From contig OY970192.1 in the NCBI GenBank assembly GCA_963708135.1, positions 1,856,001-1,920,000 of the forward strand: a stretch of DNA of 64,000 nucleotides, read 5' to 3'. The translations under genes and the position numbers were made by a program. The stretch comes from an uncultured Gemmatimonadales bacterium (GTDB lineage: Bacteria > Gemmatimonadota > Gemmatimonadetes > Longimicrobiales > RSA9). A model generated the notes under the pieces. That model was not told where the DNA came from. It searched no databases and was given only the letters and a program-made list of their open reading frames with translations. Positions 1-64,000 of this stretch are shown piece by piece (positions within the stretch are counted from its first letter, which is position 1; each line of letters opens with the position of its first letter).

Positions 1-476
1 GACCTCCAGCGAGGGGATGTCGGCCGACCGGGTGTAGTCCAGGGTCAGCAGCGCATAGGCGCTTCCCGCGTGCTCGAGGGGCACGATCGCGGCCGCGGCG
101 GCATCCGCCGTGGCCCAGGCTGGCGCGGACTCCAGCCGCAGCGGCGTACCCTCCTGCCACGCCCACTGCATCGCCTCGCCGGCCAGCCCGAGGCGCGCGC
201 CACGCTCCCCCCCGCGGCGAGCACCGGCGCCGCGACGCCTTCCTCGGGAAGCGCGTCCCAGAGCACGGCGCGCCGCGCGCCCGTGACGGCGCGGACCTCC
301 TCGAGCGCCTGCCGCAGCTCCTCGCCGGGCTCGACGGGCGCCGGAAACGGCTCCGGCGCCGTCCCTCCACGCGCGCCTGCCTGCCCGCCGCCACGCCGTG
401 GGTGCGTCTGCCGCCGGCGCTGCAGCAGCATCCCGAGCGCCAGGCCGCCGGTTACGGCGGCCAGCACGCCGATCAT
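1..476 (-). pseudogene. Membrane-anchored GAF-like sensor protein, N-terminal part, runs off the window edge; apparent frameshift at a G7 run (207-213)
   Basis: ATG at 476 overlaps the larB stop (ATGA). N-terminal TM helix MIGVLAAVTGGLALGMLL, then LRQALEEVRAVTGARRAVLW (GAF-like). After the G7 run the protein-like sequence (GERGARLGLAGEAMQWAWQEGTPLRLE...AAIVPLEHAGSAYALLTLDY) continues in another frame. Confidence 0.6.
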
Positions 477-1276
477 GTCGGTCGGGGGGCCCGCTGGATG
501 ATGCGGTGGGCGGCGCACGCCGCGCCGAAGCCGTTGTCGATGTTCACCACCGTCACGCCGGAGGCGCAGCTGGTCAGCATGCCGAGAAGCGCGGCCAGGC
601 CGCCGAACGCCGCGCCGTAACCCACGCTCGTCGGCACCGCGATGACGGGAACGCCGACCAGCCCGCCGACCACCGAGGCGAGGGCGCCCTCCATCCCGGC
701 CACCACGATGATCACCGAGGCACGCTGGAGGGCGTCCGACTCCTGGAGCAGCCGGTGGATCCCCGCGACCCCGACGTCGTAGAGCCGCTCGATCCGGCTG
801 CCGAGGGCGCGCGCGGTGACGGCCGCTTCCTCCGCCACCGGGAGGTCACCCGTTCCGGCGCTCACGACGAGGATCGTCCCCGGCCCGGCGGTCCCCTCCC
901 CCGCCCCCTCGCCCACCAGCCAGACCGTCCGCGCCAGCGCGTTCTCCTCCGCCGCCGGGTGCGCATCGCGCAGCGCGGCCCGCGTCTCCGCGGAGGCCCG
1001 CGTCACCAGGAAGCCACCGGTCCGCTCACGGAGACGCGCCGCGATGCGCACCACCTGGTCGGCAGTCTTGCCCTCGGCGAGGACCACCTCCGGGTACCCG
1101 TGCCGGAGCGCCCGATGATGGTCGAGGCGCGCGATCTCTACCCCCCCGGAGCCGTCGTCCGCCTCCGAGGCGACGGCTTCCACCGGCAGCCAGGCCAGCC
1201 GCTCGAGCGCCGCATCCGGCGTGCGCCGCCCCTCCGCCACCTCCCGCAGCAGCTCGAGCAGCCGCTCGCGCGTCAT
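473..1276 (-). CDS. larB: Nickel pincer cofactor biosynthesis protein LarB (AIR carboxylase/PurE-like)
   Basis: ARLDHHRALRHGYPEVVLAEGKT, SAGTGDLPVAEEA, DVGVAGIHRL, AGMEGAL, PTSVGYG, VVNIDNGFGAA. Start MTRERLL at 1276 overlaps the dusB stop. Confidence 0.92.
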   Translation of the reverse strand: MTRERLLELLREVAEGRRTPDAALERLAWLPVEAVASEADDGSGGVEIARLDHHRALRHGYPEVVLAEGKTADQVVRIAARLRERTGGFLVTRASAETRAALRDAHPAAEENALARTVWLVGEGAGEGTAGPGTILVVSAGTGDLPVAEEAAVTARALGSRIERLYDVGVAGIHRLLQESDALQRASVIIVVAGMEGALASVVGGLVGVPVIAVPTSVGYGAAFGGLAALLGMLTSCASGVTVVNIDNGFGAACAAHRIIQRAPRPT

Positions 1277-2268
1277 GCCGCCACCAGCGAGGCGCGTTCC
1301 AGGTACCCCTCCAGCAGCGACGCGGCCTCCGCCAGCCGCCGCACCCCGAACAGCTCCTGCCGCAGCGTACGCCCGTCCGGAAGCCCCTTCGTGTACCAGC
1401 CCAGGTGCTTCCGGAACTCGAGCATGGCCCGCTCCTCGTCGCGCTCGAACGCGATGGCGTTCCGCGCGTGCTCCAGCACCACCCTGAACCGCTCCGCCAC
1501 CTCCGGCTCCGCGGGAATGACGTCGCCGTCCAGTGCCGCCCGCGCCTCCGCGAACACCCACGGCCGGCCGTGCGAGCCACGCGCGATCATGATCCCGGCG
1601 CACCCCGTCTCCGCGCGCATCCGTCGCGCGTCCTCGCCCGTCCACACGTCGCCGTTCCCGACCACGGGGATGTCCAGTGCCTGCACCACCGCCGCGATCT
1701 CCGCCCAGTCTGCCACCCCCGAGTACATCTGCGTCCGGCTGCGCGCGTGCAGCGTGAGCACCTGCGCCCCCGCATCCTGGCAGCGCAGCGCGATCTCCAC
1801 CGGGTTGCGCTGCTCCTCGCTCCAGCCGCTGCGGATCTTCACCGTCGTCGCCAGCGCCGTGGCCCCGTCCACGGCGCGGATGATGCGCCCCACCAGCGGC
1901 AGGTCGCGCAGGCAGCCCGAGCCACCGTTCCGCTTCACCACCTTCTTCACGGGACAGCCGAAGTTGATGTCGATGAAGTCCGGCGCGTAGACCTCCGCCA
2001 CGAGCGCCGCCGCCTCGCCCATCGCCGCCGGGTCGGACCCGAAGATCTGCACCCCGATCGGCCGCTCCGGCTCCTCGAAGCGCAGGTACTCGTGCGTCCT
2101 CTCGCTGCCGCGACGGATCCCTTCCGCGCTCACGAACTCGCTCACCACGACGTCCGCGCCGAAGCTCCGGCAGAGCCGCCGGAAGGGCGACTCGCTCACC
2201 CCCGCCTGCGGGGCCAGGAAGAGCGGGATACGCCCGTTCGAGAGCCTGTTCCAGAGGTCGTTGGACAT
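1273..2268 (-). CDS. dusB: tRNA-dihydrouridine synthase B
   Basis: LAPQAGVS, VQIFGSDP, IDINFGCPVKKV, VKIRSGW, LHARSRTQMY, GNGDV, IARG motifs. Confidence 0.93.
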   Translation of the reverse strand: MSNDLWNRLSNGRIPLFLAPQAGVSESPFRRLCRSFGADVVVSEFVSAEGIRRGSERTHEYLRFEEPERPIGVQIFGSDPAAMGEAAALVAEVYAPDFIDINFGCPVKKVVKRNGGSGCLRDLPLVGRIIRAVDGATALATTVKIRSGWSEEQRNPVEIALRCQDAGAQVLTLHARSRTQMYSGVADWAEIAAVVQALDIPVVGNGDVWTGEDARRMRAETGCAGIMIARGSHGRPWVFAEARAALDGDVIPAEPEVAERFRVVLEHARNAIAFERDEERAMLEFRKHLGWYTKGLPDGRTLRQELFGVRRLAEAASLLEGYLERASLVAA

Positions 2269-2274
2269 GTCCGC

Positions 2275-2303
2275 AATTTAACCGTTTCCAGGGGCTCGAT
2301 CAA
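2275..2303 (-). promoter_or_regulatory. Sigma70-type promoter of dusB-larB (probably leaderless)
   Basis: TTGATC-N17-TAAATT on the minus strand; ATG only 6 nt after the -10 box. Confidence 0.6.
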
Positions 2304-2329
2304 TCGAACGACGGCGCATCCGGGCCGTT

Positions 2330-2359
2330 TTGACACGCCATCCACACCCCGGTTATCTT
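2330..2359 (+). promoter_or_regulatory. Sigma70-type promoter of the EIIA/zinc-ribbon operon
   Basis: TTGACA-N18-TATCTT upstream of a GGAGG RBS and the ATG at 2406. Confidence 0.6.
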
Positions 2360-2405
2360 CTTTTCTCCCGCCGCTCGGCGGGGCAACGGGAAACCGGAGG
2401 CATGA

Positions 2406-2858
2406 ATGGAATTGCGGGAGTTTTTCAATAGAGACGTCGTCCGGCTCGAGCTCGGGGGCGGCAGCAAGGACGAGATCCTGAAGGAGCTCATCGCCCTGCT
2501 CGCCCTCGACGAGAAGAGCGAGGGCATCCTCTTCAAGATGCTGAAGCGTCGCGAGAACCTCGGCTCCACCGGGATCGGCCGCGGGATCGCCATCCCCCAC
2601 TGCCGCTCGCTCGTGGTCAACCGGCTGCGCGTGGCCTTCGGCCGCAAGCCGGAAGGCGTCGAGTTCAAGGCCATCGACGGGCAGCCGGTCCGCAACTTCT
2701 TCCTCATCGTCGCGCCGCCGCTCGAGGTCAGCAACCAGTACCTGCCCGTCCTGGGCAAGATCGCCCAGTTCGCCAAGGAGCCGGAAGTCGCCGGCCGCCT
2801 CGAAGAGCTCAGGACGGCCGACGAGTTCCTCGAGCTGCTCGAGCAGAAGGCGAGCTGA
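2406..2858 (+). CDS. PTS EIIA component, fructose/nitrogen-regulatory (PtsN-like) family
   Basis: RENLGSTGIGRGIAIPHCR with the phospho-His; AIDGQPVRNFFLI. Confidence 0.9.
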   Translation: MELREFFNRDVVRLELGGGSKDEILKELIALLALDEKSEGILFKMLKRRENLGSTGIGRGIAIPHCRSLVVNRLRVAFGRKPEGVEFKAIDGQPVRNFFLIVAPPLEVSNQYLPVLGKIAQFAKEPEVAGRLEELRTADEFLELLEQKAS

Positions 2859-2867
2859 GGAGAGGCA

Positions 2868-3227
2868 ATGCATCCCCAGCTCGAGATCCTGCTTCAGATC
2901 CAGGACCTGAAGGCGCAGAAGCGTGAGCTCCTCGATGCCGACGCCGTCCGCCAGGTCGAGGAGGAGCAGTTCAACGTCGACATCGATGCCGCCGTCGAGC
3001 AGCTCGATGCCAAGATCGCCGAGATGAAGGACGCCCTCGAGCCCGGCGTCCGCAGCCGCTTCGAGCGCATCGCCCAGGGCCGCGGCCGTCCCGTCGTCCC
3101 CGTCGTCAAGGGCACGTGCTATGGCTGCTTCACCTCCGTCGCCACCGCCCGTGCCACCGGCGGCCGGCTCAACCAGACCCTCCAGGCCTGCGAGAACTGC
3201 GGCCGCTTCCTCTACGTCGTTGACTAG
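2868..3227 (+). CDS. Coiled-coil plus C4-type zinc ribbon protein (DUF164-like, short form)
   Basis: LLQIQDL coiled coil; CYGC...CENCGRFLY. Confidence 0.8.
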   Translation: MHPQLEILLQIQDLKAQKRELLDADAVRQVEEEQFNVDIDAAVEQLDAKIAEMKDALEPGVRSRFERIAQGRGRPVVPVVKGTCYGCFTSVATARATGGRLNQTLQACENCGRFLYVVD

Positions 3228-3308
3228 CGTCGTCAGTCCGACGTGCCGTGCGCACCAGGAGCGGCGCCGCGCCCGTGCTGGCCCTTGAACTCCGACATCT
3301 GGCCCCTG

Positions 3309-3347
3309 AAAAGAATCGCCGGACCCCTGCACGGGGCCCGGCGATTC
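3309..3347 (-). terminator. Rho-independent terminator between convergent genes
   Basis: GAATCGCCGG...CCGGCGATTC inverted repeat followed by TTTT on the minus strand. Confidence 0.65.
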
Positions 3348-3392
3348 ATCTGTGGCTCTTCGGACGCAGCGAGGATCTCTAGGCTCTCTCTC

Positions 3393-3842
3393 CTATTTGC
3401 CGACCAGGATCTTGATGACCCTGCTCGTGCCGTTCACGGTCAACTGCAGGTAGTAGACTCCCGATGCGACCTTGTTGCCATTCCTGTCGAAACCATCCCA
3501 CCTAGCTTCCTTGTGGCCCGGCATCGTGTACGGCAGGTTCTCCACCTTCGGTCCGTTCCCCCCGGGATAATCGAGGGCCACCGGAATCGCAACGAGCTGC
3601 TGCAGCACGTTGAAGATCCGGATCGTCACCACGACTGGCTTCCCGTCGGTGAACAGACCCTCGCCCAGATCGAACGGGATCGTCGTGACGGGATTGAAGG
3701 GGTTCGGATAGTTCTGCTCGAGCCTGAAGCCTTGCCCTGCACCGCTCGTTCCTCCAGGCTGCTGCGCGTGCAGCCGCCCTGGCAGAAACGCGAGTGCAAG
3801 GAGGAGGATGACTCCGACGCAACTACCGCGTCTCATGGTCAC
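3393..3842 (-). CDS. Secreted protein consisting of one FlgD-Ig/secretion-tail (T9SS CTD-like) domain
   Basis: Signal peptide ending LHA-Q; LEQNYPNPFNPVTTIPF; WDGFDRNGNKVASGVYYLQL. Confidence 0.8.
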   Translation of the reverse strand: MTMRRGSCVGVILLLALAFLPGRLHAQQPGGTSGAGQGFRLEQNYPNPFNPVTTIPFDLGEGLFTDGKPVVVTIRIFNVLQQLVAIPVALDYPGGNGPKVENLPYTMPGHKEARWDGFDRNGNKVASGVYYLQLTVNGTSRVIKILVGK

Positions 3843-3937
3843 CTCCGCACAGAATCTGTGCCGTAGCTAAGGGTGCGATTGCCCTCCCGTTCGGTGGTGG
3901 TTTTGGCCGCTCTGCGGCCCCTGTTCCATGCACGATC

Positions 3938-3966
3938 ATGATACGGATTGACCTCTGCGGCGTCAA
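3938..3966 (-). promoter_or_regulatory. Sigma70-type promoter with an overlapping TTGAC-N9-GTCAA inverted repeat
   Basis: TTGACG-N17-TATCAT on the minus strand. Confidence 0.6.
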
Positions 3967-4012
3967 GGCTTTGTTTCCGACGGGGATAGCCCCCCTCACC
4001 TGACCCGTCGTC

Positions 4013-5899
4013 TCACTGCGCCAGGACCCGCACCTCTCCCCTCCTCGCCGTCACGCCCGCGGCGTCCAGGTGCTCCAGCAGCGGAATCAGATACTTCCGC
4101 GACACAGGCAGCACCTCCTTGAGCTCCGCCGCGGAGAGCGACCGGCCCCCCGCAAGTGCGCGCCGGACTTCGGCCTCCGCCCTTTCCAGCACGCTCCGGG
4201 CCACGTACAGCTCGGGCCCGAGCGCCACCACCAGGCCGTCCCCCTCCAGCAGGCGCAGCAGCGCCCGCACGTCCTGCCGCTCCCGCAACTCCCGCGGCCA
4301 TGCCGGGAGCGTCGGCGGGGCGAGGCCCCCGTCCTCCAGAAGGGACAGGATCCGGGCCCGCGCACCTGCCTGGGATGCGGTGAGTACAGGGGTGTACCCG
4401 GTTCGGGCGACGATGCTCCCGCGCGCCTCGAGGCGCCCCTCCGACTGCAGGCGCCCGAGAGCCCACTCTGCGAGCTCCGGCGCCCATCCGGGAGGGAGTG
4501 CCCGGCGCAGCTCCTCGCGGTCGATGCCCGGCTCGAGCGGGCGCTCCCGGTGGCACGCCTCGACGGCGTGGACGAGCGCCTCGACGGCTGCGGCGCCGGC
4601 GCCGGCCGGGAGCAGGAGGTCTCCGATCCGGAGCACGCCCGGCACGCCGCCGGCGAGGGCCCGGTTCACGGCCGCGGGCGGAAACGGCGTGTCGATCGGC
4701 AGGCGGTCGGCCGGCACGCCGGCGGGACCCGCGAGCGCCACACGGGCTGCGATCGCCTCATCCACCGGCCCATCGAGCCGCGTGAGGCGCTCGCGGAGGT
4801 CGGGCGAGAGCCGGTTTCGCCTGGGCGCATCCGGCTCCGCGATGACGCCGCCGCCGATCGTCGTGATCGGGGAGTAGGAGCGGACCACGAAGCGGTCGCC
4901 GGCCCGGGCGACGACGCCGGCCTCCAGCCGCAGCTGCACCCAGCCCTCGTCGCCACCGCGCAGTGTCGTGCCCTCGAGCGGCACTACGCGCGCCATCACC
5001 TCGGCGGTCCCGAGATGAAAGCGCACGCGCTGGCGCATGCGGACCTCCCACCCCGTCCCGGGCAGGACGCGCAGGCGGCAGGTGAGCATGCGCGCCTGCG
5101 TCCACGCGGGATCCAGCACGAGGACATCGCCGCGGCGGAGGGCCTCCCGCTCGATTCCCGCCAGCGCCACGGCCGCGCGCTGCCCCGCCCCGACCCGCGC
5201 CACGTCGTGGCCGTGGGCCTGGAGCCCGCGCACGCGTGCCGCCATCCCGGCGGGCAGGATGCGGAGCGTGGCATCGCCGCGGAGCACTCCACTCCAGACC
5301 GTGCCGGTCACGACGGTCCCGGTGCCACGCACGGTGAAGACGCGATCCACGGGAAGGCGGAACAGGTCGTCGTCGCCTCGCTGCGCGACGGCGCCGGCCG
5401 CGTCGGCGAGTGCCTGGCGCAGCGCGTCGATGCCGGCGCCGGTCGTGCCGGAGACCGGCAGCAGCGGGACGTCGCGGAACGCCGTCGCCGCGAGCTCCTC
5501 GCGCAGCTCGTCGAGCACCAGCTCGAGCCAGGCGGGCTCCACCAGGTCGGCCTTGGTCACGGCCACGACGGCGCCACGGACCCCGAGCAGGTCGATGATG
5601 GCGAGGTGCTCGCGCGTCTGCGGCATGACCCCCTCGTCGGCGGCCACCACCAGCAGCGCCAGGTCGATGCCGGTGGCGCCCGCGAGCATGTTGCGGATGA
5701 AGGCCTCGTGCCCCGGGACGTCCACGATCCCGAGCTCGATCTGCTCCGTCACGGCCAGGCGGGCGAACCCCAGATCGATCGTGATGCCCCGCCGCCGCTC
5801 CTCCGGCAGCCGGTCCGTGTCCACGCCCGTGAGCGCGCGGATCAGCGTCGTCTTGCCGTGGTCGATGTGGCCGGCCGTGCCGAGGATCAACTGCCTCAT
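4013..5899 (-). CDS. selB: Selenocysteine-specific translation elongation factor
   Basis: [33 protein letters not shown]-terminal winged helices ending [13 protein letters not shown]...RRGEVR. Confidence 0.96.
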
Positions 5900-6642
5900 C
5901 CCGCCTCCAGCGCCCGCGCCATGAACTCCAGCGACCGTAGCGCCCCGCCCTCCATCACGTGGTGCTCGAGGTAGCGGGCCAGGAGCGCCCAGTGCGCCGT
6001 CGTCCGCTCCACCGGCGCCGCCTCGCCTCGCCCGAACGCGGCCAGCGTGGCGCGCGCATGCGCCGGGAGCGCGCGCCCCGCGCCCGGATGCGCACACGTC
6101 TCGCAGCGCACGCCGCCCGCCGCGTAGTCGAACGCGGCGTCTTCACCGGCCGCCAGTTCCCTGCCGCAGCCGAGGCACTCCTCGAGCGAAGGCGCGAACC
6201 CGAGCCGCCCGACCAGGGCCCACGTCGCCGCGAGCACGCTCGATTCCAGAATCCGCGGCGGGCTCGTCTCGAGCCCGTCCAGCGCGGCGCCGAACGCCTC
6301 GAAGAGCTCCGGGTCCGCCGCTTCCGTTCCCGTGCGCAGGATGATCTCCGTCAGCAGCAATGCGCCGCCGAAGCGCAGCAGGTCGCGCCCGAGCCCCTGC
6401 CGGCTCCGGGCCAGCTCGAACCCGCTGAGCGTCTGCAGCTCCCGGCTCTCCTTCACGTAGAGCGTGGCCACCCCCTCCGTGAACGGCTCCAGCACCCCGC
6501 CATAGCGGCTGCGCGGCCGCAGTGCCCCGCGCGCCAGCGCCGACTGCACGCCGTGCGACCGCGTCAGCAGGCGCAGGATCTTGCTGGTTTCGCTGTAGGG
6601 AAAGGTCTGAAGGACGATGCAGTCCTCGGAGAGGAGCGACAT
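5896..6642 (-). CDS. recO: DNA repair protein RecO
   Basis: [40 protein letters not shown]; Zn finger CLGC...CETC. Confidence 0.93.
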
Positions 6643-6649
6643 GCGCGGC

Positions 6650-7390
6650 TCAGCGTCCGGCCATCGCCTCGAAGCGGGCGACGAGGGCGTCGCGCCTTGC
6701 CCGGTACTCCGCCGCCGTCGCGGCATCCGAGCCGGCCGCGCCGTGCGCCTCGTCCAGCTCGGCGATGCGGACGAGCAGCTCCCGGTTCGAGAGCCGCCGC
6801 CTCCGCCGCAGCCACTCGAGCAACGCCCAACCCAGCGCGCCCGCGACGATGAGCCCGAGCAGCAGCTCCGGCAGCCAACGTGGTACGCCTCCCGTCCGCG
6901 TACTCTGCGCGGCCTGCGCCTGCGCGAGTCCTGTCCCGGTGCTCCCGAGCGGTCCCGGGCTCACGGCGCCCACGCCGACGGTGACGTCGTACTCGGTGGC
7001 CGCGGGCACCGGCGGCCGGAACGGCTGCCCGATGTAGAGCTGGCCCTCGTACCTGGCCGCGACGAAGAACACCGCGCTGTCCGCCGGCGCCGTGGCGGGG
7101 ACCGCCAGCTCGAAGCGGCCCTCCGGGTCCGTCCGCGCGGTGGCGACCATCGCTCCGCCCGCCTGCGTGACCCTGTGAAGCGCTACGTCCTGCCCCGCCA
7201 CCGGCTTTCCCGCCGGATCGAGCACCCGCCCGTGTAGCGCTCCGCCCTGCGCCTGCGCCGCCGGCGCCTGGAGCACCGCTTCAGAGTCGGACGCGGACGC
7301 GGACGTCGCGCGGGCCCGCCCGGCGGAGCCCACGAGCAGGGGCAGCAGCGCCGCGAGCGCGGCGGCCCGGAAGCGCGTCGCGCCGCTCAC
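6650..7390 (-). CDS. Exported protein with a carboxypeptidase-regulatory-like domain and C-terminal membrane anchor
   Basis: GTG overlapping the upstream stop; signal-like N-terminus; LHGRVLDPAGKPVAG, ARTDPEGRF; TM helix WLPELLLGLIVAGALGWALL. Confidence 0.65.
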   Translation of the reverse strand: MSGATRFRAAALAALLPLLVGSAGRARATSASASDSEAVLQAPAAQAQGGALHGRVLDPAGKPVAGQDVALHRVTQAGGAMVATARTDPEGRFELAVPATAPADSAVFFVAARYEGQLYIGQPFRPPVPAATEYDVTVGVGAVSPGPLGSTGTGLAQAQAAQSTRTGGVPRWLPELLLGLIVAGALGWALLEWLRRRRRLSNRELLVRIAELDEAHGAAGSDAATAAEYRARRDALVARFEAMAGR

Positions 7391-7914
7391 GGGGTGAAGC
7401 GCCCGAAGTCCTCGGGGTCCAGCCGGCGCAGGTGCTCGCGGAGCTCCTCGGCGCTCATCCCGTGGAGCTCCTGGTGCTCGGGCGTCACGAACTCCTCCGG
7501 GCTCTCGCTCGCCTCGGCGACCTCGATGCTGGTGTCCTCGAGCAGCGACTCGCTCGTGTAGATCGAGGCGGAGAGCCGCAGCCCGATGGCGATCGAGTCC
7601 GATGGTCGGGCGTCCACGCTGATCACCTCCGCGCCGCGCTGGATGATCAGCTCCGCGTAATACGTGTTGTCCACCACCTTCGTGATCACGACGCGCTGGA
7701 GCGAGCCGCCGAGCCCGACGATCACCGAGGCGAACAGGTCGTGCGTCAGCGGGCGGGAGAACTTCATCCCCGCCAGCTCCATGGCGATCGCGCTCGCTTC
7801 GCCGGGGCCGATCCAGATCGGCAGCACGCGCGTTCCATCCTTCTCCTGGAGGATGACCACGGGCGTGTTCGACTGCCGGTCGAGTCCGAGGCTCTGTACC
7901 TTCACTTCCACCAT
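7387..7914 (-). CDS. Bifunctional nuclease family protein (DUF151)
   Basis: LPIWIGPGEASAIA, RPLTHDL, DARPSDSIA. Confidence 0.92.
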   Translation of the reverse strand: MVEVKVQSLGLDRQSNTPVVILQEKDGTRVLPIWIGPGEASAIAMELAGMKFSRPLTHDLFASVIVGLGGSLQRVVITKVVDNTYYAELIIQRGAEVISVDARPSDSIAIGLRLSASIYTSESLLEDTSIEVAEASESPEEFVTPEHQELHGMSAEELREHLRRLDPEDFGRFTP

Positions 7915-7947
7915 GCTCGCCTCCAATGCTGCTCGCTTTCCCGGCCC

Positions 7948-9123
7948 CTATGCGCCCGCCGCGGTGCGCAGGTCGTCCGTCCGGTTCGTCCGCTCCCACG
8001 AGAAGAACTCCACGTCCCGCCCGTCCACCCGCTCCGCCGCCGCCTGACGGCCGAAGTGACCGTACGCGGCCGTCGCCCTGTAGATCGGGTCGCGCAGGCG
8101 GAGCGCCTCGATGATGGCCCGCGGCTGGAAGTCGAAGACCTCTTCCACCGCCTCCGCCAGCAGCGCGTCCGGGAGCTGTCCCGTCCCGAACGTGTCCACA
8201 TACACCGAAACCGGGCGGGCGACTCCAATCGCGTACGCCAGCTGGATCTCGCACCGCCGCGCGAGCCCCGCCGCCACCACGTTCTTGGCCGCCCAGCGCG
8301 CCGCGTACGCCGCCGACCGGTCCACCTTCGAGGGATCCTTCCCGCTGAACGCCCCGCCGCCGTGACGCGCCGAGCCGCCGTACGTGTCCACGATGATCTT
8401 CCGCCCGGTGAGCCCCGTGTCCCCGTGCGGGCCGCCCACGACGAAGCGACCGGTCGGGTTCACGTGCAGGGTGCATCCGGCGGCGTCGAACCACTCGGCC
8501 GGCAGCGCCGGCGCGAGCACGTGCTCGATGATCTCGTCCCGCAGCTCGGCGAGCGTGATGTCGGGGGAATGCTGCGCGCTGACCACCACCGTGTGCACCC
8601 GTACGGGGCGGTCCCCCTCGTACTCGAGCGTCACCTGCGCCTTGCCGTCGGGCCGCAGCCAGGGCAGCCGGCCCGATTTGCGCACGGCGGCCAGGCGCTG
8701 CGTCACCCGGTGCGCCAGCTGGATCGGGGCGGGCATGAGCTCCGCCGTCTCGTCCACGGCGTAGCCGAACATCATCCCCTGGTCTCCCGCCCCGCCCGGG
8801 TCCACCCCCTGCGCGATGTCGGGCGACTGCTGGTCGAGCGCCACGAGCACCGAGCACGTCTCGCCGTCGATTCCGTAGGCAGAGTCGGTGTAGCCGATCG
8901 AGCGGAGCGTGCCCCGCACCACCGTCGGCAGGTCCACGTAGGTGCGCGTCGTGATCTCGCCCGAGACGAGCACCAGCCCCGTCGTCACCAGGACCTCGCA
9001 TGCGACCCGCCCCTCCGGGTCCTCGTCGAGGATGGCGTCCAGCACCGCGTCGCTGATCTGGTCCGCGATCTTGTCGGGATGTCCCTCCGTCACCGACTCG
9101 GAGGTGAACAGGGTCCGGCTCAA
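7948..9123 (-). CDS. metK: S-adenosylmethionine synthase
   Basis: [48 protein letters not shown]. Confidence 0.98.
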
Positions 9124-9174
9124 GGCATGCTCCGATCGTTCACATTCACGCCGTGCCGCGACTCCGCGGCGTCA

Positions 9175-10953
9175 TCACTCCTGCACGAGGTTCCAGCGCC
9201 CGGCGAACAGCGAGAGGTCCAGCCAGCGCTCGAGCCCGCGGGTGAGCACCTCGACCACCGCCTCCGGACTGCCCGCCTCCAGCGCCTCGGCCGCCGCCGT
9301 CCTGGCCTCCGTGGCCGGGACGCTCCGGATCACCTTCTTGATCTCGGGCAGCCCGGCAGGGCCCACGCTGAGCGCCGTGATCCCCAGCCCGAGGAGCATG
9401 AACACACCGAGCGGGTTGGCCGCCATCTCGCCGCACACGCTCACCTCGATCCCCGCCGCGCGCCCGGCATCGGCCGTCCGCTGAAGCAGCCGCAGCACTG
9501 CCGGGTGGAACGGCGTGTACAGGTGCGCGAGACGCGCGTTGCCGCGGTCCACCGCCAGCGTGTACTGGACGAGGTCGTTCGTGCCGATCGAGAAGAAGTC
9601 GGAGGAGGCAGCGAGCTCCGGCGCGATCAGCGCCGCCGCGGGTGTCTCCACCATGATCCCGAGCTTGTACCCCGGATTGAACGCGATGCCCTGCGCCTCC
9701 AGCCGCGTCTCCTCCTCCTCGAGCATGTCGCGCGTGCGCCGGATCTCGCCGCCGTCGTTGACCAGCGGCAGCATGATACGCACGTCACCGTACGCCGTCG
9801 CGCGCAGGAGCGCCCGCAGCTGCATCCGGAACAGCTCGGGCGTGTCCAGGCAGACGCGGATGCCGCGCCAGCCCAGGAACGGGTTGTCCTCCGGCGGCAT
9901 GTGCAGGAAGAGCGGGAACTTGTCGCCGCCCAGGTCGAACGTGCGGATGTAGACCGCCTGGTGCGGGAAGGTCTCCGCCACGTGCCTGTAGGCGCGGAAC
10001 TGCTCCTCCTCCTCGGGCGCGCCGCTGCGGCCGACCACCAGGAACTCGGTGCGGAAGAGCCCCACGCCGCCCGCGCCGTGGGCGCGCGCCGATTCCGCCT
10101 CCCCGGGCAGGTCGATGTTGGCGCGGATCTGCACCGCCTGCCGGTCCGGCGTCACCGACTCCAGGTGCGCCAGCAGCACCAGCTCCTGCTCCCATTCCCG
10201 CACCTTGACATCGCGCTCGCGGTAGACCTGCTGGTCCCGCTCGCTCGGCTCCACGACCACGCGTCCGGCTCGCCCATCCAGGATCAGCATCGTGCCGCTC
10301 TCCACCTTCTCGGAGAGGTCCGTGAGGCTGACCACGGCCGGCATGTTGAGCGAGCGGGCCAGGATGGCCGCGTGCGAGGTGCGCGTCCCGGCGTCCGTCG
10401 CCACGCCGAGGATCCGGTTCCGGTCGAGCTGCACGGTCATCGTGGGCGTGAGGTCCCGGGCCACCAGCACAACCTTGCCCTGCACCTCCCGCAGCGTGAA
10501 GTCCGGGTCGGCCAGCCCCAGCAGCTGGTTGACCACCCGCAGCTGGATGTCGAGCAGGTCGTTCAGCCGGTCCATCACCATCGGGTGCCCGCTCCGGCTC
10601 CACTCCGACTGGTACTCGAGCATGCGCAGCTCGAAGGCGCGCGCCGCCGAGAAGTGGTTGTCCTGGATGTAGGCGACGGTGCCACGGATCAGGTCCTCGT
10701 CCTCGAGCATCACGATCTGCGGCTCGAAGATCTGCGCCTCCACCGGCCCCAGCCGCTCCGCCGTCTGCCGCTGGATCTCGCGGATCCGCTCGATCGCCCA
10801 CGCGCGCGCGTCGTGGAACCGCTGCACCTCCGCCTCCACCTCCTCCGCCGGCACCGTCACATGGGGCACGCGCGGCACCCCCCAGCGCAGCACGTACGCG
10901 GGTCCAACCACGATCCCGGGCGATGCCGAGATGCCGTCGCGGATCAGGGTCAC
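9175..10953 (-). CDS. ptsI: PTS enzyme I (PEP-protein phosphotransferase)
   Basis: TSHAAILARS, GVGLFRTEF, NPFLGWRGIR, FFSIGTNDLVQY, CGEMA. Confidence 0.96.
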   Translation of the reverse strand: MTLIRDGISASPGIVVGPAYVLRWGVPRVPHVTVPAEEVEAEVQRFHDARAWAIERIREIQRQTAERLGPVEAQIFEPQIVMLEDEDLIRGTVAYIQDNHFSAARAFELRMLEYQSEWSRSGHPMVMDRLNDLLDIQLRVVNQLLGLADPDFTLREVQGKVVLVARDLTPTMTVQLDRNRILGVATDAGTRTSHAAILARSLNMPAVVSLTDLSEKVESGTMLILDGRAGRVVVEPSERDQQVYRERDVKVREWEQELVLLAHLESVTPDRQAVQIRANIDLPGEAESARAHGAGGVGLFRTEFLVVGRSGAPEEEEQFRAYRHVAETFPHQAVYIRTFDLGGDKFPLFLHMPPEDNPFLGWRGIRVCLDTPELFRMQLRALLRATAYGDVRIMLPLVNDGGEIRRTRDMLEEEETRLEAQGIAFNPGYKLGIMVETPAAALIAPELAASSDFFSIGTNDLVQYTLAVDRGNARLAHLYTPFHPAVLRLLQRTADAGRAAGIEVSVCGEMAANPLGVFMLLGLGITALSVGPAGLPEIKKVIRSVPATEARTAAAEALEAGSPEAVVEVLTRGLERWLDLSLFAGRWNLVQE

Positions 10954-10959
10954 GCTCTC

Positions 10960-11244
10960 CTACTCCTCGCCGAACCGGTTCTCGATGAGCAGCGCGAGCT
11001 GGTCCACGGCCGCCGCGGCGTCCTCGCCCGTCGCGCGGATCGTGACCTCGCTGCCGTACTCGGCCGCAAGCATCATGACCCCCATGATGCTCTTCCCGTT
11101 CACATCCAGATCGTCCTTCGATACCGTGATCCCCGCCTGGAACCGGTTCGCCAGCTTCACGAACTCCGCCGCCGGCCGGGCATGGATCCCGTACTTGTTG
11201 CGGATGGTCACCGTGCGTTCCGTCTCGAGCGCGTCAGGGGTCAT
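10960..11244 (-). CDS. ptsH: Phosphocarrier protein HPr
   Basis: GIHARPAA (His15) and GKSIMGVMMLAA (Ser46). Confidence 0.95.
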   Translation of the reverse strand: MTPDALETERTVTIRNKYGIHARPAAEFVKLANRFQAGITVSKDDLDVNGKSIMGVMMLAAEYGSEVTIRATGEDAAAAVDQLALLIENRFGEE

Positions 11245-11990
11245 GTCGCCATCCTGAGTATGAAGCCGAGGAGCGCGAACGCCGCGAGCGCCACTACGAC
11301 CGGAATCCGGACCAGCGCCCCGAATCGGGCGCCCAGCAGCGCCGCCAGCAGCGCGGCGACGGACCACGGCAGCGCGGGAGTGGCGCCCACCAGCCGGCCC
11401 GCGGCCGCCAGCGGGATCAGCGCGCCGACCATGAACGCGCCCATGATCGCCAGCACCCGCTGCATCTGCGGCACGGACGACTGGCGCAGCTGCTCGCCCA
11501 CCGCTACGCCGCGCGCCAGCCCGAGGCGGAGCGACCAGATCCGCAGCGCGAGATGGCCGGCGTTGTAGACGGCCAGGAACGCCACGACCGCCACCCACCA
11601 CGGCAGCTCCAGAAGCAGCAGCAGCAGCGCCACCAGCAGGCAGACCGGCCGCCAGCCCGCCCATACGAGCCGGTCCCCGAGCGTGCCGAGGGAGCCGCGG
11701 ATCGCCGACTTGAAGCGCTCGATGACCGGGCCGGCCGCACCCTCCGCCTCCAGCGAGGCGACGGCCCCGAGCGCCATCGGCGCCAGGTACGGGTGGCTAT
11801 TGAAGAGCCCCCAATGCCGCTGCACCGCGTCGCGCAGCCGCTCCGGATCCTTCCCGTACAGGTGGCGCAGCACGGGCAGGAGCGCGAACGCGAACCCCGC
11901 TCCGATCAGAGTCCGGTAGTTCCAGGACCCCTGCACTGCGAACGAGCGGGCCAGCACCGCCGCCCGCACCCGCCACGGGAGTGTGCTCAC
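11241..11990 (-). CDS. PTS mannose/fructose/sorbose family IID component
   Basis: QGSWNYRTL, FNSHPY, LGTLGDRLVW. Confidence 0.9.
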   Translation of the reverse strand: MSTLPWRVRAAVLARSFAVQGSWNYRTLIGAGFAFALLPVLRHLYGKDPERLRDAVQRHWGLFNSHPYLAPMALGAVASLEAEGAAGPVIERFKSAIRGSLGTLGDRLVWAGWRPVCLLVALLLLLLELPWWVAVVAFLAVYNAGHLALRIWSLRLGLARGVAVGEQLRQSSVPQMQRVLAIMGAFMVGALIPLAAAGRLVGATPALPWSVAALLAALLGARFGALVRIPVVVALAAFALLGFILRMAT

Positions 11991-12655
11991 GAGAAGATGA
12001 GCAGCACCGAACCGCAGAGGATCCCCACCAGGAACGCCACCCGACGCTCCGTCCAGCCGCCGAAGAGCGGGAGCAGCGCGCCGATCATCGCGGTGCCCGC
12101 CACCCCCAGAGCGCCGAGCGCCACGGAGGAGTCCAGAAGCCAGTAGGAGGCCACCAGTCGGAGCAGGAGCGCGCCCAGCACGGCGCCGCCCAGGCCCAGC
12201 ACGGCGCCGCGGACCAGGTCCAGCGCCATCGCGGTGAGGTGGCGCGCGACGGCATCCCGCGGTCCCCGGAGCGGCGCGCCGGCCGCCACCAGCCGCTCGT
12301 TCAGCCGGCGCTCCAGAATCACCGAGACGCCGCCCACGCCTTCCCAGCCCAGCCCGAAGAGAACCGCGAGCAGCATGATCGGCGCCGCGTACTGCGTCGC
12401 GGCCGCGGCCATGTAGGCCGCCGTCGCCGCCACGGCCCCGATCCCCGCCTCCGGGTAGCGCGCCGCACCCACGGGCAGGATCACGAGCGCGAACGCCTCC
12501 AGCACCGCGCCGATCAGCGCCCCCTCGACGGGCCGCCCGAACGCGAGCCCGGTGAGCGGCGCCGCCACGATCGGGCGCGACAGCATCACCTGGGGGAAGG
12601 CCGTGGCGTCCAGCCCGACCACGCCGCCGATCAGCGCCACGAGCGCCCACGGCAT
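11987..12655 (-). CDS. PTS mannose family IIC component
   Basis: LDATAFPQVMLSRPIVAAPLTG, PVGAARYPE; hydrophobic throughout. Confidence 0.88.
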   Translation of the reverse strand: MPWALVALIGGVVGLDATAFPQVMLSRPIVAAPLTGLAFGRPVEGALIGAVLEAFALVILPVGAARYPEAGIGAVAATAAYMAAAATQYAAPIMLLAVLFGLGWEGVGGVSVILERRLNERLVAAGAPLRGPRDAVARHLTAMALDLVRGAVLGLGGAVLGALLLRLVASYWLLDSSVALGALGVAGTAMIGALLPLFGGWTERRVAFLVGILCGSVLLIFS

Positions 12656-12656
12656 C

Positions 12657-13142
12657 TCAGCCGTCCTTGAGGAGGTGGCCGAGCTCGACGCGACGCGCGC
12701 CCGGCAGATCCCTGGCGCTGACCGCGACGCCCTCCGCGGCGAGCTGGCGCATCTCACGCGCCTCCTGCTCGCTGAGGTAGACGTACGGCAGGACGGCGTG
12801 CCGTCCCGGCGCGAAATGGATGCCGCCAATGTTGACCTCCTGCCCCTCGAGCGCCCCGCCGGCCGCCAGCCGGCGCATGCTCGCCACGTCCCTCGTGAGC
12901 ACGATCGTGCGCAACGGGCTCGCCAGCCAGTCGGGCAGCGCCTCGCGCGCCTCCGCCACGCTCGCGAAGTCCGTGGTCAGCTCCGCCGGCAGGCCGAAGC
13001 AGTAGAGCTCCTGCTCCCAGCCCGCCCCAGCCAGCTCGTCATCGACGACCACGATCCGCTGCGGGTGCAGCTGCGTGCCCCAGCCGACGACGACCTGCCC
13101 GTGGATCAGCCGCTCATCGACCCGAAACAGCACGACGCTCAT
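12657..13142 (-). CDS. PTS mannose family IIB component
   Basis: RVDERLIHGQVVVGW, VNIGG. Confidence 0.93.
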   Translation of the reverse strand: MSVVLFRVDERLIHGQVVVGWGTQLHPQRIVVVDDELAGAGWEQELYCFGLPAELTTDFASVAEAREALPDWLASPLRTIVLTRDVASMRRLAAGGALEGQEVNIGGIHFAPGRHAVLPYVYLSEQEAREMRQLAAEGVAVSARDLPGARRVELGHLLKDG

Positions 13143-13551
13143 GATCCTCGCTTCCACCCGGCTTCCCTGCCGCGCTGCAGATCGAGTTGCGACCCTTCTC
13201 CATCAGGAGCGGCACCAGCTTGGACAGGGGTTCCTGCCGATGCATGATGAACTCGAGCAGCACGGCCAGGTTCACGCCCGAAAGCACCACGACCTGGCCG
13301 TACTCCTGGCACATCCGGCGCGCCGCGAACCCGCAGCTCCCGCTCGCCAGGTCCGTGAACACCACCGTCGGCTCGGGACCCACCAGCGCGCGGATCCGCT
13401 CCGTCACCGCTTCCGGCGAGAGGCCGCGATTGCTCAGCGCCATCAGCACGTCCTCGCTCGCCCCCGTGATCTGCCGCACCGCATCCACGTAGCCGTCCGC
13501 CAGCGACCCGTGCGCGACCACGATGCCGCGCGCCGGGACCGTCTCACTCAT
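13114..13551 (-). CDS. PTS mannose family IIA component
   Basis: IVVAHGSLA, FTDLASGS, SGVNLAVLL. Confidence 0.9.
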   Translation of the reverse strand: MSETVPARGIVVAHGSLADGYVDAVRQITGASEDVLMALSNRGLSPEAVTERIRALVGPEPTVVFTDLASGSCGFAARRMCQEYGQVVVLSGVNLAVLLEFIMHRQEPLSKLVPLLMEKGRNSICSAAGKPGGSEDHERRAVSGR

Positions 13552-14503
13552 AATCCTCCTCCAGGTATTCCTTCAGCGGCCGCATCGCCGCCAGCAACCC
13601 CTTGTTGAACAGCTGCGCCGAGTCGACGCCGGAGTACTTGAGCAGGTGGTTCATCGCCACCACTTCCGACATCACCGTGATGTTCTTCCCCGGGTTCAGC
13701 GGCACCGTGACCTTGGGCAGCTCGACCCCGAGGATCTCCACGACCTCCGTCTCCAGGCCCGTCCGGTCGTAGTAGACCCCTTCGCGCCAGTCCTCGAGCT
13801 GGACCACGACCTCGATCCGCTTCTGCTGCCGGATCGAGCGGACCCCGAACAGCGCCGGGATGTCGATGATCCCGATCCCGCGGATCTCCATGTGGTGCCG
13901 CTGCAGCTCGTGGCCTCGCGCGATGAGCACGTCCACGCCACGCCGGGTGACGTACACCAGGTCGTCGGCAACGAGCCGGTGGCCGCGCTCCACGAGGTCC
14001 AGCACGCACTCGCTCTTGCCGATGCCGCTGCGTCCCACGAACAGCAGCCCCACGCCGTAGACGTCGCAGAGCGAGCCGTGCAGCGTCGTGCTGGGCGCGA
14101 ACTGCTCGTCCAGATACGGCTGGATGCGACGGTAGAAGTCCCCGGTCTTGAGTCCCGAGCGCAGCACCGGCGTCCCCGAGGCCGCCGCACGCTCCAGCAG
14201 CGCGCTGGGCGGCTCGAGGCCCTTCGTGATCACGATGGCCGGCATCTCCAGGCCGAGGAACACGCGCAGCGTCTCCTGCAGCCGCGCCTCCTCGAGCGAT
14301 GCGAGAAACCCGACCTCCGTCTCGCCGAGCACCTGGATGCGCCCCTTCGGGTAGCGCTCCGTGTACCCGGCGAGGATGAGCCCCGGGCTCGAGACGGTCG
14401 GGGACTCGATCCGTCGCCCGAGGCTGCATCCCTCCGTCAGCAGCTCCAGCGAGAGTGCCTGGCGCTTGCTGTTGAAGAGGTCTTCGACCGTGAGCGTCTT
14501 CAC
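13544..14503 (-). CDS. hprK: HPr kinase/phosphorylase
   Basis: GRSGIGKSECVLDLVERGHRLVADD, MEIRGIGIID. Confidence 0.97.
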   Translation of the reverse strand: MKTLTVEDLFNSKRQALSLELLTEGCSLGRRIESPTVSSPGLILAGYTERYPKGRIQVLGETEVGFLASLEEARLQETLRVFLGLEMPAIVITKGLEPPSALLERAAASGTPVLRSGLKTGDFYRRIQPYLDEQFAPSTTLHGSLCDVYGVGLLFVGRSGIGKSECVLDLVERGHRLVADDLVYVTRRGVDVLIARGHELQRHHMEIRGIGIIDIPALFGVRSIRQQKRIEVVVQLEDWREGVYYDRTGLETEVVEILGVELPKVTVPLNPGKNITVMSEVVAMNHLLKYSGVDSAQLFNKGLLAAMRPLKEYLEEDYE

Positions 14504-14847
14504 GTCTCGGAGACCGCCTCCACGCGCGGGGTCAGCTCCGCGGGGCGCGGAGCCTTGTGGTCGCGGCGGCGGGAGCGCCGCCGCTTGAGCTGCCGCGTCA
14601 GGCGGTCGATCGCCGTATCGAGCGCGGCCTGGAATTCGTCCTCGCTGCTCCCGGTCGCGACCATCTGGTGGCCGGAGCCGGGGTGGGCGCGCACCTCGAC
14701 CCGGTGCGCGCCGTGATCGTTCTCGAAGCTCACGAGCACCGACAACAGCCGCGGCTCGTAGCGGGGAAGACTCTCCAGCCGCGTCGCGGCGCGCTCGCGC
14801 AGGGAATCGGAAACAGCGCAGTGCCGTGCGGTGATGGTGACCTCCAT
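14500..14847 (-). CDS. hpf: Ribosome hibernation factor (HPF/RaiA, short form)
   Basis: MEVTITARH..., AALDTAIDRLTRQLKRRR; usual position upstream of hprK. Confidence 0.85.
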   Translation of the reverse strand: MEVTITARHCAVSDSLRERAATRLESLPRYEPRLLSVLVSFENDHGAHRVEVRAHPGSGHQMVATGSSEDEFQAALDTAIDRLTRQLKRRRSRRRDHKAPRPAELTPRVEAVSET

Positions 14848-14869
14848 GAGACCTCCAAGGCGTCTGGTG

Positions 14870-15997
14870 TCACTGGTCATCCTGAACGCCGCCCGAAGAC
14901 GCGCCGGCGAGGTGCGCCTCCGTGTCGTCCGCGGCGCGCTCCCAGCTGAATCCCTCTGCGAAGGTGCGCGCCTCCGCCCCCAGGCGGTCCCGCAGCCCGG
15001 GATCCGTCAGCAGGCACCGCAGGCGCTCCGACAGCGCGTCAACGTCGCCGTGCGGCACCAGGTAACCGGTCCTGCCGTCGATGACGGAGTCGCGCAGGCC
15101 CGGGGAGTCGCTCGCCACGGTCGCCGTCCCGCACGCCGCGGCCTCCAGGTTCGAGATCCCCCATCCCTCCTTCGGCGACGTGAGCACGTGCGCCCACGCG
15201 CGCCGGAACAGCTTCCGCTTCTCCTCCTCGCTCACGAAGCCCGGCATCTCCACGACGTCCTCCAGCCCCAGCTCGCCACGCAGCGCCCGCAGCGCCGGCG
15301 CGTGGTCACCGGTCCCCGCCAGAACCGCCCGAGCATCCAGGCCGGCGGCCCGCAGCCGCGCCAGCGCGTGCAGGATCAGGTCCACCCGCTTGTAGCGCTT
15401 CAACCGCCCCAGGTAAAGGAGCGTCGGCATCGGGAAGCGGGGCACCGCGGGGTCGGGCGCGAAGAACTCCAGGTCCACGCCGTTCGGGATCACCTCAATG
15501 CCGCGGCCGTCGAACCCGCGCCGCACGAGGTCGTCCGCCGTGCTGCGCGAGACCGCCTCCACGGCGACGCCCCGATAGACGCGGGCGAGGGGCAGCTCCA
15601 GCAGCCAGGTCGCCGTTGCGAGGGGGACGGAAGCTTCCTGGAACGCGGTCGCACCGAAGAGGTGGTGCACCAGCAGCACGAGCGGGGCACGCCCCCAGAG
15701 CGGCGTGAAGAGAGGCACCTTGTTGAGATCCTCGACCATGACGTCGAAGGGGCGGCCGGCCAGTCTCGCGCGGTAGTAGCGAGCAGCCACGAGGTTGAAT
15801 GTATAGCGTCCCCCGGTGCGATGCACGTCGATTCCGTCCACCCGGGCGCGCCGCGGCGCGCCCGGCCAGCCCGAGCACAGCAGCGTCACCTCGTGGTCGC
15901 GCGCCGCGAGCCGCCCGAACACCTCGTGGAGGTGGATCTCCGCGCCGCCCGCCTGCGGGTTCAGGCGATCCTGCCAGTTCAGCACGAGGATCCTCAG
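14870..15997 (-). CDS. Glycosyltransferase family 4; probable CTG start
   Basis: RILVLNWQDRLNPQAGGAE, LGRLKRYKRVD, EGWGISNLEAAACG, PGLRDSV. Confidence 0.88.
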   Translation of the reverse strand: MRILVLNWQDRLNPQAGGAEIHLHEVFGRLAARDHEVTLLCSGWPGAPRRARVDGIDVHRTGGRYTFNLVAARYYRARLAGRPFDVMVEDLNKVPLFTPLWGRAPLVLLVHHLFGATAFQEASVPLATATWLLELPLARVYRGVAVEAVSRSTADDLVRRGFDGRGIEVIPNGVDLEFFAPDPAVPRFPMPTLLYLGRLKRYKRVDLILHALARLRAAGLDARAVLAGTGDHAPALRALRGELGLEDVVEMPGFVSEEEKRKLFRRAWAHVLTSPKEGWGISNLEAAACGTATVASDSPGLRDSVIDGRTGYLVPHGDVDALSERLRCLLTDPGLRDRLGAEARTFAEGFSWERAADDTEAHLAGASSGGVQDDQ

Positions 15998-16437
15998 CGC
16001 GCCCTCCCGGGCCCGCTCTCCTCCCCGCCCTGCCGCATGAGCGCGTCGAGCACACCGTTCACGAAGCGGGGGCTCTCGGCCGTTCCGTACTTCTCCGCCA
16101 GCACGAGCGCTTCCTGGATGGCGACGCGCGGCGGCACCTCCGGCACGAAGCGCAGCTCGGCGGCGCCGATCCGCAGGATATTCCTGTCGATGGCGGAGAC
16201 CCGCTCGAGGCGCCAGTTGGTGAGGGCGCCCGTGAGCGCCGCGTCGATCTCGGCGTGGTGGTCGTCCAGCGCGGCGATGAGCTGCTCCAGGTACTGGCGG
16301 CTCTGCTCGGCGATGCGGCGTTCGCGGTAGAACTCCCGCAGCACGTCGCCGGGCGGGCCGGCGCCCCCGCGCGTCTCCCAGGCGTACAGGATCTGCAGCG
16401 CCCATCCGCGTGCCCGGCTACGTGCCCGCACGGTCAC
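15994..16437 (-). CDS. nusB: Transcription antitermination factor NusB
   Basis: RSRARGWALQILYAWE, NWRLERVSAIDRNILR, FVNGVLD. Confidence 0.95.
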   Translation of the reverse strand: MTVRARSRARGWALQILYAWETRGGAGPPGDVLREFYRERRIAEQSRQYLEQLIAALDDHHAEIDAALTGALTNWRLERVSAIDRNILRIGAAELRFVPEVPPRVAIQEALVLAEKYGTAESPRFVNGVLDALMRQGGEESGPGRAR

Positions 16438-16897
16438 CGTCGAGCTGGCGGAAGAGGTCCGCCATCTCAAGCGCGCTGAGGGCAGCGTCCCATCCCTTGT
16501 TGCCGCCCTTCCCGCCCGCGCGGGCGAGCGCCTGCTCCGTGGTTTCCGTCGTGAGCACGCCGAGCGCCACGGGCACGCCGGTCGCGAGCGAGGCAGCCGC
16601 GAGCCCCTTCGTCGCCTCCCCCGCCACGAAGTCGAAGTGCGGCGTCTCCCCCCGCACGACGCAGCCCAGCGCGACGACGGCCGCGTGCCGCCCGGCGCGC
16701 GCGATGCGGTGAACGGCGGCGGGCAGCTCCCACGCACCCGGCACCCAGACCACGTCCAGCTCCTGCTCCCCGACCCCGTGCTGCAGCAGGCAGGCGCGTG
16801 CGCCCTTGAGCAGCCGCTCGGTGACCAGCTCGTTGAAGCGGCTGACCACGACCACGAACCGGCGGCCGCCCGCCTCCAGCGTGCCCCGGTACTCCAT
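16418..16897 (-). CDS. ribH: 6,7-dimethyl-8-ribityllumazine synthase
   Basis: SRFNELVT, VPGAWELP, GCVVRGETPHFDFV, NKGWDAA. Confidence 0.96.
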   Translation of the reverse strand: MEYRGTLEAGGRRFVVVVSRFNELVTERLLKGARACLLQHGVGEQELDVVWVPGAWELPAAVHRIARAGRHAAVVALGCVVRGETPHFDFVAGEATKGLAAASLATGVPVALGVLTTETTEQALARAGGKGGNKGWDAALSALEMADLFRQLDGDRAGT

Positions 16898-18192
16898 CAG
16901 GCCTCCACCTCCTCCTCCGCGGCGCCGAGGTCCGTGGCCTCGGCGCGCTCCGCCTCCGGCGCGGCCACGATCGGCATGGCCCCATCCAGGTCGGCCAGCA
17001 GGTGTCCGAGCTTCTTGCGCTTGGTCACCAGGTACTCCCGGTTGTGCTCGGTCGGCGCGATCTGGATCGGCTCGCGGCCCGTGATCTTCAGGCCGTAGCC
17101 CTCGAGCCCCACGACCTTGCGCGGATTGTTCGTGAGCAGCCGGATCGAGCTGAGGCCGAGGTCGAGCAGGATCTGCGCGCCAATGCCGTAGTCGCGCAGG
17201 TCCGGCTTGAAGCCCAGGGACACGTTGGCCTGCACCGTGTCCTGTCCCTGGTCCTGGAGCGCGTAGGCGCGGATCTTGTTCGCCAGCCCGATGCCGCGCC
17301 CCTCCTGCCGCAGGTAGACGACCGCGCCCTCGCCCTCCTCGTCGATCCTGCGCAGCGCTGCGTGCAGCTGCTCGCCGCAGTCGCAGCGAAGGGAGTGGAA
17401 CACATCGCCCGTCAGGCACTCGGAGTGCATGCGCACGAGCACGTTCTTCCGCCCCGCCACCTCGCCCTTCACCAGCGCCACGTGCTCGCGCCCGTCCACC
17501 TGGTTCTCGAAGGCGATGACGCGGAACTCGCCGTACGGCGTGGGCAGCTGCGCCTCCGCGACGCGTCGCACGATCCGCTCGTGCTGCAGCCGGTACGCCA
17601 CGATCTGCGCCACCGTGATGAAGCGCAGGTCGTGCTCCCGGGCGAAGGCGTCGAGCTGCGGCCGGCGCGCCATGGTGCCGTCCGGGTTCAGGATCTCGCA
17701 GATCACCCCCGCCGGCGGGAGGCCCGCCAGCCGGGACAGGTCCACCGAGGCCTCCGTCTGGCCCACCCGCCGGAGCACTCCGCCCGGCACGGCCCGCAGC
17801 GGGAAGACGTGGCCGGGCCTGCGCAGGTCGCCGGGCCGCGTTGTCGCATCCACCAGCAGCCGTGTCGTCTTCGCGCGGTCCGCGGCGCTGATCCCCGTCG
17901 TCACGCCGAAGCGCGGGTGCGCGTCCACCGACACCGTGAACGCCGTCCCCATGTAGTCCTGGTTCTGTTCCGTCATCGGCGTGAGGCCGAGAACCTCCGC
18001 CCGCTCCTGCGTGATCGCCACGCAGATGAGGCCGCGGCCGTGGGTGGCCATGAAGTTGATCCGCTCCGGCGTGACCGTCGCCGCGGCGCAGACCAGGTCG
18101 CCCTCGTTCTCGCGGTCCTCATCGTCCGCGACGATCACGATCCCGCCCTCGCGGATCTCCTCGATCGCCGATTCCACCGTGTCGAACGGCAT
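16897..18192 (-). CDS. ribBA: Bifunctional DHBP synthase / GTP cyclohydrolase II
   Basis: [46 protein letters not shown]. Confidence 0.97.
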
Positions 18193-18209
18193 GGTGCCTC
18201 CTGGCTTCC

Positions 18210-18836
18210 TCACGCGCCCGCCTCCCGTCCTCCTACCCCGCTGCCCCCCGTGCGCTTCAGGTAACTCACGACGAACCGCCCCAGCATGTCGCCCTCGAGA
18301 TTCACGCCCGCGCCCCGCGCGAGCGACGAGAGGTTCGTATGCTCCCACGTATACGGGATCAGCGCGACCTGCGCCACGTCCCCCTCGAGCGCGTTGACCG
18401 TCAGGCTGACGCCGTTCACGGCGATCGAGCCGTGCAGCACCGTCACATCCGCCACCTCGGGCGGCAGGCGGATGTCCAGCAGCACGTGCTCCCCCTCGCG
18501 GCGGAGACCCTCCACCGTCCCGACCGCGTCCACGTGGCCCTGCACCAGGTGCCCACCCAGCCGCTCCCCGAGCGCCAGCGCCCGCTCGAGATTGACCCGC
18601 CGGCCCGGCTCGAGGCCACCCAGCGTGGTGCGCGAGAGGGTAGTCCCGATCGCCTCCACGACGAACGCGCCCGCCTCGAGGCCGACGACGGTCTGGCACA
18701 CGCCGTCGATGGCGACGGAGTCGCCCTCGCCCAGCCCGGCGCGCACCGCGTCCGCCTCGACCGAGATCCGCCGGCCGTTGTCCACCGGCCGTGCCTCACG
18801 AATCCGGCCGACCTCCTCGATGATCCCCGTGAACAC
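18210..18836 (-). CDS. ribE: Riboflavin synthase (alpha chain)
   Basis: [33 protein letters not shown]. Confidence 0.96.
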
Positions 18837-18854
18837 GCTCTCCTCCCGGCGCCC

Positions 18855-19958
18855 TCAGGCGTGCACGCGCCTGAGCGTCAGCAGCACGTCCCGGCCGAAG
18901 GTCCGCACCTCCTCCGGCGTCCAGTCGCCCCCGCCCGACGCGCCGAGCGGCTCGGTGAAGGCCGGCACGCCGTCCGGGCCGTAGAACCGTGGCGCTTGGA
19001 ACAGGTACAGCCGCTCCACCCGGTCCACGGCGAGAAAGGAGGAGCCGGTCCGGCCGCCGCCCTCCACGAACACGGAGCGGATCCCTTCCTCCCACAGGGC
19101 CGAGAGCGCCGCGGCCACGTCGAGGCCCGACTCCCCGCGCGGGAGCGGCTGGACCTCGACCCCCGCTCCGCGGAGCGCCTCCCGGCGCTCGCGCGGCGCA
19201 TCCTGGGCGCAGAGCACCCGCACGGGCGCCTCTCCGGCACCGCGGACGAGGCGGCTCGCCAGCGGGAGCTTGGCCTCCGAGTCGAGCACCACGCGCGCTG
19301 GCGGCACGCGCGGCGTCACCGCCCCGCGCACCGTGAGCCGCGGGTCGTCCGCGATCGCGGTGCCGATCCCGACCAGGATGGCATCGAAGCCCGCCCGCAG
19401 GCAATGCGTCTCCGCCCGCGCCTCCTCGCCCGTGACCCACGCCTGTCCCGCCTGGCGCGGGCCGAGCCGCGCGTCGAGCGACAGCGCGTACTTGAGCGCC
19501 ACCCACGGCGCCCCGCGCTCCGCGGCGTGGAAGAAGGCCGCATTCTGCGCCCGTGCCGCCTCCCTCTCGACGCCGCCGAGGACCTCCAGTCCCCGGTCCC
19601 CGAGGCGGGCACCGCCGCCCGCCGACTCGCGCCCGGGATCCTCCGCGGCGTAGACGAGGCGGGCGATGCCCGCGGCCGCGATCGCGTTCGTGCACGGCGG
19701 CGTCTTCCCCTGGTGCGCGCACGGCTCGAGCGTCACGTAGAGGGTTGCGCCCTGCGCGCGCTCCCCCGCCGCCTCGAGGGCGGCCACCTCCGCATGCGGC
19801 CCGCCGAACGCGGCGTGCCATCCCTCGCCGACGAGGGCGCCGTCGCGCACGACCACGGCGCCGACCAGCGGGTTGGGGTGCACCGAGCCCCACCCGCGGG
19901 CGGCGAGCCCGAGCGCTCTCCGCATGTACGCCGCGTCGTCGGCCGTGGGTCCCGGCAT
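18855..19958 (-). CDS. ribD: Riboflavin biosynthesis deaminase/reductase
   Basis: PNPLVGAV, HAE, TLEPCAHQGKTPPC, VEGGG. Confidence 0.96.
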   Translation of the reverse strand: MPGPTADDAAYMRRALGLAARGWGSVHPNPLVGAVVVRDGALVGEGWHAAFGGPHAEVAALEAAGERAQGATLYVTLEPCAHQGKTPPCTNAIAAAGIARLVYAAEDPGRESAGGGARLGDRGLEVLGGVEREAARAQNAAFFHAAERGAPWVALKYALSLDARLGPRQAGQAWVTGEEARAETHCLRAGFDAILVGIGTAIADDPRLTVRGAVTPRVPPARVVLDSEAKLPLASRLVRGAGEAPVRVLCAQDAPRERREALRGAGVEVQPLPRGESGLDVAAALSALWEEGIRSVFVEGGGRTGSSFLAVDRVERLYLFQAPRFYGPDGVPAFTEPLGASGGGDWTPEEVRTFGRDVLLTLRRVHA

Positions 19959-19960
19959 CG

Positions 19961-20932
19961 TCAGATCGAGAGGCGGAGCGCGAGGCTGGCGAAGAGGGAT
20001 CCCTTCCGCACCAGGTCCTCCTTCCCCGTCGGCGTGGGCAGGGCGGCGGGCTCCGTCCCCCGCTGCCAGCCGACCTCGCCCACGGCGTGCAGGATGAGCA
20101 TGGTCCACGACAGGTTCGCGAAGGCGCTCATACGGCTGGCCGGATAGCCGGATACCGAGGCCTGGTTCGCACCCGGGACTCCCCCGGGCAGCTCACTGCT
20201 GCCCAGAACGGTGGTCGAGACATCGCTGCGGTACCGGTCCCAGCCCAGTCCGGCGGTGGCGCCGAGCACGAGCAGCCGCTTGCTCACGGCCGCGCGCACG
20301 GAGAGGTCGGAGACGCCGTTCAGCGTGAAGCTCGCGCTGTCCACGGGTACCTCGCCGAAGCGGACGTCGCCGACGTGGCGGTACATGCCCGAGACGGAGA
20401 TGCCGGGCATCGTGAACGACTCGCGCAGCAGGCCGAGGCGGACGCCGAGCCCGTAGCCGACCGGCGAGCCGTTCGCGAAGTCCCCCGGAAGCCGGGCCGC
20501 GCCCAGGCTGGCGAGGGCGTCCACCGAGCCGAAGCCCCCCACAGTAGGAAGCAGGCGAAGCCCGTCGAAGATCCCGACGGAGGCATCCACGTCGAAGAAC
20601 GGCGCGAACACGCCGATGTCGCCGCCCCCGCGGAGCGGCGGCAGCGTGAAATGGGCGCCCGTGACGCGCGCGTCCACCGAGATGTGCGGAAAGGTGCCCA
20701 TGCGCATGCCCAGCGTGCTGGCGGTCCCCTCGACGGGATTCCCGCCGGAGAACGCCAGGCCGATGCGCGGCTCCGCGATCTCCACGGCCTGCGCCGCCAG
20801 CAGGCACAGCCGCGCACCCTGTCCGGCCGCCGGGCACTTCTCGAGGAGCGAAGAGTCCTGCGCCCGTGCCACGCTCGGCGCGGCCAGCATGCCGCAGGCC
20901 GCGAGCGCCGCCGCCGCCGCGCGGTGGATCAC
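19961..20932 (-). CDS. Exported protein, probable outer-membrane beta-barrel; start uncertain (20932 or 20977)
   Basis: Signal peptide ending ARA-Q; alternating amphipathic strands; C-terminus FASLALRLSI. Confidence 0.6.
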   Translation of the reverse strand: MIHRAAAAALAACGMLAAPSVARAQDSSLLEKCPAAGQGARLCLLAAQAVEIAEPRIGLAFSGGNPVEGTASTLGMRMGTFPHISVDARVTGAHFTLPPLRGGGDIGVFAPFFDVDASVGIFDGLRLLPTVGGFGSVDALASLGAARLPGDFANGSPVGYGLGVRLGLLRESFTMPGISVSGMYRHVGDVRFGEVPVDSASFTLNGVSDLSVRAAVSKRLLVLGATAGLGWDRYRSDVSTTVLGSSELPGGVPGANQASVSGYPASRMSAFANLSWTMLILHAVGEVGWQRGTEPAALPTPTGKEDLVRKGSLFASLALRLSI

Positions 20933-20992
20933 GCCGCGCACGCCGCGGCGGAGTCGTCGCCTGCCTTCAGGCCACATCCCGGCCCACCCTTC

Positions 20993-22042
20993 CTAGAACA
21001 GCCGCACGCCCGCGTCGCCCCGCTCCACCACGCCCAGCCCCCAGGCGTCCTCCCCGTTCGCGCGGAGGCGCTCGACCACCTCGAGCTGGTGCTCCGGCGC
21101 GACGACCAGGATCATGCCCACGCCCATGTTGAAGGTCCGGTACATCTCGTCCTCGCTCACGTCCCCGTGACGCATCACGGCATAGAACTCCAGCGGCATC
21201 TCCCACGTGGAGCGCTGGACGTGCGCCTCGAGTCCCGCAGGCAGGACTCGGGCCAGATTCTCCGGGATCCCGCCTCCGGTGATGTGGGCCAGGGCGCGCA
21301 CCCGTCCCTCACCGATGAGCGGCAGCACCGGCCGCAGATAGCTCCGGTGCGGACGCAGGAGGACGTCGCCGACGCTCGCGCCCGTGTCCGGGAACTCGTC
21401 ATCCACGCTCAGCCCCATGCGCTCGAACAGGAGCCGCCGCAGGAGCGAATAGCCGTTGGTGTGGAAGCCATCCGACGCCAAGCCGACGAGTGCGTCGCCC
21501 GCCTGCACGCGGTGCGCCCCCGGCCTCGACTCCGCCTCGACGATGCCCACGATGAAGCCGGCCAGGTCATACTCGCCGGGCCCGTAGAAGTCGGGCAGCT
21601 CGGCGGTTTCGCCGCCGAGCAGCGCGCAGCCGTTGTCGCCGCACGCCCCGGCCATCCCCGCCACGATCTGCTCGACGGTCCCTTCCTCGAGCCGGCCCAT
21701 GCCAATGTAGTCGAGGAAGAACAGCGGCCGCGCGCCCTCGACCAGAATGTCGTCCACGCAATGATTGACCAGGTCCCGGCCGACGGTGTCGTGGATCCCC
21801 GCGCGCATGGCCACCTTGAGCTTCGTGCCGACCCCGTCCGCGCTGGCCACGAGCGCCGGGTCCGTAAGTCCCGCCGGAACGCGGAAGATGCCGCCGAACG
21901 AGCCTTCCTTCGACAGCACCTCGGGGCCCGCCGTGGCCCGCACGAGCTCGGCGATCCGCCGCTTGGCGCGGCCCGCCACGTCGCGGTCCACGCCCGATTC
22001 CCTGTAGCTCAGGCCCACCTCGTCCGCCTCAGCCCCAGGCAT
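20993..22042 (-). CDS. purM: Phosphoribosylaminoimidazole synthetase
   Basis: YRESGVD, DGVGTKL, GGETAELP, HITGGG, TFNMGVG. Confidence 0.96.
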   Translation of the reverse strand: MPGAEADEVGLSYRESGVDRDVAGRAKRRIAELVRATAGPEVLSKEGSFGGIFRVPAGLTDPALVASADGVGTKLKVAMRAGIHDTVGRDLVNHCVDDILVEGARPLFFLDYIGMGRLEEGTVEQIVAGMAGACGDNGCALLGGETAELPDFYGPGEYDLAGFIVGIVEAESRPGAHRVQAGDALVGLASDGFHTNGYSLLRRLLFERMGLSVDDEFPDTGASVGDVLLRPHRSYLRPVLPLIGEGRVRALAHITGGGIPENLARVLPAGLEAHVQRSTWEMPLEFYAVMRHGDVSEDEMYRTFNMGVGMILVVAPEHQLEVVERLRANGEDAWGLGVVERGDAGVRLF

Positions 22043-22964
22043 GCGCGCCCACGGCCGTGGCGTGCTCGAACGCCGTCATCTCGCGGAACGCTCTCACGCG
22101 CTCCCTGACCTCGTCCGGCCGGATCTCGACCAGCCGCTCGATGCTGAAGCGCTCGACCGCGAAGGAGCCGAGCGCCGAGCCGTAGACCATGGCCCGGCGC
22201 AGCTCGTCCGGCTCCGTCGAGCCCACGAGGGCGAGGTAGCCCATGAAGCCGCCGGCGAAGGCGTCGCCCGCGCCGGTCGGGTCGAAGACCTCCTCGAGCG
22301 GGTAGCCGGGCGTGAAGAACACCATGTCCGGCGTGAACAGGATCGCGCCGTGCTCGCCCTTCTTCACGACCACCAGCTGCGGCCCCCGAGCCTGGATCCA
22401 GCGGGCCGCGCGCAGCAGGTTGTGGTCGCCGGAGAGCTCCCGCGCCTCGGCATCGTTCACCAGCAGCAGGTCCACCCGGCCGAGCAGCTCGAGCAGCGCG
22501 TCGCGCTTGCCGTGAATCCAGAAGTTCATGGTGTCGCACGCGACCATCCGAGGCGCGTGCACCTGGTCCAGCACCTCGATCTGGAGCTCCGGGTCGATGT
22601 TGCCGAGGAAGACCCAGGCGGCATCGCGGAACGCCTCCGGGATGCGCGGCCGGAACTCCGCGAACACGCCCAGGCGCGTCTCCCGGGTCTCGCGCGTGTT
22701 CAGGTCGAAGCTGTAGATGCCCGACCAGCGGAAGCTCTCGCCCTCCGCCTGCTCGAGGCCGCTCAGGTCCACGCCGCGGCCGCGCAGGAACTCCAGCCGG
22801 TCGAGCGGATAGTCGCTCCCCACCACACCCACCAGCTGCACCGGGTGGAACAGCGAGGCCGCCGCCGAGAAGAAGGTGGCCGACCCGCCGAGCGCGTCCT
22901 CGGCCGTCCCGAACGGCGTCTCCACGGTGTCCAGGGCGACGCTTCCCACGACCAGCAGGCTCAT
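22029..22964 (-). CDS. PfkB-family carbohydrate/nucleoside kinase
   Basis: GSVALD, LGGSATF, DPTGAGDAFAGG. Confidence 0.92.
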   Translation of the reverse strand: MSLLVVGSVALDTVETPFGTAEDALGGSATFFSAAASLFHPVQLVGVVGSDYPLDRLEFLRGRGVDLSGLEQAEGESFRWSGIYSFDLNTRETRETRLGVFAEFRPRIPEAFRDAAWVFLGNIDPELQIEVLDQVHAPRMVACDTMNFWIHGKRDALLELLGRVDLLLVNDAEARELSGDHNLLRAARWIQARGPQLVVVKKGEHGAILFTPDMVFFTPGYPLEEVFDPTGAGDAFAGGFMGYLALVGSTEPDELRRAMVYGSALGSFAVERFSIERLVEIRPDEVRERVRAFREMTAFEHATAVGAHAWG

Positions 22965-24649
22965 GTGGCGCTCTCCTCCCGCTCCATTCGCTCCGGCGCG
23001 TCGAGCCCGAGCAGCTCCAGGGCGTTGCGCAGCACGATCTGCACGGCACGCGCGAGCGCGAGCCGCGCCGCCCTCAGCTCCGGATCCGCCACCAGCACCG
23101 CCAGCTCCGGGTTCCGGCTCGGGTTGCCGCTGTGATACCATGAGTTGACGAGCGCGGCCGTAGCCTCCAGGTAGTCGCACACCACGTGCGGCGCGCGCGC
23201 GCCAGCCGCGCGCTCGACCACCGCCGGCAGCTCCGCCAGCTGCCGGATCAGCTCCTGCTCCACGTCGGTGGCGAGGCGCGCGAGCGAGCCGACATCCTCG
23301 TCGAGCGATTCCGGCGCCACGCCCGCCTTGCGGAAGATGCTCGCCATGCGGGCGTGCGCGTACTGGACCTTGTAGACCGGGTTCTTCTCCGAGCGGTCCA
23401 GGGCGAGATCGAGGTCGAAGAGCATCTGCGTGTCGCCCCGACGCATGAGGAAGAAGTAGCGCGCCACATCCACGCCCGTCTCCTCGAACAGCTCGCGCAA
23501 CGTCACGAACTCGCCCGCCCGCTTGCTGATCTTGACCTCCTCGCCGCCGCGCATGATGCGCACCATCTGTACGATCTCGACATCCAGGAAATCGGGCAGG
23601 CCGAGCGCGGCCAGCGCCGCCTGCATGCGCGGCACGTAGCCGTGGTGGTCCGCGCCCCAGACGTCGATCGCGTGGTCGAAGCCGCGCCGGGCCTTCTCCC
23701 GGTGGTAGGCGATGTCCGGCAGGAAGTACGTGTAGCTGCCATCGCTCTTCACCAGCACGCGGTCCTTGTCGTCCCCGAACTCGGTCGTCCGCAGCCAGAG
23801 CGCGCCCTCCGACTCGTAGGTCAGCCCTCGCTGCCCGAGCTCATCGATGGTATCGGCGATCCGGTCCTCGCGGTAAAGCCGCGATTCGGGGAAATAGCTG
23901 TCGAAGTGGACCCGGAAGTCCGCCAGGTCCCGGTCCTGCCCCGCCTTCAGGCGCTCGACCGCCCACGCGCCGAGCGCCGCCACGCGCGCCGCTTCGTCCA
24001 GGCCGCGGAGCCGATCGCCCTGCTCGGCCTCGACCTCCTCCGCCAGCTCGACGAGGTACGCGCCGTGATAGCCGCCCTCGGGGATCGACACCTCCCCGCC
24101 CGTGCGGCCCCGCCAGCGCGCGTCCAGCGACTCCGCGAGCCGCTGGATCTGCACGCCCGCGTCGTTGACGTAGAACTCCCGCTCCACGTCGTGGCCCGTC
24201 CACTCGAGCAGCGCCGCGATGCCGTCTCCCAGCGAGGCGCCGCGCCCGTGCGCCACGTGCAGCGGGCCCGTAGGGTTCGCGGACACGAACTCCACCTGCA
24301 CGCGCCGGCCCGCGCCGCCCTGCGAGCGGCCATAGGCGCGGTCCTCGCGCAGCACGCGCGCGAGCTGCGCTTCCATGACCTCGCCCGCCAGGCGGAAGTT
24401 GATGAAGCCTGGACCCGCGACCTCCGCGCTCGCCACCCCCACGCCCGAGAGGTCGAGACGCGAGATCACGTCCTGCGCCACATCGCGCGGCCGGCGCCCG
24501 AGCCGCCCCGCGAGCACGAGCGCCAGGTTGGTCGCCAGGTCCCCGTGCTCCGGGTTGCGCGGCCGCTCGACCTGCACCGCTTCGCCGTCGCCCCCGAGCT
24601 CCCCCGCGATCTCGCGCAGGCGCCGGAGCAGCAGCTCGCTCGCCATCAC
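22961..24649 (-). CDS. argS: Arginine--tRNA ligase
   Basis: GPGFINF, SANPTGPLHVAHGR, KISKRAG, NPVYKVQYAHAR. Confidence 0.97.
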   Translation of the reverse strand: MMASELLLRRLREIAGELGGDGEAVQVERPRNPEHGDLATNLALVLAGRLGRRPRDVAQDVISRLDLSGVGVASAEVAGPGFINFRLAGEVMEAQLARVLREDRAYGRSQGGAGRRVQVEFVSANPTGPLHVAHGRGASLGDGIAALLEWTGHDVEREFYVNDAGVQIQRLAESLDARWRGRTGGEVSIPEGGYHGAYLVELAEEVEAEQGDRLRGLDEAARVAALGAWAVERLKAGQDRDLADFRVHFDSYFPESRLYREDRIADTIDELGQRGLTYESEGALWLRTTEFGDDKDRVLVKSDGSYTYFLPDIAYHREKARRGFDHAIDVWGADHHGYVPRMQAALAALGLPDFLDVEIVQMVRIMRGGEEVKISKRAGEFVTLRELFEETGVDVARYFFLMRRGDTQMLFDLDLALDRSEKNPVYKVQYAHARMASIFRKAGVAPESLDEDVGSLARLATDVEQELIRQLAELPAVVERAAGARAPHVVCDYLEATAALVNSWYHSGNPSRNPELAVLVADPELRAARLALARAVQIVLRNALELLGLDAPERMEREESAT

Positions 24650-24966
24650 TCGGCGCCCGCCGCGCCCCCGCCGGAGCCGCCCGCCTCCTTCTTGCCCGGC
24701 GACGACGCGCCCCCCTCCGGCTTCGCGGCGTCCGGCTTCGATGCTGCGGCCCCGCCCTTGTCCGACTCCGCCGCCTTCTTGTAGCTCTCGCTGCGGTAGT
24801 CGGTGGTGTAGAAGCCGGAGCCCTTGAAGAGCAACCCGGCCCCGCCCGACAGCACGCGCTCCGCCTGCTTGCCGCAGACCGGGCAGGTCGCCTCCGGCGG
24901 GGCGCTCATGCGCTGGAACTCCTCGAACTCGTGCCCCTCGGGGCAGCGGTACTCGTACGTCGGCAT
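24646..24966 (-). CDS. FmdB-family zinc ribbon protein
   Basis: MPTYEYRC..GH, CPVCG, FKGSGFYTTDY. Confidence 0.92.
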   Translation of the reverse strand: MPTYEYRCPEGHEFEEFQRMSAPPEATCPVCGKQAERVLSGGAGLLFKGSGFYTTDYRSESYKKAAESDKGGAAASKPDAAKPEGGASSPGKKEAGGSGGGAAGAE

Positions 24967-25006
24967 CGCTCTCGGTCCACTCCCGGTTGTCTCGGCCGCG
25001 CCGGCG

Positions 25007-26620
25007 CTACGCCGCCGGCTCGCCGCGGTAGATACCCCACTCCTCGCGCAACATGTCGCTCACCTCGCCCAGCGTCGCGCGCGCCTTCACCGCGCCGATG
25101 ATCGGCGGCAGCAGGTTGGCCGGCCCGCGCGCGGCCTCGCGGACGGCCGCGAGCGCCGTGCGGACGGCGCCCGCATCGCGTGCCGCGCGCACCGCCGCGA
25201 GCTTCTCCCGCTGCCCGGCCGCCAGCGCCCCGTAGTCGGGCTGCTCGATGCGCGGCGGGTGCTGCTCCTCGCGGAACGCGTTCACCCCCACCGTGAGCCG
25301 CTCCTCGCGCTCGAGCGCCATCTGCTGCTCGTACGCCGCGCGAGAGATCTCCTCCTGCATGTAGCCGATCGCGCCCGCGGCCCCACCCAGCTCCTCCACC
25401 CGCTCGAGATAGCCGCGCGCCCGCTCCTCCAGCGCGCTCGTCAGCGCCTCCACGTAATAGCTGCCCCCCAGCGGATCCGCCGTCTCCGTCACGCCGCTCT
25501 CGAAGGCCAGGATCTGCTGCGTCCGCAGCGCCAGCTTCGCCGCCTCTTCCGTCGGCAGCGAGAGCGCCTCGTCGTACCCGTTCGTGTGCAGCGACTGCGT
25601 GCCCCCCAGCACCGCCGAGAGCGCCTGCACCGCCACCCGCACCACGTTGTTCAATGGCTGCTGCGCCGTCAGCGTCACGCCGCCCGTCTGCGTGTGGAAC
25701 CGCAGGCGGCACGACTCGTCCGAGGCGTCCCAGCGCTCCCGCATGAGGCGCGCCCATAGCCGCCGCGCCGCCCGGAACTTCGCCACCTCCTCGAAGAGAT
25801 CGTTGTGCGCCGCGAAGAAGAACGACAGTCGCGGCGCGAACGACTCCAGCGCGAGACCCCGCCCCACCGCCCGCTCCACGTACTCCAGGGCGTCCGCCAG
25901 CGTGAACGCGATCTCCTGCGCCGCCGTCGCCCCCGCCTCCCGGATGTGGTAGCCGCTGATCGAGATCGTGTTCCAGCGCGGCACCTCCGCCGCACAGAAC
26001 GCGAACAGGTCCGTCACCAGCCGCAGGCTCGGCTCCACCGGGTAGATGTAGGTGCCCCGGGCGATATACTCCTTCAGGATGTCGTTCTGCACCGTTCCGG
26101 ACAGCGCCGATCGCTCGATCCCGCCCTCGTCCGCGAGCGCCACCAGCATCGCCAGCAGCACCGCCGCCGTCGCGTTGATCGTCATCGAGACCGACACCCG
26201 CTCCAGCGGGATCCCCGCGAACAGCTCCCGCAGATCGTCCAGCGTGTCGATCGCCACGCCTACCCGCCCCACCTCTCCCACCGCCACCGACGCATCCGAG
26301 TCGTACCCCATCTGCGTCGGCAGGTCGAACGCCACCGAAAGCCCCGTCTGCCCGTGCTCGAGCAGATACCGGTAGCGCGCGTTCGTCTCCGCCGCCGTAC
26401 CGAACCCGGCGTACTGCCGCATCGTCCACAGCCGGCCGCGGTACATCGTGGGGTACACGCCGCGCGTGTAGGGGAACTCGCCCGGGGCCGCGAGATCTCG
26501 CGCGTAATCGAGCGCCGCATCCCCCGGCGCGTACACCGGCTTCACAGGCACGCCGCTCGTCGTCCGCACCTCGCCCGCCGCGGCCGACGTGGGTGAGAAA
26601 TCTACTTTATCTGTTGGCAT
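25007..26620 (-). CDS. Methylmalonyl-CoA mutase, substrate-binding (large) subunit
   Basis: WTMRQYAGF (Tyr typical of MCM rather than ICM), [31 protein letters not shown]. No B12-binding domain in this ORF. Confidence 0.92.
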
Positions 26621-26697
26621 GCAACCACCTGCCACAGCACGAGATATAAAGGACTACCGCGCGCGGAATCGAACCGGCGTATCCCGCCACGAGCACG

Positions 26698-27207
26698 TCA
26701 GCGCTCGGCGCTGAACTCGACCAGCACCGCGCCCTTCTCCACGGCCTGACCCGACGTCACCAGCACGCGCGCGACGATGCCTTCGCCTTCCGCCTTCAGC
26801 TCGTTCTCCATCTTCATCGCCTCGATCACGGCCACTGCCTCACCGGCGCGGACCGCCTGCCCGACCTCCACCTCGATGCGGGTCACGAGGCCGGGCATCG
26901 GCGCGCGCACGGGCCGCGGCCCGCGCGCCGCGGCGGGATTCCCCGTCAACGCGCGGATCGCGCGGGTGCGCTCGTCCACGACGGCAGGGGCGAAGCGGTC
27001 GCCGTCCAGGTGCAGGTCCCACTCGCCCCTCCCCGTGCCGGAACGCGCCACGACGATGTAGGAGCGGCCATCGACGAGGAGATGCCGGACCGGCGTCCCG
27101 GGCAGCGCGGCGAGACGGGCGTCCACGGCGCGGCCATCCACCACCGGCGTCTCGCCGGAGAGGTCCACCTCGAAGGTGCGGTCGTCGATGGTCACGAAGT
27201 AGCGCAT
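26698..27207 (-). CDS. Biotin carboxyl carrier protein (acyl-CoA carboxylase)
   Basis: APMPG...EAMKMENE. Confidence 0.93.
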   Translation of the reverse strand: MRYFVTIDDRTFEVDLSGETPVVDGRAVDARLAALPGTPVRHLLVDGRSYIVVARSGTGRGEWDLHLDGDRFAPAVVDERTRAIRALTGNPAAARGPRPVRAPMPGLVTRIEVEVGQAVRAGEAVAVIEAMKMENELKAEGEGIVARVLVTSGQAVEKGAVLVEFSAER

Positions 27208-28469
27208 GTCAGCTCGGCCACGGTCTCGACGTGAGCGGTCTGCGGGAACAGGTCGAAGCAGCGGAGGGACCGTATCGCGTACCGGCCTCCGAGCCGCTCC
27301 AGGTCCCGCGCCAGCGTGGCCGGATCGCAGCTGACGTAGAGCAGCCGCTCCGGCGGCCGGGCCAGGAGGGCCGCCGGAACCGCCGGATCCAGCCCCGCGC
27401 GGGGCGGATTGACGATCACGACGTCCGCCGGCAGCGCGGCTGGCAGCAGCGCCTCGACGCGTCCGACCTCGAAGCGGGCCCCCGTGGGCGCCGCCCGGCG
27501 CGCCTCCTCGACCGCGAGGGCATCCAGCTCGAGCCCGACCACCCGCGCTCCCGCCCGCGCGAGCCGCCGCGCGTGCAGGCCCACACCGCAGTAGGCATCC
27601 ACGACCCTCTTCCCGGCCACGTCTCCCGCGCGGTCGGCCACGTGCTCTTCCAGCAGCGCCGCGGCGGCCCGGTTCACCTGCAGGAACACGCTTCCGCCGA
27701 GGCCGACCTCCTCCTCCAGCCAGCTCTCCGGCACCGCGCGGACGCCGGCCAGCAGCCGCGGCTCCTTCGCGTCGGCGGCCTGGTGCCAGAGCGCCACCAG
27801 GCCGGGCACCCGCTCCAGCAGCTGCTCGGGCTCTCCCGGCGTCGTTCCGCCTTCGACGAGGAGCGACACCGCGGCCGCGGCGGATGCGCGCAGGGTCAGC
27901 CGCAGCTCGCGGCCGGCAGGCAGCCGAGCCGCGCCCGCCCCCCACGAGCTTCTGAGCGCCCCCCACGCCTCCGCCACGGCGCTCTCCGGCAGCAGGCATG
28001 CCGACGAGATGTCCACCAGACGCTCGGCGTGGTTCAGCTCGTGGAAGCCCGCCACCACACGGCCGCCCATCCGCCGCAGCGTGAACGAGACGCGGTTCCG
28101 ATACCGGAGCTGCGCCGGCGAGCCGACCACCTCCGGCGTCTCGATCTGAAGCCCGCCGATTCGCCGCAGCGCCTGCGCGACGATCTCCGCCTTGGCGCGC
28201 AGCTGTGCCCCGTACACGAGGTGCTCCAGCGTGCACCCGCCGCAGCGCTCGTAGTGCGGGCAGGGCGCCTCCCGCCGGTCGGCGGAGGCCGCGAGCACCT
28301 CCAGCAGCTCCGCGCGCGCCCACCGGCGCTTGCGCGCGAGCAGGCGGATGCGGACCTCCTCGCCGGGCGCCGTCCGCTGGACGAACACCGCGCGGCCGTC
28401 CGCCAGCCGCCCCACGCCCGCTCCGCCTGCGGCGATGCCCGTAATCCGGATTCGCTCGACCTCGCTCAT
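27192..28469 (-). CDS. rlmD: 23S rRNA (uracil-C5)-methyltransferase, RlmD/TrmA family
   Basis: TRAM domain, CPHYERCGGC, FLQVN, NPPRAG, YVSCDPATLARD, DLFPQTAHVE. Confidence 0.88.
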   Translation of the reverse strand: MSEVERIRITGIAAGGAGVGRLADGRAVFVQRTAPGEEVRIRLLARKRRWARAELLEVLAASADRREAPCPHYERCGGCTLEHLVYGAQLRAKAEIVAQALRRIGGLQIETPEVVGSPAQLRYRNRVSFTLRRMGGRVVAGFHELNHAERLVDISSACLLPESAVAEAWGALRSSWGAGAARLPAGRELRLTLRASAAAAVSLLVEGGTTPGEPEQLLERVPGLVALWHQAADAKEPRLLAGVRAVPESWLEEEVGLGGSVFLQVNRAAAALLEEHVADRAGDVAGKRVVDAYCGVGLHARRLARAGARVVGLELDALAVEEARRAAPTGARFEVGRVEALLPAALPADVVIVNPPRAGLDPAVPAALLARPPERLLYVSCDPATLARDLERLGGRYAIRSLRCFDLFPQTAHVETVAELTCATS

Positions 28470-28595
28470 CGCCGGCCCCCGGCCGGGCCGGCCGCGCGGA
28501 CGCGCGGCGGCCACGCACAAACGAGCCCGGGGACGAGTCCCCGGGCCGGAAGCCGGGAAGATAGCCCGTTCCATGATGGATGCAAACGCGGCGGC

Positions 28596-30083
28596 TCAAC
28601 GCCAGCCGCGATGGCGCCAGCCGCCGGAGGAGGTGCCGCCGGCGGCGATTCGGCGCACGGCGCGGCGCTGGCGTTCGTCGTGCTCGAGCAGCGCGGCGGC
28701 GAGCGCGGCGGCGGCGAGGGTATCGTCGCCGGCGGCGCGTTTCTGGAGCTCCGGGTGCTTCTCGAGGTAGCGGATGTCGATCGCGCCGGCGCGGAAGTCC
28801 GGCTCTCGCATGACGCGGCGGTGGAACGGCGCGCTGGTCTCGACGCCGACGACGCGCAGCTCGGCGAGGGCGCGCTCCATGCGCGCGATGGCGCGTTCGC
28901 GGTCGGGCGCGTGCACGATGAGCTTGGCGAGCATCGGGTCGTAGAAGAGGGACACCTCGTATCCCTCGGCGATGCCGCCGTCCCAGCGCACGCCCGGCCC
29001 GCCCGGGGTGTTGAGCAGCTCGATGCGGCCGGTGGACGGCATGAACTGGTTGTCCGGGTCCTCGCTCGTGATGCGGCACTCGATGGCGTGTCCGGAAAGG
29101 CGGACCGCGTCCTGCCCGAAGGGCAGTGCCTCGCCGCCCGCGATGCGGAGCTGCCACTGCACGAGGTCCAGGCCGGTCACCAGCTCCGTGACCGGATGCT
29201 CGACCTGGATGCGGGTGTTCATCTCGAGGAAGTAGAAGGCGCCATCCTGGAAGAGGAACTCGATGGTGCCGGCGTTCTCATAGCCCACGGCGGCCGCCGC
29301 GGCCACGGCGGCCGCGCCCATCTCAGCGCGCAGCTCGCGTGTGAGCGCGGGGGAGGGCGCCTCCTCCACCATCTTCTGGTGCCTGCGCTGGATCGAGCAC
29401 TCGCGCTCCCCCAGGTGCAGGGTCGTGCCGTGGCGGTCGGCGAGTACCTGGATCTCGATGTGGCGCGGCCCATCGAGGTACTTCTCCACGTAGACGCTGC
29501 CGTCGCCGAAGGACTGCAGCGCCTCGTGCGCCGCCGACTCGAACGCGCGCGCCACCTCCTCCGGGCCCCGCACGACGCGCATCCCCTTGCCGCCCCCGCC
29601 GGCCGCCGCCTTCAGCAGCACGGGGAACCCGATCTCCGCCGCGGCGCTCGCCGCCTCCTTCGCATCGGCCAGCGCCCGCGCCGTCCCCGGGACCACCGGC
29701 ACACCCGCCGCCATCATGCGCCGGCGCGCCTCCGTCTTGTCGCCCATTGCCTCGATCGCCTCCGGCGACGGGCCCACGAAGGTGAGCCCGGCGTCGCGCA
29801 CCGCCGCGGCGAAGGGAGCGCGCTCGGCCAGGAAGCCGTAGCCGGGATGCACCGCGTCGCAGCCCGCGGCCAGCGCCACCTCGAGCAGCCGCTCGATCCG
29901 GAGATAGGAGCGCGCCGACGGCGCCGGGCCGATCGGGAACGCCTCGTCCGCCTCGAGCACGTGCGGCGCCACGCGGTCCGCGTCGGAATAGACGGCCACG
30001 GCCGTCATGCCCATCTCGCGGCAGGCGCGGATCACGCGCACGGCGATCTCGCCGCGGTTGGCGACGAGCACCTTGCGCAGCAT
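28596..30083 (-). CDS. accC: Biotin carboxylase subunit of an acyl-CoA carboxylase
   Basis: ANRGEIA, HPGYGFLAE, GGGGKGMR, ECSIQRRHQK, EMNTRIQVEH. Confidence 0.93.
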   Translation of the reverse strand: MLRKVLVANRGEIAVRVIRACREMGMTAVAVYSDADRVAPHVLEADEAFPIGPAPSARSYLRIERLLEVALAAGCDAVHPGYGFLAERAPFAAAVRDAGLTFVGPSPEAIEAMGDKTEARRRMMAAGVPVVPGTARALADAKEAASAAAEIGFPVLLKAAAGGGGKGMRVVRGPEEVARAFESAAHEALQSFGDGSVYVEKYLDGPRHIEIQVLADRHGTTLHLGERECSIQRRHQKMVEEAPSPALTRELRAEMGAAAVAAAAAVGYENAGTIEFLFQDGAFYFLEMNTRIQVEHPVTELVTGLDLVQWQLRIAGGEALPFGQDAVRLSGHAIECRITSEDPDNQFMPSTGRIELLNTPGGPGVRWDGGIAEGYEVSLFYDPMLAKLIVHAPDRERAIARMERALAELRVVGVETSAPFHRRVMREPDFRAGAIDIRYLEKHPELQKRAAGDDTLAAAALAAALLEHDERQRRAVRRIAAGGTSSGGWRHRGWR

Positions 30084-30868
30084 CAGTGGTCGCCGCCCAG
30101 AATCTCGCCGAGGATCGCGCCCGCGGCCGCGGCGCCGCCCAGCTTGCCGATCCCGCCGCGCGCCTCGTCCTTGCTCCCGAACCTGGCCGCCGCGATGATC
30201 CGGTCCGCCAGCCTCGAGAACGGCAGGCTCTGCAGGTACACGAGCCCCGGGCCGGTGAGCGTCGCCAGGAACAGCCCTTCCCCGCCGAACAGCGCGTTGC
30301 GGAACCCGCCCACGAAGTTGATGTCGTAATCCACGGACGGCGCGAACGCCACCAGGCACCCCGTGTCCACGCGCAGCACCTCGCCGGGCGCGAGCTGCCG
30401 CTCCATGATCGTGCCGCCCGCGTGCGCGAATGCCAGGCCGCTGCCCGTCAGGCGCTGGAGGATGAAGCCTTCACCGCCGAACAGCCCGGCGCCGAGCCGC
30501 TTCGTGAAGGCGACCTCGATCTCCACGCCGGACGCGGCGCACAGGAAGCTGTCCTTCTGACAGATGAACGACCCGCCCAGCCGGGCCAGGTCGAGCGGCA
30601 CGATCTTGCCCGGGTACGGCGCCGCGAACCCGACGTGCCCCTTGCCCGCGCCGTTCTGCTTGAAGGTCGTAATGAAGAAGCTCGAGCCGGTCAGCATCCG
30701 CTTGAACCCCTTGAACATGCCGCCGCCCGTGGACGTCTGCATCTCGATTCCCTGCTCCATGTAGAGCATGGCGCCCACCTCCGCGCGCACGCCCTCGCCG
30801 GGGTCGAGCTCGACCTCCACGACCTGCATTTCCTCGCCGATGATCTTGTAGTCGATGATGTCGGCCAT
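30083..30868 (-). CDS. TIGR00266/AIM24 family protein
   Basis: [43 protein letters not shown]. Confidence 0.92.
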
Positions 30869-30983
30869 GGCAGTGCTCACGTGTTGGAGAGGAGTCGGGG
30901 GATGAAATCCGCGCTCATTCGAGCCCGTCCGGTCAGAGGATCGCAAGGGTTCAGGCCCAGTCGGACGCAACGCGTTCGCGGTA

Positions 30984-31517
30984 TCAGCCGGACCCGACCG
31001 CGCGCTCGACGACGGTGATGTCGCGTTCCGACAGACCGTAGAGGCGGTACACGATGCGATCGATGAGCCTATCCGTCAGCTCGAGCTGGCGCAGCAGCGG
31101 TCGGAGTCTTCCCATGCTGACCTCGTATGCTTTCTCGACCCGTTCGCGCGCAGGATTCCTCGCTCTGTACCCCTTTGGCTTCGAGACGTCCAGGCGAGCG
31201 ACCCTCGGATGGTTGCGCCGGATGACCTCGAGCAGCTTCGTCGCGTCCGCCTGCTCATAATACGATTCCACATAGGTTTTCCCGCTCAGATCGTCCACCC
31301 GGCAGCCGATCTGCTCCTCGAGCCAAGCCAGGAAGGAGTGCACCTCTACCTGGCGCAGCTCATGCAGCTCCGTCATCCGGCGCGCCAGAAACGCCAGCAG
31401 GTCCCGCACGACGTCCGCGCGTTCGCGCTCGAGGTCGGGGCGGCCCTCCGCATCGAGCGGCAGAAGCCACTCGATCTGAGCGAGCAGGTCATCGAACGGG
31501 AACGCGACGTCGCTCAC
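30984..31517 (-). CDS. Stand-alone C-terminal helical domain of a type IIG R-M enzyme
   Basis: [14 protein letters not shown]...FLAWLE...DDLSGKT...[24 protein letters not shown] matches the typical type IIG C-terminus (IDxxVYxLYGLxxEEIxxVE). GTG overlaps the HEPN stop, with a GGAGG RBS. Confidence 0.8.
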
Positions 31518-31903
31518 CCCATCCTCCCCTCGACTCTTTCCACGACCTCGCGCGCAAGCCCCACGGCGCGGGTTGCTTCGTCCTCGCCGTACTCGACCCC
31601 TCCCGGGTAACGAGGCTCCACGGCATACGGGGTCAGCACCGACGCGGCCGGCTCCAGATCGGGCAAAGCCGTACCGGCGGCGCGCAGGCGGTCGAGCAGC
31701 ACCGAAAGGTCGTGCGTAGGCACCGCCGGCGCGCCGGTTTCGTGGACGACAAGCGCCTTCAGCGCCTTCTCCGCTGCCTGCTGCGCGTGATAGACGGCCA
31801 GCCACGGGTGGGCCGGCTCGGCTTCCGCCGCCGTCCCGGCCGCCCACAGGTCGTCCCGGGCGCGCTCGAGCCAGGCGCGCGCGGGCTGTTCAGCTTCCGT
31901 CAT
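31514..31903 (-). CDS. HEPN domain protein (MNT-associated type)
   Basis: WLERARDDL..A, YHAQQAAEKALKA, THDL, YAVEPRYP; 129 aa. Confidence 0.9.
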   Translation of the reverse strand: MTEAEQPARAWLERARDDLWAAGTAAEAEPAHPWLAVYHAQQAAEKALKALVVHETGAPAVPTHDLSVLLDRLRAAGTALPDLEPAASVLTPYAVEPRYPGGVEYGEDEATRAVGLAREVVERVEGRMG

Positions 31904-34900
31904 CCAGGCGCACTCCTTCCTCGAGCACGTGTCCCACGAAACTGCCGGGCACCGCCCGCCACCGCTCGATCTCCGCGGGCGTGTAGACGTGCAGGTCAAC
32001 CGGTCGCGGCGCGCCCGCAAGTCGCTCGCGGATCCGCTCCCGCCAGGCCGCCTTGCCGCCGTCCGGCTGCACCACCACCAGCAGGTCCAGATCGCTGTCC
32101 GGCCGCGGGTGGCCCCGCCCCCACGAGCCGATCAGTCGCACCTCCTCCACGCCCTTCAGCGCGCCGATCCGCGCACCGAGCTCGCGGATCTCTTCGGGGA
32201 CCTCCGGCTCGATGCCCGCCTTGCGCAGCCCGCGATAATACAGCCCCTCCAGCCACCGGCCGAGCTCCTGGCGGGTGCGCTCGGGGGTGCGCTCGGCGAC
32301 CTGCCTGATCGGCACGCGCTCCATGTACTGGGCGCGCAGCTCGATGTACGCATCCGAGCCAGCCGGTCCCTCCAGCCGAGCGGCCGCGTTCCGCAGATAG
32401 AAGAAGCAGAGACGGCTGTTCAGGAGCGCGAGCACCGATCCATCGTCCGTGGCGAGAACGAAGCACTTATCGTTGACGAAGCGGCCGCCCTTGTCGAGAC
32501 CGAACCGTGGCTCCCTCGTGATGATCGGATAAACGATCTTCGGCCGTTCGTAGATGTTCCGAAACGCTTTCTGCGGCTGCTGCAGCTCATACCAGGCCTG
32601 CTCCGTCGCGCGCCTCTCGAGCCGCTCCCGGAACGGCGCGAGGTGCGCTTCCACGGCCGGGTACCGGCGGATGTCCACCCCGTGCGGCAAGTACAGCAGC
32701 CAGCGGTCGGCGCTGCGGATGTGGTAATGCCGGACGTCGTCGCCAATGACCAGCGGCTTGATCACCTCGGCCGAGCGCGCGTCCTCCGCGATCAGGCGTT
32801 CACGGGTGGCTCGATCGATCCAGAACGCCTCATTCAGACCGGTCTTGATTCCCCAGCAGATCCCGCTTGGGAGCATCTTTCCGAGTGGCTCACCAAGCGC
32901 CGGCAGTCGCGCCAGGATCTCGGCCGTACGCCTGTCAACGAGCTGCCATTCCTCACCCGCGAGAGTCCCAGGATTCAACTCGAACGCGGCCTTCTCGACG
33001 GCGATTCGCAAGTCATCGAACTCGCCCAGCTCGGCGAAGCGGGCGGGCACGGCCGCGCCGCCCTTGCGGACGAAGACGAGCGCGGGCCGGACGGTAGCCT
33101 CGGGGAACACGCCCGATCCGGCGAAGTCCACGATCTCCCTGACCCGTCCGATTCGACCGATCAGCCCGCGCAGCTTCTTGCCGTAATTCGCGCGCAGGAA
33201 CTTGTTCGAGACGATCGCCCCGTACTCGCCGCCGTCGCGGAGCAGCTCGAGCGAGCGCTCGATGAAGTAGACGTACAGGTCGCTGCGGGTGGCGTAGGTC
33301 TCGTATTCCTGGCGGAGGAAGTCCTTGATCCCCTTGAACTCCTCCATACGCACGTAGGGCGGATTGCCCATCACCGCGTCGAAACCGGGACGCTCGAGCC
33401 GGTGTCCGGTCTCCGCGTCGTGGAAAGCCTCCCCGAACTCGACCTCCCAGTGGAAGAAGACGTGCTTCGCGCGGAGGCGCGCGAGCGCTTCGGCGTCCAC
33501 GATGGCCGAGGCCTCCCCCCACTGCTGCCGGTCCGATTTGAGGGCGCCGAGCAGCGCCGCATACCTGTCCTCGTCGATCGACAGGCCGAAGAACGTGGCG
33601 CACCAGACATCGCCCACGAAACGCGCGCGATCGAGGAGCCGGTCGGCTTCGGCCAGCAGTTTCTTCTTGAGCGCGACGTCGCGCAGCGAGTCGGTGGCCG
33701 TCGCCTCGATCTGGCGCGTCATGCCGACGGCCTGGCGGAGCGCGAGCGCGAGGGCGTCCCCGAAGGCGTTGTACTGGCCCGCTGCCTCGAGCCGGGCCGC
33801 CTTGCCCCTTGCCGGCGGTCGGCTCATCCGTTCGATGCGCCCGCCGAGCAGGGAGTCGCCGACCTTCAGGTGATGGTCCAGGAAGTTCAGCGGCTTGTTC
33901 TTCTCGACTGTCGCGAGCCAAAGCGACAGCTTCGCCAGCTCGACGGCGCGCGGGTTCCTGTCGACGCCGAAGATGCAGCGCTCGACCACCAGCCTTCCGA
34001 CGTGCTCCGGATCGAGGTGGGCGAGCTCGCCAAGTGATCCCTGGTCGTCCGCATCGACAGCCGCGACCGCGGCGCGCACGAGGTACGCCGTCGCGGCGAC
34101 GAGGAAGTGCCCGGAGCCCATCGCCGGGTCCAGTACGCGCACCGAGAGGATCTCGCCCGCGCGCCGGCGCTCGACGAGCGGTGCCAGCGTACGCTCGACA
34201 ATGTACTGGACGACGTAGTCGGGCGTGTAGTAGGAGCCGGTGACCTTGCGCTCGCCCTTGTCGTTGGCGAGGTAGACGTCGCCTTCCGGGACGGCGGTGC
34301 GGATCACGCGGCCCTTCTCCCGGATCTCCGGGAGCGTCGCGTCGGCGACGCGGAGGACATACTCGAGCAGGCCCTCGTAGACCGAGCCGAGGTGGCGCAC
34401 GTCGAGCGGGCCGTAGTCCACATAGTGGAGCGATCGCGTGTCCGGATCGGAGGCCCGAGAAAGCAGGTCGATCGCTTCGGCGAGCTGCGGGTCGGGAACG
34501 TAATGGTTCTCGAGCCAGGGATGCCGGTCCGGGTCGAACAGACCTCCGTCGTAGACGGGCAGACCGTCGAGTCTCCAATCCGGGTGCCCGTCGATGATCT
34601 GGAAGAGGTCCGCCAGATCGTTCCAGAAGTCGCGGCCGTGAGGGAAGCAAGTCTGCTCTTCGTCGCGTACGCGCTTTGCGCGCTCGCGTAGCTGCAGGAG
34701 GCTCTTGCTCCGGTAGGTCGGGTTGGTGCGCACGGGCAGGAGGTCGCGCGCTTCCGCGAAAAGCACGAACAGGAGTCTGAACAGCAGCGTGAGCGAGTTG
34801 TCGAGGATCGTGCGGCCCAGCGTCTCATCCCGCCGCAGCAACGCCGCATCCACGCCTGCGGACGCCGCGAAGCCCGCGCACAGCGCCGTGACCGCGCGGT

Positions 34901-35693
34901 AGGCACGCGGCTTGAGCTCCGCTTCGACGGCGCGCGCATAGCTCAGCGAATCGGCGCGCGCATTGTCCACCCAGCGCAGGCCGTGTTGATCCGGGCGGAA
35001 CGACGGCGGAGCGAAGAACAGGTAGAAGTAACGGAACGCCTCCTCCGCCCGGATGGTTGCGCCCTCCTCCGTGAGCGCCAGCGGCTCGTCCCCGAGCAGC
35101 GCGGCCAGATCCAGTGAGAAGTACGCCGTATCGGCGAAGTCCACGTCGCGATTGTAGAGGCGCCACTCGCGGCCGTTCGTCAGGATACCCCACGGCTGTT
35201 CCGCGCGGAAGAGGTAGTTGACGATCTGTGTGGACGGCACGCGGTTCGGCTCGAGATCGCCGGGCCCGCCGCGGGCGTCCAGGGGGCGGTCCCACCGCTT
35301 CGCTTCGAGCACGGCCAGAGCTTGCTTGAGCACCGAGCGGCGTTCTCGCCCGGCGGCGGCGCGGCGTGCATCCTCATCGGTTGCGAACAGCGCATAATCG
35401 GGGAACTGTGTCGCGCCCAGGCGCTGCGAGCGCGGTTGCACCTCGTACCCCCATCCAAGCGCCTGAAGCACCGGACGAAGCAGGTGCTCCTCCGTCTGCG
35501 CCTCATTCGCCGCGGTAAGGGTGTCGCCCTCGCGACGGTACACCTCGCGGACGCGCTCTCGCAGCGCGCGCGCGGCGCCGGCGCACTCATCCCACTGGCG
35601 GTCTCTCCGCAGGCGCGTCTCGAGGAAGTGGTTCGAGAAGAGCTGCCGATTGCCGTAGGCTGGTGCGAACTGGAGCTCAGCGTGATTGGTCAT
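31890..35693 (-). CDS. Type IIG restriction enzyme/N6-adenine methyltransferase (Eco57I-like) with a C-terminal fused minimal nucleotidyltransferase
   Basis: PD...EAK nuclease (FPDYALF...VLEAKRW), WGILTNGREWRLY, GSYYTP, VLDPAMGSGHFL, GNPPY, TaqI-C-like TRD (GIKTG, WYELQ, PKIVYP). The last ~100 aa are MNT-like: LIGSWGRGHPRPDSDLDLLVV...VDLHVYTPAE. Confidence 0.9.
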   Translation of the reverse strand: MTNHAELQFAPAYGNRQLFSNHFLETRLRRDRQWDECAGAARALRERVREVYRREGDTLTAANEAQTEEHLLRPVLQALGWGYEVQPRSQRLGATQFPDYALFATDEDARRAAAGRERRSVLKQALAVLEAKRWDRPLDARGGPGDLEPNRVPSTQIVNYLFRAEQPWGILTNGREWRLYNRDVDFADTAYFSLDLAALLGDEPLALTEEGATIRAEEAFRYFYLFFAPPSFRPDQHGLRWVDNARADSLSYARAVEAELKPRAYRAVTALCAGFAASAGVDAALLRRDETLGRTILDNSLTLLFRLLFVLFAEARDLLPVRTNPTYRSKSLLQLRERAKRVRDEEQTCFPHGRDFWNDLADLFQIIDGHPDWRLDGLPVYDGGLFDPDRHPWLENHYVPDPQLAEAIDLLSRASDPDTRSLHYVDYGPLDVRHLGSVYEGLLEYVLRVADATLPEIREKGRVIRTAVPEGDVYLANDKGERKVTGSYYTPDYVVQYIVERTLAPLVERRRAGEILSVRVLDPAMGSGHFLVAATAYLVRAAVAAVDADDQGSLGELAHLDPEHVGRLVVERCIFGVDRNPRAVELAKLSLWLATVEKNKPLNFLDHHLKVGDSLLGGRIERMSRPPARGKAARLEAAGQYNAFGDALALALRQAVGMTRQIEATATDSLRDVALKKKLLAEADRLLDRARFVGDVWCATFFGLSIDEDRYAALLGALKSDRQQWGEASAIVDAEALARLRAKHVFFHWEVEFGEAFHDAETGHRLERPGFDAVMGNPPYVRMEEFKGIKDFLRQEYETYATRSDLYVYFIERSLELLRDGGEYGAIVSNKFLRANYGKKLRGLIGRIGRVREIVDFAGSGVFPEATVRPALVFVRKGGAAVPARFAELGEFDDLRIAVEKAAFELNPGTLAGEEWQLVDRRTAEILARLPALGEPLGKMLPSGICWGIKTGLNEAFWIDRATRERLIAEDARSAEVIKPLVIGDDVRHYHIRSADRWLLYLPHGVDIRRYPAVEAHLAPFRERLERRATEQAWYELQQPQKAFRNIYERPKIVYPIITREPRFGLDKGGRFVNDKCFVLATDDGSVLALLNSRLCFFYLRNAAARLEGPAGSDAYIELRAQYMERVPIRQVAERTPERTRQELGRWLEGLYYRGLRKAGIEPEVPEEIRELGARIGALKGVEEVRLIGSWGRGHPRPDSDLDLLVVVQPDGGKAAWRERIRERLAGAPRPVDLHVYTPAEIERWRAVPGSFVGHVLEEGVRLDDGS

Positions 35694-35696
35694 CGG

Positions 35697-37244
35697 CTAC
35701 AACGGCATGTTCCCATGCTTCTTCCACGGGTTCTCGTCCCGCTTGCTCTGCAGCATGTCGAGCGCGTTGATCAGGCGGGGCCGGGTCTGGCGCGGGTCGA
35801 TGACATCATCGACGTAGCCGCGGCCGGCCGCGATGTAGGGGTTGGCGAAGCGCTCGCGGTACTCCCGCTCCCTCTCCCGGGTGGCGGCCTCGCGATCCTC
35901 CGCTTCCGCGATCTCCTTGTGGTACAGGATCTCGACCGCGCCCTTCGGCCCCATGACGGCGATCTCGGCGGTGGGCCAGGCCAGGTTGACGTCGCCACGG
36001 ATGTGCTTGGAGTTCATCACGTCGTACGCGCCGCCGTACGCCTTGCGCGTGATCACCGTGATGCGCGGCACCGTGGCCTCGCAGAAGGCGAAGAGAAGCT
36101 TGGCACCGTGCTTGATGATGCCGCCGTGCTCCTGCGCGACGCCCGGCAGGAATCCCGGCACGTCCTCGAAGACGACGAGCGGTATGTTGAAGGCGTCGCA
36201 GAAGCGGACGAAGCGGGCTCCCTTCAGCGAGCTGTTGATGTCCAGCACGCCCGCCAGCACGGCCGGCTGGTTCGCCACGATGCCCACCGCGTGCCCGCCC
36301 AGGTGGGCGAATCCCACGAGGATGTTGCCGGCGTACGCGGCGTGGACCTCGTAGAACTCGCCATCGTCCACCACCCGCCCGATCACGTCGTGCATGTCGT
36401 AGGGCCGGCTCGGCTCGTCCGGCACCACGTCGAGGAGCGCCTCGTCCGCGCGGTCGAAGGGGTCCGCTGTCTCGCGCCGGGGCGGGTCTTCCCGGTTGTT
36501 CTGCGGGATGAAGCGGAAGAGGCCCCGGATCGACTCCAGGCACTCGAGCTCGCTGTCGAACGCGAAGTGGGCGACACCGGACGTGCCCGCGTGAACGTCC
36601 GCGCCGCCGAGCCCCTCCATGTCGATGTCCTCGTGCGTGACCGTCTTCACCACGTTCGGGCCGGTCACGAACATGTAGCTGGTGCCGCGCACCATGTAGA
36701 TGAAGTCCGTGATGGCCGGGGAGTAGACCGCGCCGCCCGCGCACGGCCCGAGCACGGCGCTGATCTGCGGCACCACGCCCGAGGCGAGGGTGTTGCGGAG
36801 GAAGATGTCGGCGTAGCCGCCGAGCGAGACCACGCCCTCCTGGATGCGCGCGCCGCCCGAGTCGTTCAGGCCAATGAGCGGCGCTCCGATCTTCAGCGCC
36901 ATGTCCATGAGCTTCACGATCTTGGCCGCGTGCGCCTCCGAGAGCGAACCGCCGTACACCGTGAAATCCTGGCTGAACACGTAGACGAGTCGGGCGTGAA
37001 TGGTGCCGTAGCCGGCGACGACACCGTCGCCGAGGAACCGCTCGTCCTCCTCGCCCGCCGCGCCGCGGCCGACCGCGAAGCGGTCCAACTCCACGAAGCT
37101 GCCCTCGTCGAGCAGCAGGTCGAGCCGCTCGCGGGCGGACAGCTTGCCCCGCCGATGCTGCGCCGCGAGCCGCCTCTCGCCGCCGCCCCGCTCCGCGCGC
37201 TGGCGCAGCTCGTCCAGCTGCCGGAGCCGCTCCCGCATGTCCAT
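35697..37244 (-). CDS. pccB: Propionyl-CoA carboxylase beta (carboxyltransferase) subunit
   Basis: [46 protein letters not shown]. Confidence 0.93.
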
Positions 37245-37245
37245 G

Positions 37246-38439
37246 TCAGCGCCCCTTCCCCGCATCCCCCGATGTGGTGTCCGCCTGCTCCAGCGTCACG
37301 AGCTTGCCGCCCTCGATGCGGACGATGAACGGCCGGCGCACCACGGCGCCGTCCCGCAGCGAGAGAATGCCCGTCGCCCCTTCGAGGTCCCGCTCCCGGC
37401 CGAGGCGCCGCGCCACTTCGCGCGCGCCGCCGCCACCCTCGAGCGCCTGGAGCACCATGCGTGTGGCGTCGAAGCCGAGCGCCGGGAACGGGTTGTCCAG
37501 CGACTTCCGGTACGCCGCTTCATACAACGAGACGAACCGGCTCCACGCCACGCGCGGACTCGAGCGCTGGAGCGGCGTGGCGGCGATCACGCCGTCGGTG
37601 TTCTCGGCCGGGAGCACGCGCAGCAGCTCGTCGCTCGTCCACGCCTCGCCGCCGAGGATCTGCAGCCCCTTGCCGGTGACGCCGTAATAGGCGAGCTGCG
37701 GCGCGATCTGGCGCACGTCGCGCTCCGGCGCGGGGATGAACAGCGCCTGCGCGCCCGACGCGAGCGCGCGCCGCAGCGGACGGGCGAAGGTCGTGGTGCC
37801 GGAGTCGTAGGGCAGGTCCACGACCACCCGGCCTCCGGCGCGCGCCAGCGCCAGCTCGAAGACCCGGGCCGTCCGCTGGAAGTCGGCGGAGCGCGGATAC
37901 AGCATGGCCACCCGCGGCCACCCGTGGCGCGCGGCATAGGCGGCGAGCGCCGCCGCGCCCCGCGTGTCCCCCGCGTTCAGCGAGTAGACGTTGGGCAGCC
38001 CATCGGGAACCGTCGAGGCGGTGGGGCTCACCAGCGCCAGCATGGAATCCGTCCGGGCGCGTCCCGCGGCCGTCAGGCCCGGGCTGAGCAGCGGGCCGAG
38101 CACGGCCACCGCGCCCCGCCGCTCCAACTCCTTCACCAACGCCGCGTCGCGCTCCGCATCGCCGGCATCGTCCAGCAGCACCAGATCTGGCACGAGGCCC
38201 CGCGGCGCCTCGTGCGAGAGCGCCAGACGGATCCCCTCCAGCACCAGGTCACCGTACTGCGTCAGGTACGGCGAGCCCGTGCGCGGCAGGATCGCGCCGA
38301 GCACCGGCCTCGCCGCCGCCTCCGGCGGCCGGCGCGCCGGCGGCTTTGCCGACGGAGTCCCCGACGGGCCGCTCCGCGCGCACGCGGCGACGAGCCCGAG
38401 GAGCCCTCCCAGCAGGAGGGCACGCGTCCGGATTTGCAC
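37246..38439 (-). CDS. Lipoprotein with a periplasmic-binding fold (LpoA C-domain / ABC substrate-binding-like)
   Basis: Lipobox [40 protein letters not shown]. Confidence 0.75.
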
Positions 38440-38501
38440 TCTTCTCGATCCTTTGCTGCGGGACGTCCGGGGTCGCGACAACATATGGGCGCCCCCTGTA
38501 C

Positions 38502-38536
38502 AAATAAAGGATGGGGCCCCTCGCGGAGCCCCATCC
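38502..38536 (-). terminator. Rho-independent terminator after rpsA
   Basis: GGATGGGGC...GCCCCATCC stem followed by TTTATTT on the minus strand. Confidence 0.7.
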
Positions 38537-38563
38537 CGTCCAGCGACCGGAGGCCGTGCCGGC

Positions 38564-40705
38564 CTACTTCTCGGCCTCCTCCGACGCGCCCTCCTCGGCG
38601 CCGCCCTCGGGCGCGGCCGCCTCGGCCTGCTCGGCGACTTGCTCGGGCTGCTCCGGCGCCTCACCGTCGGCCGTCGCTGCCTCGGGCCCCGCCGTTTCGG
38701 CGACGGCCTCTGGCGTCTCCGTCTCCGCCGCCTCGGCAGGAGCCCCTGGCTCCGTCTCCGCGACGGCCGTCGCTGCCTCGGGCTCCGCCGTTTCGGCGAC
38801 GGCCTCCGGCGCCTCGGCAACAGCCGCCGGTGCCTCCGCCTGCGCCGCCTCCGCGGTGACCTCGGCAGCGCTCTCCGGCACGGCCTCGGGGGCGCTCGAC
38901 TCCACCGTCTCGGCCCCGGCCTCCGCCTGATCCTCGGTGGGCCGAACCTCCGCGTCCGTCTCGAGCTCGGCGCCGTCGGGCGGACTGGCGCCCTCCCACT
39001 CCGGGATTGCCGTCACGGCCAGCACGATGCGCCGGTTGGCGGCATCGCACTCGAGCACGCGCAGGTCGAGCGGCTGGCCCTCGCCGAACCTGTCCGCGGG
39101 GTCGCGCAGGTTCTCCACCCCGAGCTGGCTCTTGGGCACGAAGCCCTCGAGGTCGTTGCCCAGGTCCACCACCACCCCGTCATCGAGCAGGCGCACAATG
39201 GTGCCGCGCGCCTCCACGCCCGGCGCGTACTGCTCGGCGATGCGGTACCAGGGGTCCTCCTCGGTCTGCTTGAGCCCGAGCGAGATGCGCTTGTTCTCGG
39301 GGTCGACCCCCAGGACCACGACCTCGACGTCGTCGCCCTTGCGCAGCACCTCGGAGGGGTGCTGGATCCGCTTCGTCCAGCTCATGTCCGAGATGTGGAT
39401 CAGTCCGTCGATGCCGGGCTCGATCTCAACGAACGCGCCGAAGGAGGTCAGGTTGCGGACCTTCCCCTGCACCCGCGTGCCGACCGGGTACTTGACCGGC
39501 AGCGCGAGCCACGGATCTTCCTCGATCTGCTTCATCCCGAGCGAGATCTTCTCCTCATCCCGGTCCACCTTCAGCACAACGGCCTCGATCTCGTCGCCGA
39601 TGGTGACCAGCTTCGAGGGGTGCTTCACGTTGCGCGTCCAGCTCATCTCGCTAATGTGGACGAGCCCCTCGACGCCCTTCTCCAGCTCGACGAACGCGCC
39701 GTAGTTGGTGATCGAGACCACCCGCCCGCGAACGCGCGCGCCGACCGGGTACTTGCGCTCGATGTCCTTCCAGGGATACGGCAGCAGCTGCTTCAGCCCC
39801 AGCGAGATCCGCTCCCGGTCCCAGTCGATGTCGAGCACCTTCACGTCCATGTCGTCGCCGATGCTGACGATCTCCGACGGATGCCCGACCCGCCCCCAGC
39901 TCATGTCGGTGATGTGCAGCAGCCCGTCCAGGCCGCCCAGGTCGATGAAGGCGCCGAAGTCCGTGACGTTCTTGACCACGCCCTTCCGCACCTGCCCGAC
40001 CAGCAGCTCCTTCACGAGCTGCTCCCTCTTGGTCTCGCGCTCCTGCTCCAGGATCACTCGCCGGCTCACAACGATATTGCGGCGCCGCTTGTTCAGCTTG
40101 ATGATCTTGAAGTCGAACGTCTGCCCGATCAGGTCCTCGATGTTCGGGACCCGGCGAAGCGCGATCTGCGAGCCCGGCAGGAACGCGTCCACGCCCATCA
40201 GGTCCACCGTGACCCCGCCCTTGATCTTCCGCATGAGGGTGCCCGGCACCTGCTCGTCGTCCTCGTGCGCCTGCTTGATCTTCTCCCACACGCGCAGGAA
40301 GTCCGCCTTCTTCTTGGACAGGACGACCACGCCCTCCTGGTCCTCCAGGTTCTCCAGGAAGACCTCCACCTCGTCGCCAGGCTGCAGCGCATCCGGATTC
40401 TTGAACTCGTCGCGGGAGATGGAGCCTTCGCTCTTGAAGCCGACATCCAGGATCACCGCGTTCTCCGTCACGCGCAGCACGTGCGCCTTGACGATCTCGC
40501 CTTCCTCGATGTTGGTGAGCGTCTCCTCGTACATCTCCAGCATCGCCTCGAACTCCTCGGGCGAGTACTCGTCCTCCTCGAAGACGTCCATCTGCGCCAT
40601 CTCGCGACGCGTGGGACGCTCCTCCGTGGCCACGCCGCCGTCCGCCGGCGCCGTCGGCTGCTCGTCGACCTGAATCTCGTCGGGCTGAATTGGCTGATCC
40701 GCCAT
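38564..40705 (-). CDS. rpsA: 30S ribosomal protein S1 with a long acidic C-terminal tail
   Basis: S1 repeats (AFLPGSQI, DGLLHITDMSW, EGLVHISEMSW, DGLIHISDMSW); E/A/P-rich tail. Confidence 0.97.
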   Translation of the reverse strand: MADQPIQPDEIQVDEQPTAPADGGVATEERPTRREMAQMDVFEEDEYSPEEFEAMLEMYEETLTNIEEGEIVKAHVLRVTENAVILDVGFKSEGSISRDEFKNPDALQPGDEVEVFLENLEDQEGVVVLSKKKADFLRVWEKIKQAHEDDEQVPGTLMRKIKGGVTVDLMGVDAFLPGSQIALRRVPNIEDLIGQTFDFKIIKLNKRRRNIVVSRRVILEQERETKREQLVKELLVGQVRKGVVKNVTDFGAFIDLGGLDGLLHITDMSWGRVGHPSEIVSIGDDMDVKVLDIDWDRERISLGLKQLLPYPWKDIERKYPVGARVRGRVVSITNYGAFVELEKGVEGLVHISEMSWTRNVKHPSKLVTIGDEIEAVVLKVDRDEEKISLGMKQIEEDPWLALPVKYPVGTRVQGKVRNLTSFGAFVEIEPGIDGLIHISDMSWTKRIQHPSEVLRKGDDVEVVVLGVDPENKRISLGLKQTEEDPWYRIAEQYAPGVEARGTIVRLLDDGVVVDLGNDLEGFVPKSQLGVENLRDPADRFGEGQPLDLRVLECDAANRRIVLAVTAIPEWEGASPPDGAELETDAEVRPTEDQAEAGAETVESSAPEAVPESAAEVTAEAAQAEAPAAVAEAPEAVAETAEPEAATAVAETEPGAPAEAAETETPEAVAETAGPEAATADGEAPEQPEQVAEQAEAAAPEGGAEEGASEEAEK
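38668..38811. repeat. Near-identical ~48-bp direct repeat, 96 bp apart, in the rpsA tail
   Basis: cggccgtcgctgcctcgggc(c/t)ccgccgtttcggcgacggcctc(t/c)ggcg at 38668 and 38764 (PEAVAETA[E/G]PEAATA). Confidence 0.85.
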
Positions 40706-40858
40706 GGGCTGGTGTGCCTCCACTCGCGCGTTCGGGCCCGGGGGGTCCCGCCGCGGAAAAGGGAAAGTGAACGAAAGGGGCGCCGCGCGCCCCCTGTCGG
40801 TGGAGCCCTGCACCCGGGCAGAGCCAGACCAAAAAGTTACTCGGGGCGTGCGGGAGCG

Positions 40859-41575
40859 TCAAGCCCCGGCCGGCCCGCCGGAGGGGCCCGCGGCGCCGGG
40901 CGCGGCGCCCGCCCCGCGCGCGTGTGCCAGCTCGACGACGCGCTCGACCTGCGCCTCGAAATCGAGGCCCGTGGTGTCGAGGCTCACCGCGTCGGAGGCG
41001 CGCCGCAGGGGTGCGAGGGCCCGCTCCGAGTCGATCCGGTCCCGGGCGAGGAGCCGCGCGGCCTCCGCATCGACGTCGGCGGACGTGGGCTCCGGCGTTC
41101 CTTGCTCCGCCAGGCGGCGTCGGGCGCGGACCGCGGGGTCGGCGACGAGGAAGACCTTGAGCTCGGCATCGGGAAAGACCACCGTCCCCATGTCGCGACC
41201 GTCCGTGACCAGGTCGGTGCCGCGGGCGGCCTCCCTGAGCCGTCCGAGCAGCCACCCGCGCACGGCGGGCACACGGGCCATGTGGGAGACGTGCGCGTTG
41301 ACCTCCGGCGCGCGGATGCGGGCGGTGACGTCGTCGCCGGCGGCGAAAAAACGGTAGCCCTCGCCGGCGGGCTCGGCACGCACCCCCAGCGCATCGAGCT
41401 CCGCCTCCGTGAGCGCGGGCCAGCGCTCCGGCGGCACCCCGACGCGCAGCGCCGCGTGTGTGAGGGCACGGTAGAACGCCCCGGAATCGAGGTGACGGAA
41501 GCCGAGTCGGCGGGCCACGGCACGCGCCGTGGAGCTCTTTCCAGAGCCGGCCGGGCCATCCAGCGTGATGATCAC
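40859..41575 (-). CDS. cmk: Cytidylate kinase
   Basis: ITLDGPAGSGKSS, LDSGAFYRA, DGRDMGTVVFPDA. Confidence 0.96.
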   Translation of the reverse strand: MIITLDGPAGSGKSSTARAVARRLGFRHLDSGAFYRALTHAALRVGVPPERWPALTEAELDALGVRAEPAGEGYRFFAAGDDVTARIRAPEVNAHVSHMARVPAVRGWLLGRLREAARGTDLVTDGRDMGTVVFPDAELKVFLVADPAVRARRRLAEQGTPEPTSADVDAEAARLLARDRIDSERALAPLRRASDAVSLDTTGLDFEAQVERVVELAHARGAGAAPGAAGPSGGPAGA

Positions 41576-42876
41576 CTCGCCCCCAGCGCCCGGCGCGCGG
41601 TGTCGAGCGCCGCCCAGAACCCGGGAAAGCTGACGCCCACCACGTCGCGGTCGTCGATCTCGATGGCGTTCCCCGGCAGGGCGGCGAGCACGCCGAAGGC
41701 CATGGCGATGCGGTGGTCACCGTGCGTGGCGACCCGGCCGCGGAGTGGCTGCTGCCCGCCGACCACCACGAGCCCGTCCGGCAGCTCATCCGCCTTCGTG
41801 CCGAGGGCGCGCAGGTTGGCCGCCAGCGCGGTCAGCCGATCCGATTCCTTGACCCGCAGCTCGCCGGCCCCGGTGATCCGCGTCTCGCCCTCGGCCCGAG
41901 CCGCGAGGATGGCCAGGATCGGCACCTCGTCGATGAGGGCCGGGATCTCGGGCGGCAGGACCTCCGTGCCCCGGAGCGGCGCCGGAGCGGCCAGCAGGTC
42001 GGCCACCGGCTCGTCCGCCTCGAGGCGCTCCTCCGTCCGCTCGATCGCCATCCCCATGCGGCGCAGGACGGACAGGAGCCCGGTGCGCGCCGGGTTGACT
42101 CCGACACCCGGGAGACGGAGCGTCCCGGCTGGCGCCAGCGCCGCCAGCGCCAGGAAGAACGCCGCCGAGGAGAAGTCACCGGGGACGCGCAGATCGAGCG
42201 GCTCGAGCCGGGCCGGGGGCTCGAGTCGAGCGTATGGACGCGCTTCCTCATCGAGGCCGCTCTCCACCACGACGCCCATTGCGCGCAGCATGCGCTCCGT
42301 ATGGTCGCGCGAGAGCGTCGGCTCCCGCGTGCGCACCGCGACCCCCCCGCTCAGGCCCGCGAGGAGCAGGGCGCTCTTGACCTGGGCGCTGGCACGCGGG
42401 CTCGCGTAGTCGATCGGCCGGAGCCCCCCGCCGCCCACCTCCACCGGCAGCCGGTCCGGCGCGCCGAGCTCGCGGAAGACGGCGCCCATCGCCTCGAGCG
42501 GCTCCGTCACGCGGCGCATCGGGCGCCCGCGCAGTGACGCATCGCCGGTCAGCGTCGCCGCGAACGGGTGGCCGGCCAGGGTCCCGAGCAGCAGGCGCGC
42601 GGTGGTGCCGCTGTTTCCGCAGTCGATCGGCACCGGCGGCGGCGTGAGCCCCCGCACACCGCGCCCCGACACGATGATCTCCGCCCCGTCCGGCGGCAGC
42701 GCGGGCACGGCGCAGCCGAGCGCCCGCAGCGCCGCCGCCGTGGAGCGCGGGTCTTCCGCCGGGAGCAGCCCGCGCAGCCGGCTGCGGCCGTCCGCCAGGG
42801 CGGCCAGCAGCAGGGCCCGGTGCGTGACCGACTTGTCACCCGGAACCCTGACCTCCGCCGCGGCGCGCTCAGGCAT
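41572..42876 (-). CDS. aroA: EPSP synthase
   Basis: PGDKSVTHRA, GNSGTT, SAQVKSA, RDHTERML, RVKESDR, DHRIAM. Confidence 0.97.
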   Translation of the reverse strand: MPERAAAEVRVPGDKSVTHRALLLAALADGRSRLRGLLPAEDPRSTAAALRALGCAVPALPPDGAEIIVSGRGVRGLTPPPVPIDCGNSGTTARLLLGTLAGHPFAATLTGDASLRGRPMRRVTEPLEAMGAVFRELGAPDRLPVEVGGGGLRPIDYASPRASAQVKSALLLAGLSGGVAVRTREPTLSRDHTERMLRAMGVVVESGLDEEARPYARLEPPARLEPLDLRVPGDFSSAAFFLALAALAPAGTLRLPGVGVNPARTGLLSVLRRMGMAIERTEERLEADEPVADLLAAPAPLRGTEVLPPEIPALIDEVPILAILAARAEGETRITGAGELRVKESDRLTALAANLRALGTKADELPDGLVVVGGQQPLRGRVATHGDHRIAMAFGVLAALPGNAIEIDDRDVVGVSFPGFWAALDTARRALGAR

Positions 42877-43789
42877 CTTCGGGCGGGTATGGGACCTCGA
42901 TCTCGAGACCGTCCCACGCGACCACCGAGCGGCCGAACACCTCGCGTGCCTCCCGCTCGAGCGCCCTTGGATCCTCGGCGTAGCGGGATGAGATGTGCGT
43001 CAGAACGAGCCGGGCCACGCCGGCCCTGCGCGCGATGTCGGCGGCCTCGCGTGCGGTCGAGTGTCCGGTGCCCCGCGCGCGCTCCGCCTCCTCCTCGGCG
43101 AACGTGGCGTCGTGGATCAGCAGGTCGGCGCCGCGCGCGGCATCCACGGTGTCGCGGCAGGGGCGGGTGTCGCCGGTGTAGACGATCCGCCGCCCCGGGC
43201 GCGGCGCTCCCACCACCTCGGCCGGCGTGACGATGCGGCCATCCACCTCGACCGCTTCGCCCCGGTGCAGTCGCCCGAACGCCGGCCCCTCCGGCACGCC
43301 CAGCTCGCGGGCGCGATCCGGGTTGAAGCGGCCCAGCCTCTCCGCCTCGACCAGTGCGTAGCCGACCGCGCGCGTCCCGTGCTGGGCGCGCCAGGCGAGG
43401 ATCTGGTAGCCGTCGCGCGTCACACGCTCGCCCGGCTGCAGCTCGCGAATCTCGATCTCGAACGGGACCCGGTCCACCCCGAGGTGCACGGCCTCGCGGA
43501 GCACGGGGCCCGCGCCCTCCGGCCCCCAAAGCCGCATCGGCTCCGTCCGCCCCTGGAGCCCGAGCGTGCGTAGCAGCCCGATCACGCCGAGGAAGTGGTC
43601 CGCGTGCATGTGCGTGAAGAAGATGTCGGCGAGGTTGAACCCGGAGCCATAGCGCATCATCTGCCGCTGGGTGCCCTCGCCGCAGTCGAACATGAGCGTC
43701 TCGCCCTCGCGGTGCAGGACCAGCGCGCTGACGTTCCGTCCGACCGTCGGGCGGCTCGCGGCCGTGCCCAGGAAGGTGATCCGGATCAC
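42869..43789 (-). CDS. rnz: Ribonuclease Z
   Basis: FLGT, DCGEGTQRQ, THMHADH, GDT, HST, LTHISSRY. Confidence 0.95.
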   Translation of the reverse strand: MIRITFLGTAASRPTVGRNVSALVLHREGETLMFDCGEGTQRQMMRYGSGFNLADIFFTHMHADHFLGVIGLLRTLGLQGRTEPMRLWGPEGAGPVLREAVHLGVDRVPFEIEIRELQPGERVTRDGYQILAWRAQHGTRAVGYALVEAERLGRFNPDRARELGVPEGPAFGRLHRGEAVEVDGRIVTPAEVVGAPRPGRRIVYTGDTRPCRDTVDAARGADLLIHDATFAEEEAERARGTGHSTAREAADIARRAGVARLVLTHISSRYAEDPRALEREAREVFGRSVVAWDGLEIEVPYPPEDA

Positions 43790-43790
43790 C

Positions 43791-44123
43791 TCACCCCCTC
43801 CGCCGCCAGGCGTGGAGGAGCCACAGCGGTGCGCACGCGGCGTAGATCACCGCCGCGCGGTGCGTGAAGGATGGGCCGATGAGCAGCACGCCCCACCCGA
43901 GCACCCGCACGACCGCGCCCCATTGCCGCCTCCGCGCTCTCGACCGCCACTGCCGCGCCTCCGCCATTCCGGTGAGATCCCCGCGCTTCGCCCGCGTCTC
44001 CTCCGCGTCTCCGGCCACGAAGCGCTCCGCCCCCGCGCGCAGCAGCCGGTACAGCGCCCGGGCGAAGAGCCACAGCAACGCTGCCAGCCCCAACGCGCCG
44101 AGGAGGAGGATGAGCGAGCGCAT
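43791..44123 (-). CDS. Small membrane protein, unknown function
   Basis: Hydrophobic segments; stop abuts the rnz start; TTGCCG-N18-TAGCTT promoter 5 nt before the ATG. Confidence 0.65.
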   Translation of the reverse strand: MRSLILLLGALGLAALLWLFARALYRLLRAGAERFVAGDAEETRAKRGDLTGMAEARQWRSRARRRQWGAVVRVLGWGVLLIGPSFTHRAAVIYAACAPLWLLHAWRRRG

Positions 44124-44244
44124 CCGTGAAGCTACCCCGCCGCGCGCGGCCGCGGCAACACGCCCGCGGCCACTCCTGCGACCCCCGGCGCGCCCCGCCT
44201 GAACATACAGGCGCCGCCGCGGCGAGCCGCGGCGGCGCCTGCGA

Positions 44245-44327
44245 TGCCGGGGGTGGGATTCGAACCCACAAGGCCTCTCGGCCAGCCGGGTTTAAGCCGG
44301 CCGCGTATACCGTTTCGCCACCCCGGC
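44245..44327 (-). tRNA. tRNA-Leu (TAA)
   Basis: GCCGGGG acceptor stem, anticodon loop CTTAAAC, long variable arm, GGTTCGAATCCC; CCA not encoded. Confidence 0.95.
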
Positions 44328-44337
44328 GGAGCGGGCG

Positions 44338-44366
44338 AATCTACAACCGCGCGGGACCCGTCTCAA
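44338..44366 (-). promoter_or_regulatory. Sigma70-type promoter of tRNA-Leu
   Basis: TTGAGA-N17-TAGATT ending 10 nt upstream of the tRNA. Confidence 0.6.
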
Positions 44367-45031
44367 TCCCCGCCAGCCGCGGCGGCGCGCAGCGCGGCGA
44401 GGTTCTCGGCTACAGCGCCGTCGCCGAAGATGGCGGCGCCGGCCACGAGCACGTTGGCGCCGGCGGCCGCGACCTCGGGCGCCGTGGCGGGGGAGATGCC
44501 GCCGTCCACCTCGAGCGCGATCCCCGTGAGGCCGCGCTCCTCGAGCATGCGCCGCAGCCGGGCGATCTTGACGGTGCTGGTCGGAATGTAGCGCTGGCCG
44601 CCGAACCCGGGGTTCACGCTCATGACGAGCACGAGGTCGATGTAGGGGAGGATCTCGTCCAGGGTGGCAAGCGGCGTGGCGGGATTCACGGCCACGCCCG
44701 GACGCACCCCGAGCTCCCGGATCGCCTCCACCGTCCGGTGCAGGTGGACGCACGCCTCCTGGTGCACCGTCAGCCGATCGGCCCCGGCCGCCACGAACGC
44801 CTCGGCGTAACGCTCCGGGTGCTCGATCATGAGGTGGACGTCCAGGGGCAGCTCCGTCACCCGCCGCACGGCGGCGATGACCGCGGGTCCGAGCGTGAGG
44901 TTCGGCACGAAGTGGCCATCCATGACGTCCACGTGAATCCAGTCCGCGCCCGCGGAGGCGGCCGCGTCGATCGCCTCGGCCAGCCGCGCGAAGTCCGCCG
45001 ACAGGATCGACGGCGCGATGCGCACGCTCAC
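44363..45031 (-). CDS. rpe: Ribulose-phosphate 3-epimerase
   Basis: APSILSADF, HVDVMDGHFVPN, MSVNPGFGGQ, VDGG. Confidence 0.97.
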   Translation of the reverse strand: MSVRIAPSILSADFARLAEAIDAAASAGADWIHVDVMDGHFVPNLTLGPAVIAAVRRVTELPLDVHLMIEHPERYAEAFVAAGADRLTVHQEACVHLHRTVEAIRELGVRPGVAVNPATPLATLDEILPYIDLVLVMSVNPGFGGQRYIPTSTVKIARLRRMLEERGLTGIALEVDGGISPATAPEVAAAGANVLVAGAAIFGDGAVAENLAALRAAAAGGD

Positions 45032-45735
45032 GTGGCCGCGCCCTCCGCGCTGAGGACGCGCGTGCCGCCAGGCCCGCCCACCACCACGACGTCCGCAAGG
45101 CTCAGGAACAGGCCGGACTCCACGACCCCGGCGTGTTGCCGCAGCTCCCGCTGGAGCCGCACGGGCTCCGTGATGCCGGCCTCGAATCGGCAGTCGAACA
45201 TGTAGTGCCCGCCGTCGGTTACGAACGGGCTGCCGTTCGGGCTCATCCGCAGCGTTGGCTGCGCGCCGAGATGGTCCAGGAAGGAGAGGTGGGTGTTCCA
45301 GCCGAACGGGACGACTTCCACCGGAAGCGGCGCCCGCTCCCCGAGCCGCTGGACCAGCTTGCCCTCATCGGCCACGATCAGCAGCCGCTCCGACGCGCAC
45401 GCCACGATCTTCTCCCACAGGAGCGCGCCCCCGAGCCCCTTGATCAGGTTCAGCTGCGGGTCGATCTCGTCCGCGCCATCCAGCGTCAGGTCGATGCGCG
45501 GCTCCTGCTCCAGCGTGGCGAGCCGCAACCCCAGCTCCCGCGCGTACCACTCCGTGGCACGCGACGTCGTGACGCCCACCACGCGCCGCAGCGCGCCCCC
45601 CTGCCGGCGCTCCGAGAGCACGTCCATCACGTGCCGCGCGGTCGAGCCCGTGCCGAGGCCCAGCACCATCCCGTCCTCGACGAAGTCCACCGCGCGTTCC
45701 GCGGCAGCGCGCTTCAGCCGCTCGATCTCGTTCAA
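45028..45735 (-). CDS. rpiA: Ribose-5-phosphate isomerase A
   Basis: GLGTGST, DGADE, IKGLGGAL..EK, GVVESGLF. Confidence 0.96.
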   Translation of the reverse strand: MNEIERLKRAAAERAVDFVEDGMVLGLGTGSTARHVMDVLSERRQGGALRRVVGVTTSRATEWYARELGLRLATLEQEPRIDLTLDGADEIDPQLNLIKGLGGALLWEKIVACASERLLIVADEGKLVQRLGERAPLPVEVVPFGWNTHLSFLDHLGAQPTLRMSPNGSPFVTDGGHYMFDCRFEAGITEPVRLQRELRQHAGVVESGLFLSLADVVVVGGPGGTRVLSAEGAAT

Positions 45736-45873
45736 GCCGGGAACCGCCGCAGCAGGTCCGTCATCTCGGCGGCTCCGTTCACGATTTTCCCGTCCATGTC
45801 GGCAGAAATCCGGCTCCGAGTGGGTGCTCCGGCTGCGTCGTCCGGCAATCTACGCACGTCAATTCACGCATGC

Positions 45874-45906
45874 AAAAAAAGGACGCCCGGCCGAGGCCGG
45901 GCGTCC
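45874..45906 (-). terminator. Rho-independent terminator
   Basis: GGACGCCCGGC...GCCGGGCGTCC stem followed by T7 on the minus strand, just after the 45932 stop. Confidence 0.85.
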
Positions 45907-45931
45907 CGTGCTTCCCTGCGATGCGCTCCGC

Positions 45932-47323
45932 TCAGTCGCCGCGGACCTTGCGCACCTGCTCCTGCAACTGCACCGGCTGGAACACGCAGCCCGTGGGCTG
46001 CAGCGGCGTGTACAGAACCTTCATGTTGTTCAGGTCCATCCGGACCTTGCGGTTGGTGTCCACAACCGTCGTGAGCTCACCGGGCGTCGTGGTGTTCAGG
46101 TCCGTCATGAGCTGCGCCGCCTGGTCCTTGTCGGCGTAGACCGGCATGCCGTTCACCGTGCCGACGAAGGTGAGGTCGGTCGGCTCGATCATGCGCGAGC
46201 TGCCGAAGCTGACGTACTTGACCTGCCGCGTCTGCCCGATCACCAGCGGCTGGCCCTGGATGTACCAGGTCGCGTTCGACGCCACCGGCACCGTGCCCAC
46301 CGCCTGGCTGATCGCCACTTCCTGCCCGTTCACCGTCACCGTCGTGTCGCCCGTCGACGGCGTGAACGTCGCCGTCATCGTGCGCAGCCCGTTCGGCGCG
46401 GTCACATCCACCGTGCACACGCTCACCGTCTGCGTCTCCGGAGCCGGCGCGGGGGCCGGAGCCGGGGCCGGCGGCGGCGGCGGAGCCGGCGCGGGCGCGA
46501 TCGCCACGACCGGCGCTGAGGCCAGGCCCATGAGCAGGTGCAGCCCGACCTGTACGTACGGCTCGTTCACCGTGTGCCCGACCTTCGTGTCACTGTTCGT
46601 GGCCGTCACCAGCGTCGGGTACGCCGTCGGCGAGACCGCGATCATCGGCGCCTTCCAGATCCGGTCGCCGACCTCGGTGCGGATGGCGAAGTGCGGCGCC
46701 ACGCGCCAGTCGGCGCCCAGCCCGACCAGCCCCATCAGCACGTGCTCTTCGCTCAGGAAGTAGCTCTGCACGCCCGGCACCGTCAGGATGTTCGTGCCCT
46801 CCGGCGGCCCGTTGCAGATCCCCGTGTTCGGAGCGCACGCGAACGGAACGCCGTTCCACTGCTCGTTCGCGGTCGGGTCGTTCACGGAGTAGCTGTCCCA
46901 TGCCGGATTCGTCCACTTGTCGCCCAGACCCAGGGCCAGGTACGGAAGCAGCTCGAACCCGGGGAAGGTCGGCGCCGGCTTCTTGAACCGGAACATCAGG
47001 TCCCCGGTGCCGCTCCACAGGTTGTTGTCATGGAAGACGTCCACGTCCCCCGACTGCAGCTTCGTATCCGTGTACGTCATGTTCGCCCGCAGCCCGATCG
47101 ACGGCGTGAACCAGAAGCCCAGCTGGGCTCCTGTCAGCCAGTTCGGGTGGAACTTGACACCCGGGCCGTCCGTCGCTCCGAAGTCCTCCGGCTTGATCGA
47201 CTTCGTGTACCACGAGTAGCCGCCGTTCACACCCAGATCGAACCGCCAGCTCTGCGCCTGCAGCGGCCCGGCAGCCGCCGCCGTGGCCAACGCGGCAAAC
47301 GCGACCAGCTTTCTTCCGCTCAT
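45932..47323 (-). CDS. Outer-membrane protein: OmpA-like beta-barrel, Pro-rich linker and an unrecognised C-terminal domain
   Basis: Signal peptide ending LQA-Q; barrel strands (LPYLALGLG, VGLGADW, IRTEVGD); PAPAPPPPPAPAP linker; C-domain bracketed by two Cys. Confidence 0.75.
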   Translation of the reverse strand: MSGRKLVAFAALATAAAAGPLQAQSWRFDLGVNGGYSWYTKSIKPEDFGATDGPGVKFHPNWLTGAQLGFWFTPSIGLRANMTYTDTKLQSGDVDVFHDNNLWSGTGDLMFRFKKPAPTFPGFELLPYLALGLGDKWTNPAWDSYSVNDPTANEQWNGVPFACAPNTGICNGPPEGTNILTVPGVQSYFLSEEHVLMGLVGLGADWRVAPHFAIRTEVGDRIWKAPMIAVSPTAYPTLVTATNSDTKVGHTVNEPYVQVGLHLLMGLASAPVVAIAPAPAPPPPPAPAPAPAPAPETQTVSVCTVDVTAPNGLRTMTATFTPSTGDTTVTVNGQEVAISQAVGTVPVASNATWYIQGQPLVIGQTRQVKYVSFGSSRMIEPTDLTFVGTVNGMPVYADKDQAAQLMTDLNTTTPGELTTVVDTNRKVRMDLNNMKVLYTPLQPTGCVFQPVQLQEQVRKVRGD

Positions 47324-47524
47324 ACCCTCATCTCCTCGTTCTAACACTGGTTGAGACTCCACTCCGAGCCGCCGTCGCCGGCCGTCATTGGCCGCCGGGC
47401 GGGGCGAACGCCCTTGCAGAATCCAGACCAGAGTCGAGTCGCTGCACGGGACCACAACAGATCCCCGCCTCGACCCCGGGAGAAACCACCCGGTCGGAGC
47501 CCGTGCGGGTTCCGCGGCCACGAA

Positions 47525-47541
47525 CGCAATTGCTGTTCCAA
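47525..47541 (-). promoter_or_regulatory. Putative sigma54 (-24/-12) promoter
   Basis: TTGGAACAGCAATTGCG = TGG-N10-GC with TTGC at -12, about 200 bp upstream of the ATG at 47323. Confidence 0.65.
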
Positions 47542-47810
47542 GTTTCGCGAAATCCGCCCCTCCCGGGGACCTGCGGCGCGGTGCGACCCGGGATTGGTAC
47601 GGACGAGATCCAGGACGGCCACCGGCCCACGACCGCAACCGCCGCGGCCACAATGACTTCCGAATCTCCGACCGGGTGCGGACCGGCCCCGCCGGACCGG
47701 CGCGGGAGACGCCGGACGCACGAACGCCGCGGGAACCCTCGTCCGCGGCGTTTTTGCATCTTCTTGTCGCTCCGGCCGGTCGGCTCCCGCCCCACCCGAC
47801 CCCGCCGGAG

Positions 47811-48500
47811 TTAGCCACCTTCGCTCTCCACCATGCGGAGGTGGCGCGCCTCGCGGGGGCCCGTGCCCTCCGAACGCTGCGGCACTGGGATCGTCCGCCC
47901 GGAACCGGGCGAAGGGAGGCGGTCCTCAGCGATCCGCGCGAGCGCCAGGTAATAGGCTACCTCGGCGATGCTGTCACGGACGTCGAGCGCCTCGAGGTAG
48001 AGCTCGACGGCCTCGGTGAACGGCATCTCCTTCTCGAGCAGCTCCACGAAGTCGAGCGCGTTCTCGACGTGTTGCTCGAGGAGCGCTACCTCGGTGCGGG
48101 CGGCGGCCAGTTCCACCCAGCGTCGGAGCTCGTCGTTGACGCGGCCCTTGAGGCGCTGCCGCAGCTGCCGGAAAAACGAGCGACCGCCCGTCTCCTCCTC
48201 CGACTCCGGTGGCTCCGCTTCAGGGATGGACTCCGGCCACCCGGCCGTGTCCGCGCGTTCGCCGATGATGGCCAGGGCCCGCGTGGTGATGGTGCGGGCC
48301 TCGTCATCGGAGAGGCGGAGCAGCCGCGTGTAGATGGCGAGCGCGCCCTCGAAGGGGACCTGCTCGCCGATCAGCTCGATAAGCCTGAGGATGTTGTCGA
48401 CATGGGAGCTTAGGAGTCGTTCCTGCGCTACCGCGACCGCGAGCTCGACCCGCCGGCGGAGCGGCTCGGAGAGGTCCCGGGACGCGAAGGGGTTTTTCAC
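47811..48500 (-). CDS. Hypothetical helical protein with an internally duplicated domain
   Basis: LRRRVELAVAVAQERLLSSHVDNIL vs LRRWVELAAARTEVALLEQHVENAL; GTG start assumed. Confidence 0.7.
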   Translation of the reverse strand: MKNPFASRDLSEPLRRRVELAVAVAQERLLSSHVDNILRLIELIGEQVPFEGALAIYTRLLRLSDDEARTITTRALAIIGERADTAGWPESIPEAEPPESEEETGGRSFFRQLRQRLKGRVNDELRRWVELAAARTEVALLEQHVENALDFVELLEKEMPFTEAVELYLEALDVRDSIAEVAYYLALARIAEDRLPSPGSGRTIPVPQRSEGTGPREARHLRMVESEGG

Positions 48501-48591
48501 GAAAATCGCCTCCGACTGAGCGATGAGAATCCGACGTTCTTGATGGTCCGGCCGGGGGCTCAAGTCGCAATTTCCGTTCCCTGCCCCTCCT

Positions 48592-50025
48592 TCAGGAAAG
48601 GGCCCTGCGCGCGGCGGCGAGCTGGGCCAGAACGGCGCCGCGGCCCGTCCCGCCGGGCACGCCCCGGGCATCGACGGACGCCGCGGCGCTGAGGGTCGGG
48701 CGGCCGCCCTGCACGAAGGCGGGATGGGCGTCCCGCCACGCCTCATCGGGCAGCTGCGCGAGCGGGACCCCGCGCTCGTCGGCGGCGCGCAGCAGGCGGC
48801 CGACCGCGCCATGGGCCTCGCGGAAGGGCACACCGCGGCGTACCAGCTCGTCGGCGAGATCGGTGGCGAGAAGGCCCTCGTCCTCGGCCGCCGCGGCGGT
48901 TCGCTCGGCCAGGATCTCGATGCCGGCCACCGTCTCTCGGGTGGCGGGGAGCAGGAGCAGGAGCGCGTCGACCGCGCCGAAGAGCAGCGTCTTGTCCTCC
49001 TGCAGATCCTTGCTGTACCCGGAGGGCAGGCCCTTGAGCATGGCGAGGGCGGCGGCGACATCGCCCGCCAGGCGAGCGGCCTTGCCGCGCGCCAGCTCGA
49101 GGCCGTCCGGATTGCGCTTCTGCGGCATGAGGCTGGAGCCGGTCGTGTAGGCCTCCGGAAGCCTGAGGAAGCCGAACTCCTCCGAGGAGTAGAGGATCAG
49201 GTCCTCGGCCAGGCGGGAGAGGTGCCCGGCCGTGAGCGCCGCGACGAAGACCAGCTCCACGACCCAGTCGCGGTCCCCGACCGCGTCGAGCGAGTTCTCC
49301 GAGACCGCGCGGAAGCCGAGCAGCTCCTTCAGGAGCGTGCGGTCCACGGGGAAGCCCGAGCCGGCAAGGGCGGCGGACCCGAGCGGCAGCGTGGAGGTGC
49401 GGCAGAGCGCGTCCGAGAGGCGCCGCCGATCGCGCTCGAGCGGCCAGAAATGGGAGAGCAGCCAGTGCGCGGCGCGCACCGGCTGGGCGCGGCGGAGGTG
49501 GGTGTAGGCGGGGATGAGCACATCGACGGAGGCGGCGGCCTTCTCCACGAGGGCCGAGCCCAGCGCGCGGAGCTCGTCGTCCAGCCGCTGGCCCGCCCGC
49601 AGTGCCCACAGGCGAGAGTCGGTGGCCACCTGGTCGTTCCGGGAGCGGCCGGTGTGCAGCTTCCCGGCCACGTCGCCGACCTCCTCGTAGAGGAGCCGCT
49701 CCACGAGCGTGTGGATGTCTTCGTCGGCGGCGCCGATGGCCGCTCCGTCGGCCAAACGCCGGGCCACGCGGGCGAGCCCGTGGTCGAGCGTCTGCGCCTC
49801 GTCGCGGGTCAGCACGCCGGCCCGCGTCAGCGCCTGCACCCATGCCCGGCTGGCCTCCACGTCTTCCGGCCAGAGGCGCTGGTCGACCTCCAGGCTCCGG
49901 TTCAGCTCGTCCAGGGCCGGCGCCGGGGGGACGCTGTAGCGCCCGCCCCAGAGCCGGTGCGTCCCCTGGTTCGCGGCTCTCTGGCCGCCGCGGCCCGTCG
50001 TGGTCTCGCCGTCAGCGTGGCCCAT
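48592..50025 (-). CDS. argH: Argininosuccinate lyase
   Basis: LWGGRY, HTGRSRNDQV, GSSLMPQKRNPD, YSKDLQEDK. Confidence 0.97.
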   Translation of the reverse strand: MGHADGETTTGRGGQRAANQGTHRLWGGRYSVPPAPALDELNRSLEVDQRLWPEDVEASRAWVQALTRAGVLTRDEAQTLDHGLARVARRLADGAAIGAADEDIHTLVERLLYEEVGDVAGKLHTGRSRNDQVATDSRLWALRAGQRLDDELRALGSALVEKAAASVDVLIPAYTHLRRAQPVRAAHWLLSHFWPLERDRRRLSDALCRTSTLPLGSAALAGSGFPVDRTLLKELLGFRAVSENSLDAVGDRDWVVELVFVAALTAGHLSRLAEDLILYSSEEFGFLRLPEAYTTGSSLMPQKRNPDGLELARGKAARLAGDVAAALAMLKGLPSGYSKDLQEDKTLLFGAVDALLLLLPATRETVAGIEILAERTAAAAEDEGLLATDLADELVRRGVPFREAHGAVGRLLRAADERGVPLAQLPDEAWRDAHPAFVQGGRPTLSAAASVDARGVPGGTGRGAVLAQLAAARRALS

Positions 50026-50046
50026 GGCCGATCCCTCCGGTCCCGC

Positions 50047-51336
<1,290 letters not shown>

Positions 51337-51362
51337 CCCTTTACCCTCCATCGGGGGCGAGA

Positions 51363-51941
51363 TCAGAAGTCGAGATCGCGAATCACCGCGATCTCCCGAC
51401 AGGTTGTACGCCTGGCGCAGCCGGCACAGTCGGCCGCGATCTTTTCCGGCAGCGTGGCGATCGGCTCGATCCGGAACCCCTGCCGCTGGAAGAAGCCCTC
51501 CTGCAGCGTGAGCGCGAACACCCGCCGGATCCCCAGCTGCCCCGCCTCTGCCACCACAGCCTCCACCAGGGAGCGCCCGAGTCCCTGCCCGTGACAGCGC
51601 TCCGCGACCGCCAGCCCGCAGACCTCCGCCAGCCGCGGCGAGTAAAGCCGCAGCCCGGCGCAGCCGACGATCCCCCGCGCGTCCACCGCCACCGTGAACT
51701 CGCGGATGTGGCGGCACACCTGCTCCGGCGTGCGCGGCAACAGGAGCCCCTGGCGCGCAAAGCCGTCCAGCAGCGCGTGCAGCTCCGGCGCGTCCGCGGG
51801 GCGCGCGCCCCGCAAGAGCGCCAGCGGCGACGCGGCCACGGCAGTGCCCGCATGCACGGCAACGCCCACCCCGGTCACCGCCAGCGGCCGAAGCGGCAGC
51901 TCGAAGCCGTCCTCCAGCACCCAGCGCAGTGCCGTGCTCAC
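51363..51941 (-). CDS. argA: Short GNAT-type N-acetylglutamate synthase
   Basis: [32 protein letters not shown]...C; located inside the arg operon. Confidence 0.8.
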
Positions 51942-53167
51942 GAGAGCACCTCCGACAGGATGGCGAGCCCCGTCTCCAGTTCGGACTCCGAGATCGAAAG
52001 CGGGGGAAGCAGCCGGACCACCTTCTCACCCGCCGAGATGACCAGCAGGCCCCGCTCGAGCGCAGCCGCGATGAGCGGCGCGGCCGGGACCGAGAGCTCG
52101 ATGCCCCACATGAGACCCCGCCCGCGCACGGCCACGACCGGACCGCCGCCCGCGCGCAGCGCCTCCAGCGCCGCCGCAACGCGTGCTCCGCGGGCACGCA
52201 CGTCCGCCAGGAACGCCGGCGCCGCCACTCGCCCAATGACCTCCAGCGCCACCCGCGAGACGAGAGGGCCGCCGCCGAAGGTGGTCGCGTGATCTCCGGG
52301 CTGGATGGCCGACGCGATCTCCTCCGTCAGCAGCACGGCCCCCATCGGCAGTCCGCCCGCCAGCGGCTTGGCCAGCGTCAGCAGGTCCGGCCGCACGCCC
52401 GAGGCCTCGTAGGCGAACAGGTGGCCGGTCCGGCCGAGCCCGCACTGCACCTCGTCGAAGATGAGCGCGGCCCCGGCCTCGTCCGCCAGCGCGCGCAGGA
52501 ACGCCAGCCACGCATCCGGCAGCGGATGGATCCCGCCCTCGCCCTGCACCGGCTCGGCGATGATCGCCGCCGTGCGCTCCGCCGAGACCGCGGCCCGCGC
52601 GCCCGCCTCGTCGCCCACCTCGATGAAGCGGACGCCCGGCATCAGCGGCGCGAAGGGCGCCTGGTAGCCGGGCCGGTCCGTCGCGGCGAGCGAGCCGAAG
52701 AGGCGGCCGTGGAAGGCACCGCGCAGGGCGACGATCTCGTGCCTGGCCTCGCCGCCGCGCGCCCGCGCCCACCGGCGCGCGAACTTGAACGCCGCCTCGT
52801 TGGCCTCCGCCCCCGAGTTGCAGAAGAACACGCGGTCCGCGAACGAGCGCGCCACGAGCTCCGCCGCCAGCTCGGCGGCCGGCCGCGTGCGGTACAGGTT
52901 CGAGAGGTGGATGATCCCGGACGACACGGCCGTCGCGAACGCCTCCGCGATCCCGTCGTCGCCGTAGCCCAGCGCGTTCACGCCGATCCCGGCCGTGAAG
53001 TCCACGTACTCCCGGCCCGCCTCGTCGTAGAGCCGCGCGCCCTCGCCCCACGAGAACTCCGGCGCCGCCGGGCGGTAGACACCGAGCAGCGCAGCGCGGG
53101 AATCCGAAGCCGTCGCCGACGCGGGCGCCGCCGCCCCGTGGGAGGCCACCTTCAGCTTCGTCGTCAC
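51938..53167 (-). CDS. argD: Acetylornithine aminotransferase
   Basis: [38 protein letters not shown]. Confidence 0.93.
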
Positions 53168-53922
53168 GCCGCCACCTCCACCGCCGGCCGCAGCGCGGTC
53201 CCGGCCGTCAGGTCCGTGAGCATCTCGAGACCGCCGATGCGCACCAGGGGCACCCCGGCCTCCAGGGCCGCCAGCGCGGACCGCACCTTCACCGCCATGC
53301 CGCCCGTGGCGACTCCGGCCGCGAGCAGCTCGGCCGCCTCGCTCGACGACAGACAGGCCCGCCAGTCCCTCCCGTCGTGCACTCCCGCCACGTCCGTCAG
53401 GAAGAGAAGCTCGGCCGCCCCCACTGCCACGCCGACCCCCGCCGCCACCTCGTCCGCGTTCACGTTCAGCGAGCCATCCTCGCCCCGCGAGATCGGCGAC
53501 ACCACGGGCGTGTGCCCGTGCGCCAGCAGGAGCTCCAGCAGCTGCGCCCGCACACCGCGAAGCTCGCCCACCCGGCCCAGCACGCCGCCATCCCGGGCGC
53601 TCGCCGCCAGCAGGCCGCCATCCTCCCCGGAGAGACCCACCGCATCCACGCCCGCGCCGAGCAGCGCCGCCACCACCCGCTTGTTGACCCGCCCGTTCAG
53701 CACCATGGCCGCCACGTCCAGCATCTCTGGCGTCGTCACCCGCCGGCCATCCACCCACGAGACCGGGATCGCCAGCCTCTCCGCCAGCCCGCTGATCTCC
53801 GGCCCACCGCCGTGCACCACCACCAGCGGACGCGCCGCCTCCCCCGCATGCGCCGCGAAGCGGGCCAGCCACTCGGCGTCACCCAGCACGCTCCCACCGA
53901 TCTTCACCACGAAAGGAGTCAC
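53164..53922 (-). CDS. argB: Acetylglutamate kinase
   Basis: VVKIGGS, VHGGGP, GRRVT, NVNAD, GGMAVK. Confidence 0.95.
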   Translation of the reverse strand: MTPFVVKIGGSVLGDAEWLARFAAHAGEAARPLVVVHGGGPEISGLAERLAIPVSWVDGRRVTTPEMLDVAAMVLNGRVNKRVVAALLGAGVDAVGLSGEDGGLLAASARDGGVLGRVGELRGVRAQLLELLLAHGHTPVVSPISRGEDGSLNVNADEVAAGVGVAVGAAELLFLTDVAGVHDGRDWRACLSSSEAAELLAAGVATGGMAVKVRSALAALEAGVPLVRIGGLEMLTDLTAGTALRPAVEVAA

Positions 53923-54887
53923 AGCGGCAGACCCTCCAGCTCGTCGAAGCCCAGCATCAGGTTCGCGTTCTGCACGGCCTGGCCGGCCGCGCCCTTCACG
54001 AGGTTGTCGATCGATACCACCACCAGCAACGTCGGCGCATCCACGGACACGTCCGAGAAGCCCACCACCGCCACGTTCCGGCCCACGCTAGCCCTCAGAC
54101 CCGGCGTCCCCTCCCGCCACACCTCCACGCACGGCTCGTCGCCGTATGCGTCCCCCCATGCCGCCGCCGCCTCCGCCGCCGAGAACGGCGCCCGCAGCGG
54201 CAGCACCATCGTCGCCAGGATCCCGCGCCGCACCGGCAGCAGGTGCGGCGTGAAGACGAACGGAACCGCCGCCCCGTCGCCGAGCCGCGCCAGACCGGCC
54301 CGGATCTCCGGCACGTGCCGGTGGCGGTTGCCGACGCCGTACGCCCGGTAGTCCTCCGCCACCTCGCCGAACAGCATGTCGCGCTTCGCCGCCCGCCCCG
54401 CGCCCGTCACGCCCGAGGCCGCATCGATCACCACCGCACGCCCCTCCTCCAGCAGCCCGAACCGCGCCGCCGGCGCCAACCCCAGCAGGATCGCCGTCGG
54501 GTAGCACCCCGGATTCGCCACCACGTCCGCTCCCGCCACCTCGTCCCGCCACAGCTCCGTCAGCCCGTAGACCGCGCCCGACGAGCCATCCCGCAGGTCC
54601 GCCGAGAGATCCACCACCTTCGTGCCCGCGCGCGCCGCCCGCTCCGCCCACGCGCCCGACTCCCCCGTCGGCAGACACGTGAACACCACGTCTACCTCGC
54701 CCAGCGGCGCCTCGGCCACCGGGATGTAACGGAGCCCGCTCCCCGCGACGGCCGCGCCCGTCTCCGACTCGGACGTGGCGAAGCCCGCCTCCAGGCGCGG
54801 GTGGCGGCGCAAAAGGGCCAGGATCTCCTGGCCCGAGTAGCCGGTTGCCCCGACCACACCGGCCCGGGCAGCGCGTTTATTCATCAT
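53919..54887 (-). CDS. argC: N-acetyl-gamma-glutamyl-phosphate reductase
   Basis: GATGYSG, ANPGCYPT, SGVTGAG, HRHVPEI, DNLVKGAAGQAVQN. Confidence 0.96.
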   Translation of the reverse strand: MMNKRAARAGVVGATGYSGQEILALLRRHPRLEAGFATSESETGAAVAGSGLRYIPVAEAPLGEVDVVFTCLPTGESGAWAERAARAGTKVVDLSADLRDGSSGAVYGLTELWRDEVAGADVVANPGCYPTAILLGLAPAARFGLLEEGRAVVIDAASGVTGAGRAAKRDMLFGEVAEDYRAYGVGNRHRHVPEIRAGLARLGDGAAVPFVFTPHLLPVRRGILATMVLPLRAPFSAAEAAAAWGDAYGDEPCVEVWREGTPGLRASVGRNVAVVGFSDVSVDAPTLLVVVSIDNLVKGAAGQAVQNANLMLGFDELEGLPL

Positions 54888-54889
54888 TC

Positions 54890-54905
54890 TTGCATAATTA
54901 TACAA
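54890..54905. promoter_or_regulatory. ARG box (ArgR operator)
   Basis: AT-rich palindrome TTGTATAATTATGCAA overlapping the -10 box; argR is adjacent. Confidence 0.8.
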
Positions 54906-54926
54906 CCCGCCGGCGCGCGCGGTCAA
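54897..54926 (-). promoter_or_regulatory. Sigma70 promoter of the argCBDAGH operon
   Basis: TTGACC-N18-TATAAT; ATG 9 nt after the -10 box. Confidence 0.75.
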
Positions 54927-55134
54927 GGGTCGAGCGATGCCTGCGCCCTGCGGACGGAGCAGGCGGCGAGGGCCCTGGCCGGGGACGGCGGTGCCGAGGA
55001 GAAGATATTCAGGGGGGGTCCGTCACCGCGCGTGTGGCGTGAGGCCCACGCGTGAGCGCTCGGCGGTGGTCCGGCTTTGCCGGGAGTGCGGGCAGGAGCG
55101 GCCGGGGCGGCGTGCTCGCGGGCGGAGCGGGGCG

Positions 55135-55593
55135 TCAGTCCCGGAGTCCGGCGAGCTCCTCGATGCGGGTCTGGACGGTGGCGAGGTGGGCGGCGTCGCG
55201 GAGGACGACGAGGATGGTGTCGTCGCCTGCGATGGTTCCGAGGACCTCGGGCCATTCCTCCCAGTCGAGGGCGACGGCGACGGGTTGGGCACCGCCCTGA
55301 AGGGTGCGGACGATGAGGAGGTTGCCTGTGCCCTCGGCGTCGACCAGGAGGGTGCCGAGCAGGCGCTCGAGGGGAGGCGTCTGCTCCCACTCCTCGGGGG
55401 GAAGCGTGTAGTGGGTGCCGCCCTCGGCGTCGGGCACCTTGATCAGGCGGAGCTCGCGGATGTCGCGGGAGAGGGTGGCCTGCGTGACGTCCACGCCGCG
55501 CTCGGCGAGTGCCTCGCGGAGGTGCTCCTGGCTGGTGAAGCGGTTGCTGCGGACCAGCTCTCGGATGGCGATGTGGCGCTCGTACTTGGCCAT
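55135..55593 (-). CDS. argR: Arginine repressor
   Basis: SQEHL, VTQATLSRDIREL, GTIAGDDT. Confidence 0.96.
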   Translation of the reverse strand: MAKYERHIAIRELVRSNRFTSQEHLREALAERGVDVTQATLSRDIRELRLIKVPDAEGGTHYTLPPEEWEQTPPLERLLGTLLVDAEGTGNLLIVRTLQGGAQPVAVALDWEEWPEVLGTIAGDDTILVVLRDAAHLATVQTRIEELAGLRD

Positions 55594-55620
55594 GGGCTCC
55601 GGGGGTGGGTCGGGCCGCGC

Positions 55621-56082
55621 TCAGGCGGGCACGACGTAGACGTAGCCGAGCAGCCCGCCGTAGAGGACGTGGGCGAGCACGATGGCGATCGGGGTGGCGG
55701 CGCCGAGGTTCCTGCCGAAGAAGCCGGGGTGCACGCCGTCCGGGGCGCAGCGGGCGCCGCGCGCGAGCCAGGGCAGCGCCGCGCCGGCGGCGAGGGCGTG
55801 GAGCCCGCCGAGCAGGATGCCGAGCCCGGCATCCGCGCGCCCGGCGCGGGCGAAGACGAGCGCGTAGCCGGCCGGGAAGACGAAGGTGCCGAGGCCGAGG
55901 TGGAGGCCGAGGCCGACGGCGGCGGACAGCCAGCGAGGTCGGGCCACGACCAGGCAGCCGAGCAGTCGCGCGGGACGCAGGCGGGTGATCCCGCTGCCGG
56001 CGGCCACGGCGGCCACCCAGGTCACCGCGAGCGTGGCGGCCAGGCCGGACCAGGCGAGCAGCGTCCAGGCGACGTCGGTCAT
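55621..56082 (-). CDS. Four-TM membrane protein, unknown function
   Basis: Hydrophobic helices with His residues (LGLHLG, GGLHAL, LAHVLYG); PGFFG. Confidence 0.7.
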   Translation of the reverse strand: MTDVAWTLLAWSGLAATLAVTWVAAVAAGSGITRLRPARLLGCLVVARPRWLSAAVGLGLHLGLGTFVFPAGYALVFARAGRADAGLGILLGGLHALAAGAALPWLARGARCAPDGVHPGFFGRNLGAATPIAIVLAHVLYGGLLGYVYVVPA

Positions 56083-56245
56083 CGTCCGTCCAGGGGCCTC
56101 GGGAGAGAGATCGGGCCGACGCGGGGCCCGTTCGGCGCGCGACGAAGCTACCGCGCGGCTCCGCGCCCCGGCAACCCGGGCGGGCGGCGCGGCCCACGCG
56201 GCGTGAAGCTTGCCACGGAGGCGGCGGCGCTTCTTCGGGGGAGGA

Positions 56246-57106
56246 ATGAACGAGCGGATCCTGGCGGTCAACCAGTGGGTGATCGGAGTCTTCTACGGCG
56301 TGCAGGAGTACTTCACGCTGGGAGGCCGCGCGCTGAGATTCGCCTTCAGCCGGCCCTTCTACTTCCGGGACCTGCTCCGGCAGATGGACCAGATCGGCGT
56401 CGGCTCCCTGCCGCCGCTCATCCTGACCGGGATGTTTACCGGGATGGTGCTGGCGCTCCAGACCGCCGTGCAGCTCCAGCTGATCGGCGCGGAGTCGCTG
56501 CTCGGCAACCTGGTGGGCGAGGCGCTGATCCGGGAGGCGGCGCCGGTGCTGTCAGCGCTCATGATCGCCGGCCGCGTCGCCTCGGGCATCGCCGCGGAGC
56601 TCGGCGCGATGCGCGTGAGCGAGCAGATCGACGCGCTCCAGACGTTCGGCACCGATCCGATCCGCAAGCTCGTCACCCCCCGCATCCTGGCCGGCATGAT
56701 CATGGTCCCGGTGCTCACCATCATCACCGTGGCCATCGGCGCCTTCGGTGGCCTCATCGTGGCGGTCCTGAAGGGGGTCGTGGCGCCGGACGTCTACGTC
56801 AACGGCGTCATCAGCGCGCTGGCGCGCAAGGACTTCATCTTCGGCTTCTTCCCGCTGATCCTGCTGCTGGTCATCGTGAAGCCGCTCGTCTTCGGGCTGA
56901 TCATCACCCTCTCCGGCGCCTACTACGGCCTCGAGGCGAGCGGCGGCGGCGAGGGCGTGGGCCGCGCCACCACGCGCGCCATGGTCCTCTCCTTCGTCCT
57001 CATCCTGGTCAGCGACTTCTTCCTGACCTTCGTGCTGTCGACGCTCTTCAACCTGATCCGCTACGGCGGGCTCAAGCACCCGGGCAACGCGAGCGCGGGC
57101 GCCTGA
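56246..57106 (+). CDS. mlaE: MlaE-family ABC transporter permease
   Basis: REAAPVLSALMIAGRVASGIAAELGAMRVSEQIDAL, GGEGVGRATT. Confidence 0.9.
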   Translation: MNERILAVNQWVIGVFYGVQEYFTLGGRALRFAFSRPFYFRDLLRQMDQIGVGSLPPLILTGMFTGMVLALQTAVQLQLIGAESLLGNLVGEALIREAAPVLSALMIAGRVASGIAAELGAMRVSEQIDALQTFGTDPIRKLVTPRILAGMIMVPVLTIITVAIGAFGGLIVAVLKGVVAPDVYVNGVISALARKDFIFGFFPLILLLVIVKPLVFGLIITLSGAYYGLEASGGGEGVGRATTRAMVLSFVLILVSDFFLTFVLSTLFNLIRYGGLKHPGNASAGA

Positions 57107-57183
57107 GCCGGGCCATGGCGCGCTGGCCGGCCGATTGCAGTTGATGCGTTCGCCACCAGGCGATGTCCCTCGGAGGAAGAACC

Positions 57184-57753
57184 GTGGCAGAGGTCCTCGT
57201 CCGTTTCGACCGCGTCGTGACCGCGCAGGACGGCAGCGCCCATGCGGCACGCGTGTGCGGCCGGGAGCTGGAGAGCGGACAGTGGGAGGGCTGGATCGAG
57301 TTCGACCCGCGGGAGGGCGGCGGCGTCACGCTGCGGACGCCGCGTGAGACCGTGCAGCCCAACCGCGCCGATCTCGAGTACTGGGCCACCGGTCTCACAC
57401 TCACCTATCTACAGGGCGCGCTGGAGCGGGCCCGCCGCCCGGCCGCCGCCGCGCGCCCTGCCGCGCTGGTTCCGGAACGGCCCGCCTATGATGGGCCCGC
57501 CGTCCCTCCGGCCCCGGTCCCCTGGCCGACAGCCACGCCACCCCGGCGCGCGCCGCTCCTGGATCCGTACGCCGTCTACACGCAGGGAGAGAACGTGCTG
57601 CGGCGCGAGCTGCTCGCCCTGGATGAGGCGCGGCTCCGTGACATCGTGTGGGCCTACGACCTGGTGGGAGAGGTGGAGTGGGACGAGCGCGCCGCGGACC
57701 GGCGTGCGCTGGCGGAGATGATCATCGCCGCCATCCGGAAGAACGCCGGCTGA
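57184..57753 (+). CDS. Hypothetical protein
   Basis: GGAGG RBS then GTG; WEGWIEF, RETVQPNRADLEYWATGL, LLDPYAVY; coherent coding frame. Confidence 0.7.
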   Translation: MAEVLVRFDRVVTAQDGSAHAARVCGRELESGQWEGWIEFDPREGGGVTLRTPRETVQPNRADLEYWATGLTLTYLQGALERARRPAAAARPAALVPERPAYDGPAVPPAPVPWPTATPPRRAPLLDPYAVYTQGENVLRRELLALDEARLRDIVWAYDLVGEVEWDERAADRRALAEMIIAAIRKNAG

Positions 57754-57846
57754 GCGCGCGCTCCACCTCGCCGCGATCGCGGCGCGCTGGCCGTATGGCC
57801 GATGGAACGCCGGCTCCTCACCTCCTGAGGGAATGTTGCCGCCGCC

Positions 57847-57885
57847 AAGCCAGACGGCCATCCGGATCGGATGGCCGTCTGGCTT
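57847..57885. terminator. Perfect 18-bp hairpin immediately 3' of tRNA-Cys (terminator or processing stem, possibly bidirectional)
   Basis: AAGCCAGACGGCCATCCG-gat-CGGATGGCCGTCTGGCTT. Confidence 0.65.
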
Positions 57886-57887
57886 AG

Positions 57888-57959
<72 letters not shown>

Positions 57960-57997
57960 GTAACGGGCGGGGCGACCCCCGGGGGGCCGCGCCGGAG

Positions 57998-58070
57998 ATC
58001 GGGAAACCGGACTCGAACCGGCGACCTTCTGCATGGCAAGCAGACGCTCTGCCAACTGAGCTATTCCCGC
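57998..58070 (-). tRNA. tRNA-Gly (GCC) with a G1:A72 mismatch
   Basis: GCGGGAATAGCTCAGTTGG, TCTGC-TTGCCAT-GCAGA, GGTTCGAGTCC; 3' acceptor strand TTCCCGA. Confidence 0.9.
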
Positions 58071-58086
58071 GCTTCGACAGTTGGGG

Positions 58087-58115
58087 AAGCTAGCCGTCCT
58101 CGGCGATGCGGTCAA
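58087..58115 (-). promoter_or_regulatory. Sigma70 promoter of the tRNA-Gly/tRNA-Cys operon
   Basis: TTGACC-N17-TAGCTT. Confidence 0.7.
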
Positions 58116-58209
58116 CCGCCCGGCCGCGGCCGCGTTCCGGCACGGCGGCGCCTGCCGGGCGCCGGACGGGCGCCGGAGCGGATCCTCGCGCGCGTTCGCC
58201 GATGGGGGC

Positions 58210-60135
58210 TCAACGCCCAGTCTCCTGCGAGGCTTCCCAGAGCGCGAACGCCAGGAGCCCCGCCAGGCCGGCGGCGTGGAGCCCGGCCAGCGCCTGCCCG
58301 GTCTCCGGATCGTAGCGGTCGCAGGCCAGGCCGCCGTCGAGCGGCATTTCGAGCAGACGGGGCAACGTCTCTTCGGGCCTCGCGAGCAGCGCCGCGCAGA
58401 GCACGGCCAGGTGCGCCTCGCGAGGGTGGGCCCGGGAGCCGAGGCCGCCGAAGCGGCCGTCGAGCCAGAACGGGTTCCGCTGCGAGCGCAGCAGCTCGAG
58501 CGTGTTGCGCCAGATCGGGTCGTCCGCGGGGCAGAAGCCGAGCGAGGGCAGGAGCTCGAGGGTGCCGGCCGGATCGTCGTAGACCGCGGCCTCGCCCTCC
58601 AGGTCGGAGGACCACGCGAGGACCCTGAGTCCCTCGACCTCCGTTGGGAAGCGCTGCCAGATGGCCGAGGCGATCTCCTCCGCCCGGCCAGAGAGCGCCG
58701 GCCGGTCCGCGGCGTCGCGCGCGCGCCAGACGCGGTCCAGCGCCCGCGAGAACTGCCACAGCCGGACGTTGTCGTAGGCGACGAAGGGGTGATCGGCGGC
58801 GTCGCCTGACGGCAGCAGCTCGGTGCCAGCGAGGAAGACGTCGGGGTGGAGCTCGTCGTAGGCGGCGGCGTCGAGCTCCCGCAGCACCTCCTGCACGACC
58901 GGCTCCTCCAGCACGCTCTCGTCCCGGCTCTCCCGGACGTAGCTGTCGAGGGCGATGCCGTAGGCGCAGAGCTGGTCCAGCAGGAACCCCGGCGCGAGCA
59001 CGCCGCCGTCCAGGTAGTGGACGTGCTCGCCCGCCCGGTGGGCGTACTGCTCGAAGGCGCGCAGCAGCACCTCGCGGGCGAGCGGCGGATCCGCCAGAAG
59101 CAACCCGGGCTGGCTCCAGAGGAGCGCGTCCCGCTCCCGGAACACCGCGCTCTCGCCGTGCAGCGACGACCGGGAGACCACCGGATAGAGACGGTCATCG
59201 TCGATCGCGCGGCCGATTGCGAAGAAGTAGTTGAGGAGCAGGTTCCGGTTCAGGCGCCGCGAAAGCTCCGGCGACGCGGTGGCGCGCATGAGGCCGGCCA
59301 GCTCGAGGCGCGCGCCGCGCACCACCTCCGTGGCGCCGATCCGGCGCAGCCGGGCGGCCACCGCCACCGCCCCGTCGCGCTCCGTCGCCACTCCGAGATG
59401 GAAGGCGAGCGCCACGCGCCGGCCGCGCGCGACCCGCACGCGCTGCGCGATCCGGAAGCGGAGCGCCTCGCCGTTGGCGCCCGCGAGGGTGGCCCCCGGC
59501 GCGGCCGGCTCGAGCGCAGCGTCCTCCCCGGCCGCCCAGACGGGGGACGCCGCTTCCCGGGATCCCAGCACGGCCAGCGCGGCGCCCGCCGCGGCCGTTC
59601 CCGCCTCCAGGACGACGGCGCCGCCCGGCGCCTGATGCAATCGGTTCCCGGCCTCGAGCGGACGCACGGTCGAGAGGGCACGCAGGCTCCAGCGCCAGCG
59701 GCCTTCGAGCGCGAGGAGCACCTCCCGCTCGGCGCTGCCGCGGTTCTCGAGCTCGAAGGCGTAGACGGCGCCATGGACAGTGGACTCCTGCCCGGGCGGC
59801 GCGCAGATCGTGCCCCGGACGCTCAGCCCTTCTGCGAGCTCCGCGCGGAAGCTCGGGATCCAGCGCTCGAAGTTCTCCCAGGAGAGCGCTGCCGGCGCGA
59901 CCGGCTCGCCATCGACCTCGAAGCGCGGAGCGAGGAGCGGCTCGGCCGGCGACTCCAGCGCAGGGTCGGCGGCCCATTCCACGAGCCCGTTAAGGCCGCG
60001 GTGCAGCACGTTGACCCGGTACACCGCCCCGTCCGCGAGGCCGATGCACGGCAGCGCGAGCGTGTGATTGCCCGTGAGTCCCCAGAGTGGCGGGGCCGTT
60101 TCGGTCCCCCGCTTCCGTCCCCGTCTGGCTGGCAT
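58210..60135 (-). CDS. GH125-like (alpha/alpha)6 glycoside hydrolase homolog with an N-terminal beta domain
   Basis: ERDA, LDQLCAY, LPSGD...PF..YDN, YDDPAGTLELLPSLGFCPADDPIWRNT resemble GH125 motifs as recalled. Confidence 0.6.
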   Translation of the reverse strand: MPARRGRKRGTETAPPLWGLTGNHTLALPCIGLADGAVYRVNVLHRGLNGLVEWAADPALESPAEPLLAPRFEVDGEPVAPAALSWENFERWIPSFRAELAEGLSVRGTICAPPGQESTVHGAVYAFELENRGSAEREVLLALEGRWRWSLRALSTVRPLEAGNRLHQAPGGAVVLEAGTAAAGAALAVLGSREAASPVWAAGEDAALEPAAPGATLAGANGEALRFRIAQRVRVARGRRVALAFHLGVATERDGAVAVAARLRRIGATEVVRGARLELAGLMRATASPELSRRLNRNLLLNYFFAIGRAIDDDRLYPVVSRSSLHGESAVFRERDALLWSQPGLLLADPPLAREVLLRAFEQYAHRAGEHVHYLDGGVLAPGFLLDQLCAYGIALDSYVRESRDESVLEEPVVQEVLRELDAAAYDELHPDVFLAGTELLPSGDAADHPFVAYDNVRLWQFSRALDRVWRARDAADRPALSGRAEEIASAIWQRFPTEVEGLRVLAWSSDLEGEAAVYDDPAGTLELLPSLGFCPADDPIWRNTLELLRSQRNPFWLDGRFGGLGSRAHPREAHLAVLCAALLARPEETLPRLLEMPLDGGLACDRYDPETGQALAGLHAAGLAGLLAFALWEASQETGR

Positions 60136-60249
60136 CGCCCCTCCTCCCTCCGCGAGCGGCCAAACATGCCCGCCCCGCGTGCGGCCGTCAACGTGGGGCC
60201 GCGGGGGCCGACGGGACGCCTCCGGCGCGCGGGCGGCCCGAGGAGATGC

Positions 60250-60279
60250 TTGACGGCCCGAAGACGCGCCCGGTATAGT
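60250..60279 (+). promoter_or_regulatory. Sigma70 promoter of the TonB-dependent receptor
   Basis: TTGACG-N18-TATAGT. Confidence 0.6.
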
Positions 60280-60333
60280 GGGCGCGCTCACCCGTATGGC
60301 ACCCCTTTCCGGGCTGAAACGACGAGGTTTCCC

Positions 60334-63048
60334 ATGGGTGCATGGCTCAGGCGTTGCGTTCTGGCGGGACTTCTCGGACTCCTCGCGGGCGCCCCCGCCG
60401 CGGCGCAGGCCGGCTCGATCTCGGGCCGGCTCACCGACGCCGGCACGGGGGCGCCGCTCGCGAACGCCCGCGTCGAGGTGCGTGGCCCGGACGGGACGGT
60501 GGTGGGGAGCGCCGTTTCGGCCGAGGACGGCGCCTACCGGGTCAGCGCACTGCCCGCCGGCAGCTATGAGGTCGTGGTGACGATGCTCGGCTACGAGACC
60601 GGGCGGAGGGCGGACGTCCGGGTGAGCGCCGGCCGTGAGACCGTCGTCGCGCTCCAGGTCGCCTCGCTGGCCTATCCGCTCAACCCGGTGATCGTCACCG
60701 CCTCGAAGAAGGCGGAAAAGGCGACGGATGCTCCCGCCACGGTCTCCGTCGTCACGGCCCGCCAGATCGAGGAGCGGCCCGTCGTCACGCCGGTCGATCA
60801 CCTGAGGGAGACGCCCGGCGTCAACATCATCACCGAGGGGCTCCAGGCCTCCAACGTGGTGCTGCGGGGCTTCAACAACATCTTCTCCGGCTCCCTGCAC
60901 ATGCTCACGGACTACCGTATCGCGTCCGTGCCCTCGCTGCGCGTGAACCTGATTCACTTCATCCCGGCCAACGACGAGGACATCGACCACATCGAGGTCG
61001 TGCTCGGGCCCGGCTCCGCGCTGTACGGGCCGAACACCGCCAACGGTGTGCTGCACATCATCACCAAGTCCCCGCTCTCCGAGCAGGGCAGCGTCGTGTC
61101 GGTGGGCGGCGGCGAGCGGAGCGTCTTCCAGGCCGAGTTCCGCACGGCGCAGCTCCTGTCGCCCAACTTCGGCATCAAGGTGTCCGGCCAGTACCTGCGC
61201 GGCGACGACTGGCGCTACACCGACCCGGTGGAGGACACCGCGCGCCAGCACGCGCTCGTCTCGGACCCGGCCACGCGCATCGGGCTGCGCAGCTTCGGCG
61301 TCGAGAAGATCGCCGGAGACGTGCGCGCCGACTGGCGCACGAGCGGCGGCGTGACGACCGTCTTCTCCGCGGGCTGGACGGATGCGGCGCGCGGTATCGA
61401 GCTGACCGGGATCGGCGCCGCGCAGGTGCGCAACTGGCTGAACTCATACTACCAGGTCCGGACCAGCTACGACCGCTTCTTCGGTCAGGTCTACCTGAAC
61501 GCCAGCAACGCCGGCGACACCTATACGCTGCGCGACGGCAACGCGATCATCGACCGCTCGAAGCTGTTCGTCGCTCAGCTCCAGCACGGCCTCGCGATCG
61601 GCACGCGCCAGAGCTTCACCTACGGCGGGGACTACATCCGGACCATGCCCGCCACCGAGGGCACGATCAATGGCAGGAACGAGAACGACGACAACATCGA
61701 CGAGGTCGGGGCCTACCTGCAATCGCGGACCGCGCTCAGCCCGAAGCTCGACCTCGTGCTGGCCGGCCGCGTGGACAAGCACTCCGAGCTCGACCATGCC
61801 GTCTACTCACCGCGCGCGGGGCTCGTCTTCAAGCCCACCGAGACGCAGAGCTTCCGGTTCACCTACAACCGCGCCTTCTCGACGCCGTCCGCGCTGAACC
61901 TGTTCCTCGACATCAACGCCGGCCCGCTCCCCGCCCCGCTCGGAGCCCTCGGCTTCGGCGCACGCGCGCAGGCGCCCGGCCGGCAGGGCTTTCAGTTCGG
62001 CTCGAACGGCGGCTTCGTCATGCGCTCCCCCTTTGCGCCTCAGTCCGCGCTGCCGGTCAGCACGGGCGCCCTGTGGCAGATCGGGATCCCCGTCCTCGCC
62101 GCCCAGGCCACCCTGCCGCCCAGCCTGGTCGCGCTGCTCCGCTCGCTCACGCCCACGAGCGCCGACATCGGCATCTCCTACCTCGACCTGGCCGCCGCCA
62201 TCCAGAAGCTCGAGCCGCTCACCTCCTCGAGCAACTTCGACCTGCCGGGGATCCGCGAATCGGCCACGCAGACCTTCGAGGCCGGATACAAGGGCATCCT
62301 CGCGGACCGGCTCGTCATCGATGCCGACCTCTGGCACTCGCACGAGAGCAACTTCGTCTCGCCGCTCACGCCGCAGACGCCGCTGCTCTTCCTGAACGGC
62401 GCCGACATAGCCCGCTACCTCGTGCCGCAGCTCGTGGAGAAGGCCGGGATGAGCGTGGCCGAGGCCACCGCCACGGCCACGCAGATCGCGCAGGGCCTCG
62501 GCCAGCTGCCGCTCGCCGTCATCACGAGCGACGCCGTCGACTCGCAGCGCGCGGACGTGCTCGTCACCTATCGCAATTTCGGGAAGGTGGACCTCGTCGG
62601 GGGCGACCTGGGGGTGACCGCGCTGCTCTCCGACACCTGGTCCGCGCTGCTGACGGGATCCTTCATCAGCAAGGACTACTTCACGACGCAGGGCGAGAAC
62701 GTCGCCCTCAACGCGCCGAAGTGGAAGGGCACCGCCAGCCTGGCATACCGCGATGAGGGCGCCGGCCTCAACGGCGAGGCACGTGTGCGCTACACCGCGG
62801 GATTCCCGGCCAACTCCGCCACCTACCGGGCCACGGCCTGCCTGGGCGGCGCCGAGAACATCGCCACGGAGCCGTGCGTCAAGGCCTACACGCTCGTCGA
62901 CCTCAGCTTCGGCTACCGCCTCCCCGGCATGCGCGGCGCGAGCCTGCTCGTGAACGTGCAGAACCTGCTGAACACCGGCTACCAGCCCTTCCCCGGCGTG
63001 CCCACCATGGGACGCTTCGCTCTCGCCAGGATCCGCTACGCGTTCTAG
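60334..63048 (+). CDS. TonB-dependent receptor with an N-terminal carboxypeptidase-regulatory-like domain
   Basis: Signal peptide; VIVTASK TonB box region; IEVVLGPGSALYG..GVLHIITK plug; C-terminal NLLN...GR...RYAF. Confidence 0.93.
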   Translation: MGAWLRRCVLAGLLGLLAGAPAAAQAGSISGRLTDAGTGAPLANARVEVRGPDGTVVGSAVSAEDGAYRVSALPAGSYEVVVTMLGYETGRRADVRVSAGRETVVALQVASLAYPLNPVIVTASKKAEKATDAPATVSVVTARQIEERPVVTPVDHLRETPGVNIITEGLQASNVVLRGFNNIFSGSLHMLTDYRIASVPSLRVNLIHFIPANDEDIDHIEVVLGPGSALYGPNTANGVLHIITKSPLSEQGSVVSVGGGERSVFQAEFRTAQLLSPNFGIKVSGQYLRGDDWRYTDPVEDTARQHALVSDPATRIGLRSFGVEKIAGDVRADWRTSGGVTTVFSAGWTDAARGIELTGIGAAQVRNWLNSYYQVRTSYDRFFGQVYLNASNAGDTYTLRDGNAIIDRSKLFVAQLQHGLAIGTRQSFTYGGDYIRTMPATEGTINGRNENDDNIDEVGAYLQSRTALSPKLDLVLAGRVDKHSELDHAVYSPRAGLVFKPTETQSFRFTYNRAFSTPSALNLFLDINAGPLPAPLGALGFGARAQAPGRQGFQFGSNGGFVMRSPFAPQSALPVSTGALWQIGIPVLAAQATLPPSLVALLRSLTPTSADIGISYLDLAAAIQKLEPLTSSSNFDLPGIRESATQTFEAGYKGILADRLVIDADLWHSHESNFVSPLTPQTPLLFLNGADIARYLVPQLVEKAGMSVAEATATATQIAQGLGQLPLAVITSDAVDSQRADVLVTYRNFGKVDLVGGDLGVTALLSDTWSALLTGSFISKDYFTTQGENVALNAPKWKGTASLAYRDEGAGLNGEARVRYTAGFPANSATYRATACLGGAENIATEPCVKAYTLVDLSFGYRLPGMRGASLLVNVQNLLNTGYQPFPGVPTMGRFALARIRYAF

Positions 63049-63069
63049 GCGAGCGGCACCCGGCGCCGG

Positions 63070-64000
63070 CTAGACCAGCGCACGCCCCGGCGCCGCCTCC
63101 GAGAGGAGCGCCCGGGCGTGCTCCCGGCTCACGGCGCTCTCGGGGTCGCCGCCGAGCATGCGGGCCAGCTCGCGCACGCGTGCCTCGCCGGCCTGCTCCG
63201 TGACCCGCGTGAGCGTGGTCCCGGCGCGCTCGACCTTCTCGACCAGGAGCTGGTGGTCCGCCCGCGCGGCCAGCTGCGCCAGGTGCGTGATCACGAAGAC
63301 CTGGTGCTCGCCCGCCACGCTCCGCAGCCGCTCCGCCACCCGCGCCGCGACGCGGCCCCCGATGCCGACGTCGATCTCGTCGAAGACGAGGGTCGGCACC
63401 CGGTCCAGCCGGGCCAGGATCGTCTTCAGCGCGAGCATGATGCGCGAGAGCTCGCCTCCCGACGCCACCCTCGACAGCGGCCCCGGCGCGAGGCCGGCGT
63501 TCAGGGAGACCCGGAACTCCACCGTCTCGGCCCCGTCGGCGCCGATCCGCTCGGCGGGCTCGAGGGAAACGATGAAGGAGCCCGAGAGGCCGAGCTCGGG
63601 CAGCAGCGCCTCGACCTCCAGCGCGAGCGACGCCGCCGCCACGGCCCGGGCGGAGCTGAGCCGCGCGGCCGCCGCCGCGAGCGCCGCCTCCGCCGCCGCC
63701 GCCTCCCGGTCCAGCGTCTTCCGCTCCAGCGCCGCGCCATCGAGCAAGTCCAGCTCGCGCCGGGCGCGCGCGCCCACCTCCACGACGTCGGACAGCTCCG
63801 GCCCGTACTTCGTCTTCAGCCGGAACAGCAGGTCCTGCCGGCGACGCAGCGCGTCCAGCCTCGTCGGGTCGTGCTCGACTCCGGCCGCGTAATCTCCCAT
63901 CCGCCGGCCGACCTCCTCCACCCCGTAGTAGGCGCTGTCGAGGAGCTCCCGGGCGGCCTCCGGGCCGGCGTCGATACGGAGCAGCTGCTCGAGCCTGCGG
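63070..64000 (-). CDS. recN: DNA repair protein RecN (3' part; 5' end lies beyond the window)
   Basis: ASGGELSRIMLALK, FDEIDVGIGG, ITHLAQLAA, ELARMLGG. Confidence 0.95.
   Translation of the reverse strand, partial: RRLEQLLRIDAGPEAARELLDSAYYGVEEVGRRMGDYAAGVEHDPTRLDALRRRQDLLFRLKTKYGPELSDVVEVGARARRELDLLDGAALERKTLDREAAAAEAALAAAAARLSSARAVAAASLALEVEALLPELGLSGSFIVSLEPAERIGADGAETVEFRVSLNAGLAPGPLSRVASGGELSRIMLALKTILARLDRVPTLVFDEIDVGIGGRVAARVAERLRSVAGEHQVFVITHLAQLAARADHQLLVEKVERAGTTLTRVTEQAGEARVRELARMLGGDPESAVSREHARALLSEAAPGRALV

Follow-up and report, generated by a model that had tools for sequence, protein, structure and literature searches.

An Eco57I-family type IIG restriction-modification gene interrupted by an MNT-HEPN cassette between its TRD and C-terminal domain in an uncultured Gemmatimonadales bacterium

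The window, a stretch of 64,000 nucleotides from the genome of an uncultured Gemmatimonadales bacterium, carries three translationally coupled genes on its minus strand (Table 1), and every coordinate that a first-pass annotation of this DNA gave for them holds to the base. The first gene encodes the body of an Eco57I-family type IIG enzyme that ends in an MNT domain, and a HEPN gene and the detached C-terminal domain (C-domain) of the enzyme follow as coupled genes; the catalytic motifs are intact and the arrangement is inherited in one clade. The flanking genes encode a carboxyl transferase, an AIM24 protein and a biotin carboxylase.

Table 1. Coordinates of the genes and domains of the locus in the window
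Feature	Position (nt)	Strand	Description
Three-gene locus	30984-35693	minus	
IIG::MNT ORF	31890-35693	minus	1267 aa; Eco57I-type IIG with MNT fused in frame
Type IIG body	32208..35693	minus	aa 1-1162; Pfam, PADLOC, motifs
TaqI_C-type TRD	32307-32756	minus	aa 980-1129; Pfam
MNT (minimal nucleotidyltransferase) domain	31893..32207	minus	aa 1163-1267; PF01909; GSWGRG 1189-1194, DSDLD 1199-1203
HEPN gene	31514..31903	minus	129 aa; PF05168 "HEPN-T" type; ATG at 31903
ORF3, detached IIG C-terminal domain	30984..31517	minus	177 aa; alignment to C-termini of unsplit enzymes
GGAGG ribosome-binding site	31523..31527	minus	5 nt upstream of ORF3 GTG

The enzyme body comprises, in order, a PD..EAK nuclease, a helical spacer, a gamma-class N6-adenine methyltransferase (MTase; DPAMGSG, NPPY), the TRD and a tail helix (WLEGLYYRGLRKAG). 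The nuclease motif residues are P98-D99...E130-A-K132, and the MTase motifs lie at residues 522-528 (DPAMGSG) and 777-780 (NPPY). Pfam finds Eco57I (PF07669) at residues 573-863 (E 1.6e-35) as well as N6_Mtase and TaqI_C, and NTP_transf_2 at residues 1179-1244 (28.4 bits against a cut-off of 21); the PADLOC model REase_MTase_IIG matches the body with E 3e-54. ORF, motif and Pfam searches thus agree with the first-pass description of a type IIG protein with intact nuclease, MTase and TRD motifs that runs in frame into an MNT domain. Nuclease, MTase motifs I/IV and TRD share one polypeptide, as in Eco57I-family IIG enzymes, but the family's single-chain organization is not kept, the C-domain being a separate ORF behind MNT and HEPN. 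The best PADLOC match of the protein is to DISARM class 1 DrmMI (E 3.5e-110); that identity was rejected, as the match covers MTase residues 458-832 only and the neighbouring genes are not drmA, drmB, drmC or drmD.

The three reading frames are tightly joined, in the manner originally described. The stop codon of the IIG::MNT gene (TGA, 31892-31890) lies inside a 14-nt overlap with the beginning of the HEPN gene, whose SD-like GGAAGGAG sits within the 3' end of the MNT coding sequence, and the GTG of ORF3 (31517-31515) overlaps the HEPN stop codon (TGA, 31516-31514) as GTGA, a short distance behind the GGAGG.

ORF3 has zero matches in Pfam and NCBIfam. It aligns to the last 160 aa of the unsplit enzyme P0016 (41% identity over 167 residues), and unsplit relatives at 57% identity exist, with P0176 at 58%. 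At E<=1e-3, 968 library proteins match ORF3; among the 150 matches listed, 32 are at least 1000 aa long, the match ending no more than 29 residues from the C-terminus in every one of the 32, and all 12 long matching proteins that were scanned are Eco57I-type. The earlier annotation had taken ORF3 for the helical C-terminus of such enzymes and had staked this on its aligning to unsplit ones, which it does. Relative to P0016, the end of the window body maps to residues 1048-1101 and ORF3 to 1114-1271, so the insertion point of the MNT-HEPN pair is the linker between the TRD and the C-terminal helical domain. Like the window proteins, unsplit Eco57I-family enzymes such as P0016 and P0176 have, in the same order, the nuclease, the MTase, the TaqI_C TRD and a helical C-domain ending in LIDxIVYxLYGLT; unlike them they are single polypeptides, and the place taken in the window by MNT, HEPN and a new start codon is filled by a stretch of about 12 residues in P0016 and of 45-60 in the P0176 group.

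In its model (pLDDT 93.8), ORF3 forms an extended antiparallel hairpin from two helices, 34-70 and 122-159. In the PDB a sequence search gives nothing at E<=1 and a Foldseek search nothing at E<=1e-3, and the 50 matches listed from a wide VIA-align search are all generic coiled-coil hairpins (best Z 7.9), none of them an R-M enzyme; with no specific relative from the two structural searches, the fold is not assignable to a known one. Modeled together with the TRD, ORF3 reaches ipSAE values of 0.81, 0.80 and 0.81 in three runs (best control 0.14), a mark that 116 of 157 solved complexes attain and 2 of 215 mismatched pairs. At least 94% of the contacts are common to all runs, partner pLDDT is at least 86, and the predicted interface sets TRD residues 922-1101 and the tail 1130-1163 against ORF3 residues 5-60 and 140-175. 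The alignments behind the model included unsplit relatives, so it may reflect learned intra-chain contacts. From this model we infer that the C-domain probably re-associates with the TRD and that the R-M enzyme would still work as a two-chain protein. If so, a type IIG enzyme apparently tolerates a split at the TRD/C-domain boundary, which could be useful for engineering.

The RM-MNT / HEPN / C-domain order, which the first-pass annotation had proposed to seek in other genomes, is present in G018 and G099, and a metagenome contig (L118) carries a near-copy of the G018 locus; in all of these the layout occupies the same chromosomal site. The G018 proteins are 52-67% identical to those of the window, and the enzyme body is 61% identical to those of G018 and of another clade genome, G007. 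The G099 proteins are 44-57% identical, with an identical 14-nt overlap and a 4-nt overlap, and the tight translational coupling is conserved in G000, G018 and G099. GC by codon position is high/low/very high across all four segments of the locus; this pattern and the recurrence of the layout in G099 and G018 indicate that the locus is more than chance. Misassembly, raised at first as a possible undoing of the locus, is countered by the agreement of three independent assemblies and a short-read contig. Logan contigs from one DNA run, which may be the window's own source, show zero differences from it; they span the HEPN/ORF3 junction and end 4 nt beyond the HEPN start, stopping short of formally bridging the MNT/HEPN junction. 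NG86 omega values, which are rough because dS (0.75-1.5) is near saturation, are 0.25-0.32 (body), 0.21-0.52 (C-domain), 0.56-0.58 (MNT) and 0.41-0.61 (HEPN). Purifying selection therefore appears to act on every part, as had been supposed when selection was preferred to debris, with clearly weaker constraint on MNT and HEPN than on the enzyme body.

A FastTree phylogeny of enzyme bodies, with weak deep nodes (0.48, 0.67) and loosely placed G007 and G099, puts the cassette at the base of the clade, and well-supported MNT pairs agree with it. Tree and loci together indicate at least three later losses: one removed HEPN alone, one removed the entire cassette, and in two cases the gene became a single frame again. 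In L027 the IIG::MNT gene is kept and HEPN has shrunk to an ORF of 22 codons, whose overlap with the start of the C-domain survives as ATGA. In G007 both cassette genes are gone and the C-domain is kept as a GTGA-coupled gene (a programmed frameshift joining body and C-domain there was considered, and there is no evidence for it). The unsplit proteins P0176, P0177, P0180, P0181 and P0182 (support 1.0) and P0183 are nested in the MNT-bearing clade with supports of 0.96-1.0. The C-domain is retained in every form found, coupled or re-fused. Repeated loss of the cassette while the R-M enzyme and C-domain stayed argues that the cassette is probably accessory, and HEPN apparently disappears before the rest. 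In the re-fused members the 45-60-aa linker was tried as an MNT N-terminal remnant; the search space was tiny, the best BLASTP match has E 5.6e-4 and 28% identity over 54 aa, and most pairs fall short of significance, which is at best a hint that the linker might derive from the MNT N-terminus.

These forms bear on whether the insertion simply killed the restriction enzyme and left at most a methyltransferase and leftover ORFs held open by high G+C. Open frames are weak evidence in this host, whose genome is about 70% GC and in which long spurious ORFs are common (69 ORFs of at least 60 aa in 13 kb), and several archaeal relatives are clearly broken into pieces (L032, L039, L052, L057, L064 and L094; L041 has transposases). 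However, the nuclease and MTase motifs are intact in all four clade genomes, omega is well below 1 for body and C-domain, no form found has discarded the C-domain, L027 lost HEPN without uncoupling the start of the C-domain, and the complex model favors ORF3 binding; we regard debris as very improbable.

The cassette is a PF05168 HEPN (E 9.2e-22) adjoining a PF01909 MNT that lies 5' to it, the arrangement of a HEPN-T / MNT module. The MNT motif GSxxRG..DxD is intact in all 15 of the fused clade proteins listed that reach that far, and the window MNT is 52% identical to the tail of the L027 protein. The nearest solved structure to the HEPN is 1ufb (TT1696; E 1.4e-5). The four clade HEPNs conserve E45-K46..K49, H64 (THDL), R98-Y-P and Y105, and none has the Rx4-6H motif, R98 being kept with no His 4-6 residues behind it. 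The HEPN-T row in Table 1 of Anantharaman et al. (2013, PMC3710099), in the part of that paper available, lists "D replaces conserved H," gives a His further upstream as an alternative and notes that such genes cluster with R-M operons. HepT/MntA, to which the pair had been likened in the first-pass annotation, does not hold up as its model. The window pair resembles the type VII HepT/MntA systems (Shewanella SO_3165/3166; Aphanizomenon HEPN-MNT) in having MNT and then HEPN, an intact MNT motif and a conserved Tyr behind the R motif, but its HEPN is PF05168 rather than PF01934/DUF86 and has no Rx4-6H, its MNT is not a free protein, and the NCBIfam MntA model (NF047752) gives 19.5 bits against a cut-off of 60. 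The HEPN matches 0 PADLOC families at E<=1e-3; this and the lack of a canonical Rx4-6H suggest that it may not be an RNase toxin. An NTase+HEPN pair is candidate system PDC-M05 in the portion of PMC12988326 consulted; the window enzyme (P0001) matches 77 PADLOC families, with no PDC-M05 among the best 25 of the 77. A common origin with an archaeal pair at the same junction (L090) is not supported: its HEPN gives no BLASTP match and its MNT is 21% identical. A word-indexed search with P0001 residues 1120-1267 returned the query itself only, which the sensitivity limit of that search explains, so this is not evidence of rarity.

Such a HEPN could instead be the substrate-binding half of a two-part, kanamycin nucleotidyltransferase-like enzyme that modifies or regulates the R-M enzyme, its C-domain subunit or a phage target, with no toxin involved. 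The conserved E45-K..K49 may resemble the Glu/Lys pair of KNTase, and in other loci a further AMP transferase, Fic, is joined to the enzyme at this site. A PF05168-class HEPN without Rx4-6H would also suit this reading, and MNT-joined HEPNs are often without RNase residues and "domesticated" as substrate-binding domains, according to the available part of PMC3710099. On the other hand, the same text has motif-less HEPN proteins still toxic in a genome-wide screen, the window HEPN is a separate gene not fused to MNT, and L027 kept MNT and lost HEPN; a toxin usually decays before its antitoxin, but such an order would be strange if the two were halves of one enzyme. We consider a two-part nucleotidyltransferase distinctly unlikely.

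Judging from comparisons with other genomes, the window locus is not unique and is one member of a general cassette habit at this junction. Many bacteria and archaea carry other cassettes at the boundary, among them HicAB, PIN, MazF, ParE, Fic, MNT-HepT and dCTP-deaminase, and true MNT+HepT (PF01934) pairs lie there in L056 and L078. Where a C-domain copy is not fused, its neighbor belongs to a Pfam family of toxin-antitoxin (TA) or defence type in 25 of the 79 genome loci and in 14 of the 80 metagenome loci. Between a "PIRRI..TP" motif and the C-domain copy there are also dCTP-deaminase-like and dGTPase-like genes and many ORFs that belong to no known family. Independent fusions of Fic at this position occur in the Nitrospirota loci L091, L099 and L103, and in L078, L073 and L090 the cassette stands behind an intact, unsplit enzyme. 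The boundary thus resembles a site at which additional defence genes can dock in general.

The explanation that we favor, with about an even chance of being right, is that an Eco57I-family IIG gene was interrupted by MNT-HEPN exactly at the linker between the TRD and the helical-hairpin C-domain, leaving a working two-chain R-M enzyme with a largely autonomous embedded module. The C-domain would rebind the TRD, making the enzyme active as two chains, and MNT-HEPN would be a TA-like or candidate defence module in which HEPN is the harmful partner and MNT neutralizes it, perhaps by nucleotidylating Tyr105. The tether to the enzyme and the co-expression with it would be by-products of the landing place, a recurrent one at which cassettes probably come and go by recombination in the conserved junction motif and the sequence of the C-domain. 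Both the R-M and the toxin activity are predictions from sequence and model.

The tether might instead be deliberate, so that when the enzyme is inhibited, degraded or lost (for example, through a phage anti-restriction protein) HEPN is freed and causes abortive infection or post-segregational killing, the logic of PrrC/EcoprrI. The MNT fusion is kept with its motif in the 15 proteins mentioned above and Fic, another AMP-transferring enzyme, was fused at the same place on its own, which could mean that the tether itself is selected; the conserved tight coupling points the same way. Guardians are, moreover, an established concept (PrrC, and PARIS in the part of PMC12707154 available), and the accessible text of PMC3710099 links 16 HEPN clades to R-M. 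Nevertheless, the sequence reveals no sensor logic, the R-M enzyme outlived at least three losses of the cassette, the junction holds many unrelated TA families that act by sequestration rather than tethering, and cassettes occur behind unsplit enzymes; together these points indicate a landing site rather than designed coupling, and a guarded R-M system is in our view an unlikely alternative. PrrC itself, proposed as a second line of defence that is released when restriction is blocked (PMC3710099 and PMC12707154, as far as available), is likewise a HEPN protein encoded inside an R-M unit. It differs from the window HEPN in having an ABC-ATPase N-domain and a canonical HEPN, in being held by a type I complex rather than by MNT, and in its type Ic R-M locus; the window HEPN is 129 aa without an ATPase domain, and its host is type IIG.

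The preferred reading, a largely autonomous module lodged in a two-chain enzyme, is closest to the embedding of defence genes in multi-gene immune systems (Payne, Hughes, Fineran, and Jackson 2024, bioRxiv 10.1101/2024.01.29.577857). In the part of that study available, small TA-like or defence cassettes are nested in restriction-type systems, its candidates include the NTase+HEPN pair PDC-M05, and dCTP-deaminase, PIN and ATPase cassettes occur in both settings. The hosts there are multi-gene (Hma, BREX, DISARM, type I R-M) with guests between genes, whereas here the host is a single gene, the guest sits at an internal domain boundary with its first gene fused in frame, and the enzyme is two-chain; the terms "type IIG" and "split" are absent from the text available. 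In the literature searched, subscription journals excepted, no paper dealt with TA cassettes inside type IIG genes or with Methanothrix arrays, and the supplements of bioRxiv papers (Tables S3-8 of Payne et al. among them) may list related cassettes. Embedding is known for multi-gene systems, and the literature searched gave no instance within a type IIG gene. Embedding has already been used to find immune systems, only between the genes of multi-gene systems; the interval between the "PIRRI..TP" motif and a C-domain copy offers a further mining rule for candidate defence genes. The natural series of intact, HEPN-deleted, cassette-free two-gene and re-fused loci could serve as a test of whether TA pairs guard the R-M enzyme or ride on it.

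Further, the junction could be a dedicated capture site, in which a repeat unit of junction motif, C-domain and GC-rich hairpin lets cassettes be gained, stacked, swapped and lost by recombination, and fusion of the first gene (MNT here, Fic in Nitrospirota) tethers an AMP-transferring enzyme so that the toxin reads the R-M state. We think this improbable; if it were true, the 3' end of a restriction enzyme gene would hold an integron-like or orphan-module-like system of defence genes, and the cassette toxin would read out the state of the enzyme, which is again a guarded R-M. In Methanotrichaceae, direct repeats of the main gene's 3' module follow downstream and small cassettes separate them, so that the cassettes lie in arrays flanked by repeated C-domain copies; such arrays may point to an as yet undescribed way of exchanging cassettes. 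Rhs/CDI polymorphic toxin loci have arrays of orphan C-terminal modules. The Methanotrichaceae arrays resemble them in the repeated 3' module with small cassettes between copies, and differ in that the repeat is an R-M structural domain rather than a toxin tip and the cassettes are complete TA pairs or defence genes rather than immunity genes.

The three genes that the first-pass annotation described as a split type IIG restriction-modification (R-M) enzyme with an embedded MNT-HEPN pair are real, and when coordinates, overlaps and motifs were rechecked they lay exactly where it had placed them; the anatomy of the locus is certain (see table). The window is about 70% G+C and spurious ORFs are abundant. 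In the largest ORF, Pfam recognizes Eco57I (residues 573-863, E 1.6e-35), N6_Mtase and TaqI_C (980-1129), with NTP_transf_2 (1179-1244) at its end, and the motifs PD99...E130-A-K132, DPAMGSG (522-528) and NPPY (777-780) are followed by those of the MNT domain, GSWGRG (1189) and DSDLD (1199). ORF3, the last of the three genes, has no match in Pfam or NCBIfam.

Coordinates of features in the window, its genome (G000) and fetched loci (L numbers); families from Pfam
Feature	Location	Strand	Remark
IIG::MNT ORF	31890-35693	-	1267 aa
HEPN ORF	start ATG 31903	-	PF05168, E 9.2e-22; starts 14 nt ahead of IIG stop (31892-31890)
ORF3	start GTG 31517	-	GTGA overlap with HEPN stop
GGAGG ahead of ORF3 start	31527-31523	-	
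Carboxyl transferase	35697-37265	same as module	housekeeping flank
AIM24	30083-30970	same as module	housekeeping flank
Biotin carboxylase		same as module	housekeeping flank
Acyl-CoA carboxylase site	window 30083-37265; L024, L025, L026		
Weak matches to IIG MTase/TRD parts	G000:C1 4094968-4095597, 4978282-4978641, 3765187-3765555		outside window; frames open over 1224, 570, 548 aa
C-domain arrays	L056:6400-11150; L078:4960-7090; L046:4700-11850; L063 whole locus; L033:2880-6970		
MNT+HepT	L056, L078		adjoins non-fused C-domain copy
MNT+HEPN	L090, L118		adjoins non-fused C-domain copy
HicAB	L067, L073, L085, L121		adjoins non-fused C-domain copy
AF2212+PIN or DUF433+PIN	L040, L047, L048, L058, L061		adjoins non-fused C-domain copy
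MazF	L033, L046, L056, L058		adjoins non-fused C-domain copy
ParE	L038, L050, L052, L063		adjoins non-fused C-domain copy
DUF4258/DUF2283	L046, L056, L101, L138, L142, L158		adjoins non-fused C-domain copy
Fic in-frame fusion	L091:2218-6468; L099:2158-6465; L103:3-2483		adjoins non-fused C-domain copy
Fic present, adjoining non-fused C-domain copy	L060, L128, L130, L136, L156, L171, L188, L193		
dCTP-deaminase-like	L036:8115-9259; L040:9009-10153; L045:1765-2909; L063:2587-3768		adjoins non-fused C-domain copy; cassette between copies
HD dGTPase-like gene	L143:1358-3999		adjoins non-fused C-domain copy; next to DDE transposase
SMC/AAA_21-like ATPase	L153:6505-9624		adjoins non-fused C-domain copy; 1039 aa
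Weak TIR-like match	L069:5271-6678		beside C-domain copy; 337 aa
Many small ORFs without Pfam family	L031, L033, L035, L052, L084, L137, L151		between or beside C-domain copies

By its alignments, ORF3 is the missing end of the window's IIG enzyme. Searched exhaustively with phmmer, a set of 1.84 billion representatives yielded 968 proteins matching it at E<=1e-3; among the 150 matches listed, 32 are at least 1000 aa long, the match ends no more than 29 residues from the C-terminus in all 32, and the 12 long proteins scanned are all Eco57I-type enzymes. In the unsplit (single-chain) P0016, window residues 1087-1144 align with 1048-1101 and ORF3 residues 8-174 with 1114-1271 (41% identity), and body and C-domain are contiguous in the nearer unsplit relatives P0176, P0177, P0180, P0181 and P0182 (56-58% identity in a whole-protein search). 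The first-pass annotation had taken ORF3 for the C-terminus of such enzymes, with failure to align as the contrary outcome; P0016 and the P0176 group both align. In the AlphaFold2 model of ORF3 (pLDDT 93.8), helices 34-70 and 122-159 pair antiparallel into a long hairpin that rises from a small helical base; structure searches found no specific fold match. Complex prediction with body residues 460-1165 gave ipSAE values of 0.81, 0.80 and 0.81 versus 0.14 for the best control (116 of the 157 solved complexes reach this mark, as do 2 of the 215 mismatched pairs); at least 94% of contacts are common to the runs, with partner pLDDT of at least 86. The predicted contacts place the hairpin base and C-terminal helix of ORF3 on the target-recognition domain (TRD, 922-1101) and tail helix (1130-1163), leaving the hairpin tip free. 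These models, whose alignments included unsplit relatives, support rather than demonstrate binding of ORF3 to the enzyme body.

The gene order IIG::MNT, HEPN, C-domain that the first-pass annotation saw in the window is also found in genomes G018 and G099 and in metagenome contig L118, a near-copy of the G018 locus. G099 belongs to another family and has the same 14-nt overlap, plus ATGA. Full-length homologues of the IIG enzyme occur only in G018 and G007 among 61 relatives (both 61% identity), and among 401 sampled genomes of the phylum only G000 and G099 have a full-length ORF3 match. G007 is without MNT and HEPN, and its C-domain remains a gene of its own, with GTGA linking it to the IIG stop after a GGAG-rich stretch. 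A MAG recorded as Gemmatimonadaceae (L027) retains IIG::MNT (52% identity over 139 aa); its HEPN remnant is a 22-codon ORF at the old start, with the ATGA overlap with the C-domain start kept. The module lies directly 3' of the carboxyl transferase gene in all four genomes; biotin carboxylase directly follows that gene in 9 of 10 relatives without the module (8 of 9 when the unpublished G015 is left out), and AIM24 lies between them in the remaining one. The shared site is consistent with ancient vertical inheritance followed by many losses, and equally with transfer via the conserved flanks through recombination.

At this site, which four genomes from two families share, an acyl-CoA carboxylase cluster has the 4.7-kb module between its carboxyl transferase and biotin carboxylase genes; the module is on their strand and lies 3 nt past the upstream stop. 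The three further weak matches in G000 probably represent additional R-M or MTase genes.

In a FastTree tree of the enzyme body rooted with unsplit outgroups, all major clade branches include MNT-fused proteins. Five of the unsplit members group together (support 1.0); their sister lineage comprises the MNT-bearing P0167 and P0170 (1.0), with G007's protein next (0.96). A sixth, P0183, has the MNT-bearing P0171 and P0173 as its sister group (1.0), and its in-frame deletion differs from, and exceeds, that of the other unsplit members. The well-supported pairs of an MNT-only tree match the body tree. The most economical reading would have the cassette insert once, at the clade's base, with losses afterwards; the losses would be of HEPN alone in L027, of the entire cassette in G007 (two genes left), and of the cassette with re-fusion on two occasions. 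Because support is weak at the deep nodes (0.48, 0.67), we infer this order rather than read it from the tree.

Protein identity between genomes is 57-66% for the body, 40-53% for MNT, 40-52% for HEPN and 47-67% for the C-domain, and the respective NG86 omega values are 0.25-0.32, 0.56-0.58, 0.41-0.61 and 0.21-0.52, at a nearly saturated dS (0.75-1.5). On these estimates every part is constrained, the cassette less than the enzyme. The constraint on the body and C-domain speaks against debris, which we consider very improbable.

The window HEPN belongs to the HEPN-T class; R98 (RYP), H64 (THDL) and Y105 are conserved in four clade HEPN sequences, from which the Rx4-6H motif is absent. Anantharaman et al. 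(PMC3710099) describe exactly this class, propose an alternative active site from an upstream His and suggest a C-terminal Tyr as MNT target. The missing motif would suit a regulatory two-part nucleotidyltransferase, and the toxicity of motif-less HEPNs in a screen (PMC3710099) would not; we think this reading improbable. The class also clusters with R-M operons (same source). Under the guard model of the first-pass annotation, loss or inhibition of the enzyme would release HEPN; G007 keeps the enzyme with neither partner, and we regard that model as unlikely. The reading we prefer, with about even confidence, is a working two-chain type IIG enzyme with an embedded, largely autonomous MNT-HEPN module. 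R-M-linked HEPN proteins are already known, as is defence-gene embedding for multi-gene systems (Payne et al. 2024, bioRxiv 10.1101/2024.01.29.577857); a single type IIG gene as embedding host was not found in the literature searched, nor were in-frame cassette fusions, healing by re-fusion or C-domain repeat arrays. By family assignment (Pfam, NCBIfam) MNT and HEPN are not a HepT/MntA pair, and PADLOC has no model for the window HEPN.

HMMs of the C-domain and TRD end were run over fetched loci; 56 of 79 genome loci are fused, 6 split and 17 without a TRD end, and the corresponding numbers for 80 metagenome loci are 51, 1 and 28, many of those without a TRD end being short contigs. Neighboring ORFs were scanned with Pfam in three sets (118 of 118 listed, 121 of 143 and 70 of 91), the omitted ones being duplicates, previously scanned, large IIG frames or nested frames. 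A toxin-antitoxin (TA) or defence-type family adjoins a non-fused C-domain copy in 25 of the 79 genome and 14 of the 80 metagenome loci, which suggests that the TRD/C-domain junction is a general landing site for cassettes.

In three Nitrospirota records the same junction of the IIG body carries a Fic/DOC domain fused in frame, and the C-domain is a separate overlapping ORF; this fusion is an independent parallel to that of MNT. The Fic genes of L188 and L193 each occupy two frames. The dCTP-deaminase-like protein (233-245 aa) and a 147-aa protein without Pfam family form a recurring two-gene cassette. Their position makes the family-less small ORFs candidate novel TA or defence genes.

Of the 56 fused genome loci, 16, most of them from Methanotrichaceae, have extra C-domain copies or 3' fragments downstream in direct orientation. 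The enzymes of L078 and L073 retain a C-domain of their own, with the cassette placed between it and a second one. The repeat unit consists of an 'RRISFSTPE' junction motif, the C-domain and a closing GC-rich hairpin (CGCCGCCCGGCGC..GCGCCGGGCGG), in that order, with GGAGG next, and copies are 82-91% identical in DNA. The arrays after the IIG gene in Methanotrichaceae and Methanosarcinales contain 2-11 of these units, as direct copies or 3' fragments, with TA and defence cassettes interspersed between them.

Follow-up and report, generated by a model that had tools for sequence, protein, structure and literature searches.

Toxin modules are well known beside restriction systems, and how the two couple is mostly a matter of conjecture. 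HEPN proteins of the PF05168 type are reported to cluster with restriction-modification (R-M) operons, where a PrrC-like guard role has been proposed; the R-M-associated HEPN fusions set out in the same 2013 survey are to nuclease, helicase and ATPase subunits, not to methylases (Anantharaman et al. 2013, PMC3710099). HEPN proteins, sometimes fused to a minimal nucleotidyltransferase (MNT), are also listed as auxiliary effectors of BREX loci (PMC12839542). In the type VII HepT/MntA pairs described, MntA oligoAMPylates HepT (PMC7641770, PMC13000451), and two-gene MNT-HEPN modules (COG1708/COG2250) are described as mobile elements that insert in operons (Makarova et al. 2009, PMC2701414).

The locus analysed here, in a 64,000-nucleotide stretch of DNA from an uncultured Gemmatimonadales bacterium (the window), resembles each of these and departs from each. 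As with the HEPNs of R-M and BREX loci, for which PrrC-EcoprrI is the paradigm, an RNase-type HEPN toxin appears to be physically linked to DNA restriction; here, however, it is the MNT, not the HEPN, that is fused to a methyltransferase-bearing R-M polypeptide, and the pair splits the R-M coding sequence from within. The order, a GS...DxD MNT and then a HEPN gene whose start codon overlaps the MNT stop, matches that described for HepT/MntA, and FhepTA, in the accounts cited (PMC7641770, PMC13000451), is a precedent for an MNT covalently fused to another protein, although the MNT of the window is joined to a 1162-residue R-M body and not to its own toxin. Like the mobile modules as described, the pair is small, co-oriented, has the MNT first and is patchily present at otherwise syntenic loci, but those modules are described as lying between genes with both products free-standing, whereas this one lies within, or at a junction of, a coding sequence and its MNT has lost its own start to become part of a 1267-aa protein. 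That R-M loci can harbour toxin modules was known already; the MNT fusion and the nested, split layout appear to be new, and a search of the full-text literature found no description of an MNT fused to a type IIG body with a nested cassette, in keeping with the preliminary description, to which such a fusion was unfamiliar among type IIG enzymes.

The ORF at 31890-35693 (reverse strand) is open over 1267 aa, the type IIG R-M body running on into the MNT without a stop, as had been proposed. It is followed by the HEPN ORF and then by an ORF for the C-terminal tail of the enzyme (Table 1). The HEPN ATG is preceded by AAGGAG 9 nt upstream (31913-31918) and the tail GTG by GGAGG 5 nt upstream (31523-31527). 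The locus is thereby seen to encode three translationally coupled predicted products: a body carrying putative nuclease, methyltransferase and recognition domains with the MNT covalently attached, a free HEPN, and the C-terminal tail of the enzyme, provided with a start codon and a ribosome-binding site of its own. As the C-terminal ~175 residues of the enzyme are encoded 3' of HEPN as a separate ORF, a cassette of two genes, MNT and HEPN, is nested in a split type IIG R-M gene. The MNT had been taken to be appended to the C terminus of an R-M enzyme complete in itself; that view does not survive the finding of the tail beyond HEPN. Read-through of the single TGA from the fusion into the tail frame was considered and rejected, since the product would contain 124 residues read out of frame from the HEPN gene.

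Table 1. Features of the body-MNT, HEPN and tail locus, in window coordinates.
Feature	Position	Strand	Basis
Type IIG R-M body, residues 1-1162 (predicted)	32208..35693	-	Pfam, PADLOC, homology to P0001
MNT (minimal nucleotidyltransferase) domain, residues 1163-1267	31893..32207	-	NTP_transf_2; alignment to free-standing MNTs
14-nt overlap, HEPN ATG (31903-31901) with fusion TGA (31892-31890)	31890..31903	-	
HEPN ORF, 129 aa plus stop, PF05168 type	31514..31903	-	Pfam HEPN; alignment of 6 HEPNs
GTGA overlap, tail GTG (31517-31515) with HEPN TGA (31516-31514)	31514..31517	-	
Tail ORF, 177 aa plus stop; helical C-terminal domain detached from the R-M enzyme	30984..31517	-	

By sequence, the R-M body is a type IIG enzyme, Eco57I-like with a TaqI_C domain, but not a single-chain one, in that type IIG enzymes have all parts in one polypeptide and the last ~175 residues here are a separate ORF. 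In the 1267-aa ORF Pfam places Eco57I at residues 573-863 (E 1.6e-35), with N6_Mtase also matched, and a TaqI_C target recognition domain at 980-1129 (37.8 bits against a cut-off of 26.5); NTP_transf_2 is matched in the same chain. Methyltransferase motifs I (DPxxGSGxF, here DPAMGSGHF) and IV (NPPY) are present, with D522-L531 and N777-P779 invariant in 14/14 sequences. An N-terminal PD-(D/E)xK nuclease is assigned on a motif basis, from FPDYALF...VLEAKRW, which is also seen in the consensus of the body alignment. PADLOC REase_MTase_IIG models span residues 12-453 (PDLC03613) and 736-1135. The top PADLOC match, DISARM DrmMI (367.7 bits), covers the methyltransferase core only and the partner genes of that system are not adjacent, and BREX PglX models reach 100.7 bits against a cut-off of 400; both assignments were rejected. 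In the PDB, no sequence match covered the tail or the junction, the best being CamA, M.BseCI and M.TaqI on residues 768-1074.

The closest single-chain Eco57I/TaqI_C enzyme, P0001 (1339 aa), has the same domain order, with 56% identity to the body over residues 37 to ~1165 and 51% identity between tail residues 8-175 and its residues 1177-1338. It is one polypeptide, with a linker of ~35 residues at the position where the window enzyme is split and the MNT-HEPN pair lies; the cassette occupies a surface linker that joins the recognition domain to the helical tail at the C terminus. The tail is homologous to the C-terminal end of unsplit type IIG enzymes of 1250-1600 aa: every one of its longer matches (19/19) has an Eco57I domain, and in 18 of these the alignment spans 78-94% of the tail. 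A structure model of the tail (pLDDT 89.8) is a long helical hairpin, for which Foldseek matched nothing in the PDB at E <= 0.001. When body residues 470-1165 were modelled with the tail, the complex scored 0.81, compared with 0.00 for the best of 3 controls; the corresponding mark is reached by 116/157 solved complexes and 2/215 mismatched pairs, counts that hold only roughly for a model built on our own, unpaired alignments, and the two halves of a split gene often reach it through their likeness. Between runs, at least 96% of the contacts are shared, with a partner pLDDT of at least 87. In the modelled interface, residues 1130-1163 of the body, immediately preceding the MNT, meet residues 5-60 and 140-174 of the tail. 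The modelling supports docking of the tail on the body, and re-association of the two may allow the enzyme to act as a split protein.

An interrupted enzyme in a rare arrangement might also be a decaying locus, with the R-M gene killed by the insertion, or the product of a sequencing or assembly error. We regard this as extremely improbable. The fusion is common to four genomes and three further proteins; its recurrence in three genomes other than that of the window and in three proteins excludes both an artefact of assembly and a recent disruption, and the sequence divergence of the assemblies excludes derivation from one template. At identities of 42-60%, no ORF is broken and no catalytic motif is lost, and the tail is conserved, with a mean column identity of 57% over 24 sequences. 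Regarding coverage of the junction, a check raised in the preliminary description, contigs of run X1, which may be the source sample, match 32036-32471 and 31300-31907 with 0 differences, 31908-32035 being uncovered.

The MNT is matched by Pfam NTP_transf_2 at residues 1179-1244 (E 2.2e-6; 28.4 bits against a cut-off of 21), and homology to free-standing MNTs, which align from about position 97 of the query used, begins at about residue 1163-1164, so that the extent first given for the domain, 31890-32210, agrees with that defined by homology. The strings quoted from the fusion, ...LEGLYYRGLRKAGIEPE, then VPEEIRELGARIGALKGVEEVRLIGSWGRGHPRPDSDLDLLVV...VDLHV...DDGS and the stop, are all present in the translation, as are the intact GS-x10-DxD motif and third Asp that had been reported: G1189-S1190...D1201-x-D1203 lie at window 32085-32129 and the third Asp is D1233. 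The G-S, the D-x-D and the third Asp are kept in 7/7 fusion sequences. The junction, which reads AG[IV][ED]P[ED][VI]P[ED][ED]I and is shared by the fusion proteins P0020, P0021 and P0022, is among the best conserved stretches within the C-terminal 200 residues. No close MNT paralog is present in the window's own genome, the next best being 42% identical, and thus no donor copy was found.

The MNT had been described as lacking a start of its own, and we find no in-frame ATG, GTG or TTG between the end of R-M homology and V1182. It is nonetheless conceivable that internal initiation or proteolysis makes the MNT effectively a separate protein, fused at the DNA level only, an alternative that would fit the 133-aa P0022, called as the last body helix plus the MNT on a 46-kb contig, and the in-frame GTG codons just before MNT strand 1 at the three loci compared. 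Initiation at this conserved GTG would, however, cut off the first helix of the MNT, and neither in the window nor in G080 does it have a Shine-Dalgarno sequence at a workable distance; no start codon (ATG, GTG or TTG) is conserved at the domain boundary across the three loci. We consider a separate MNT very improbable.

The HEPN gene follows the MNT as the preliminary description had paired them, its ATG lying within the fusion, and it matches Pfam PF05168 (E 4e-22). Alignment of 6 cassette HEPNs gives the conserved motifs HxQQxAEK, THDL and RYP, with THDL/THEL and RYP kept in 6/6; the cassette HEPNs fit the published description of PF05168, which mentions a conserved His elsewhere in the sequence (PMC3710099). 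The Rx4HxY motif of the DUF86/HepT type is absent from this alignment, and the curated MntA model NF047752 scores 19.5 bits on the MNT, far below its cut-off of 60. NCBIfam gave no match for HEPN or tail, and PADLOC none for HEPN. On these sequence grounds the pair is not a HepT/MntA equivalog and, since its HEPN is of the PF05168 and not of the HepT/DUF86 type for which AMPylation has been shown, the chemistry of neutralisation is an extrapolation.

The order body-MNT, HEPN, tail is also found in the Gemmatimonadota genomes G018, G080 and G443. The four cassette loci, with that of the window's genome (G000), comprise three families and share 42-60% identity; identity of the fusion to that of the window is 56% over 298 aa in G018 and 42% in G080. 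Stop/start overlaps with Shine-Dalgarno-like sites are present at both junctions in all loci read, the overlap between fusion and HEPN being 14 nt in G018 and G080, as in the window, and 17 nt in G443. A carboxyltransferase gene lies directly upstream of all four cassette loci, and a biotin carboxylase gene directly follows three of them and, in the window, follows after one AIM24 gene. The cassette is missing at the homologous place in G007, where body and tail are split without it by a GTGA junction like that between HEPN and tail in the window, and in G515, where the enzyme is unsplit; these two enzymes imply that the enzyme does not need the MNT-HEPN pair. Fusions were further found among database proteins (P0020, 1272 aa; P0021; P0022).

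The layout is rare. The tail was found in 5/401 genomes of the order sample and 2/401 of the class sample, both counts including the window's own genome, and the fusion in 2/401 of the phylum sample, from which it follows that selection for the layout is clearly not general. A profile search of genome contigs with the junction alignment returned the G018 contig only, and a metagenome search one weak, unrelated-looking locus at 32% identity. Such rarity, the cassette-less enzymes of G007 and G515, the mobility of MNT-HEPN modules, described as inserting inside operons (PMC2701414), and the higher G+C content of the cassette (71-74%, compared with 63-69% for body and tail) would all be expected of a selfish passenger that inserted into the R-M gene, or at a junction in it, and is maintained through an addiction effect of its own, the fusion being a tolerated accident with no cross-talk. 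This account is rather doubtful in view of the junction, which is among the best conserved parts of the C-terminal 200 residues, of the retention of the fusion down to 42% identity with stop and start regained in 0/7 sequences, and of the translational coupling that all three ORFs retain.

It seems to us probable that the cassette in the split R-M gene works through restraint of HEPN by the fused MNT, stabilising the locus and/or providing an abortive-infection back-up. The MNT would neutralise the RNase by binding it, by nucleotidylating it or by both, in the manner of MntA with HepT; with the antitoxin part of the R-M polypeptide, the toxin would be harmless only while the R-M body is made and intact. 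If the locus were lost or deleted, or if the enzyme were destroyed or blocked during phage attack, HEPN would then be freed and growth would stop, so that the pair would act on PrrC-EcoprrI logic. Coupling of HEPN to R-M as a guard or addiction device is thus suggested by analogy. Whether the pair goes further, having been selected as two integral subunits of a restriction enzyme of three chains in which HEPN is held off only while the polypeptide is intact and being made, we put forward as a tentative possibility.

Beside AMPylation of HEPN, the preliminary description raised AMPylation of the R-M protein itself. On such a reading the MNT would modify the R-M protein or its tail as a self-nucleotidylation switch on restriction, HEPN being a substrate-binding helper and not a toxin. 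The MNT does adjoin the predicted body-tail interface, and HEPNs were first described as substrate-binding domains of nucleotidyltransferases (PMC2701414). Nothing points to such a target, however; the HEPN retains the residues assigned to the RNase activity of its family, and the characterised MNT-HEPN pairs covered in the cited reports are toxin-antitoxin systems (PMC7641770, PMC13000451). We therefore think self-modification very improbable.

In this locus the coupling of toxin and restriction appears to be written into the polypeptide, the putative antitoxin domain being part of the restriction enzyme, and its containment in one three-gene operon, from a soil lineage that is not pathogenic, makes the guard or addiction idea directly testable. 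If the pair were indeed integral to the enzyme, a protein-level switch would hard-wire restriction to abortive infection or addiction, and it would follow that a coding sequence can take in a toxin-antitoxin cassette and still yield a functional enzyme in split form. Natural cases of this kind are rare: a cassette entered the gene at a domain linker, the gene survived with its product divided, and the interruption has lasted over long divergence. The locus bears on the movement of MNT-HEPN modules and on where type IIG enzymes tolerate splits or inserted domains.

Free-standing homologs of the tail number 21 at no less than 53% identity. In the tail tree (39 rows by 183 columns, rooted at the midpoint for display only) just one row is known to be cassette-less and several branches are long. 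The list of 14 HEPNs from the HEPN search is a lower bound, as the HEPN of G018 exists but was missed. Contigs of the same sizes (5979, 4531 and 1493) occur in the match lists of both tail and HEPN, and are the sole hint of a cassette beside other tail homologs.

Comparison with homologs shows, at the level of sequence, that an MNT-HEPN cassette lies inside a split type IIG restriction-modification (R-M) gene. In-frame fusion of a minimal nucleotidyltransferase (MNT) domain to the R-M enzyme, proposed in the preliminary description, is borne out: the ORF stays open throughout, Pfam recognises the domain, and all the sequence strings quoted were found. When free-standing MNTs from a library of 1.84 billion representatives are aligned, the match begins at about residue 1163-1164 of the fusion, which sets the MNT boundary given in the table and agrees with the extent first read (31890..32210). 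The GS...DxD motif and third Asp, described as intact, are in place (G1189-S1190, D1201-x-D1203 and D1233). The domain was also said to lack its own start, and the fusion ORF indeed lacks any in-frame ATG, GTG or TTG from where R-M homology stops up to V1182. The expected HEPN partner is the next ORF, its ATG overlapping the fusion TGA by 14 nt with AAGGAG 9 nt before it. Public gene calls for the source genome give the same three proteins (1267, 129 and 177 aa), and its single 5.45-Mb contig holds no close MNT paralog, the next best being 42% identical. The top PADLOC match of the methyltransferase core (residues 458-832) is DrmMI of DISARM (367.7 bits), and no DISARM partner genes adjoin window 31893-35693.

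Features of the split R-M gene, its cassette and flanking genes in the window
Feature	Position	Strand	Remarks
Body-MNT fusion ORF	31890-35693	minus	open over 1267 codons
Eco57I	residues 573-863 of fusion ORF		Pfam, E 1.6e-35
N6_Mtase	fusion ORF		Pfam
TaqI_C	residues 980-1129 of fusion ORF		Pfam
NTP_transf_2	residues 1179-1244 of fusion ORF		Pfam, E 2.2e-6, 28.4 bits against a cut-off of 21
MNT part	31893-32207	minus	boundary from free-standing MNT alignments
HEPN ORF	31514-31903	minus	PF05168, E 4e-22
Tail ORF	30984-31517	minus	177 codons, directly after HEPN
Carboxyl_trans gene	35697-37265
AIM24 gene	30083-30870		extra relative to G018, G080 and G443
Biotin carboxylase gene	28596-30083

The MNT had been placed at the end of the R-M enzyme; the fusion stands, but the enzyme's C-terminal tail is encoded after HEPN and had been overlooked. 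The tail starts at a GTG that shares the sequence GTGA with the HEPN stop, and GGAGG lies 5 nt before it; a search of the tail ORF against Pfam and NCBIfam gave no match. Among longer proteins it has 19 matches, every one with an Eco57I domain, and the C-terminal ends of 18 of them align over 78-94% of the query. The best, P0001, a homolog of 1339 aa in one polypeptide, is 56% identical to the window body (residues 37 to about 1165) and 51% identical to the tail ORF (over P0001 residues 1177-1338). Because the longer matches are all Eco57I proteins and P0001 matches both body and tail, the tail ORF is identified by homology as the detached C-terminus of the same enzyme. The cassette sits at the position of a linker of about 35 residues in P0001.

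The order body-MNT, HEPN, tail recurs, with stop/start overlaps at both junctions, in three further Gemmatimonadota genomes: G018 (same family, other genus; among 41 relatives searched; 56% identity to the query over 298 aa), G080 (other family and order, same class; among 401 phylum genomes; 42% identity to the query) and G443 (third family, same order; among 401 order genomes; 49% identity with the tail as query), the G443 HEPN being identified from its motif alone. A junction identical in kind to that of the window is found in the database proteins P0020 (1272 aa), P0021 (230-aa partial) and P0022 (133 aa), the sole matches at E <= 1e-30 among 1101 at E <= 0.001; the remaining matches that were inspected are free-standing MNTs or MNTs joined to other N-terminal regions. 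The seven fusion sequences are all distinct, and all keep G-S and the three MNT carboxylates; HxQQxAEK, TH(D/E)L and RYP are kept in 6/6 aligned cassette HEPNs, and motifs I and IV of the methyltransferase are kept without change in 14/14 aligned bodies. Genomes G015 and G016, flagged as unpublished, support none of the claims made here. The HEPN motifs fit PF05168 HEPNs, whose catalytic His is described as often lying elsewhere (PMC3710099). Since distant genomes share the layout and the catalytic features are kept, these alignments rule out both an artefact and recent killing of the gene; a decaying locus, as a split gene might be read, is a minor alternative beside such conservation. Cover of the fusion junction, a check named beforehand, was found in contigs of a soil-metagenome run, possibly the source sample, that match 31300-31907 and 32036-32471 with 0 differences, 31908-32035 being uncovered. 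Recurrence in other genomes is the stronger evidence that the layout is real.

Tail and body-MNT ORFs share a reading phase in the window, G080 and G443 and differ in G018; agreement in 3/4 loci (window 31517-31892; L020, L036, L006) has a chance probability of about 0.11. In the window a single TGA (31890-31892) parts body-MNT from the tail frame, as the alternative frame runs open across HEPN. The common phase is possibly a trace of in-frame insertion, or chance in G+C-rich DNA. Across window 30800-32600, G+C is 71-74% in MNT-HEPN, 65-69% in the adjacent body and 63-66% in the tail, a weak sign that the cassette's history differs.

Relatives without the cassette bear on that history. G007 (same family; L029) carries body and tail as two ORFs, with the GTGA overlap and upstream GGAGG, and neither MNT nor HEPN was found at this locus. 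In G515 (L035) the enzyme is unsplit; its linker is shorter, and both the start of the tail and the helix ...WLEGLYYRGLRKAG are missing from it. Free-standing tails occur commonly in the clade (54 homologs of 97-310 aa), 21 of which are 53-74% identical, 174-203 aa long and begin at about the same place. Three of these 21 tails and close HEPN matches come from contigs of equal size (5979, 4531 and 1493 nt), which suggests three more cassette-bearing loci. In a tail tree, one clade (100/99 support) contains every close split tail as well as unsplit P0001; known or suspected cassette rows are scattered through it, and G007 adjoins one. This scatter and the single conserved junction favour one insertion, later lost in G007. 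It is also possible that the cassette entered a body/tail junction that was there before, the 39-row tree being unrooted in effect and cassette absence being known for one row alone.

Immediately upstream of each of the four cassette loci is a carboxyltransferase gene. Beyond the tail comes biotin carboxylase, directly in G018, G080 and G443 and after one AIM24 gene in the window. Of the two flanking carboxylase genes, G007 keeps the upstream neighbour alone (L017, L028, L036, L029). At one site in three families, yet in only ~1% of genomes sampled, a defence gene sits in the middle of a cluster of acyl-CoA carboxylase genes. With the window's own genome counted, the tail is present in 5/401 order genomes and 2/401 class genomes, and the fusion in 2/401 phylum genomes.

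The tail alone is modelled with confidence (pLDDT 89.8, pTM 0.80) as two ~37-residue helices forming a hairpin, with a small subdomain; Foldseek against the PDB gave no match at E <= 0.001, and a sequence search found no solved chain covering it. When body residues 470-1165 and the tail were modelled as a complex, the score was 0.81 (best of three controls, 0.00), a mark reached by 116/157 solved complexes and 2/215 mismatched pairs, counts that hold only roughly because the model used self-made alignments; contact agreement between runs was at least 96% and partner pLDDT at least 87. The modelling shows that body and tail still fit each other; binding in the cell goes beyond it, because halves of split genes tend to pass by likeness. 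The predicted interface involves the recognition domain (922-933, 988-994, 1065-1101) and last body helix (1130-1163), and tail residues 5-60 and 140-174. With the interface running through that helix, the MNT would hang from a surface loop, exactly at the body-to-tail passage of unsplit relatives.

We infer that the three ORFs would be translated as one coupled unit, the tail would rebind the body so that an active type IIG enzyme forms, and the MNT domain would neutralise HEPN as MntA does HepT, described as acting through oligoAMPylation (PMC7641770, PMC13000451). As the R-M polypeptide includes the antitoxin, loss of the locus, or destruction or blockage of the enzyme, would set HEPN free, a release modelled on the PrrC-type logic that has been suggested for HEPN proteins linked to R-M systems (PMC3710099). 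Weighing against this mechanism are the presence of the enzyme without the cassette in G007 and G515 and the rarity of the layout; nor is the pair, on sequence, a HepT/MntA equivalog. The chief rival explanation is a selfish passenger that is tolerated and has no cross-talk with the enzyme: mobile MNT-HEPN modules are described as landing inside operons (PMC2701414). An MNT made as a separate protein and self-modification of the enzyme by its MNT are minor rivals.

HEPN genes and MNT-HEPN pairs are described inside R-M and BREX loci (PMC3710099, PMC12839542). A fusion of MNT to its own HEPN has been described too (PMC13000451). In the relevant passages of the 2013 survey, R-M-linked HEPN fusions join nuclease, helicase or ATPase subunits, not methylases (PMC3710099). 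The full-text literature, with subscription journals and REBASE outside the search, yielded no description of MNT fused to a type IIG enzyme, nor of a split R-M gene with a toxin-antitoxin pair nested inside.

Three database proteins depart from this layout. P0022 (46-kb contig), called as the last ~30 R-M body residues plus MNT, reflects either a break upstream in the R-M gene or a variant in which body end and MNT form a gene of their own. P0023 (287 aa), which could be a miscalled ORF, carries an MNT 56% identical to the window's behind an unrelated 190-residue N-terminal region without a Pfam match. P0073 (605 aa), a type I specificity subunit (Methylase_S, E 1.7e-25) with C-terminal NTP_transf_2 (507-580, E 1.1e-14) preceded by a second MNT-like stretch, may be an independent MNT fusion to an R-M specificity protein.
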